NCBI GenBank assembly: GCA_000934665.2
Contig: KZ538103.1
Location: 1-64,000, forward strand
Length of the DNA stretch: 64,000 bases
Direction: 5' to 3'
From: Catajapyx aquilonaris
Lineage: Eukaryota
Shown here one piece after another: positions 1-64,000 of this stretch. How positions within the stretch are numbered: the first letter of the stretch is position 1; every line of letters starts with the position of its first letter. The position numbers and the translations under genes were made by a program. The notes beneath the pieces are model-generated. The model had not been told where the DNA came from, searched no databases, and saw nothing but the letters and a program-made list of their open reading frames with translations.

Positions 1-679
1 ACAGGGAAATTGGTGAAGGCCACGCCAGGTGTATCACACGTGCAGCTAACACGTGGGAGGGGATTATTTTCTATTTGGCACCGGCAGCCGATAGTGTATG
101 TTTCCCAGATGGTCAAGTGTTGCCCAGCATGCTTTTTTCCAGACTATTTCAGCCTTACATAATATACATACTGTATGTATAAAGCTGGCTGTACTCTGCC
201 GTCGAGTTCTTAGCGCCTAGATTCTAGGTGGCTGGACCAGAAAGATTAAAATTGTGAAATATGTTAAAACATCCTGAATATGTACCTAGAGAACCTTGGA
301 GAACTGTATGCGGAGTTTTCCGAAGTGCCAGAAAGCTGCAAATAAGTATTAATTAATTTCTCGCAAAGTACGACGATTTCAGCAAATTCCTCTGGCATGG
401 TTCTCAAGGTTGTTATTCCGCATATTTTCACGCTTTTCATAATTAAATCAGCCTAAAAGTTGGGCGGCAGTAGTCCAATTTCGAGTCATTATAGCCCTTT
501 TTTGGAAATTAATTTAGGGACTTCTAGACGAGTAAAATGGTTCCAGACACATTCATAGGGTTTTCCCAGATCTCGTAAGTATAGCTGTTATTATTTGCAA
601 AATATCTTGTCCGTATCTTCGGAGTACGCGTAAGCCAAAAACTGTGTGGTTCGAGGCGATCTGGGGCCGAAGGGGTTAA
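1..679. mobile_element. Possible right end of a TTAA-targeting (piggyBac-type) non-autonomous element; left end outside the window
   Basis: The segment ends ...GGGGCCGAAGGGG(675)-TTAA(676-679), the piggyBac-type GGG|TTAA terminus. No matching left TIR is seen in the window. Confidence 0.3.
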
Positions 680-1434
680 CATAGCAGGTCCTTTTGACAT
701 CTGCTATGACTGAAAGTAATGGGAAAATAATTTTATGACTGAAACTAATTATTTCAATACAATGATCAATGAACTACCACCAGTCAAATCCGAATGACTT
801 TCTTCAAATTAACCACATTTCCTTCATCAACAAAAATTAAGTTCTCTATGCAAAAATAGGAAAGACGTATCCTCACAGACAACGATTTCATCGACAGTCT
901 AAGAAAGGAATGCAGATTGGATTGATGCATGGTGCAATGTGTGGTAAAATTAATTTCAGTTCAGCACAAAAAAGTGCAGGACTTATAAATACACATAAGT
1001 ACATAAAAAATAAAGGTAGGTTGATAACATTAATATGTGACTAAAAGTGGTTGGCTTTATGCCCTTGAGTTAAAAGCAATGTCTTGAATTCAGGTGCACT
1101 TTACCTACAACGGACTGTCTCTGCGATAATAACTCGTCTGCAATCAGTAGCTGTTTTTTTGTTCTCATCACGTACAACATAGCTAACACATTCATAAATA
1201 TAAGCGTACCAGCAACTGACACAGTAAACCACTATGTGAAATCCAGTAGTAATAATGAATTTACTAATGTGACTTGTTAACAAAAATTACCAGAAATTAC
1301 CTGACAACGAAGGTAATTAAAGGTAATGTTACTAATAAGTAATAACCCATGCAAAGGTGTCACAATATGCATGAGCTGACTCGTACATTCCTCACAACAT
1401 TTCTTGACACAACACCGCAAATGGGGACTCAAGA

Positions 1435-3371
1435 CTAATCACCTTCCGATGCAGGGTGCTTTTGGCATGTTGATGATACAGTTCCATTCAGGTGCACCTC
1501 ACGTGCACAGTAATTATGACAACAATGTCGATGCTGTTGGCACTGCAACAGAAAAGCAATACATCAGACAGGTCGATTAATCATGCACTTATTCATGAAC
1601 ACTTTGAATGAACAGAATTGAGTTCAATTATTCGTTTAGGAATTTCTGACACCGAATATAACATTTAAAAAACAATTATTCCAACAGTAGGAGCTACATA
1701 GATTCGAGGCCAATGCATGAGGTAATTTAAGAAAAAATAAGTTCTTCCAAAAAAACTTAGGAATATAAAACCGGCAGTTCTTGTATGGCTCGTTGCAATC
1801 AGAAAATTAGCTCTTTCCAATGATTTAATAAAATGTCTGCTTTTCAAGTGCGATCTCTGAAACTTTGCTCGTCAGTGAGTATGTGACTAGTCATGCTTCT
1901 AGACATGCATTTGTCTAGGTAAAAGTCTGCATTAAAAAGAAATTAAGTGTAACATGGATAACTTGATATTATCTCAGTGGGAATATTTAAAATTTCCCAA
2001 CTTTGGCTACTTACCAACTCTCCAATCCACATGCAGTGCGTGAACTTGTGCAGTTCCTTGGGTGGCATCAGTGACTTCCTCTTCCATGCAGGAATGGTTT
2101 TCACAATCACAATTGTACCAGGAGGAAAAGTACCACCATCTACGAATGGGAATCCATTGGAAGGAAAAGTCCTATTCCATTCAGCTGTTTCATATGATTT
2201 CTGTAAAACATATGAGTCATAACTGGAATCTCCATTACCAGATCCTTCTTCGTCAGCTGACCTATTGCTGACTAGCTTGCTAGTTATATTGATGTCACTA
2301 GTCGCAACTGTGCTTCTCAGATTGCCTACTCTTCTGGTCGGAGCAGGCACTTTCATTTCTGGGAAATTAATTGGTGCTTTAATTGTCCACTGTGCTTCAG
2401 CCCCTGCTGACAAGCCAGTTTCATTCACTCTGACATCAGCCTTAACTTCAGGTGATCTGCTGACACCTACTGCAACACTGCTCTTCTTTTCCTGAGTGAC
2501 ACTTGCGAGAGTAGGAACAGTACTAGTTGACTTTTCATCACGAGGTAACCCTTTCCGTTTGTGTTCCCAGTATGCAGTGCTGAGCCTAGGTGTTTCTGTT
2601 GTCCTAAGATGGGCAGGATGCTTATATCGGCTAGTGGGAGTTGTGAGCACCTTCATTGCAGTAGTTGAGGTACTAACACTAGGCAGCACTGCCTTCCAAG
2701 CAGGTGCTGTCTTTTGAATTAGTCTAAAGTATGTGGTAGTAACTTCTGTTGTTGTAGTTATTGTTTCTGTCGTAGTAGTCGGTTTTGTTGTAGTTATTAT
2801 TTCTGTCGTAGTAGTCGGTTTTGTTGTAGTAGTCTGTGTAGTTGTAGTAGTCGGTTTAGTTGTAGTAGTAGCTTTTGTTTCAGGGATTGCTTTTGTTGTT
2901 GGAGCTGCACTTCTACGATTAGGTTTAGTTATCTCCCAAGGGTCAAGTGACTTCTGGGTGGGGATGGTAGCAGCCGAAGTAGTTCTTGTGGTGGACTGGA
3001 AATCCTTTGCTGGTATGTGACTTGTAATTCCATTGGGCTTCCTGGGAGGTGTTGTTCTATGTCTGGTGTAATATTCAGGGGCTACTGTGTACACTTGCAG
3101 CCGCTGTCTGCGCACTTCCTGGAAATTACAACAGTTCATTAAAATTTGTGTGCAAGACCCTCATATCTATTTCTGTCGTAAATCTTACCGAATTATTATG
3201 GGTTATTATGGGTTTTGGAGGTGGCGGCAAGCTAAAGTGGAGAGACTATGTTAGTAAATCTTCCCAGAGCCTGAACAAATATCATCACCTTCTTACGCAT
3301 GCTTGGCAGGAACTGATGACAAGAAGAATGATGAAGAAATTTAATTGAAGACACATTGTTGCCAGTGACAT
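1435..3371 (-). CDS. Secreted Thr/Pro-rich mucin-like protein with C-terminal inhibitor-cystine-knot (knottin-like) module, about 445 aa; CDS complement(join(3289..3371,3189..3231,2015..3118,1435..1542))
   Basis: Signal-peptide-like MSLATMCLQLNFFIILLVISSCQA; GT-AG introns with consistent phases (2,0,0); large exon with TTTKPTTTTE repeats. The splice at 2015/1542 gives C-MWIGEL-C-QQHRH-CC-HNY-C-x13-C, then stop at 1435-1437. An alternative donor at 3296 could skip the 43-nt exon in frame. Confidence 0.75.
2733..2875 (-). repeat. Coding tandem repeat, about 33-bp units (TTTKPTTTTE[I/T]-like), in the mucin exon
   Basis: Repeated gtagtagtcggttttgttgtagtt-type units on the plus strand. Confidence 0.85.
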
Positions 3372-4055
3372 ACTGATGCCTGGAGAGTAAGCTGAATTAG
3401 AAAACACTGTGCTTGGAACACATTTGCACGCATCACAACAGAGAGACATAAATATACAAAACACTCTTTGGGATTCCATGTTTTTCGCATCACCCAACAT
3501 CATTGGGTTCAATTACAAGCAACATCCAACATTATAAAATTTATGTAGATCCACACTCACATAAAAACTTATGTCAATGTGACCAAAATGCATTACTTTA
3601 AAGGAGAAAATGAAAGCATGACCACACTGAAGAGAGCTCATGATAACTTACCACGGCAGCAAGATGGAGTAGTTTGATTTCTTCGTGTATCGATGGATTT
3701 GCACACCAAGTAGGTCTGTGTCAAGTGAACTAGCAATGTCATCTGGTTTTATACATTGAGGATATTGCTTTTTCTTTCCCTTATCTGAAACAAGAGGAGG
3801 GGAAATGAGAAAAAAAATACTGACGCAAAAATGATGGCATTGGAAGATATGGAATGACTGGCAAGTGTTTCAGTTGGGATTCATTCATAAGCTGATGCAC
3901 ATCACAATCTTAATTACTACAACATTCCAACACTTTGCATTTCAGGCATAGCATTAAGTCATTATACTGTTGTTTGGTGCAAGAAACTCTAAATAATGTG
4001 AGAGTACAGCAGGGAGCATATGTTGAACTGCACGAACAGTAAGTACGTGCGTATG

Positions 4056-4167
4056 TATGTACTATATCGCTCAAAAAGATAGAGACGATTGGCATTTGAT
4101 TCAAGTGCAAGTTGCACTTGAGTCAAATGCAAAATCGTCTCTATCTTTTTGGGCGATATAGTACATA
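4056..4167. repeat. Near-perfect 112-bp palindrome (MITE-like hairpin)
   Basis: Arm 4056-4110 is the reverse complement of 4112-4167, with about 3 mismatches, 1 indel and a 1-nt spacer; TA at both ends. Confidence 0.85.
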
Positions 4168-6348
4168 ATGAAATCTCCGTAGTAAACCAACTTATTCGTT
4201 AATGAGGTATCTGAGAGGTTTTAAGTGACGCATGTTGTACGTTGCAAAATCATGCTTCAGTTGCCTAAAAATGTCAACAAAGCTTTTGCTGTTACGAATG
4301 CCAATGCAATTGGAACATGAGAGCATTTTTTAAGAGCAATAAATTCTCTGCTCCACAGAGGGATTTAAATGTTCCTTGGAACAATATTTTATAAGACATT
4401 AACTTTTTAACTTCACGTGTGGCTGAGAAATCAATTCTGGACTTCACAGTGGTTCCATTTACATGGTTTTAGACAGCCCTTGGCGGCAGAAGCCATATTT
4501 GTTATTAGTGATACTTATCCTTTACAACATAACTTCTTATCACGTAGTCTTTCAAGTTATGGACTTAATAGTATAAGCTTACCATGGATATTTCCTTAGT
4601 GGCAGGTGATGCTGGATATCCAGCTTGTCATGTTGGTAATGACATTCTTGCCTCCTCAATAATTAGCTTCACAAGAATCCCACTTCAAATTAACCTTAAG
4701 TCTATTCCATTCCCATTATTGCTTCTGTTATGCAACTCTTGAATAATAATACATTGTTGAATTCCCTTCCAATTTACTGAAGGCAGTGTCTCGGTTCACT
4801 TGTCGTGTTCATGGCTCTTAGATGGTATCATCCTTTTTCTTACACTTGCCTTCAGCGTTCTCTCCAATATGTACTCCTGAAAGATCAAAACAAAGTCAGT
4901 TATGTTTCCATCAGAAACTCTTCAGAATCTCTTGCATTTTTTCAAAATATCAGGCAACCATCAGTCATTAAGACAAATAATAATTATGTTGCAATACAGT
5001 GTGAGGATAAAGCATTATAATGCCATGAGACAAACACAAAAAATTTAAAATCATTAATTCTGAATACAGTGCTTGTGGGCAAAGCAGTGATTTACTCATG
5101 ACAACACGAAAATAATGTCAGTTATTAACAAAAGGTGGTCCTTTGGTGTCAAGCAAAATTGCAATTGCAAAGGTTTCTTCTCTGTGAGTCATACTAAAAT
5201 GACTAAAATGACTAAAATTCCCATGAATTTCACATGCATCTGGATCATCTGAAAGTTCACATATAACTAATCATTGGGATTTGCAGGAGATAATATTAAT
5301 ATTTGAGCCGTTGGAAATTGGAAATTTGCAACTAGTAAGTGTTCAACATTCACATTTGTGAATTGATCTATTTCTTTCACAAAATGTTGCACATGAAAGT
5401 TTGCAGGTTCTCAAACACTTATCAGCCTACATATTAGGAAATAACCTCATTAATATGCCACTTGTGCTCAAGCAATAAGATAAGGAAGAAGAATGTGCTT
5501 ACTCACGTCTAAACATCAGCGGTGACGCCAATGTGAGTATAGCATGGAGCAAAGATATCCTTGCATGATTTTGCTAATTTGGCTACTGACCCACCATTAT
5601 GAGAGAGAGCTAACAAAAATCTAAGGCATGTGAACAGCCCAGCCAGTTTGTTAGTTGCTATTCTACTGAACCAACTGAGGAATTTTAAAATTGCCAAGTA
5701 ATTACAATTATGTGCCTGCAATGCAGTAATGCACTCCATATTACTGAAGAAATCTTGCCAAAGTCAATTCGCAGAGAATGTCAGTGTAGTGCATGTGGCG
5801 CTAACTTACCTTTGAGACGATGTGAGGCACTTTTTTATTGGTTGATATTTTAAATGTGAATCACTTTCAGAATGCCATCTTTCTCCTCGAAGGAATGTGA
5901 ACACTTCTTCTGCCCTTAGATCAGTTTGTACCATGCATTTCGAGATTTACCTCACAACTGCATTGGTTGAAATGTCATGGACTCCCCTGCGTCAAGCTGG
6001 CATACCTGAGCCTGCCTTCTACTCAATGTCAGTGGAAGAACTTAAACCTTTCCAGTGCAACCCACACGTCACTCCCTCTCACTCTCCCCTTTCCTCTTCT
6101 TCAGGGTACCAACAAGACTTGCAGCTTACATGACATTTCCACCAATACAGATGCGCGCTAAATCATGAAACACCTGGTACACAGAGGAAATGATATCATG
6201 TGGTATTTGGCATAATCTGAAGTTTTATTAAGGACATTAGAGATCTTCTGGCAAAATTTACATGACTTCGCATTACATACTTGAGCAAATGCAGCAGGTG
6301 ACTCTCTCAACAGCAAGAGTTTAGGTGCTTACTTGAAAATTAAGAAAC

Positions 6349-8668
6349 TCAAGAGCGTCCTTGAAGTGGTTGGTTGGCATCTCCAGAGACGTCATGCTTG
6401 ACCTCCATCACTTCTTCTGCTGGTTCACTTTTCACCTCCCCAATGACCTCTTCAACTTGTGGGACTTCAGCCAACACTGCCGCAGTTGCTTGCTCTATCT
6501 GCATCTTCCATGCCTCTTGCACAGTCATGTTATTGGCAACTTCTCCTGCTTCATCTTTCATTTCCATTGTTGGTATGACTCTGTAAACAAGAGATTATTT
6601 CATGCCGTGTGACACAAGAAATACATTCACTGTTCCATCAACTATTATGCAAATGGCCTTTGTAAAAAGTAATGCCGGTTGACAAACTCTGATCTGAAAC
6701 CCTTTGGAGCAATCGCTTTTCAAAATTTGGAATTTTTCTGACTTCAGAATGGTATAGGTATCTCATACCTACATCCTCGGATATGTCAGGAATATGTTAA
6801 CTCATATATTTAAACATCATTAGGCCCTACTGTACATGCAGTAAAGCCTCTGAGCCAAAACGGATGTAATACATGTGAGTGGCATGTGATACACATTAAT
6901 TGCACATCAACTGAAACTCTTATGTCAGGACCAAACAACAGTGCTGTAATGGGCAAGTTTCCACTGCCTCTGTTATAGACAGGTTTCACTCACAAATAAC
7001 TGGATTAAAACTTGAAGAAGCAAAAGAAATCAGGTAATGCTGTCAACTTATGGACTACTCATTCTGCTTGTGGCTTCAACATGTGCACGTGGAAGCCAGA
7101 AATGCTTTTGATGGGACGCCACTTCTGCATGTGCTTGGGCTTCTTGTTCATTTTCATGTGCCATCTGCTTGGGGCACATCCACATGCACACATTCCTCCC
7201 ACACATGGCAACCAATGAAAGTCTTTGTGGATAGCCACTTGGAACATCCCTGCTTACCCCATGCATGTGCAGGCAGGGGTAAAATCACACTTGCGAACGT
7301 CTGACTTATCCACACACACATCGCCGCTCACTGATGGCAAAGCCCAGAATCACAGCTGCTTCAAACATTGAGAAGTAAAATTATCATTACTTACATGTAC
7401 ATTTCATTGTTTCCTTGCAGTAAGTTGGTTGCAGAGGATCCGTGTGAATCTAGCAACAAAGTAATGGGAATGTTTGCCATGTTTTGGGGCACTGACACGT
7501 AGGAGATTCCTGATGGCAACGATGTAAGTGGTGATGGTGAGGAGGACGGCACCGCTGGAGAAATGCAGCTAGATGCCGCAAGTCCTACAACCTGCTCCTG
7601 CTCTGCATGGGCGGTGGAAGATTGCGTCACTACCACCCTCGACTCCCCCTCCACCCTTGGGGATGACCTCAGCAGGATCTCGTTCGCCTCACTCTGGTTC
7701 AGTTCATCAAAAATATCCAAAAATAGCGTACGTATAGCTAACATTGCTTGGGATGTCAACGTGTCCATGAAAAGCGTAATCCGCTTGTAAATGTTGTTTG
7801 TGCTGCCAGGGTCGAAAAATGGTTCCTTCCCTTGGGTAATTTTCAACTGCTGGCACACCTGCCGACCACATGCCACATCAACATACACAAACATCACAGG
7901 AAAGTATTTGCCGTGGTGGACCAACAACTTCAGCATACTGCTGCGATCAAGCGTAATGGACACTTCTTCCTCACCTGAAAAGATCACGATTCCATTATTT
8001 CCTCCTTCCCTTCAAAGTTATTGGATATTTTTTATTTTAATCACTACTCAATGTCTACAATTATTACAATGTCAGATATGTAGACATGTACAAAGGAACA
8101 GTTACTCACTGTTGTGAATTGCAGGGACGGTGAGCTGTATTCCGGAGCTGCACAAGACGATGTGCTCCTTGACAAGTGTGACCTTATAAGACCCAATCCT
8201 CACATTCCGGCATTTGACCAAAACAGGGGGGCTTGTGTTCTTGGCAGTGTCAATGGACGAAGAGGTGAGAGGCTGGGCAAAAACATGGTGCACTTGATGC
8301 ATTTCCCTTCCATCAACATGCCTCTCTACTTCCCCTGAGTAGATGATCGGCTCCTTCTTGTGGCGCCAGCACAGTTCGTTCACGCTTACATCTTCTGCTG
8401 CAACTGACAAAAAATTTCCATTAAGTGGCACATCCTGCGACACACTTGTCAGCAAACCATTTACATAAAACTTGACGCAATGACCTTATTTTAAGTTGAT
8501 TCACTTACTGTTACCATCCTGCGCTGTAGCGGTTTCCTCTCTGATCTTCTTGAGATCCATCATCTTCACATCTTCTGGCAGCTTGCGGTGGCAGCGCTGG
8601 CAGGTGGTCACCACGCTGCTCAGATATCCACAGTGTGGGCACACCGCAAATTCCTCCGTAATTTCCAT
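6349..8668 (-). CDS. SENP6/SENP7 (veloren)-like protein, non-catalytic part only, about 421 aa; CDS complement(join(8509..8668,8110..8403,7395..7974,6349..6580))
   Basis: N-terminal CPHC-x9-CQRC zinc ribbon. Motifs KCRNVRIGSYKV, FFDPGS...KRITLF and EANEILLRSSP are recalled as typical of the region preceding the C48 domain in SENP6/7-family proteins. Intron phases 1,1,2 are consistent and the total of 1266 nt is in frame. No C48 peptidase motifs were found downstream. Probable non-coding first exon at about 9106-9290. Confidence 0.7.
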
Positions 8669-9497
8669 CGCTTTCTGGAAGAGCAAGGAAAAAATGAAAC
8701 ACGTTTGATCCCTTCCTGAAAAATGATTTGGCTGCGTCTGGATAATTGTTTAACAAGTTGTGTAGCGGGCCGGATGAGGTAAAACTGACAAGTCGTACCC
8801 AGATTCATACTTTGATGGGATTTGACCACCTATCCACCCAAGAAACATGTTCATATCTACATGTTGCTTCGCCCTGAAATTAAACCGGCCAAACGCTTCA
8901 CACTCCTGACTAGGCCTGACTGCTCCACATGCGAGACGGGTCCTCTGTGTGAGCAAGTCCCCTCAATAACCCAACCCAATTACGTGGGTAGTTTCATTGC
9001 AGCCATTTTGATTCCCCGTCCACGAAGAAACCCTTTGGGCCCAACTTTCTGCCTAAGAATCAACTGGTGAGCCCATTATATTCAGAAGGCGCCGGGAACC
9101 CGCACCTTTTCGTGGAAGTCGGCCGGCTGTGGCGGTTGTCAGCTGTGGTCAGTTGGGGGTGTCTTGGATGGGTCGGGCCACAGTGTCTAGAGCTGTGCCC
9201 TGGAAATGCGGAGGAAAAAGGACGACAAGAAGGGGAGCCTCTCTCAGATGGTCGTGCTCCGAAGGGCGGCCATCTTTGACTGGAACGGGAAGTAGGGCAA
9301 CACAGGGAGTGGGGTCACACTGGCGCCAACTTCAAACTTTGACCCCCCCAAAAAATGACCCGTGTCGTCTCTCTTGAAAAGGAGGTGTCGTTTCATCTGC
9401 ACCACTTCCAGACCTCTAGCTGGCTAAGTTAACAGAGGCCATTGACATTTTAAAATATTTGTGTTGACAACAAATGTGCATTAAACTGTGTCATTTG

Positions 9498-9511
9498 TGT
9501 CCCTCTGGTGG
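9498..9511 (-). promoter_or_regulatory. CTCF-like motif in the divergent promoter region between the SENP-like gene and the plus-strand ZF gene
   Basis: Minus strand CCACCAGAGGGACA; the first 11 nt match the consensus CCASYAGRKGGCRS. Confidence 0.35.
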
Positions 9512-10339
9512 TGAGAAGTGAAAGCGGCATTTGCTTAAAACTGAATGTAAATCGACAAAATTATTAAATAATGTACAGTTTAATGTGACATAAAAATGTG
9601 CGCGCAATAAAAACAAACGGGAGTCAGGAGCAATAAGAAATAACTGCGCGTAATTCGATACCGTATCGGCTCTTAACACATGTGCTTGCTTGCTTTGTAA
9701 TGCTTCCTCATGAAGGTAATGGGTAAATATTGGTGCATGCAATGGTCTGCCTGTATAGTGGTGCAATTGGTTTTTCCCACACACCAGTTGATTAATAATT
9801 GCAAAGTCTTGAAGCGTCTTATTGAAGCTTTTCTTCTAGCACCACACATTGGCCAGTGAGCATCGCAAAGAGAGGGGCAGTCCTTCCATGGGAAGTCATA
9901 GTGCTGGGCATGGCTAAGGTGAAGCAAGTGCGTTTCCAGTGCGACAATGAAGCCCGGGTGAGGTGTCACCATTCCAGTACAGCTACGTTAAAAATGAATC
10001 ATGCAGTTTTAAGGGTCACTTTGCTACCAATTAAAGATACTGTCAATGTTACTCTACGTGCACTTGGATTAATGTTCACTGGATTTACCCACAGGACAAG
10101 CAGTATCCCACTGGACAAGTAACCATTAAGTGCAAGATCGTGGTGTACAGCGAGGATAATCTGGGACCTTCTGACTGGCTACAAGAGGATGGAAGCAATG
10201 TGCGTTGATATGGCGCACCATACACAATTTTCACCAGTTGTTAAGAATTCAAACAATTTTGCAGATGTTTTAAAAGTTTAACAGTTCAAAGTGTTGTCTG
10301 TTATATATGTCTCTTGTAGCTGCAATTAAACTGCAGCTG

Positions 10340-12354
10340 ATGTATTTGCAGGATGACAACCGGTATTCCGTTCGAGTGACCAAGATTCATGAGGACAGGA
10401 TCCTGGGGTATGGAGATGATGATCCAAAACAGTCAGGAAAACAGTGTCAGTTTCTTGATACGCCTTGTTCAATTGGTGAGCTTGAGATTGGCCCCGAGCC
10501 GCAAGTAGATGAAACCAAGGTGTGTGTGTATATAGTCTACATGTAAATGTTTTGATAGTCCATGTACATTTTGTAACTGTTTTTCAATCCAATAATTTTA
10601 GCTGCCACCACATTTGCGAGGGCATAAAGTGTGTATCCTCGCAAGGATCAAAGATGATGATGATGATCCGGTGACGGTTGGGGACGCTGTACAAGATCAT
10701 GCCATGAGCCGTGATGAGGAAATCAAAGACGATACTTTGAATCTTGATGATGAAAGAAAAGATAAGACTTATGATGATGATCCGGTATCGGTTGGGGAAG
10801 CTGTACAAGATCACGCCATGAGCCGTGATGACGAAAAAGACAAGACTTTGAATCTTGATGACGAAAGCAAAGACAAGACTTTGAATCTTGGTGATGAAAG
10901 AAAAGACAAGACTTTGAATGAACCCGAGAAAAGCAAAGGTTAATGCCTGTACCATTCTTCAGTGCTCCTAGCCCATATTCTTGACAGTCGTGTAGTTAAC
11001 GAGTATATTGTGCACTAATATATGAGTAGCCTACCGTACAGTAGAAAAGGATTCTCATGGGTTGAAATAAACCTGTAATGTTCCCTTGTTATCCACTGAT
11101 AAGTTATAAAAAGTGTATGGAGTTTATGAAAATGTTGAATGGAGACTTGTATCAAATTCATCGTGACATTATTTTAATCAACATGGAAATGTTGAAGAGG
11201 CAAAATTAACTTACATTAACTGCAGTGTTAATTTCTTGTTGCAGGTGATGACAGTGTTCTCAGCAACTCGAGCAAGAAGGAGTCGGAGTGTCAGGTTAGC
11301 ATTAGTTTGCAACCATTCAAGGATTCTCCCTCAAAGAGTAGCATGACTGACAAACAGTGATGGAAAATACTCTTGAGAGGTCAATCAACAACTATACTGT
11401 ATGGTGCTCAAAAAAAAAGTACAAATTATAATAAGGCTCTCTGGATTGTCACGTAATGAATGGATGCAAAAACTTTCACTCTGTGTATTCTTTCATAATA
11501 TTATGTGTATATCTTCCTTCCCTTATTTCTTTTCAGTCTTCTAAAATATGTATCATAATAATCTCATAAATGTTATCTACCCTGCATACTGTGGTCAGTG
11601 TGTATGTTTTGGCACAACTTGGATTTAGGGTCGGTTTTACTGTGTGACTGTGTAGTGTGTGGAAGTATAACTCCTGACGCTGTGAGCCGTACTATACGCA
11701 GGATGTTCCAATCGTTCTTATTAAAATATCAGTTTCAGTGGGGAATTTTTTGGCACAAAGCTGCTTATTTTGAAGCAGATACTTTTGAATAGTTCTATTT
11801 AGTGGCAATCAAAAGTATTAGCATTTCATGTACATGATTAGGGGGATTGATTTCTACTCAGTGCATTTCAGACTCTGCAAGTTCTGGAAGAACATGTGGA
11901 TCTTGCAGGAGGCGAGGATATATGCCAAGTCCATGGAGAGATGGAGGATAAACCCGTCCAGATTGGAAGAAAAGGAATCCAAATGTGTCCTAGAAAGAAG
12001 GCCACTTCACTTACGCAATATCTATGTGAAATTTGTGGCAAGGTCTTTCGCCATAAGTCTCACTGGCAGAGTCACACGAAAGTCCACTCTATGGAAAAAC
12101 CATTCTGCTGTCTCTACTGTGACAAGAGTTTTTCGCAAATGGGAAACAAGAACCTCCATGTGAAAGCTGTTCATAAAACGGGAAAGACTTTCACATGCAA
12201 TATATGCAAAAGGGGCTTTGGCATTAAGGCGAATTTGGCTCGCCACATGCTGTGTCACACCAGAGTCAAGAATTACTCATGTTCCACTTGCAAAAAGACT
12301 TTTTATCGCAGTGATCACATTAAAAAACACATGAGACACTGTCACTCCATATAA
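10340..12354 (+). CDS. C2H2 zinc-finger protein (4 C-terminal fingers, acidic repetitive N-half); CDS join(10340 or 10352..10519,10602..10938,11245..11294,11872..12354), 5' end uncertain
   Basis: GT-AG introns in consistent phases (0,1,0). Fingers: CEICGKVFRHKSHWQSHTKVH, CLYCDKSFSQMGNKNLHVKAVH, CNICKRGFGIKANLARHMLCH, CSTCKKTFYRSDHIKKHMRHCH. Confidence 0.8.
10655..10925 (+). repeat. Coding compound tandem repeat: DDDPVxVGxAVQDHAMSRD x2 and about 33-bp KD[KD]TLNLDDE units
   Basis: Near-identical nucleotide units aaagacaagactttgaatcttg and gctgtacaagatca.gccatgagccgtgatga. Confidence 0.85.
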
Positions 12355-13799
12355 GCTGGGCTTGACACTCTAACCTGAAAGAAGAGATTTTGTCATTTGC
12401 CCTGGTTGTACTGTCACGTAGGCTGAATTGTCATCTACTGTGAACATGCATTTATTGTTGTTGTGATAATTGTTGCATGCCATTTATAACAAGATAAAAC
12501 TGTGGTAGATTTTCCTCCAGAGCTGTAAACAAGGCCTGTAAAGGGCATTCTTCTCATTTTCACTGAAATTTCACGATAAAGAAGTGCAGTCCCTGACTTT
12601 AAGGAACATCAGTGTGTTTCTTCTACATATTTTATGCAGCATGACCTCCTGATTATGGTGAGGGTATTAGGATTTACATACACAAATTTATTAATGTGTA
12701 GCTTTCTAAGCAGGATGAAATGTGATGTGCAGGGCATGTTATTATTTGCAGAGCTGTGAAACTGGAAAAGCCACAACCAACAGATGAATATTTTATGAAT
12801 TATTAAAACACTCTGATAGTGTACCTTACCAAAAAATATTGAAAATTGATATAATTCTGAAATATGTGGCATATTATTTTACTGTTGTTTCCATCGTGTG
12901 TAAATGAAGTGAATTGTGATTCGTGAGTTGCAAAAATTCCCAATTCTAATTTTTCAAGGCTTCTTAAAATTCCGGAAAAGGTGCCATTTTCTCATACGCT
13001 GCTGGACACAATCTGCAACAAAGTACTGTGAATGGCTGTTGAATTTTTGCACAGATTTTGCCACCTAATGTGACAATCTTGATCTTCACACATCATGGTA
13101 CCAGAGGTGTCTGCATTAGCCATTTCTAATACTTATCAATCCACAATGCCATGCACTACAGTAGTAATGAAGGTAAGGTATGTACCACTTTTCCAAGATC
13201 CACACTACAACTGCCTCATAAATGGTTGAGATTGTTTCATCCACGGTTTCATCCACTCTGCAGCTATGCATTACTTTTGAAATGACCCTCATATTTTGTC
13301 AGTTAAATTGAGGGGTACCGGGTTGAGATCACAGGAAAAAGACTTCCGATGCAAATGTCATGTTGCCTATGCCGTGTTTAACCACCCAATTACAAAGTCA
13401 CAATGATGAATTGAAAATTAGAGTAGCCTGGTTTAGAACCTGCAGATAACGACATCCTGATTTTGCTGCAGCCAGGCTGATAATGCAGCTCAATACCAAA
13501 GGCACAACAAAACACTAATTAGCAGCTGTGACACATAATGTAAGTCATTGGGAGAGTAATAATTAAAAGTCATCATTTATCACTGACAACATTCAATGTC
13601 ATCTTTACGTCTCCTGTGTATTTCCATATAACAAAATCATTTATCCTTTAACCACAGCACCCGTCATTTTCAAATATAATTTTCTTCGTTCACACACTTA
13701 TTGCCAAAGAAACGGACATGCATCCACATCCAGTGCTCAAAACTACATCGACCTTGAGAACACCTGGATAAAGGTTTGACATGTCACTGTCTTATGCTA

Positions 13800-14426
13800 G
13801 ACACATGCCACGCCAGGTCAGGCTGATCGCACCAGTCCTCCCCAACATATTTAGTGAGTAGTGATTCAATAACTGCACTTGGTTAGTTGTAGTTCTTTCG
13901 ATCTTCTTGGAGAGTCTCATTGGAGCATGCATCAGTTCTTGAGTTATTGAAAGCAAAATTGAAGTGAGATTTGCAAATTTGTTTGTACTTGACTAAACCT
14001 GGGTTTTCCTTGTCAAACATGCACCACAGATTGTGGAAGCTTCGCAATTCTGCAGGGGGGTAACGCCTGCCCACCTTCCAACAGCTGTAGTAGCTCTCCC
14101 TTGCCTTCAGCATTCCTTTTGTCAATAAAAGCTGTTGTCTTACGATCGCCACCCCTACCTTCGGATGGTGCTTCGTCATGATGCACAACATGCTTGACAA
14201 CTCGAGCTAACTGGCACTTTCTGACACTGAGAATTCCAACAAAGGCCAGTTTACACACCTGGACAATTTCCCCTGACTTCTTTCTAATGTGATACTTTGG
14301 TTCAAGGAATCTCTTCTTCAACACACTCTTGGTAAAATTGCCTGATTCAAGGCTGACCAGCAGGATGGCTGGGTGGTATTGTGCTGGATTGCTCCTATTA
14401 TCCCATGTAACCTGGTTTTTATGCAA
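13800..14426 (-). mobile_element. Degenerate, frameshifted and internally deleted DNA transposase fragment (Sola-like)
   Basis: Two overlapping frames give VCKLAFVGILSV...EGRGGDRK, then ESYYS...RRY..AELRS...HFNFAFNNSRTDACS, a motif order recalled from Sola-type transposases. LLTKYVGEDW lies just downstream. Family assignment is from memory, not from a search. Confidence 0.6.
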
Positions 14427-14639
14427 CCAAAACTTCTAAGCCAGCCTGATTTTGTTCTGTCCACACAATTTCAGATTATTATTATTATTATTATTATCAT
14501 CATTTTTTGCATGGCAGAGGCTGATATTTAAAATATATGGAACGATGGTACAGTATTTAGCATGGACGAACTAATGCTGGCAAATGGTCCAATATTTTCT
14601 AATCAGTGTGAATTATGAGCTTGTGATTTCAGTGGAAAC

Positions 14640-14880
14640 TTTTCTTGGAAGATTGTCTTATCGTCACAGCCTAAGGTTTCGAGTTCAATCCCCATTTCGG
14701 ATGGTGCATTTTCTCAAGTGACACGACTTTCAATGGGTTCTCTCCATATTTGCATGAGTTTTTGTCAGGGTGCTCCTATTTCCTCCCACCATCAAAGCCC
14801 ATCATCAATTAAGATGGAGGAATAAAGTTGGGAATTAACGAGGATCCCTATGAGACCACAAGCCTATCACAATATAACCG

Positions 14881-14927
<47 letters not shown>
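14640..14927 (+). mobile_element. tRNA-derived SINE with V-domain-like core and (ATT)n tail
   Basis: B-box-like GAGTTCAATCCC at 14681; core gttctctccatatttgcatgagtttttgtcagggtgctcctatttcctcccac resembles the V-SINE central domain; (ATT)n tail at 14881-14927. 5' boundary is approximate. Confidence 0.65.
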
Positions 14928-15171
14928 TGTTAAGTCTCTCCTGCAGCATGACTTGTCACCATATCCTTAACCAGGTGACAATAAAAATTGCCTTTACATA
15001 CATCCTTTTACCTACACCATTATTATCAGGCTGACTTATCCCTGCATGGCCAAATCATTGTTGCTCCCAAAAAAAGGCGTTTTACTCAAATCCTATACAT
15101 ATTCATCTGAATGAGTTCTCATCAGGTTGCTAATCAATGCCTCTTATCCTGAAAATGACTTGTTACATAAT

Positions 15172-15630
15172 TCACATGAGAACACAAATGGACGCTGCTG
15201 CAATCGCTAGCATTGTGTCTTCTTCATCATCATCGTCATCTTCATCATCATGGGCTTGAAATATTCTACGAGAGGCATTTCTTTTGAATGGCTTACTTTC
15301 AGAATGGTGATTTCTCTTGTGCCTTGCCACACTCCCGCGTGACTTATACTCTCTTTGGCACAAATCACATGAGAATTTCTTCCCACTGGCTTCAGTGCAG
15401 GTGGGCGGTCCTAAAAGTTGATCTTCCCCACCTTCAGCATCCTGCTTCACACGAACCATTTCCTTCTCTTCCTGCCCTCGTTGCACGGCCTCCTCCTTCA
15501 TCCTCTCGACAGTCACCTCTTCTTCCATCAAGGATGGTGCCTCCTGCTTCAGTTGTACCTGCCAAGTATCCTCAGTGGTGATGCCACAATCTTCTTCCTC
15601 CAGCTCTTGCTTCTCTGCGTAACCTGGCAT
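15172..15630 (-). CDS. Truncated C2H2 zinc-finger paralogue (1 intact finger), 152 aa; possibly a pseudogene
   Basis: N-terminus closely paralogous to the 16065 gene; one finger CDLCQREYKSRGSVARHKRNHH; the second finger has lost both Cys. Confidence 0.65.
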   Translation of the reverse strand: MPGYAEKQELEEEDCGITTEDTWQVQLKQEAPSLMEEEVTVERMKEEAVQRGQEEKEMVRVKQDAEGGEDQLLGPPTCTEASGKKFSCDLCQREYKSRGSVARHKRNHHSESKPFKRNASRRIFQAHDDEDDDDDEEDTMLAIAAASICVLM

Positions 15631-16064
15631 AGCGAAGGTGACTCGATGTCAAAATAACAGACAACTACACAAGAACATGTGCAAATTCAATAGGTTTTAA
15701 TGTAATTCCAAAATAAAAATACTACCTTGGCTGCCAATTGTCTTACTAATACTCATACCTACTTACTATTACTACTACATACTTACTAATACTATATTCA
15801 TTAGATATTACGAATATCTAATGAGGCAAGATTATCGCAGTTTAAGAACTTCCCGACTCCATTTACAGTTTATTAGTTAGCAACACTAACTAAGTAACAC
15901 TTAAACAGCTTCCCATGAGCACAGTTTAACCTTATGTTTCTGCACAAATCACACAAGTTTGGTGACATTTGTAGTTGAAATCATCCTCAAATTGCACATT
16001 AATTAATTATCGTTGCCACTGTTCGTATAGGGGATGAATTTCAGAAGGATTCACACTGACATGG

Positions 16065-17105
16065 CTACTTGCTAGGATGATTATTTAAATGATAATGTAA
16101 ATCAGATTGTGCCAAAGCACCACGAAACACTTTGTTGCACAATTTACACTTGAGGAATCCCTGACGTTTGTGCTGATAAACCTTGTGCACGTTCAGTTCA
16201 GATTTTGTTGTAAACTTCTCTCTGCAAAACTCGCACCTTACATTTCTTTCCAGTGAATGAACCGTATACTTGTGTCTAACCAGGAAATGATGATAAAAGA
16301 ATTTCCTTTCACACATATTACAACCAAATGGCTTTGCACGTGGATGACTCTCACGATTGTGAATTGTCAACTCAAGGCTCATGCAAAAAAGTCTCTGGCA
16401 AAATTTGCAAGTGAATGTCACTTTCACACCATGCTCTATCTCCATGTGCTCCTGAGCATCGTGGTGAAACAAGAAGGTACCTTCACACACATTGCAGGTA
16501 AAGTTCATCACCAGAAAATGTCTTTTCTTCTCATGTCTAACCAAAGCATCCTTGCAGAAGAAAGATCTGACGCAAAAGTCACATGCGTATGACTCCATAC
16601 GGGTATGAACAGTCTTCAGGTGGCTAACCAGCTCCTCACACCCTGCAAACGACTTGCTACAAAATTCGCATGAAAATGGATTGGCTTTGGTACGACAACC
16701 CTGTTTGTGTTTTATGAGATGTCGTTGCGCCTGAAAAGATTTGTGGCAGGCATCGCATGAGAGCGGTTTACATTCAGGGTGTTTCTTTCTCATGTGCCTT
16801 GCCATGCTAACAGGTGACTTACACACACTTTGGCAAAAACCACACTGGTACTTCTCCCCACCGGCTTCCAGTCCTTGAAGCGGATCTTCCCCGTCATCCG
16901 CCTCCTGCTTCACATGCACCATTTCCTCCTCTTCCTGCCTGTCCTGCACGGCCTCCTCCATCACCCTCTGTATGTCCACCTCTTCTTCCATCAGGGACGG
17001 ATCCTCCTGCTTCATCTGGATGAGCCAAGTCTCCTCGATGGTGATGCCACCACCATCTTCCTCTTCCTCCGGCTCTTCCTTCACTCTCACCCCAGGCGCC
17101 ATCAT
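16065..17105 (-). CDS. C2H2 zinc-finger protein, about 9 fingers, about 346 aa (likely start MMAPG at 17105, after the acceptor at 17108)
   Basis: Continuous ORF with an acidic VKEE/MKQE/VKQE N-terminus and nine CxxC...H fingers (one C2HC, the last atypical). Confidence 0.9.
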   Translation of the reverse strand: MMAPGVRVKEEPEEEEDGGGITIEETWLIQMKQEDPSLMEEEVDIQRVMEEAVQDRQEEEEMVHVKQEADDGEDPLQGLEAGGEKYQCGFCQSVCKSPVSMARHMRKKHPECKPLSCDACHKSFQAQRHLIKHKQGCRTKANPFSCEFCSKSFAGCEELVSHLKTVHTRMESYACDFCVRSFFCKDALVRHEKKRHFLVMNFTCNVCEGTFLFHHDAQEHMEIEHGVKVTFTCKFCQRLFCMSLELTIHNRESHPRAKPFGCNMCERKFFYHHFLVRHKYTVHSLERNVRCEFCREKFTTKSELNVHKVYQHKRQGFLKCKLCNKVFRGALAQSDLHYHLNNHPSK

Positions 17106-17358
17106 TCCTGCAACAGCAGCATTGTTATGCAGCATCACCTCTACCTCTGCCTGATATGATCCTTCCAGTACAACCCTGCACCCACCTGATAATAACTTGT
17201 GTTGATGTAAACCAATGGTCAGATCTTCAGCCTTATTGATAGCCTTCACCAGATGAGATCCAAAGATGCTCCAACAGGAGCTACAGACTCATGTTGAAGA
17301 GGAATGAAAACCGTTGTCGTCTCCAACTCCAAGGGCGCATTCGGACCGATGCTTGTTC

Positions 17359-17372
17359 CCACCAGATGGCGG
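17359..17372 (+). promoter_or_regulatory. CTCF-consensus motif upstream of the 16065 ZF gene
   Basis: CCACCAGATGGCGG is a full match to CCASYAGRKGGCRS. Confidence 0.5.
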
Positions 17373-18389
17373 GGGTTGTCACTTTCGGCGCCAAAATTCA
17401 GCTTAATTTGAAATGGCACTTTCAGGGTACCGGCGGTACTGTGCAGTACTCTTCCTCTTGTTTGCCAGACAAGAATGCTGTGTTTGTATGGAATAATGTC
17501 AAGTAGGCCGGCACACAATTTAAATTGGGTACTTGCAAGGTACTTGGTATTAGTCTGACACCCAGGGTGGTCTGTACAAGCCGACAAACCACAGTGTGGT
17601 TGTTGAATTTGTTCATTCTGAATGGCAACAAAAATACAATGATCAAACTAGTGAGGTCTTTCTGCAAAACACGACTGGTTGAATTATAAGTGCTGAAATA
17701 GACAAAATTATTCTAAAATAGTCAGTGAGAACCATGCTAATTTTAAATACAAACCATTTATTATATAGGCATAATTATGCAAGTACTTAGGACACTAACT
17801 AGACTTATATAGTTACAAATTTTTAAAAAGTTCGGATTTGTTGCACAAAATGTTACATGCAAAGTGCTCTTTGCATTTCTGCAAATGAAAGACCAATACA
17901 GTAAAAATCGCCAGTGTGCCAAAGCAACATTGAACAGATTTTCCAACATGAAGTTCTTGTCATAGGTAAGGCTCCAACTCAGTCATGTTTCAAAGTTACC
18001 GTACATCCTAATGCAAACGCAGCAAGTTTCCATCATAAATAAATGTACACTTCATAAAATACGTGCTTCATAAAATACGTGCTTCATAAAATGCTTCATC
18101 AAACAAGAGATTAGGGATGGATAGATAGGTTTTCATTGCATTCACGGTCCGATAAAAACGGGGGTTCATACTATGCATACTAATTTTGCAACACTATGTT
18201 TGGCTGAGTATAGCCCTTGATACTGATGCGCCATAAAAATCTCAATCAATAACCACCAAACCTTAAAGAAAATTATGCCCATGCCCCTGTTCAGCTAGAG
18301 GGAGCAGGTGTCGCAACCCGTGATCAAAAGAGAAGCAACCCACCATAAGCGCCATCCAAGCAGTACTTGCATACAAGAATGCCATGAAA

Positions 18390-18734
18390 ATTTCAGCCCC
18401 CCATGCATTTGCTCAGCAAATGTCATTAAAGATCTCGTCCAGAAATTGATATGAGAAATCCTCATCCCACTACGGTACGGACCTGTCACCCTGTGGAATT
18501 CATGTTTTTGGTGAACTGAATAAACCTTTCTGAGGATGCTGATTACAAATGGACAATGAAGTGAAGGATAAAATTCGGAACAACCCAAGGGCTTTCTATG
18601 AGAAAGAAATTCGATGTCTAGTGTCTCAATTGGATAAATGTACAAATCATCATGGGCAATACTTTTGAATAAATGGTAAAAAGTAACCTTCCTGTAGCCT
18701 TCAGCTCGTTATTTATTGACTGATCCTCATCGTA
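18390..18734 (+). mobile_element. Degenerate mariner transposase 3' fragment with right-end remnant
   Basis: Translation across stops and frameshifts: ANVIKDLVQKLI*EIL / HP.Y.TDLSPCGIHVFGEL / DNEVKD...FYEKEIRCLVSQLDKCTNHHGQYF*. This matches the mariner HPPYSPDLxPxDFHxF and WDKCxxxxGxYF C-terminus. Terminal ...TTGACTGATCCTCATCGTA. Confidence 0.8.
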
Positions 18735-19489
18735 GGTTGCTTCCTTTTCCATAATGTGATGCATCACCTGCTCCTTCAAGCTACACATGTACATGTGCAT
18801 AATTTTCGTTAGGGTTTGGAGGTTATCACTGCCAATCAGCATTATTGTCTGTCCCATAGGTATTCACAATAAATTTGGCTTGTTTGTTATTGACTGTACC
18901 TAACTTGCATTAAGCCTGGAATGAAATAAAAACTTTCCAATAAACTGGTAGTTAACTGGGCAGGATGAGGCGAAATATCTCGGATGCACAGGAAAAAGAG
19001 CATAAGTCAAAAAAGTTAATTTGTCAGGAGAGCAGATTATGTTAAATACTGGACTTCTTGTAAAGATGACATACCCCTCCTCGCACATTTTTTTTTCCTA
19101 GCCTGGTTTTAGGGCTTGACATGCAGCCTTCTGGCAGAACCAAGAGGGACTCCTTGTGACCATAACTGGCATAACAGGACACATAACTCAATTTGTACAT
19201 TTTCTGACTTATGCTCTTTTTCCCGCGCATCCAAGATATTACTGACCAACATAATCATACTACTACTACTACTGAAAGGAAGACTAAAAATTGATCAGAG
19301 CAGCCCAATATTTGACTAATGTTGATAGGCCTTGGATGAGTTTTACAACTGTTGGTGGGATGGCCTCCAATACTGTGACTCGACACAACAATCTTCAATG
19401 AGTACATACCAGTATCTCTTATTACGACAAGGACTTCCTGTAAGATGCGTACAATTAAAAAAAATAAAATGCAATACTTATGAGTTTGC

Positions 19490-20716
19490 CTAATGCAAAT
19501 AATTTTGGCATGCCATGAGTCCATTTTTGAAATATGTCTTCATGTGGCAACCTAAATCATAACTTGTGGAAAACATTTTGTGACAAAATTTGCATTTAGA
19601 CACTTTCTTATTAACATGAGTACTCTTCATGTGGCGACCTAAATCGTCACTTGTGGAAAACATTTTTTGACAAAATTTGCATTTAGGCACTTTATCATTA
19701 ACATGAGCACTCTTCTGGTGCCGAGCCAAGAGCTGATTAGTAAGAAATCTTTCTTGGCAAATGTCACACTGAAACTGCTTGCTCTGCTTGGTCAGCTTGT
19801 GTCCAGTTTGACGTCTCACATGATCAAACAACATGTAGCGGGTGGCAAATGTCACTTGGCATGTACCGCAAGTGAATGGCTTGTCCATGCGTGCTTGTTC
19901 ATGCATCAGTATATGCTTAAGGAGACCGTCACTTTCAAACGAGTTGTTGCTTGGCTCATAAGTATTATCTTTAGGTTTGGTAGAATGGACACGCTTCAAG
20001 TGCTTAGCTACGTCTGAACGAGTCTGAAATACTTCATCACAATACTTGCATTTCAATCGCGTATCAACAGGCGCGTGAATGATTTTCATGTGAGTAAGTA
20101 ACTCACCGCTGGTGTCAAAATCCTTGGAGCAAAATGCACATGAGAATGGCTTTGCAACAGTATGAAACCTCTTCTTGTGCTTAAGCAAGTAACAATTTTT
20201 TTTAAATTCCTTAAAACAAATATTGCATATGACTGGTTCATTCTCCCTATTCTTTCTCACTTTGTGTCTTGTAGAGCTAGGATGTGCAACAAGCTCATGT
20301 GCAACGAGTGGCCTGTGTTCAAAGAGTGGATCATCGGCAATGAGTGGATCGTCGGCAATGAGTGGCTTGTGTTCAAGGAGTGGATCGTCAGCAATGAGTG
20401 GATCGTGTTCAATTAGTGGAGTATGTCCAAAATCCTCTTCAGCATGAACACTAGCGTTTGGCACTATGAAGTGATCATACGATTGAGAAGGTCCCTTCAC
20501 TAGGTCTTCTAGAAGTGCACCTTCTTCCTCCTCCTCCACGTCGACCTTCTCCACCTTCAGCATTCTCTCCTGGCTCACCTCCTTCTGCAGGTCCCCCAGC
20601 ACCTCTTCGAAATTCACCTCATCAAATAAATCCGGGCTCTCCTGCTTTATAAAAACCTTCCAGGACTCCTCTGTGGTCACATCCTCCTCGTCAACCTCCT
20701 GCTTCACGATACCCAT
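19490..20716 (-). CDS. C2H2 zinc-finger protein, 408 aa (about 6 intact and 2 degenerate fingers)
   Basis: ATG-initiated ORF; acidic VKQE/IKQE N-terminus; PLI[AE][DH]D hexapeptide repeats; C2H2 fingers. Probable 5'-UTR intron at about 20742-20799. Confidence 0.9.
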   Translation of the reverse strand: MGIVKQEVDEEDVTTEESWKVFIKQESPDLFDEVNFEEVLGDLQKEVSQERMLKVEKVDVEEEEEGALLEDLVKGPSQSYDHFIVPNASVHAEEDFGHTPLIEHDPLIADDPLLEHKPLIADDPLIADDPLFEHRPLVAHELVAHPSSTRHKVRKNRENEPVICNICFKEFKKNCYLLKHKKRFHTVAKPFSCAFCSKDFDTSGELLTHMKIIHAPVDTRLKCKYCDEVFQTRSDVAKHLKRVHSTKPKDNTYEPSNNSFESDGLLKHILMHEQARMDKPFTCGTCQVTFATRYMLFDHVRRQTGHKLTKQSKQFQCDICQERFLTNQLLARHQKSAHVNDKVPKCKFCQKMFSTSDDLGRHMKSTHVNKKVSKCKFCHKMFSTSYDLGCHMKTYFKNGLMACQNYLH

Positions 20717-20986
20717 CGTGCTAAAACATGAAAGGTGGCACCTGTAAAGTGGAGTTCAATACGCCAGCAGCCCTCTGTGCGTATTCTTTCTTTCATTACC
20801 TGGCCAGCCTGCGCCCTTGTGGTTCTTCTCCTTGCCCGTCCATCGCGAGGCCGGACCTCCAGGGCCCTCCTTCCACGCAGTTCATCAGCCTGGCCACAAA
20901 AGGGATGAAAAATGTCAGCAAATGGCTGCCATCTTGGTTGCTTAGGGAGGGTCGCATTCGGGTGGACGTCTTCGGGGGTCGACAGT

Positions 20987-21001
20987 ATAGCCATCTAGTG
21001 A
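20987..21001 (-). promoter_or_regulatory. CTCF-like motif at the promoter of the last ZF gene, at the edge of the gene desert
   Basis: Minus strand TCACTAGATGGCTAT, with core CACTAGATGGC. Confidence 0.35.
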
Positions 21002-21816
21002 GACCTGGAGTTTATTCCCGAAGTCGTTTATTCCCGGAGTCGTTTATTCCCGACAGATGGCAGAACCATGCGGGAACAACGGGGAATCAACATGCCATGA
21101 AGTTTCACCAATGTTGGACAGATGGCACGCACAACCTTCTTGTCACATTATTAGGAATTAAATACTGTATACGGAAAAATGTCGCGGACGTCATCGTCCG
21201 AAGTTTAATATTTAAATCCTAATTTAAGTCGGCTCTCAACCTCCCACTGAAATCCACAAAGATGGAATGTTGTCATACGCACAGTACCGTGCACACACTG
21301 CATTATTAATTTAACATGGTCGTAATGTATACATTACTTTGTCCAGCAGTAATGGTAGCATGCACTGGATGAGTCACTAGTTTGAGCAATAATGCAGGGG
21401 GGTTTTGAGCGATATGTGGCAAAAGGGCAACCCTTCTCCCCCTTCATTTTTATTATACGAGACTGCATCGGTTCCGCTCCCTGCCTGGTGAAGGGGTTAA
21501 ATTAAAATCTATCGATTGGTTAACGCACAAAGATACCGGACGAGCACCACTAGTAGCCCCCCACACACGTGATGTGTTCTGCCTGTCTGCTTCCTCATTT
21601 GCAGGCCGACACCACGTTATTAGTTGCACTTTGATCACCCGAACATGCACCAGAAAACTCACTTCTCGTCCACCAACCATTTTAACTCTCACAGTCTCAC
21701 TTACGTATATGCTTAAACGAAGATTTGGGTTTGCCCCCAAATCAAAGCTATAATCAATCGGTTACTGGCTGAATCAGCCAAATAATCGTGTTTCTTGATC
21801 CGTCTCACTTATGCTT

Positions 21817-22123
21817 TTATTTATTTATTTTTTATTTGCATTACCCCATTGGGATTTACCATATCCTTGAGGGGGGGGGGGTGGATTACCACCATCGGAA
21901 ATTGGAGCCGTATAAGAAGATCTTAATTAATTACTCCAGGGTAGGTAGGAGGGGATGTGCAAAGTGCAAGTGCAATGTCTCTAATCGTCATTTTGTGAGC
22001 TCCCCCGGGTGGCTTAGTCTGTCGGAAATTTCCACCCGAAATGAAGCCAGAGATGGCCCAACTCTGCACGGATAAAGGTGGGAACCCCGGGTGGGGATCG
22101 AACCGCAGCGCCACTTCACCTCC
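21817..22123 (-). mobile_element. tRNA-derived SINE insertion with 17-bp target-site duplication
   Basis: Direct repeat CCGTCTCACTTATGCTT at 21800-21816 and 22124-22140; A-rich (AAAT)n tail on the minus strand at about 21817-21837; head contains TGGCGCTGCGGTTCGATCCC (A-box/B-box-like). Confidence 0.8.
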
Positions 22124-25100
22124 CCGTCTCACTTATGCTTAAATCAATCGGTTACAGGCTTAATCCGCAATGACAATTTAGGGCAAAATAGTTTGTCTTG
22201 ATCCGTGGCTGTACAATCTGATAGTTGACTGGTGGGGTTATAGAGACGGCCATAAATGGATATTGACGGCCCTGGGTTGTTTCTATACGGTCCGATTGGC
22301 ATCATGCATTCTTCCATCAGGAGAATACAAATTTATTTTGCACCGTAAGGCAGCAGATGTGTGATAAGACTAGTATATTTTCTCTCCTTATTTTGAGGGC
22401 GGGTGTGTACCTGTCGGCAGGCAACACAGGATTAGTCAAAGTGTACTATTTACTGATTAGGAGAATCTTGCACCTGTCGGGGCCCTTTTCGAGGTGGCAG
22501 CCTATCATTATCGCCTGGTTAAGAAGAATGAACCGCGCTTTTATATTTCAAGAGGGAGGAGGATCCATGGATGTGCTCTCTTTCATTAAATCCTCCTTTT
22601 CGGATGTGAATCTGTGAGGGCGATTCCAGTAGCGGGACAGGAAGTGGGCAGTGGAATAACTGATGCATATAACTCAACATTTAAAAAATATTGGTCGCGC
22701 GGCTTCCCTTTTATTTGGGTATTTATATATGTGCGTCGGCTTCCGCCGCCTCAAATTAATCTCATGTACGGCGGTAGGGCGTTGCTCCATAACTATGGCT
22801 CGGGACCTAAAAATAGTGCGGTCTAATTTCTCTTTTTTTGATGTCCCAGAAATTATAGCATGCTATGGACCGTCAGCTGGAGTGGTCAAGTGCTTTCAAG
22901 CTTTAACCACCAGGTACCATCGATCGGTTTTTTTTTCATCTCTCATTTTTTAGGGATTTTTAGAATTTTTTTTATATATAGAGCTAGAGTTGAGCAGGTA
23001 CATGCCCTGCAGCTTTTGCTGTCATTTATTGTCCAAAATAAAAACCGCTGAACCTGAATGTCACTGTGTCACTTTTTGTGGAAACGAGCCCAGAGCCTTA
23101 TACGTGAAAATAAAACTGAATTTGAGTCACAAGGCAGCGAATTTAATTTTATCCTCGGTTCTTTCCTGAAATACTCTACATGCACAAATACTACAGCACA
23201 TACGATATATAATTTGCCACCTCACGTTTTTTTTTACGAAACGCACATTATTTCAAAAGGCACTCTGCAATAAAAAATATGAAAATAAATGACACAATAA
23301 TTACCGTTAATAAGGAAGAGAGGGGGAAATGTTATGGATTGTTTGCTCCAGAAAACAGTTCACATTGCTGATTTTTCAAGAATCACATTCAAGTGTCGTG
23401 ATTGTTGCTTTGAATTGATTTCTGCGGAGTAGAGCTTTCTTCCTGCCTCCATTATTGGATTGCACAGTATGATAGAATGGGTAGAAATTGATTTTTTTGG
23501 CAGTACGAGTACATCACCAAATACTGTACTGTCTTTGGCACTCATCACTGGTCTTCCGTTTTCAATGAAAATATGAAATTAACTGGAATATGTCGATATT
23601 TATTTTTATAGAGATTTTGCTATAGTTCAAAACTATTCTAAAAACAATGAGTCACTACAATTCCTCAAATCTGAAGAAAATATCAACCTGATTTGGCTCA
23701 TAATTTATTCTGGAAGCATCCGACTTGAACTAATTTCATCACACTTTTTATGGCACATTTGGCTCATATTCCTTTTGTATATTGAGGCTGAAAAGAGAGC
23801 ATCAAAAAGTTGGAGACTGAAGTTTCCTAATATTTCTTCATAATTTTTTTTGTCGCTGTTATCCGCCCCTTAAGAAAGAAAGAAAAAAAAGGAAGGACTG
23901 AAGGAGGAAGAGTCCAATTCTGGAAATGAGAAACTTTTCATCTCGGTCTAATTGAAAATCCGATTTTGGAAAAGTAACAGATGGCCCTCTCCCTTCAAAA
24001 CGTGTGCACTTGTTTCCCCGTATACCCTTAGATATTATGCCAAAAGTCCGGGAATATTAGCCTGCAAAGCCTGCAGGCAATAGAACTTTTTCAACATACA
24101 GGACCGTCGTTAGCCAGATTTGGACTTTTTTTTAATTTAATTTTTTAGGCGCTCCATATCGTCCGATATCACTGGGGGCGAAATATAGATATGCTTCGTG
24201 ACGTCAGTAGGAAGTTATGCTGACCACATGTTGCGGCCACGTTGCCATATTGAGCCGAAAAGAGCAACAAGTCTGAGGGTCCGGCCCTTTGCTCTCTTTG
24301 TGTAGTGTTATGCCTGTTGCATACGTGCAAAAATCAGATGACAAGTCGAAAATGTAACGAGAGAATAATCGAGCAAACCTGGCCTGAGGGGACTAATCCG
24401 CAATTAGGTTCGCACTGGATTACGTTTTGACTTCTGGCCCTCTCTTTTTTGGGGGGAGAAAAAAAATAATAATTTGGGGGAGTGGAAAATATGGGACGTT
24501 GCTGCAAAATAATAATAACACACAAAAAAATTGGGGTTCCTGCCATGAATATTGTGCAGGCTTCCGCTGGTTTTTGTACAGCCTCGGGAGAAAGAGATAC
24601 CCAGTTTCAAATAGCTGGCAGGTAAAAACCCGACTCACTAATTAATGCGGACCTTTTTTGAGAGCCGCGGCCTTTTGTAATTGGACGTCCACAGGATATG
24701 AGCAAAAAAAAACGGTCGTAATCACATGAGATGAAAGGTAGAAGTAATTAAGTCCCCCGCATTATAACATTTTTTCCCCGAAAGGGATGCTGGATATTAT
24801 GCGTCATACATATACAGTGAGAGTGCGGACATTCCTTTGTGTACGGATGTACCCCTTTCCAATAATGCAATTTGGCGCTTTATTGTCATGCTGGACACAC
24901 GGATATTGCTGGAATTGGCGTCCCACAAGTGCGACGCCAGCGCACTTTGTTATTCCGAGCATATAGTCACACATGAAGGGCCCGTAATATGTGTTCTCCA
25001 GCCCCGTGTATATGATGTTGCTCCGCACATTTTCTGATAAACGCTCTCGTCATGTTATGGCACGATGGAATTTTTTTTTGTAAAAAAAAATGTGACTTTT

Positions 25101-28100
25101 TTTCCCCCCTGGATGTAAATGAAGGTTGAGTCTGGTGTTTGGGGGTGCGTCACGGGCAATAACGGACCTAACAGGGGCAATTGCACACCGGGATGAGGCG
25201 ATGGTTCACTCTAAGCGCTTGGACGACACTTTGCACACAGATAGTACAGGGCATCCACCCACAGATTACAAAAAAAAATTAGCTAAAAATAAGCAGCTTA
25301 GGACGGAAAAAAACAGCAAACAGTTCAATTGGACATCCCTAATGTGGTGCCAATAATTTCAAACAATTTATTGAAAAAAATTTCCTTCAGTATATTATTG
25401 GCCTGGAAAGTATGACCGAGATATATACATGCTGAGTATAGATATAACTTTGCAACAACTTTCCTGTCGGCCATTAGGTCAAGAATGTCATTTGCATGCT
25501 GCGCCCTGTAATTGGACGCTTGTTTACATTAAGGGACAAGTGCAGTACACCCATCATTTTTTTATAGTAGTACGTGGGACGGAGGGTTGGGCCCATCATA
25601 ATTAGAAATATGCACATTTTTTGTGCAAAAATAACACGCGCCTGTCCGCAAAACATTTCGCGCCAGGAAGACAAACAAACATGATGTTTTTTCAGTGCTA
25701 TAAAACCTGCTCGATTTAAAATTCCAATCGTGGGACACCTATAGTTAAGGCGCAAAATGGCCGCCGAACTAGATTTGCGTAGTTTTGTAGTCGACATAGA
25801 AGCACTGCAATTGCTTGTAACGCACTATAAACAAGTTTTACTGCCACTTAATTGGTTCGGAATGAACTTACAACGGATTGACTTTCATTCTATAGTTTAG
25901 GCAGACCCCTTGTAAATTTCACATTCGATTGTAGGCCAAATAATGTTTAGGACAAAACGTGCAACAATCAGCGATTCTGCTGTCACAGGGTGTCACACAA
26001 GGACAGATTAGGCGGGAGAGTAACGAAGCGGGACATTTCCTAAGCATTTTGGACGTTTCATTACGCAAACCAGAGTCTAAATCCGCAGCCGTTGTAATCC
26101 AAGAAATTCGACAGAGGAACCCGAACCTCGAAGACTGAAGAAGAAGAGGAGAGAGAGAGAAAAAAAGTGCTCCATCAGCAGCTCTTTTTCCTCTCTGTCT
26201 TCTCCCCTTGCTGGTTCGCCATCCGTTACCCCTGTCGTCGCAAATTTGTTTGGGATTTATGAGCCCCGGGTTCATTAGGAAGACGTCACATTCCGACGCC
26301 CGATGCCACAGCTAGATATCTACGGCCTTTAATTTGAATCCTCTGAGAAGCAGACCTTCTCTAGTTAAGGCAGAAAAAAAACATGTTTTAAACGCATGCG
26401 CAACACGTGCTTTTTTGAAAATAATGGTGACGGGACCAACACACACAAAATAAAGAGGCGTAATGAGTCATACCGATATTGGTGCACTGACAGCCCTTCA
26501 ATGGCCTGTTTGTTTAGCTCTATTCATTCAATTAGTATCAGTCGAGTACTTTTTTATTAGCAGGGTGATAAAAGCCGGATGTGGTAACGATTGCAGCTAA
26601 AAAAAAATGCGCGACGCTGATTTTGCATCGAAAAGTATACACAATTACCGGTTTTAAAAATAAATAATGCCCTCGCAGGGGTTTTTAAAAAAAATAACAT
26701 TTTAAGTTCCGATTTGGGGGCGTCAATCAGTGTCGGTTTATCACTGGCGTCACTTTTGTTGGCGGACACAATAAATGACCTGTGTATGCATTTCTGTTGG
26801 TTGGGCGTTTTGAATGAAAATGGACCATTTATATTTACACTGCGATCACCTGGCAGTTAACATTTATGTCAGATATGCGTCGTGATTAACCCTGGCGACA
26901 CATTAGGATCACTGTCGCTCTCAAAAAGGTCCGACCTGTCAGCCCCCACAGCAATGACACCAGCAAACCCGCTATTTTATTAATTAACAACAATGAGCGC
27001 TGGGAGTAGTTAAAAGTTATTGCGGCAGTAACGATTATTTGCAACTATTTCCCAATAATTGCGTCGTTGCAGTTATTATTCGTAATTTGCCGTTATTGAC
27101 TGTCATTGCTGATAATTATGATCGTGATTTAACCTCAGTGCCTACGCTGTTAAAATGCAGGGTGGTGCAATTGCCCCCAAATTCACAGTCCACGAGAAGC
27201 TGGGATAGTCAATAAACTCGTATTAAGTCCACGAGAAGCGTACCTACTTCATTGTTTACTTTAGCAACCAATTATGAGACGTCACAGATAATTTTTGGCC
27301 ATCATCAGGGCTATCAACATTTGACACAAAGATAATTTTTTGGGTTGGTGACTTCAGACTTCATGAAGTTAGATGGATGTGATTTCCCAACTCAGATTGT
27401 TTATCATCTGATATAATCGGCAGAATTCATCAATTGTTGGACCCTGTAGTTCATTCGGTGCTCGGCAATTGTGTCGCTGTATAAAGAGACAACTGCAGAG
27501 GAGCAATATATTTTACACCCGGCATTGACTGGGAATAAATACGGGTTCAATTTAGGTAGCAAGCAGCGTAGATTCGGCCATTAGTCCTGCACTAAGCTTA
27601 TCTCTGGCGATTAATGCCATTGAGCCTCCATCTCTCGTGATAATAAGCCGCAAATCTCATTACCGGAGATGGCGCGGATCATTGATTGCGTGTGTATTTT
27701 TATCCCCAGTACTGGTGGTGGTGGTGTAGCAAAACTGGCGAGGTCACACACTTCGCTAAAACACATTGTGAATATAAGGTTTGTAAGCGATCAAACTGGA
27801 GATCAGGGTTGAACGCTCTGGCAACGTCGCATTGGGAGGGAAGCAGGGTTGCCATTTCACAGAATCACGATGCTTTTCTGCGTCTAACTCCACCCCCAAT
27901 GTTACGTACTGTCACTCTGGGCCAGATATATCTTCGAAAAGTCCTTTTGGCTTTTTCTCTAACAAAATTATGGCATTTTGTGGAAACGGCTATAACCAAC
28001 CATACTCTTGGACAAGCTCTAGTTTATATCGATGACCTGCGATTAAACCCTCCAAATATTGGGGAAAACTGCCCGGAAGTTGCGGTGATGCCACGCGTCT

Positions 28101-31100
28101 GTGGCAAAATGGCGGCCCCCTTTATGCACCTGGCATTTGAATGCCAGGCCTGTTGTGTGTGAACGAAAGAGGTCGAGGAGACACCACTTTTTGTTGGTTT
28201 TTGTGTGCAATTTTTTTTGCAAAAAAATATATATCCGAGAGTCAACCGTCGTTTGGTGTCAACTGCGGCCCTTGACACCAAGGGGCTTGTCATACACCTC
28301 CGGTCCGCATGGCCGCCCCGGAGAAGGGTTATTACCGCCCCGGAAAAGAGGAGAGCGGGTTGGGGGTGGGTACAAAACATCGCCCTTAATCTGACGAGAG
28401 AGGTCCGTAAACCCAGTGTTTTGAGGCCTTATGGTGTAACTACCCACCCACCTATCTGGCCCCTGATGAGAAGCCGGTGCTAACTACTTCATAAATGCTT
28501 AGCAAAGAAAGTGATGCCGGCAGCTCATGAAATCTGACCGGATGAGAGAGCGGCGTCAATAAAATATTACATGCGCACTAAGTAAGTGCTGCGGGGCTCT
28601 ACTGCCAAACTATTACACAGGGGAAGAGTGTTATGTGCTACGTCTTGTACTTTCGGGAAGGGAAACTGTTGCCGGATGCTGCAGTTAAATTTCGACTCTG
28701 AGGCTGCGTTGTATATAGTTAGCGAGGAAATGTTTCATCCAGTTAAACTGATCGGTGGAGGAGCTCTGCTGACACATTTGCCAGTGGTCTTTCCGAGCAA
28801 GGTTTCATCTTGGAAAATATACCTTCTGCTCACGTCTGTGTATCAGATATCCGGCAGTGATATCCATCCCCCCTTGAAAACGAGATTTGGTTTTTTGCTA
28901 GTGACCACCAAGCCTTAATGCAGGTCCGTATCTGGTATATCCCGAGCACGCGAGTGGGGTCTTCTCCAGTCCCGTCAAGTGAGTCCTAAATATGCGGAAG
29001 TGATTTACGAGTTCCCTTTTCCGAATGGAAGTCGTTCTTTTTTTTTAAAAAAAAAAACCCCTATATATATACTCCGAGCCAATCCTACCCAAGTTCAAAT
29101 GCGAGGCGTCATGGCGAAACCGACGTTTAATTTTGTGCAGCTTGTTGTTTGTTGGGTCTCTCCTGAAGAAGTCCGGTCTTCACACAGCCCCAACCCGCCG
29201 AATCCGGAGTGGGTGGGGAAGAGAGAAAGAGAAATAAATCAGAATGTAATCCTGACGAATAGGACTGGCCTTCTTGTGGAACATCTTCCGCCGCACACAA
29301 TCTTACCCGGCTCTAAACGCATCTGCACAAAACAAAGGCGATTTGTAACGAGGTGTTTACTTTTTTCTCTCTATCTCTGTTGTTGCTGTTATTTTCTTGT
29401 TGTCGTTGGAACGATGCGTGACCGCAATGGACTGCAGCCAAAATGTGATATTGTGCCCAAAATATGAGAGAAATTATTAGAAACAATTTCCGCGCTACAA
29501 ATTCATGTGTGTGTACTGTACAGTACAATCATGATGGAATCTTCCACTGTGGAAAACTCCATTGGACAAAGAATGCGTTCAAAATAGAATTTATGGCGCA
29601 ATTTTGCACCAAATTTTGTTCCTCGCAAAATCCATTTTACAAAAAAATTGCATCCTCTGTGTATGTAGGCCACGAACGAACATTTTTGCATAATCCCGTC
29701 TCTTTTGCTCTATCATTTCGTAGCACGTCTGTTCATTTAAGGGACTTTGCAATTGCATTCCTACTCTCACAGAGAGAGAGAGAGAGAGAGACGAGAGCAG
29801 AAGTCATTTTTAGGAAAATAACAGATGAGGAGAGGCCCGAGCGCTAATTATCTCCCCTGTTATTACCTGTCCCGGATTAGACCCCCAGCATAACCGGATG
29901 GGAAAATTTTCGAGCTTGGGAACCGCCAGAAAGGGCCACTGGAAGGATGACAAATCTTTTGACATAAATCTTCAGCTTCCAACCCGAGTTAACTCCAGAT
30001 GCACTGAGCCCACCAGACTCATTCCAAAACTTCTTTTTTTTTCCCCCTTCCCTTCACACGTAACCAGGAATGTTAATTTCGCCAAGTTACACCCTCGTGC
30101 AATCTATACAGGGCGACACACTGCTCAAACTAATGGCTGATCATTAAGATGCATCCATTCAAACAGCTAACTGCGTAAGTGTAATCAGCAGCTTAATTTA
30201 AAAAATCACCGACACTTTTATTGGAACATGAAGTAACTTCGACCTAGGTCAGTTCCCCTTGAATCTTCGAGTGTTGTTTACATTGAAACATTTTTCGAGT
30301 GGTGGTTTGCGGATCTTCAAAACTAAAGAGGTCCACTCGAGCATGTGTCACATTATCCACTTCTAGTGTGGTCTACATTCAGCTCCAGACAGACAGAAAA
30401 AGGGAGGGAGGTCAAAGGTCAACCCTCTCTTTGCCCTGGGATGGAAAGAACTGGTCTCCGTGCAATTAAGCACGTGACAGAAATCATCCGAGAGCAAGGC
30501 TTTAATTACTGCTTCTGACAGCGCACACAATTGTTGGCCATGATGTCATACTTATAATGGAAAGTCCAGGACTTAATTTTGTAAAATGAGTTGGGAGACA
30601 ACAGTTCTTTCCATAAACAGTAGCCGTTACAACAAAATAGCCGCTAGTGCTGCGTTGCCACATTGTCAGGTGTGCAAATGATGAGCATGCGCATACCCTT
30701 CCATCTAGTTCCCCCCACTTGCCAGGAGAGCGTCGCTAGTGTCGTTTGCAATCTCGTTTGCAATGTGCACACTGAGATATTGAGAGTTATTCCAACCTAG
30801 AGCAAAGGAGCAATTTTTTGGCGGATTCGTGTGTCGGCGGTGTTGGGCCTTTGTTTATTTTTGCGCGTCGGATGCGGGCATATCTGGGCAAGATGGATGC
30901 CCCAGCTCCCCTCGGGTTGTTTGAACTGATAAAGTGCAGGTGTCGGCAGGCTCATTACTTTTGGCAAGGGGCGCCGCAGTTACAGATGGCCTCGCGGTCC
31001 AAGGCGACGCACAAGCGGCCCCAAATCACATCGCTGGTTGCGTGTCCGAAGGGCGTTTGCGCACTTAAATGATATCCACACATTTATTTATTTTTCTCTC

Positions 31101-34100
31101 TCTCTCTCGTTTTCTTTCACCTCCCCCAAAAACTTTTGTTTTTGTGGCTTTGCTGCAAAATTGGAAGAAGGGGTTTTCCTGTTGGCCGAGAATAGGTGGC
31201 GACACTGCGGGCGTTCTAAGCTTGGAGGGAAAATCTAATTGAGCGCCGGCTTATTTGGAGCGAGTTGTGATGGTCGACGCCTCGAGACTTGGCCGCAAAT
31301 TGGCCCTTTCCCCATCACCCATCCATTACTAATGAACCAATCAAGGCCGACTACGTCTCAGGCCCAGAATTGCAACAAAGGACAAGACAGGACGCTTCCA
31401 AATCTGGCACATAACCTCATGAAACTTCAAATGTCCGTACTATTTTATACTATGCAGTTAAAGTTTCCACCGTTTTTACTTTCATCTGGAAATCCTCGGA
31501 CCGTTCCTATCCAGTGCTGAGAACCTGATCGCAATAATGTGGAAAGCGTAGAAACCGTTAGCGAAAATGGTGCGTCAATTATCTGGGTGCCAAAATTTGT
31601 AGCTCCCATTTGCCTCGTTTCCTTTTTTTTCTTTTTCATCATCAGAGAAAATTATGAACGCCAGAAAAAAAGATGGTTGCAGCTATATACTGCTGAGAAC
31701 GAAAAGAGGAGGGGAAAAAATCCTGGAGTTCATTCGGAAGCTCTCCAAATAGATTGGGTCCGCCTTCATTTTCTACAAATAATTGTTTGGAGGCGGCTCT
31801 CTCTTTTTTTCGGCGAAACTCATACATTGCTACGTGATTTTGCCAGCAGAATTTCCGGACCTTTGCTTTTTAAAAAAAATATCTGGAGAGGCGGGAATAA
31901 AAGTAGCTGGCTGGTTGATTCATGTCTCGGCTGAGATTGCCATTTGACCCTATTTCCTTACCTTTTTTTAGCCAGCTTTTTCGCGCAACACCCACAAAAG
32001 ATGGAGGCCCTTGTTGCCGCCACAATGGAAACCTCTTCAATATTTTAAGCGGTAATGAAAGTTGCTTGCAACGTTTCTCCCTCCAGCTTTTTATGGAGTC
32101 GAATTTTACACTCCAAGCTTGAGGGAAAAAACCGGGCATTGATTTTTTTTGCCCCCCCCCCCCTCCATTGCCTGGAAATGACATCGGAATGATACGGTTT
32201 TTGGAGACGGTTGGGTGGGTGGGGGGAGAGGGGGGGGGCTAGAAAAATAATCTGGTTAAGTATTGTAACTTAACCGACGTCCTTTCAGGGCAGTAAACTT
32301 TTTTATGCCGTTCGGTGACCGTGCCATAAACTCAGGAGGGGTATAGGAGGGTGGGATTTCTATTCCGGGAATTTTCATGTCATACGGGCTGGGAAGATTA
32401 TACCAGACACTTTTCTCGCCGAAAGAGACCATTTGGCCCCCGCGGTTTCCGCGACCTCAATTTCCAAAATCGGGAATGAGGAGGGCTATCAAATCTTGCG
32501 GGTCACTTAGTACCTTTTCTGATGTCGATGCAGACTTCTCTCTCTTTCTTTTTTTACTATTCCTTTTTGCTCTTTTCCCGTCTCTGTCAGTGGGACCAAT
32601 GGAAATAATTTTGCAGCAGAAGCGTTTGAAGTGATATTATATAGTCCAGCAAACTGTACATGTGTTGGCGCATCAATGTTTTCCAGCCAACAATGAGTTT
32701 CTTCCAGGGTCTCTGTGGCGCGCGGCTGGCTGTTTGCTGAAGCAATCTAATAACTCGGCGCGTTAGGCATAATTGTACAGCTCGGGGTCCCATTAGTCAC
32801 TTAGCTGCAGGCAACAGTGACATCATCTTACTTACATTTTGTTCCCTCCAGAGAGGCATAGTGTTGGTGGGCAAGAAAAGTAATTTTGTAAGGCGGAGGG
32901 AGATCCTCCTGTTTACTTTTGGATTGAAGTGGCAACAGTCCCACTGAGGGCTTATCGTGGGTCGGCAAGCAAGGAAAGGTGGGGGTGGGTGTGGTGTTTC
33001 TTCCTCCATATCTTATGTAAGAGGCGAGGCCGCAGTTTCCTCTCGTCTCATCGCTTTCTTCTTGCACGTGCCGCCTGCTTGGTCGTCTCTTTTTCGTTGT
33101 GTTCCTCCTAGTTTCCCTCCCCTCCTCACGAGACGACGGAAGAGAAGCCAGATTAATCTTTCACTGGAGGGGCCGCAAAAGCAAGCGAGTTTTGCATTTT
33201 GGTCCCCTTTCTATTCCCCCCTTTTTCTTCTTTTCCTCCCTTCCTTACCCACGAAATGGCTCGGAACCAATTTTAAAATTAATGGATCAGGACCGCTACG
33301 CACTTGCCAAATTATTTGCTCGCTGTCGGAGCCACAGACACACTTTGAATCAGGGCAATGGGGGGGATTGGATGTAACAATGGGCTGTGACACACAGTCG
33401 AGAGGGGATGAACAGCCCCAGTTCAGTTTATGGTGACTGTTTACGATCGCGCCATGTCAAGAGAGGCATACGTAAGGTGGCATATTAGCGAAAACTCAAT
33501 TACATCCCTAACTCAATTGTTCTGTACACAACATAGTGCAGGCGCATACCATTTCGGAAAGAGTTTCAAATTGCTGCGAGGCAAACTGTGGAGAAAAACA
33601 TTGACGAAAATGCTGATGGAAAAACTTTCAATATCAGACTGCAAATTTCTCCCAAATTCTTTTCCTCTTCCTTTGACGGAGAATGCCAACAGCTTCTGGT
33701 ACAGTACACCAAATATGCTGCTTAAAATGTATGAAGTAAGGTAAATGGATACAGGTATGAAACTCACTACTGTCACCTGACCTATCACAATGCAGAGCTG
33801 GTTGTCCAATTACAGCAGGCCCTAATACCATGGATACAAATAGGTTCGGAAGCGGCATTCTCGGCGGCTCAATCTCTGATAAGAATCACGGTAGTTATTT
33901 CGTCAGCAGTCAGTTGGAGGAATGAGGGGGGAAGGGAGAGAAAGGTTAACAAGGCAAATTACAATCCCATGGAAGAGAGAAGAGGGGGAGGTGATGAAAG
34001 GTCTGGTCGTGAACGAGAGAACAGCAGGTTTCCTTCTTCCTCTTCTTCTTCTTTCTCTGATGATCATCCACCTCGGATTCCAATTTGATTCCTCTCTCTG

Positions 34101-37100
34101 CTGGCTGCAGGATCATTTAACAAAATGGACTCGTTACTCCCCACCATGTCTGCCCAATTTTTTTACGGAAGAAAGTTGACAAAATTAGCCGCAATGTGGA
34201 TCAGTTTATTACAGGGTGGTACATTGTCCCAAGTCCCCCCGGTGAAGTTCTAAACCGGTTGCTGTTGTGAACAATCCGCTGTTTCTTCTCGAACTGGCAC
34301 CACCCAGTATGCCTGATCCATCTTTCATGACCGGAATTTATATTTTTCGGTCGGAATTTCAGAAAATAGAGGAGCGTCAGTGCAGCCACCCTCCTGGGGT
34401 TGGACCTTTTCCTCGGTCTTCCCTTAAAAGGAGCAGATGCTACCTGTAAGCCTGCCTGCAGAATGTTGAGAAAGGTTTCCGTCACAGTCACGATCCGATT
34501 GGTTTCGCATCCGGGACACTGGTTCACATCACCTGTCCGAAAACCCTCTGAGGGCACCCCCTCTCTTTTTTTTCCTTTTTTGGGGAGGAGGGGGTGGGGG
34601 GTTCACTGATTGTATCCGGATCCTGTGCCGTCACGTCCGGATCCGTAGGCCCGCATAGTAATTCAGGGATTCGTCACAGGATCTGGATCAATGTGGGATC
34701 ACTAAGTGGCGTGTAAAGGGGGGGAAAGGTAAGGTAGAGAGGTAGAGAGAGAGAGACGAAAGCTCACACTGTGCTACACAGCTGCAACACACCTCGATAA
34801 AAACACACACGCAACAATGGGGGACCCAGCAAGAAGCCGGTTTCTGGCCACAACAGCACGATTCGGCCTCAAAACATTAGCTACACTTTATGCCCCTGTG
34901 ACCTCCGACCTGGGTCGCACCTGGCCCTGATCTGGTCTGATGTTAGTTTCGCCTTTTTAGCTAAGCATACCATCCAAGTCCAACAATAAAGACACCTTCG
35001 TGATTGTATATACCTGTTTGTCCCATATATTTCTGAGCTGACCGGAACGTGCCGGCTTGTTCCGTTCCGCGCCAGTGACATGAATCTGAATCATTTGCCT
35101 ACCCTTCGAGGCTTGTTTAATTTCTTCTTTTTTCGGTTGGCATGATGCATAAGCGATGGCGCTAATGAGAGTTGAAGGAGACGGTGCATAACGAAGCGGA
35201 ATCGATGATGGCCAAGGAGGAAGCCGGCTTTGTGACTGGAAAAGCACACAAAAGGACGTACGGAGGAGAAGCCTCGTGGCCTTTTCCAAGAGCTCTGGGT
35301 TGGAAAAAGGCCCCCCCATTTTCCTACCCCCTTCTTTCCCTCCCCTATTAAAATGTGACACGCAACAAACGAACCTGGCCGACGATGACAGGCTATACAT
35401 CTTGGGCCAATAACACGCAAAAAAATGGAGGTGAGGAATGTCAGATCCCTCGAGAAATTTCCACCCAGGCTGCCAAAAGGACTATGCCACACACACACAA
35501 CTTGGGGAGGTGACCCGCCATTGTCACCTCCCTCGGGTCCCACCAAATTGCTAATATTTTGCGACACGAAAATGCGGAAAAAATTGAATAAGGCCCAGCT
35601 ATTTTATGCCCCTGTTATATGCAAAAAAAAAGTGCATACAACTGTTAGCAATTTGTGTGCAATAAGCTTCAAATATTGTGGGCTGAAAGGATATTTTTTT
35701 CCACTAAACTGAACCGCAACAATGACCATATCTCCTCCCCAGAGCCAGCCTATTGTATAACACTATCGAAATAATTCTTCAGCAAGATTGTTCGATTTTG
35801 GACCGCCCCCGAAATTCGGCCATTAAAAAGTCTGTTTCATGGGAAATTGAACCTTTCCCCCATTACTGGTAATGTGATTCGATGGAACACGTCTTCTTGA
35901 AAACGGTTATCTTTATACAACAGGCTGCTGCTGCTGCTTCTCCTCCCCCATCCTCCTCCCCCTCCTCCGACATTTCGGTCCTCTTGAGGTTTTGGCCACG
36001 GTTCATTAGCCATTGGGCTGACTGATGAAGGTTACGGCTTCTGATTGGAAGGGTTATTAATTATTTCCAACCCCGCCGTAAGTCCAACACTTCATCATTG
36101 GGGATAACTTTTATCTCGGAGGTAGCTCGAGGCAATTACAGGTTGCATATAGGCAAGGAGGGAGGGAGGGGGGGAAGGGAGGAAAAAGTGGGAATCGAAA
36201 ATCGATCCGCGGAAATTGGGATAAGCGATTGAGGTGTTCGAGCTTTCACGTCCAATGTGGCTCACTCAACGCTCCCTTTTTTTGGAATAGTCTTACATTA
36301 ACGGGATTCCTTCAAAGTTGTATGACAAACTTAACTTTATTTTATAGGAGTCACTATTACTGCGAACGCAACCGAGTGCGCATCACATTTCGCGCAGCGT
36401 GAACGGTTGGCATTATCAATGATATGTACTGCGCTTCACTATTTCCAACGCTACTCTTGGGGAGGATGTATGCGACGTTGCTAAAGCTCTGGAACGAACC
36501 TCAGAGGCTACGTGTATAATGGGGAGCAAGTGTGGGATGTGGCAACGTTGTTGTCATAGACTAACAATGGAGCTGCGCGAGTGTGGGTGCGCACTCGGCT
36601 GCGCTCCTATAAAATTCATATACGAGCGGCTCCGGAAGACCATAACAGTGTCGGAGACATTTTTACCGATGTGTTTGTATAAGCTTAATAATGAAACACG
36701 CGGTATTTTTCCGGGCGTGATTGTGGTGTCACCTTCCCCTGGTTGGTGACCGCCGGCCCAATTTGTCCAGTAATTAATGACCTCTCGGGCCTGATTTAAA
36801 CAGCCGTCAGTTAATCAGCGGGCATCACCTCCCCAATATTCGGGGGTGTCCGGGTCCGAATACGCAATTTGGAAGCCTTCAAACCGGCCGTGTGATTAGG
36901 TGCGCATTAATTTTTATGACGTGACGCGGGGGCCGTATCACGTGCAACACGGTCAAACCGTGTCCCGCAGACACTCTTTTTTTAAACGCGCTGGGGAAAT
37001 GACGCCTGACGACATGGGGTTGGTGCTAATCGAAAATATGGGATCGATGTTTGCCAGCAGAAGAGCCGATATACAAGAAGGCCGATTTCTCACGAGCAGG

Positions 37101-48400: not shown

Positions 48401-51400
48401 CCAACCCCCCGCGATACACTGGCTGAGCTGAAATTAACTACGTGGGATAAAGAGGTCAGGAAAAAAAAATAGTTGTGGGAGGTGGAGGGGGGGGAGGCAA
48501 TCGCACTAAATCCATTACAGGCGGTGCCTTCTCATTACAGATTAGCGGAACTGTTCCGTCAGTTGCAGGAAAACTAGGGCCGGCTGATTACAGAGCTGCA
48601 GCACTTATTTCGGGACAGCACTAACAAAGACACACACTAGCAAAAAATTAAGCAAATGGGACTCCTCCCATCCCTGTAATTAAGCCTGATCACTCCTGAC
48701 CTTATTCCTTGCAGGGTTTTGCCAAAAAAGGTAGCTCTCACAGCATGGCAGCAATTGGCATGGAAAAGGCCTCGAGGCGGGGGCCTGCTCTATTCTTTCC
48801 TAGTCAATTCCGTCCGGTCTTTCGCCAAAGTCGTAATGAGAGGGGAGAGGCGTAGGTCTGGAGGGAGATGGGAGAAGGGGGGAGGGTAACGTTTTCACAG
48901 GCCATTTGATCACATGCAAGGCTTGGAGTGAGGATTGGATCGAGGTGTTTTTTTTGTCCGATCCGGATTGAAAGCTCAGTCTTGGAACAAAGAGTAGTGA
49001 CAGCCAAGATAGGTCGCTTTGGTCCGTATATACGGTAGCAACTTGGTAGCAACTTGTCACCATGAAAGCTGCAGAATCTTCTGTTGACATTAATTTTATC
49101 CAGCAAATTCTTAAAGCTTGATTGTGGAAAAATAGCTGTCGTCACTCTATAGCTGAGTTGCCGATCTTGCTCCCGAGTGTTCCCGATCTTAAAGAAGCGT
49201 CCCATTTCCTCCTGCATTGACTTCCCATTTCCCTGCCTAATCTGCGAAGGTCCAACAAGGATGGCCTCCCGATATAAAACCCGGGCGCCTTCTGCTGACA
49301 AAAACGTGGCTCGAAAACCAAACGTCGTCTTCTCTTTTCCTCTCCTTTTTTTCTCCTTCCTTCTTCAGGTCGAAATAGAGAGAGGAGCGAGACTGGACCG
49401 CCATATCGGTTGCAATTTTGATGACGGAGGCAGCACAGACGGAACGGAAAATTAAGGATAATGGCAGCATTATCCGTACACGCGCTTGGAATTTCTTTTG
49501 AACCATTACACGCTATGGGAGCCAACCAATTCGCAAAAAAAAAAAATCCGTATGTCTGATACCAGGTTTTTTGGACAGGTTCCATAATACAGATCATTTT
49601 CAGGTCCGACAGGTGTCGCCTCCTGAGCTGGCCATCTATTGGAGAACCTGAGCAACTTGGTATAAATGCGACCCTGCTGCTCCTGGTGGCTTTGCTAGCT
49701 GGTGCCTGGTGGTTATATGGAGGTGTAACCACCAGACTCCCAGGCTAATAGAGCCTTATGAATAACGAACCGTAATTTTCTCTTCAAGCTGGCAAACCGA
49801 TGATTAATCGAAGCCATTCCTACCGGTTCCAAACTGGTTCATGCCCAAACCGCGATGCCAACAATCCCCGAGACACATTGTTGCACTCCCAAACTCCCCA
49901 GCCTTGTACGGACACTTCCAAATATCCAATTAATCTGCCAAGTTTTTTTTAAAACTCCCCTCACCTCCCCTTCTCTTCTCCCGTGCGGTTTCCAAGGGGG
50001 ATAATTTATGTATCATTAATATTTTATAAGTATGCCGGTCGATAAATCAGCGCGTATAAAAAGAAGCATTGCGCAAACACCTACAGCAATTGAAATTAAT
50101 AGAGTCATAAATAGATTTTCGCCCTCTTTCATTGCCACAGGGATGTCACGTGACTTTACACGCAGATAATTATTGCACAGTTACGCAAAAGGAACCACAT
50201 ACACATAATATCTACAAATTCATGTATGTACTGAGAGCGAACATGCAGTAACCAAATGTGTAAATTGCATCCATCAAGTATAGTAGGGCCTTAATCAACA
50301 CTGCCACTATCTTAATCCAGGCTTGACGCCTTAATTAGCAATTACCGACACTGCCAGGCCAATGCCAGGATATATTTACACGCGATACATGGCCCGTATC
50401 GGCCAAGATTGTGAGGGATTGCAATGTAATTTTTTTCCCTCTCTCTAGAGTGGTATAATGAAGCGTATCAATCAATGTAAACCCGATTAAACAGGCCGCT
50501 GCATCAAGTGGTTAGTTACCCGCGAAGTTATAATCTGGACATGTCGAAATAAGCGATAGTTTGGGGCCGGGTTGCGATAGCAGAAATGGATTGCCTAGGG
50601 TCGCGGTACGAAAACAAAGATAATTGCTCCAACATCGTGTTAGGTCTCATTAAGGCCCGCTTTTGGCATAATTATTATGTTGCTCGAACAAGCTATAAGC
50701 TCCCAATGCAAAACTAACCAGCACTCAGTTCATTACCAAATGGATCCAGGGTTTTCTCTGATGGAAATGCGATTCGTTATTTTTTGATTTCTATTGCGCA
50801 GGACCGTGAGGAAAGGATGCTCCCAAAATTTTTGGAAGAGACCTGCTGAAAATGAGCCCGGTTTTGGATGATTTTTTAAAGGTTAGTGGAAGTAGTCGTC
50901 AAAACCAAATAAAATTATGGTGAGATTTCAATTATTGGAACACACTGTACTTCCATCCTGTCCATGGAGCCATCATTCGCAAGTTTGGAATCCCCATCTC
51001 CTTTCCGAAAATTGGGTAAAGTCCGCTATTTATAAAGTGTAGCTCCTTTTTTGGGTTGGAGAGAGTGGTGCTATAAGGGTGAGTATATGGATCCATCAGC
51101 GGCTCTGGAGCAGAGAGAAGTAGGAAATTGGCTCCAGGTCAGTTGGGCTCGGGATTACCAAACTTGCCCAATTGAACCGGGATCAGCACGTTTCATATTT
51201 TTGATCCCATGGATCAAGGCAGAGGGAGGCGTTGGAGGGAGGGTAGAAGCCCTGACACGTGGATACGACGCCCATTCAAGCCTTTTTTCCCTCGGCCCCT
51301 CTCTGCCACGTACCAAGATTCCTTTTTCCCATTACTGGGAATAGCTGTTCCATCACTCCTTTGCTGCCTGAACTCTCGACTACTGGTGTTGTGTTTCGCT

Positions 51401-54400
51401 TTCACCATCCATCACAACTTCGAAAAACTGAAGATCTGGAGGAGGGGTGGAAATCACAGGGAATGGCGATTAATCACTGGAGATGTATACGAGAAAGGCT
51501 GGGAACATGCACCAAAGTCAACACATTCTTTGTCTATACTGCTATATGATGCCACATATGGCAACATGGATTGCAGAGGAATCTTGCACAGACTGATAAC
51601 TACAAAATATATACGACATGAAGTATCTCCCGGCATCATCTCAGCCCATGCTTACGAAATGGATTCGGAATAAGGGAGACAGAAAAAAGTAGAAGCATGT
51701 GCTGCACTTGGGGAGGGGGTGTATAGAGGCCTGGAGGGGGGGGGGCGGTGGGTGGGTGGTTGGGGGGAGGTGAAGCTTATAAATAAATATGGAATCTGCC
51801 CGATTACTGGAGAACCCCATCGGGTACATTCCAGCTCATGAATCTAAATTTACATCTTATACCATGTCGATCAGTGCATTATGCAAGATGGAAAAGGGAA
51901 CGCCAGCCACGCCGGATCGGATATTGGGTGGGAGGCACGGGGATGTGGGGTGGGGAGGGGTGTAACTCGTTACATTTCCTCGCTTATCTCAAAATTCGAC
52001 TCCGGTTGGTCCTGCGTGTCACATCCGCGTATCTCAGCTTACTGTACCTGGTGTTGATTGACGTGGTGTCCAAAAGTCGTCACATTTTTAGGGTATAAAG
52101 TTCCCTTTTTACATACATATACGCAGGTATAGGGTGGTGCAAAATATTCTCACGTTCTCTCGGAATTAGACTTGTTGCGAATTTCTAAGACAAAATTACC
52201 CTAGTTGATATTGGCGATTTGGGCTTCATTATGGAGATAATCTCTTCAATCGCAATCACGCTGGTGGTAGGACCTATCCAGCTCGACAGGCGACCCATGG
52301 TGCAGAGGTTGGCCAAAAATGCGTTTCCACCGTTTTGCATATCTGACTCATAAATTCCCGTAGAAACTCAGAACCACGTGCCCGAAGTGAATGCAAAAGA
52401 TTCGCAGTAGACAACATCCCCTCCACACAGAAAAACGCCGCATAACGAATCACTCTTGGGAACAGCAATTAACCTAATAGCCGGTAATTTAGGGAGGGTT
52501 GAAATTGCAACAGAGTCGTTTTCATTGAGCAAATTGCGTATTACTCATTTAGCACGCATTCCAAACGGTTGGAAATAATGCAAACGCGCTCCCGCCCATT
52601 ATACAGCCTGTTGTAATTATCAACAGGCCTTATGGGCTCCAGCTGCCTTCCAAACCACCCTGGAAACGGTCCATGTCAATCGGTGCACTCTTGGAAAAAA
52701 ATGGCGGCCAGGGGGGGATCGATGGAGTGGGCACTTGATGAATTATTGCCTTCCATTCATTACAATATTGCCCTGGGTCCATGAATCTTTCATCGCATAA
52801 TTTTCCAGGAGGTGAGGTTTGGGGAGGGGGTGTAGAGTTTGAAACGGAGGAAAGCAAGACAAACTTGTTGGCTTCTTGTATACTCTGGAGAATCCAGGAC
52901 TTCAAGTAGAGGATGCTGTTTGCCCTCGCACTCCAGGAGACCACCTCAACTCACGCTCCCCACTCATTCAAAATTGTTTCCACCCGCCCCCCAACCCCAC
53001 CCACTCCAAACCGCACTATAGGAGCAAACACTCTCCAAGTTCAGGTGCGCTGACTTAAGTTAATCGAAATGAGTTGACTTCAAGCACATTGCAATGAAAT
53101 GCCAGATATACTGAATAGATGGGACAAAAGTATCGTTTGGTCCTAACCTCTTACGAAATGAAGCGGAAACAACATCAGAAAAAAGAGAGAGAGAAACCAG
53201 GCCAATGCGATATACATGAGAAGGCCCCAACAGTATAATAAGATGAAGGCCAAAAACCATGGATAGCTTGTCCCCGAGAGAGATACGTTGGAGATATTTG
53301 AAATCGATGGGGCGATTTGGCCCTGGGGCGGCCACACCCCAGCCGGATTTAAGCACCAGATGCACACTCACTACAGGGGAACAAACAGCACAAACAGCAG
53401 CGACAGGGGGAATCAAAAGAATAAAAAAAGAAGAGGAGGAGAGAGAGAGAGAGAGAGAAAATATGAAGCCCCGGCGCGGCGCACCGTAAAGTGAACGAGC
53501 TCAATCCCGCTTCTCCAACCTTAATCCTTCTCACACGTTTCTACCGCTCACACTTTTACAGGAGGACAAAAATATAAAAAAGCTGCCGGCATCACCGCGA
53601 TGGAGATGTATACATCAGTATGTGTGTCTTTTCAATGCTCTTTTTTTCTGAAGAGCAGTACAGCAGCACACGGTCATTATTTTCAATCCGGCTAGTTTTT
53701 CAGTCGGCTGAATCATGATGCGGTGTCCAGCCATAATGCTGTTGATGTTTGTGAGATGTATGCAACATGTGTGGACAGAATGACTGAAATTGTGGGATGT
53801 ACTTGCATGAGGAGATGTACCCCCATGAATTGCCCTGTAGCAGTGTATCGGATATATGAGCGCAATCTATGGAAACACTCCAGTTGTTGCCCCAAGGCGA
53901 CCGCGTTTAATCCTGGCGATACAGGGTGTTACGCTCAATGTGATTGTCACACCTCGAGCCCATAACAATGCCGAAAGCAGTAAAGTGTATACCTCCTCTC
54001 CTTGAAACAACCCCCCAGCAAAGTAGAGGGGGCGAGTGCGGAGACATAACAAGTAGCAGTTAAAGGAGCGGTGTGGCCATCTCTAGCTGGTGAGAGGCTG
54101 CCTGGGAGTACATAAAACAGATAGTTAGGCGGGCTAGATGCGGTCATTATCAAGAGACTGGAGGTGGAAAGAGAGAGAGAGAGATGCAATCAGGCCTCCC
54201 TCTACACCAACCCTTGCTCATTTCCACCCAGCAAACCCTAGTTTATAATGTTTTTGCGGCAGGTAAATACGGACCATTAACCATCTCCTTGCAACACAGA
54301 TGTTGCCAGGCGATAGGTCACCCGGTTATGCGACCCGGATAAGGTGAGGAGAGAGAGAGGGTTCTTATTACCACATTCCAGGGTTTGCTACACTTCAAAT

Positions 54401-56086
54401 CAGCACTGTACAGCATCAGGCTGGTGCCTATATTTTGAGAAAATTGGCGGCTTGTGCCAGGAATTGCCTGTTTAACGCACTGCCTCCGGTTTATAACCGC
54501 CTCGGCTCGAAGAGAGCTGTTAGTGATAAGCGGTTATTATAAAAGAGCAGCTAGTTGATCAAATAGCTGTTGGTCTCACAGAAGTTAGCAAACTCGCATT
54601 ATAAAACAGCTATGGAGAAAATACTGATGCTAATGATAATTCACACACTAAACCACTGGTTAAGTGTCACATAACAAGACCGCTCATTAGGATAAGTTGA
54701 CACCGTCTTCTCTGGTTAAATCCGATTTAGAACACATTCTGTAATAATTCAGCACCTAGTTAGACCGGGAGAGTGCGGCTCACGCATTATTAACCCCTTA
54801 CAATTCTGGCTAAAAGTCCAGCACGTCCTGTAACATGACCTCGGATGTCCCGGATTTCTTGAATTCGGTCATGTGACCTCTTCCTCCCAAATGCCTGGCA
54901 GCCCACTAGTCGACCCCCTTTTTTTGATTAATGAACCTGCCTTTTGAACATCTCCAGCCCACCGCTGCAGAAGCCATGAATGTTTCATACGCCCCCCGGA
55001 CCTGTCAAATTGAAACCTCTGGACTCTTCCTGAATGTTTCATCCCTTAGTCCTGAACTATATAGGAACGCAAAAAAAAGAAGTAGTAGGATTCCGGTTGG
55101 CTGCAATCACAGCTATCCGGAGCAAGTCGGACCCATCCCCTTTTCTGTTTCCCCCTGATGATACATATCTCCCCCCAAAAAAGGTGGGCCTCTCCCCTTG
55201 CTCCGTTATTGAATAACTCGATTCGTTCCCAATGGCATCGGCCAGCCTTACAAAGGAACCGTTTGGGGAGCTTCAGGGTCTGTGAATGTGCCCCCCTCCC
55301 TTCCACCCTGGTTGTGTATTCATACTCGGCGGGGCACATCTCAGGCTGAGGGAAAATCCCCTTTAGAAAAGACCTTACTTGATCTACATGGAAGGGACAG
55401 TAAGTGGCAGCTCGTAGGAATGGACCTCTTGATGGCAATCTACACAATTTTTTTTGATTTGGTTGGACCGAGAGAGAGGGCGATGGAAAGTGCTGAACTT
55501 GTGCTTTGCTGGGGGGGAGGAAAACCTCCAGGGAATTTTCCTTTTCAGGTTCGGAGACCTTGTTAGCAGCTGGGGCATATTTGTCTGCTTTCAGCGAGTT
55601 AAAGTAGATTCGTCAAGGGTTTCTGGCACCGATTATCAGGAAGGATACGCTGCATGTGGGAGGGTTGGATGGAGATGTGTGCGGGATAACTGGTTGCAGA
55701 AGGTAGCAGCGATAACGTTATACTATTCTTTCCGAGAACTGGTCAGTTTGGAAGCCTGGAGTCTGCTGAATTCCTGGAATATCCACGAGAGAAAAGTGCA
55801 GTTCAATCCGATATAAAAATTTAGACCTGTATAATAACCGCCTATAACTGGAATCTGAATTTGCTGGGAAATAATTTTCAACGATTATTCGAAGTGAATA
55901 GAACCCATTAAGTGTTGCGATTTCCGGTCTGGACAACGAAATGTGACTCTATAGATAGATTATTGACATGATTGCAACAATTCATCTGAAAGGTATGATA
56001 TTTATTAATCGCAGTAATTCACCTTCACCATTAGTCATCCAGGGAGTATGGTCCAGGTGCTGGGTACCATTGTGGAGGTCTTTCAG

Positions 56087-56373
56087 CAGTGGCGGATCCA
56101 GGAATTTTTTCTGGGGGGGGGGGCACAATGGTATGGGTGGGGGGGGGCGTTGAGGGCCCGCCGCAGGCAAAAATTGTTTCGCTTCAAGGTCACAACCCTT
56201 TTACTCTCGAGCCCAAATTTGGGGCAAAACGGAAAATAATTACCCATAGAACAGTGCAATTTTGCACTGTTCTAGAGGGTTTTTGCGCGTTTCCCCCCCC
56301 CCCCCCTTNNNNNNNNNNNNNNNNNNNNNNNNNNNNNNNNNNNGTGCCCCCCCCCCCCCTAAATCCGCCACTG
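56087..56373. mobile_element. hAT-type MITE with 8-bp TSD (spans an assembly gap)
   Basis: TIRs CAGTGGCGGAT... and ...ATCCGCCACTG; perfect TSD TCTTTCAG at 56079-56086 and 56374-56381; subterminal G/C homopolymers. Confidence 0.9.
56309..56343. other. Assembly gap (35 N)
   Basis: Run of N between poly-C tracts. Confidence 1.
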
Positions 56374-58950
56374 TCTTTCAGTACAATTCATCCTAGTTTA
56401 CGCTCAATTCCTATAGGCCTATGATCTGATGAAGCCATTGTATGCAAAAAGTGGAGTTGAAACGATCCAATATGGACACCGCAATTGTATTATTGCAAAA
56501 GATACATTGAGATGCCCTTCTAGCGTCTGGTCGAGCTGCACCTGAAATACAAACTGACAACCGAATAATATCCTTACTAAATTAACGCGTTTCATAATAT
56601 TTCAGCTTGGCATTCAGCTGATTGAGGCGAACCATAGGCCCTAATCCTGAAATGCCACGCGAATGTGGATTAGTCTCAATCGAAATTTGACCCGTGATTT
56701 CCAGACCAACTGTAGGCTTCTGCCAAGGAGTGACAACTCCTCGCTGATTTGGTTAGTGTGACCAGCTGCAGTTATTCCAAGTATGAGGGCCTTCAACTAC
56801 ATCCACAAACAATGGGCCAGCTTGTTCAACGCGACATTCCTTCCTTCCCAGCACGTGAAAGAGGCTCCACTCACACTACCCCTTCCTGGAAAAGGCCTCT
56901 GATCTGATCAGAGGGGACCAAAACCGCTCCTCCGACCTTTGACCCCCGAGTCCTTCCGAGATGAGAGTGCGAGATATTATCAGTCACCGCTACAGAAGCC
57001 GTCTATATATACTGTAGGCTACGTCTGAACCCTGATTTGAAGCTACATGCAGCCTGTCAACACTGAGCCCTTCCAAAATGGCATTGTCATCGACGGCATA
57101 GTGACCTCCACGCAACGCTTTCCACCGTCACCTCTATACGTACTCCAAGACACATATTATTGCGTCCAAAGCCTCTCGAAATTATATTTGACCATGGGTA
57201 CCGGTAACCTGAATAGGTAAAGGTGTAATTAGTATTGATACACATACACAGCATGTGTGAAGACAGTCGTTTTGAGCTTAAAAAATGCTAACAACCTTGC
57301 GTCGCGTCGCTCCCAAACCAAACCCCTCACAAGACGAGTGTGTGTGACCCTAGATGTGTCGCATGTTTGACCTTGACCAGGTCCGAGTAGAGCCTTTCGC
57401 TGCATGTTGTCACATCCATCAGCGGAAGCTGACAGCAAATGGGGGTCCAGTGAGACCCTGGACAGCTCCTGTGATGGCAGCAACCTGTAAGAAGAGTTCA
57501 TATAAGTACAATGTGAACAATATTGTCACCAATAACCAAGAACACTCACAGCTGACTTGGCCTTCTAATATAAAATTGTGTCGACCACTTTTTGTATAGT
57601 AATATGAGCAAGGAATATGATCTTATAATCGAAAGCGATGGCGCAAATGGTTTTAACCAAATAATCTGCTTAACGGCTTAAATTACGGCGTAAGAAGGTG
57701 ATTATCTGCATGACGCAGGATATAATTTCCGAGCTGTTCTTCTCAGTTTTCTTCAAATAAGTGCTTGAAGTGGATAATCTCCACACCTCTTTAATTCGGG
57801 GCGTTCACACCTAACTTTAGAGTCTTACACACAAAATGGTGTTTGGAAGATTTACATAATTTTCGTCCAGGATAGTCAGGTGGACCCTGACACCCTGTAT
57901 GCCAACAACGTTGATTGGCCAATCAGGATCCATCCCCACTTATATAACATGGATCCGGAATGAACCGTGCACGTAGCCTGTGTGCACACATGGCTGGCTA
58001 ATCCGGCGCAGTCACGACCAGGGCCAGGCTTACAGCTGGTTCCGGGGTGTAGGAGAATCGTAAATCCGAGGGTTAATCAGGACCCGAGCGATTGCATCAC
58101 TCAATTTGCGAATCCGGTATACCAGGGGTATATGTGGTCAGACCGGGGGTAGTTGTCAGTCTATAGGTGATGGCCCGCGATATGTTAATCTGGTTAACGC
58201 GAGAGGCCCAACCATCAGTTCGGATGCAATCTCGGGGAATATATACCCGGTCGCAAGGAATCCGGGATTTCAGGATGTTACAGTCATAATGGGTGTTAAA
58301 CAAGGGCATTGAAATGCGGAAGATCAAGTTGGGAGGTCGGACAATAATGCGGAATTTATGACATACGTACGCGGTCTTGTAAACGTCATACCATTGCAGA
58401 ATCTTCTGTAGAATCCTGAACAGAATTTCAAACGTGAAATTCTACACTTAGATTTCTCCAGTGTTGCCCTTCCCATGCGACGTTCCTGGCTTCAGTTGTA
58501 ATGAATAGGTACCTGGAACTTGCAGCCCTTAGGCCGTGCCTCGGGGGTCAGAGGTCACGTCTGGAGGTTGACGGCTTTCATTAGTGAGTCCTCCCGTTGC
58601 TTTTACTGCCTTCTTGCACTCTAGCTGCCTTCTGCTTCATCCAGCCGCCCCCGTTCTGGTTATGTGCATGTTGGTAGTAGCTCGACTTTGGGAAGCGGGA
58701 TTTAACTGGTGGCTTTATGTACAGGCGTGACGGTTTGAAAGTTTTCCGGGGCCAAGAGCAGACCCAGATTATTATCGGGGAGATTAGGCAGGCAGGCAGG
58801 CTTGCAAGGAGGAGCACGACGCGACGGTTTTCTCGCGTCAGATTAGCGTCGTCGCAAGGGCCCTCTTCTTCCTGCCCATGCCATCATCTAACTGGATGTT
58901 TGTCTCTCTCTACTAACCCTCCCTTCATCTCTCAACGCGTTCAATTGTAG

Positions 58951-58983
58951 CCCTGGAAAACAACTGCTGGAGCCCCCCTTCAG
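58951..58983 (+). other. Candidate 33-nt microexon of an unidentified plus-strand gene
   Basis: Perfect branch point TACTAAC at 58911-58917; AG-free pyrimidine-rich tract up to TTGTAG; donor CAG|GTAAGA; length is a multiple of 3 with no stop in any frame. Confidence 0.5.
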
Positions 58984-61900
58984 GTAAGACTCTTCTCAAG
59001 ACTGCTTGGAAGCTGCAAAGTTGTCATCTCTGCACTGGCGAATAAAATCAGCTAAAAATAACTCCCCAAAAGTATTACTGCTGAAACATGCCAAAAAGTG
59101 TCTAACCATTAAACAGAACTGGATTCAAACATGCTGAAACATGAGCAGGGTTTGAGATATCTGTCGTGCAATTAAATTCGGATTTACCTCCAACTGCCAA
59201 CAACTCACGTCTGACCTACATATACACGGAGTTGAAACTTTGTGTAACCCCATCCATCCATCCCCAGCAGGCCTGTCCTGGAAATCAAGCGCGTTCACTT
59301 TGTCTGCTCCTATAGTTGTTGTTGTTGTTGCTGCCAGAAGTACAGCAACTGGAAACCGGAGCAAGGATGTTATTGCACATGACGACTCAGGCAAGGTGCA
59401 CACACCGCCTTGCACACGCTAATTACCACCACCCAGAGTCTATAGCCCGGAAGGCAAATTGGCTGACTTATTAACAAGGCCAGGGAGAGATATTTGCCTA
59501 GACCTTCCCCAACAAAAGCCCTTTTCCCTCAGCAAGAATAAACACCTTTAACGGTTGAAGGAAGGTCGCGGGAGCCTGCTTGGAATTTCATAAGGCCAAC
59601 CTGCGCGGCGTTTTCTTCTCGGGCCTCCATCTTTTGGTGGGGGCAACACTGCTTCACTGGCGCATAATGAGGTGTCTTGTTGACACTCGGCTGCGCAAGA
59701 TACACCGCGGCAACAACTTATATAATGTAGAAGAGAGGGGGGGAGAAGCAGAGAGAGGGGTAATGTATGTTGCCCATTTACTCGCACATCTAATCAAGCC
59801 TACAAATTGCGGCCCACGCCGGGTTTAATTGCAGCCACGCCCCTCTTACCCTTTTTGGACCAACCAGCAGACGATTGCCATCAAGCGTGCCTTCCTATCT
59901 TCAGACAAAATAAATCAGCAACAGCGCGCATCATATATGGGGTTGGACCCGCTTATAAATTTCGGAGAGCTCACGAAAAACCGGGCTTGCCAAATGTACC
60001 ATCCTCTGCAAAAACCAAAGGAAGTAATTCCAAGACTACCAAGATGGCGCAGGTAGTGTTGGAATTGCCATTATTTAATTTTTGGAGCATTTTATTTGGA
60101 GTGGAGACTTGGGCAGTGCGCCACCTTGTAGCCCGATTTTTTTTTTCTTGGGGAGAAGTAGGGTCCGGATATCCGGAGCTGGGGTGGAATGAGGGCCATT
60201 TATTGCCTGGATGGTTCGCGGATCGGAATTGAAGTCGGTGCCTGACTCTGGCTGACCGGAATGGGAATCTTTTAAGCGCCTGACACCTAATGTCTCCTCT
60301 GCCTTGATTCACTGGGCCTTTGCTTTCCCCTCCAGGCCAGCATGCGGATACCTCTTTACGTAATTGAAACTCCGACTCACCCTATACCCACCACCAATCC
60401 TGCCTTTTCGCCCAAGGAAAAAGAAAGCACTATGTAAGGTTCCGCAGCTCTGAAACTTTTTTTTTCTTCTTCTTCTTCTTATTTTTTTTCCCCCTGGCAG
60501 CAAGAAAACGACCAATCTCGGCTCCGGTTTCGGGTTATGAAAAATTCGCCACATGTCCCGGGGTGTTGGATAAGTCATCCCTTTTCGTGTGTGGCTATCG
60601 ATCAGCAATATCGCTTTGTACGCCACATGGAAGGAAGTCACAAAGTTCGTCAAGCTGATTTACAGCTCTTTTAAACCCTCCCCCAGCAAGTGGGTTTCAT
60701 AACGGACTAGTGGAAAAGTTTTCCACTTGTCCGAATATAGTTATGAAACCCGCTGTATTTTTATCCAGATTGTGTCCCATATTCCACATGCATCGAGTGT
60801 GTATATTGGGGGCCTGGATGTCACCCATCCCAATCCCATTAACATCGGGCGACTAAAGAGGACCATGCGCATAAATCCGGATTAGAACCTGAGCTTGGGT
60901 TCTGGGCAGTTTGGCCCTACCATAGGATGATGATGATGATGATTATGATGATGAGTCCAGCAGCACTTAAGCCCGGTTGCAGGAGACTCCCTCTAACCAT
61001 CCACATAATAAAGAGAGAGGGACAGATGTGGGCTACAAATCGAGCCTCGTTGATGTTGACCGCACTGCTGCTGCGATGGACCCGACATTTTTTTGGGGAG
61101 CCGTGTACGGCCCTGTCCAATACCGGACCGCAGTTTGTATGAGACGTGACTCGCACTCAATACACGGTTCTGCAGCTGGGTCTTTAAAGAAAGGTGCGAT
61201 TTCCAGCGCTGACATTTCCACCGAGTTAACTGTAGTTTAAGCGACGTATCAACAAACTTAAATTAATATTGTCTCACAAATCCTGAGTGAGAGTAATGAA
61301 ATGAGACGTGATTTCAACACCGAGGTAGCAGAAAAAAAGTGACGTAAGTTAGTCTCGACGCTCATCATCCAGCGCAATAATAGGTCCATCATGTGTACGT
61401 GCATTTGCCGCTTTATAAAACAGCATTTTTGGCCCCGGCCATTACTGCGCCGAGGTTGTAACGCCTGTAAATTCAGTCGGATTATACACCCCCCCTCCCC
61501 AGTTTTTAGGGAAAGGCCATTCCCCGGTAATTAAGTTATATGCGAACTGGGCGACGCTTTATTTTTCACGGCCGGTTGAGAGAGAGTATGGAAATTTATG
61601 TCGTCTCCTGCCCGTGTTGTTGCATGTAGAGTCTCTCTCTCTCTTTTTTATTTTATTTTATAGATGTGCAATTCCAGGGAGCCCGCAAGATTTTTGCACA
61701 ACTTTGCTCATTTCGTGGCTGGGGACAAAATTGTTACAGATGCCTGGCGGTTAATTTCGTTGTTTTTTTTCGGGGGCCGGGTGTAAAAAATATATATAAA
61801 GTTGGCTAAGAGTTGGGAGGGGAATGGTGATGAAGCGAATTATTCTGGATGCAGTTGTGCCCGGATTAGTCGGCTCGGAGCGAATTTTTGCTTCCAACTT

Positions 61901-64000: not shown

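Follow-up and report, generated by a model that had tools for sequence, protein, structure and literature searches.

The window analysed here is a 64,000-nucleotide stretch of Catajapyx aquilonaris DNA that begins at base 1 of its contig. On its minus strand lies a chimeric, spliced gene: exons for a zinc ribbon and a PH-like domain, which stem from an old duplicate of SENP6/7, are joined to the head exon of a C2H2 zinc-finger (ZF) gene (Table 1). Its four coding exons, referred to below as exons 1 to 4, form a single open frame of 421 codons, and the coding introns are of phases 1, 1 and 2. The product contains, in order, a zinc ribbon (residues 10-26), a PH-like domain (residues 113-258), a linker rich in S, P and T, and an acidic tail with the psi-K-x-E/D motifs MKDE, VKSE and VKHD, encoded at 6561, 6435 and 6402. 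The four-exon model of the original prediction, the peptides quoted in it and these three motifs are all present in the frame; the model was nevertheless incomplete, as a spliced non-coding exon (9268-9106) precedes the first coding one.

Table 1. Exons of the chimeric gene and head-bearing ZF loci in the window.
Feature	Position	Strand	Remarks
Non-coding first exon	9106..9268	-	Joint 8674/9106 in X5; extent is the reach of the contig
First coding exon (exon 1)	8509..8674	-	ATG at 8668; C4 zinc ribbon CPHC...CQRC at 8641-8591, from SENP6/7
Exon with KEPII motif and initial strands of the PH-like domain (exon 2)	8110..8403	-	Without the SIM-like stretch of the parent
Exon with remaining PH-like domain (to 7655) and 87-residue S/P/T-rich linker (exon 3)	7395..7974	-	
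Captured C2H2-ZF head exon (exon 4)	6349..6580	-	Stop at 6351-6349
3' untranslated stretch	6213..6348	-	In the same X5 contig; AATAAA at 6229-6224
Neighbouring intact ZF gene, same head	16065..17105	-	5'-UTR intron ends just before the ATG; X5 joint 17106/17185
Neighbouring ZF gene, same head	19490..20716	-	
Neighbouring head-bearing ZF copy	15172..15630	-	Frame stops after one finger

Splicing of the gene is documented by one contig of 1571 nt (n=1) from sequencing run X5, compared over window positions 1501-21000. It carries the joints 6580/7395, 7974/8110, 8403/8509 and 8674/9106, each with GT-AG borders, and shows 0 mismatches to the window in the three pieces listed. The first of these joints is the predicted junction between exons 3 and 4. 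The five-exon model has exactly the length of the contig, and no ATG precedes that at 8668; stops also lie in frame upstream of it, so that the first exon is non-coding. DNA run X1 is unspliced across the same joints. Five sequencing runs match the gene, namely X5 and four DNA runs from which the assembly may have been built; none of them is recorded as RNA. X5 comes from a different sample and study, its library type is unrecorded, and it is treated as RNA solely from its GT-AG joints, so the evidence of expression is a single contig from a single sample. The contig extends 136 nt beyond the stop, to 6213, and ends 11 nt past the AATAAA; a contig as such cannot prove an RNA end.

The chimera has no C48 catalytic domain with a His/Asp/Cys triad. 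The C48 profile (PF02902) has no match on the window's contig and 19 matches in the genome, all elsewhere. Because the X5 contig passes the stop and the window's contig holds no C48 match, the transcript does not splice on to C48 exons, a course that the original prediction had named as fatal to it. Exon 3 ends at a phase-2 donor, and the same donor in the parent precedes a C48 exon. The claim that a phase-2 splice leads to exon 4 where the protease should follow is therefore right as regards the splice, but not as regards its position, since exon 3 first runs 87 residues beyond RSSPR, much like the exon of the parent.

A full-length parent had been expected elsewhere in the genome, and it is found at G000:C581:48418-53718, where the gene runs on into a split Peptidase_C48 domain with intact His, Asp and Cys motifs. 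Its introns are seen in X5, including a phase-2 intron ahead of the first C48 exon (one inner acceptor of the parent model deviates by 9 nt from the X5 joint, in a region that the comparisons here do not use). Searched against the genome, exon 3 returned five matches, the exon itself and four at 53-54% identity on contigs C581 and C2537, and two additional genome queries returned the same set. The chimera keeps three exons of the parent together with their phases 1, 1 and 2, its first coding exon being shorter than the parent's counterpart, and the sequence after the third donor is replaced. Exon 3 is 54% identical to the parent, which disposes of the doubt whether these exons are related to SENP6/7 at all, and a 70-row tree of the domain pairs the window copy with the parent as sisters (support 100/95). 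Its terminal branch is about three times longer (0.58 vs 0.17). Judged by these alignments, the zinc ribbon and the pre-catalytic PH-like domain are homologous to those of SENP6/7, as had been proposed. The name SENP6/7 itself is taken from homologues, a krill protein with PF02902 and the P0032 cluster, which contains a 'sentrin-specific protease 6-like' entry from Schistocerca cancellata. A SIM-like pattern located between zinc ribbon and PH-like domain, I-L-T-I-S-S-D, is missing in the window copy and present in 13 of 25 full-length homologues; the pattern missed the parent, where the stretch is visible by eye, and a pattern match is no binding test. The parent also has an apparent GC-AG intron within an insertion of its catalytic domain (L059:7715-7777; G000:C581:52717).

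Young 5'-partial duplicates of the SENP6/7 gene, with 92-97% exon DNA identity, lie at C581:69100-72900, C581:79700-82145 and C2537:1-805; the end of C581 and the start of C2537 overlap at 99% and may be one locus. These copies (L003-L005, L009, L010, L012) stop at nearly one point in exon 3, and a repeat beside this end presumably resembles the tail of a Tc1-type transposase. All have lost 69 nt that cover the SIM-like stretch, a deletion common to them, and X5 contains reads that match these copies. A shared deletion tying the window copy to the young C581 duplicates was considered and rejected, as the two deletions differ in length by one codon and the divergence of the window copy is far greater. 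About 650 bases after a truncated SENP copy, on the same strand, lies an F-box gene (L004:1454-2155; G000:C2537).

The SENP-derived part of the chimera is under relaxed yet real purifying selection. Over 190 aligned codons, with gapped and poorly aligned stretches omitted, chimera and parent differ by a dN of 0.31 and a dS of 1.35 (95% CI 0.95-2.3), a dS that is rough because the ML estimate is 3.4 (saturation). The resulting omega is 0.23 (95% CI 0.12-0.34). If synonymous rates are equal, neutral drift on the window branch alone, adding about half of dS, would exceed the whole observed dN. Neutral simulations left the frame intact 37 times in 2000 at d=0.1 and 0 times in 2000 at d=0.25 and above. 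A profile built from 53 homologues with a C48 domain gives the window domain 151 bits, compared with 178 for the parent; no neutral descendant of the parent reached 151 bits (0/300 at each of four levels from d=0.2). The best-conserved positions of the domain are kept at 22 of 26 sites in the window copy and at 23 of 26 in the parent. Relative to krill, the window copy has 26 unique changes vs 11 in the parent (p=0.02), and its longer branch fits either a changed partner or relaxation. The combination of silence and neutral drift that the original prediction had considered is thus at odds with the X5 contig and with this omega, and the age of the copy (dS about 1.3) together with omega of about 0.23 makes a pseudogene unlikely. 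That the gene is a transcribed duplicate, recently relaxed or decaying and with no present function, is most improbable: the accelerated rate, the internal losses in the first two coding exons and the occurrence of the transcript in one sample only would suit it, but the frame is open over four coding exons, five exons are spliced cleanly and omega is 0.23 at a dS above 0.95.

The other half of the gene has a different ancestry. Within the 64-kb window, the three best other matches of exon 4 are three ZF heads (E 1e-6 to 3e-5), and the next match has E 1.2. Genome-wide there are 22 weak matches besides exon 4 itself, and all 14 of the 14 retrieved have C2H2 fingers nearby on one strand. To avoid circularity, a second set of heads was collected with a different seed, the head from the 17105 ZF gene, which gave at least 121 matches (150 of 274 candidates scored). 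A head profile built from 28 of the top 30 matches, with the two window copies excluded, scores 29.9 bits on exon 4; none of 2000 shuffles reaches this value, the maximum being 16.5. In a six-frame scan of the window with this profile, exon 4 ranks third, ahead of the intact gene at 20716. C2H2 fingers were present in the downstream stretch retrieved for 21 of 28 head loci, and the head matches no Pfam family. On sequence grounds, exon 4 is homologous to the head exon of an acidic-head C2H2-ZF family, so that its proposed origin from the N-terminus of a ZF gene stands. The ZF genes at 15-20.7 kb had been called downstream; in the direction of transcription they are upstream. An alternative origin of exon 4 as a remnant of the parent's C-terminus was rejected (no match in 62 kb of C581, best E 0.34). 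A finger array is absent after exon 4, as the stop follows directly after the head. A candidate decayed finger at 6265-6190, downstream of the exon, scored 4.8 bits, no better than random window frames. Two other heads deserve mention in their own right. The ZF copy at 15172-15630 has 68% DNA identity to the 16065-17105 gene and ends in a repeat-like acidic stretch that matches other transcripts, and in the head at L024:1492-1788 the first half is duplicated internally, giving four psi-K-x-E motifs.

The three psi-K-x-E/D motifs of the tail recur in 5 of 10000 shuffles. They are inherited from the head family, whose lysines in these motifs rank among its best-kept columns; exon 4 keeps the first and third, the invariant middle one is replaced, and the D of DPL, another family residue, is also missing. 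Exon 4 retains 14 of 23 conserved columns vs 6 of 53 variable ones (p=2e-5), and neutral decay at d=0.48 or more leaves 14 or more conserved columns in at most 1.7% of 3000 runs. Such retention is evidence of constraint after the fusion only on condition that fusion and duplication are of about the same age. It is also the point on which a distinctly unlikely alternative turns, namely that only the SENP half is selected and exon 4 serves as a terminal exon providing a stop and a poly(A) signal, with the SUMO motifs as leftovers. The concentration of retained residues in conserved columns speaks against it under the same condition of age. In its favour, exon 4 forms the second-longest branch among 38 head sequences (1.62), the invariant middle motif is lost, a frame of its 76 codons is fairly likely to remain open by chance (123-369 of 2000 runs at d=0.67-0.25), and transcription is likewise seen for young truncated SENP copies whose tails are unrelated. 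The head tree, with exon 4 on its long branch, does not single out one ZF gene as the donor. Close to its end, exon 4 has a V-K whose register agrees with that in two local genes and in 1 of 34 distant heads, which is a hint only.

The join itself very probably arose in a few steps. The 5' half of a SENP6/7 gene would have been duplicated into a ZF cluster, where its phase-2 donor would have captured the ZF gene's own 5'-UTR acceptor, 4 nt ahead of the ATG; the ZF start codon would then have decayed to ATA, a stop would have arisen after the head, and the finger array would have been lost. A predicted YAG acceptor stands exactly 4 nt ahead of the ATG in 22 of 28 head loci, many of which are close paralogues. 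Since such a 4-nt leader matches the frame of a phase-2 donor, a SENP donor spliced to a ZF acceptor would be joined in frame. The acceptor of the chimera seen in X5 is followed by 4 nt, then by ATA at 6576-6574, where the head family has ATG, and then by codons that align with the opening residues of the family. The first acceptor lysine is the seventh residue in the chimera and the sixth to eighth in 25 of 27 family heads. In one local ZF gene the acceptor shown by RNA is 2 nt ahead of the ATG, so the 4-nt spacing is not universal. The promoter and first exon of the chimera have no significant similarity to those of either the SENP or the ZF gene; the SENP half may have brought a promoter of its own or have inserted into the first intron of the ZF gene. 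A AAGATGGC motif at about 9276, just upstream of the first exon, which we take to be YY1-like, occurs in both the SENP and the ZF gene. The plus strand carries, at about 9800-12354, a C2H2-ZF gene that includes an exon of acidic repeats and stands head-to-head with the chimera; the promoter between them may be bidirectional. On the other side, at 1943-about 5900 of the minus strand, follows a gene with a long Thr-rich, mucin-like exon and no Pfam match.

Gain of a domain by duplication and subsequent joining of exons of adjacent genes is described by Buljan et al. 2010 (PMC2926785), and the chimera was very probably made by this commonest known route. Together with the KRAB-transposase fusions reported by Cosby et al. 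(bioRxiv 2020.05.07.082677), these cases share with the chimera a duplication followed by splicing of a foreign domain to an effector exon of a ZF family. In contrast to the cases presented there, the head of the chimera is C-terminal, the fingers are gone and the partner is the non-catalytic region of a protease rather than a DNA-binding domain. The donor family also resembles the FiNZ and KRAB ZF families, as outlined in the main text of Wells et al. 2023 (PMC10547256), in that a short, acidic head exon precedes the exon with the fingers; however, there is no sequence family match, and the donor head is about 75 residues long with psi-K-x-E motifs. SUMO is not mentioned in the main text of that paper. 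Given the common route, the single chimeric gene and the protease-less derivatives found in other arthropods, the description of the locus as an undescribed system was an overstatement.

The segment ahead of the protease had been predicted to be PH-like. Pfam has no family for this domain, in either the window copy or the parent, and a PDB sequence search returned nothing significant. Exon 3 modelled alone reached a pLDDT of 52 and was unusable. The model of homologue P0042, built from 59 rows, has a mean pLDDT of 83, with 138 residues at 90 or above. Its top Foldseek ranks are SSRP1-N, SYCP2 and Pob3. VIA-align places SYCP2 first (Z 10.0, rmsd 2.5, 103 aligned), followed by maize RDR2 (Z 8.8), SSRP1-N (8.7), Rtt106 (8.1) and Pob3-M (8.0), and the further entries are PH-like domains throughout. 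Similarity to PH domains of the SSRP1/Spt16/Rtt106 type amounts to Z 8-10 with rmsd 2.5-3.5, values that unrelated PH domains nearly reach. Matches in the ESM Atlas all scored under 0.9 and are leads only. A PH-like fold for the family, as predicted, is thus supported by way of the modelled homologue.

The domain also occurs apart from the protease. When 1.84 billion representatives were searched with a profile, the PH-like domain turned up in 288 proteins, the best 150 of which were examined. Among these 150, a C48 domain starting 18-77 residues after the PH-like domain is present in 64, 61 are too short to judge, and 25 have no C48 although at least 100 residues follow the domain or the domain is repeated in tandem. 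The named sources of the latter are Amblyomma (six copies), Ixodes (three), Trichogramma, Aphidius and Oedothorax, in addition to unnamed records; all are predicted proteins, and some may be annotation errors. Ticks have tandem arrays of up to six copies, and the family is expanded in Aphidius. Among 28 scanned proteins the Pfam partners include Sina-type RING, BTB, DEK_C, RING plus PHD, YEATS and SP-RING (C48-less or fusion proteins: P0009-P0016, P0019, P0041, P0070, P0075, P0095, P0105, P0121, P0141, P0157). The tree includes 15 C48-less rows; those from at least six lineages cluster, on starred branches, with rows that carry C48, which suggests that C48-less forms arose repeatedly. These tick, wasp and spider proteins resemble the chimera in having the SENP6/7 PH-like domain without the protease; they differ in their separate origins, in their tandem repeats or other partner domains and in the lack of a ZF head, for which the best score among them is 2 bits. 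Among the best 150 domain matches there are 0 informative head matches and no orthologue of the chimera in another species; word-based homologue searches with exon 3 and with the head alignment also found none, these being weak negatives.

The chimera belongs to neither the SENP6/7 proteases nor the ZF family, because the defining catalytic and DNA-binding parts are absent. With SENP6 and SENP7 (Ulp2-like, MEROPS C48) it shares the zinc ribbon, the KEP-V/I motif, the PH-like domain and three exons with phases 1, 1 and 2; it differs from them in lacking C48 and the SIM-like I-L-T-I-S-S-D, in its foreign C-terminal exon and in its roughly threefold faster evolution. One possible, if on the whole unlikely, role is that of a neofunctionalised chromatin adaptor independent of the parent, in which the PH-like domain would have a partner in chromatin or among the histones, with the acidic head bringing in ZF cofactors or gripping histones in the manner of FACT or Rtt106. 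The leading fold matches, SYCP2, SSRP1-N, Rtt106 and Pob3-M, are chromatin PH domains, the window copy evolves faster, and the fusions and tandem arrays listed above mark the domain as an autonomous module. Yet function cannot be read from a common PH fold, and the score of maize RDR2 is equally high. The tail of the chimera is also less acidic than the family heads (21% vs 32% D/E), and FACT/Rtt106-type chaperones have tandem PH domains, whereas the chimera has one.

The preferred reading, tentative and just short of an even chance, is that the protease-less product is a non-cutting competitor or adaptor in SUMO signalling. It would occupy some docking sites of the parent protease and keep SUMO there. 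The model for this is mouse Senp5S, which, in the account of it given by Yamada et al. 2021 (PMC8710555), has no peptidase activity and blocks deSUMOylation by competing with active SENPs. The chimera is likewise a SENP product without a peptidase domain that is expressed alongside the active enzyme, transcripts of chimera and parent both occurring in X5, one sample. Senp5S, as described there, is however an alternatively spliced product of one and the same gene, a member of the SENP3/5 group; the chimera is an old paralogue, a gene in its own right that combines a folded PH-like domain with an exon captured from elsewhere, and competition is proposed for it by analogy. By the same analogy, the PH-like domain and zinc ribbon would still bind a partner common to the parent, as Senp5S does with its substrate, and the retained family acceptor lysines 352 and 394 would let the tail carry SUMO to that site; for these two steps the chances are likewise put a little below even. 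Recruitment of SENP6/7 to poly-SUMO is credited, in the passages of PMC12098989 and PMC6726658 that deal with it, to SIMs in a disordered region. As the SIM-like motif is absent from the chimera, any competition would have to act through the folded domains. For the PH-like domain of SENP6/7, the open-access literature searched describes no partner. The plain SUMO decoy of the original prediction is in part weakened by the missing SIM-like motif, the missing invariant middle psi-K-x-E and the lower acidity of the tail.

A wider version of the competitor reading is unlikely. It holds that the PH-like domain is an uncatalogued autonomous targeting module, detached from its protease many times in arthropods, and that the chimera is a sign-inverted regulator, depositing or holding SUMO where the parent removes it. 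If this is true, the chimera would go to the sites of a SUMO protease carrying acceptor sites from the head of a ZF silencing family. The open-access literature searched describes neither the chimera nor a PH-like domain in SENP6/7 nor paralogues in arthropods that lack C48; a label for the PH-like fold may already exist in domain databases.

The locus records an unusually legible gene birth, in which the DNA still shows the parent, the donor family, the splice phase and the decayed start codon, and selection has maintained the product. It also draws attention to a PH-like domain ahead of the SENP6/7 protease that several arthropod lineages appear to keep without the protease. The recurring free PH-like domain is arguably a wider lead than the chimera itself, and such natural protease-less versions are ready probes of how SUMO-chain proteases find their targets.
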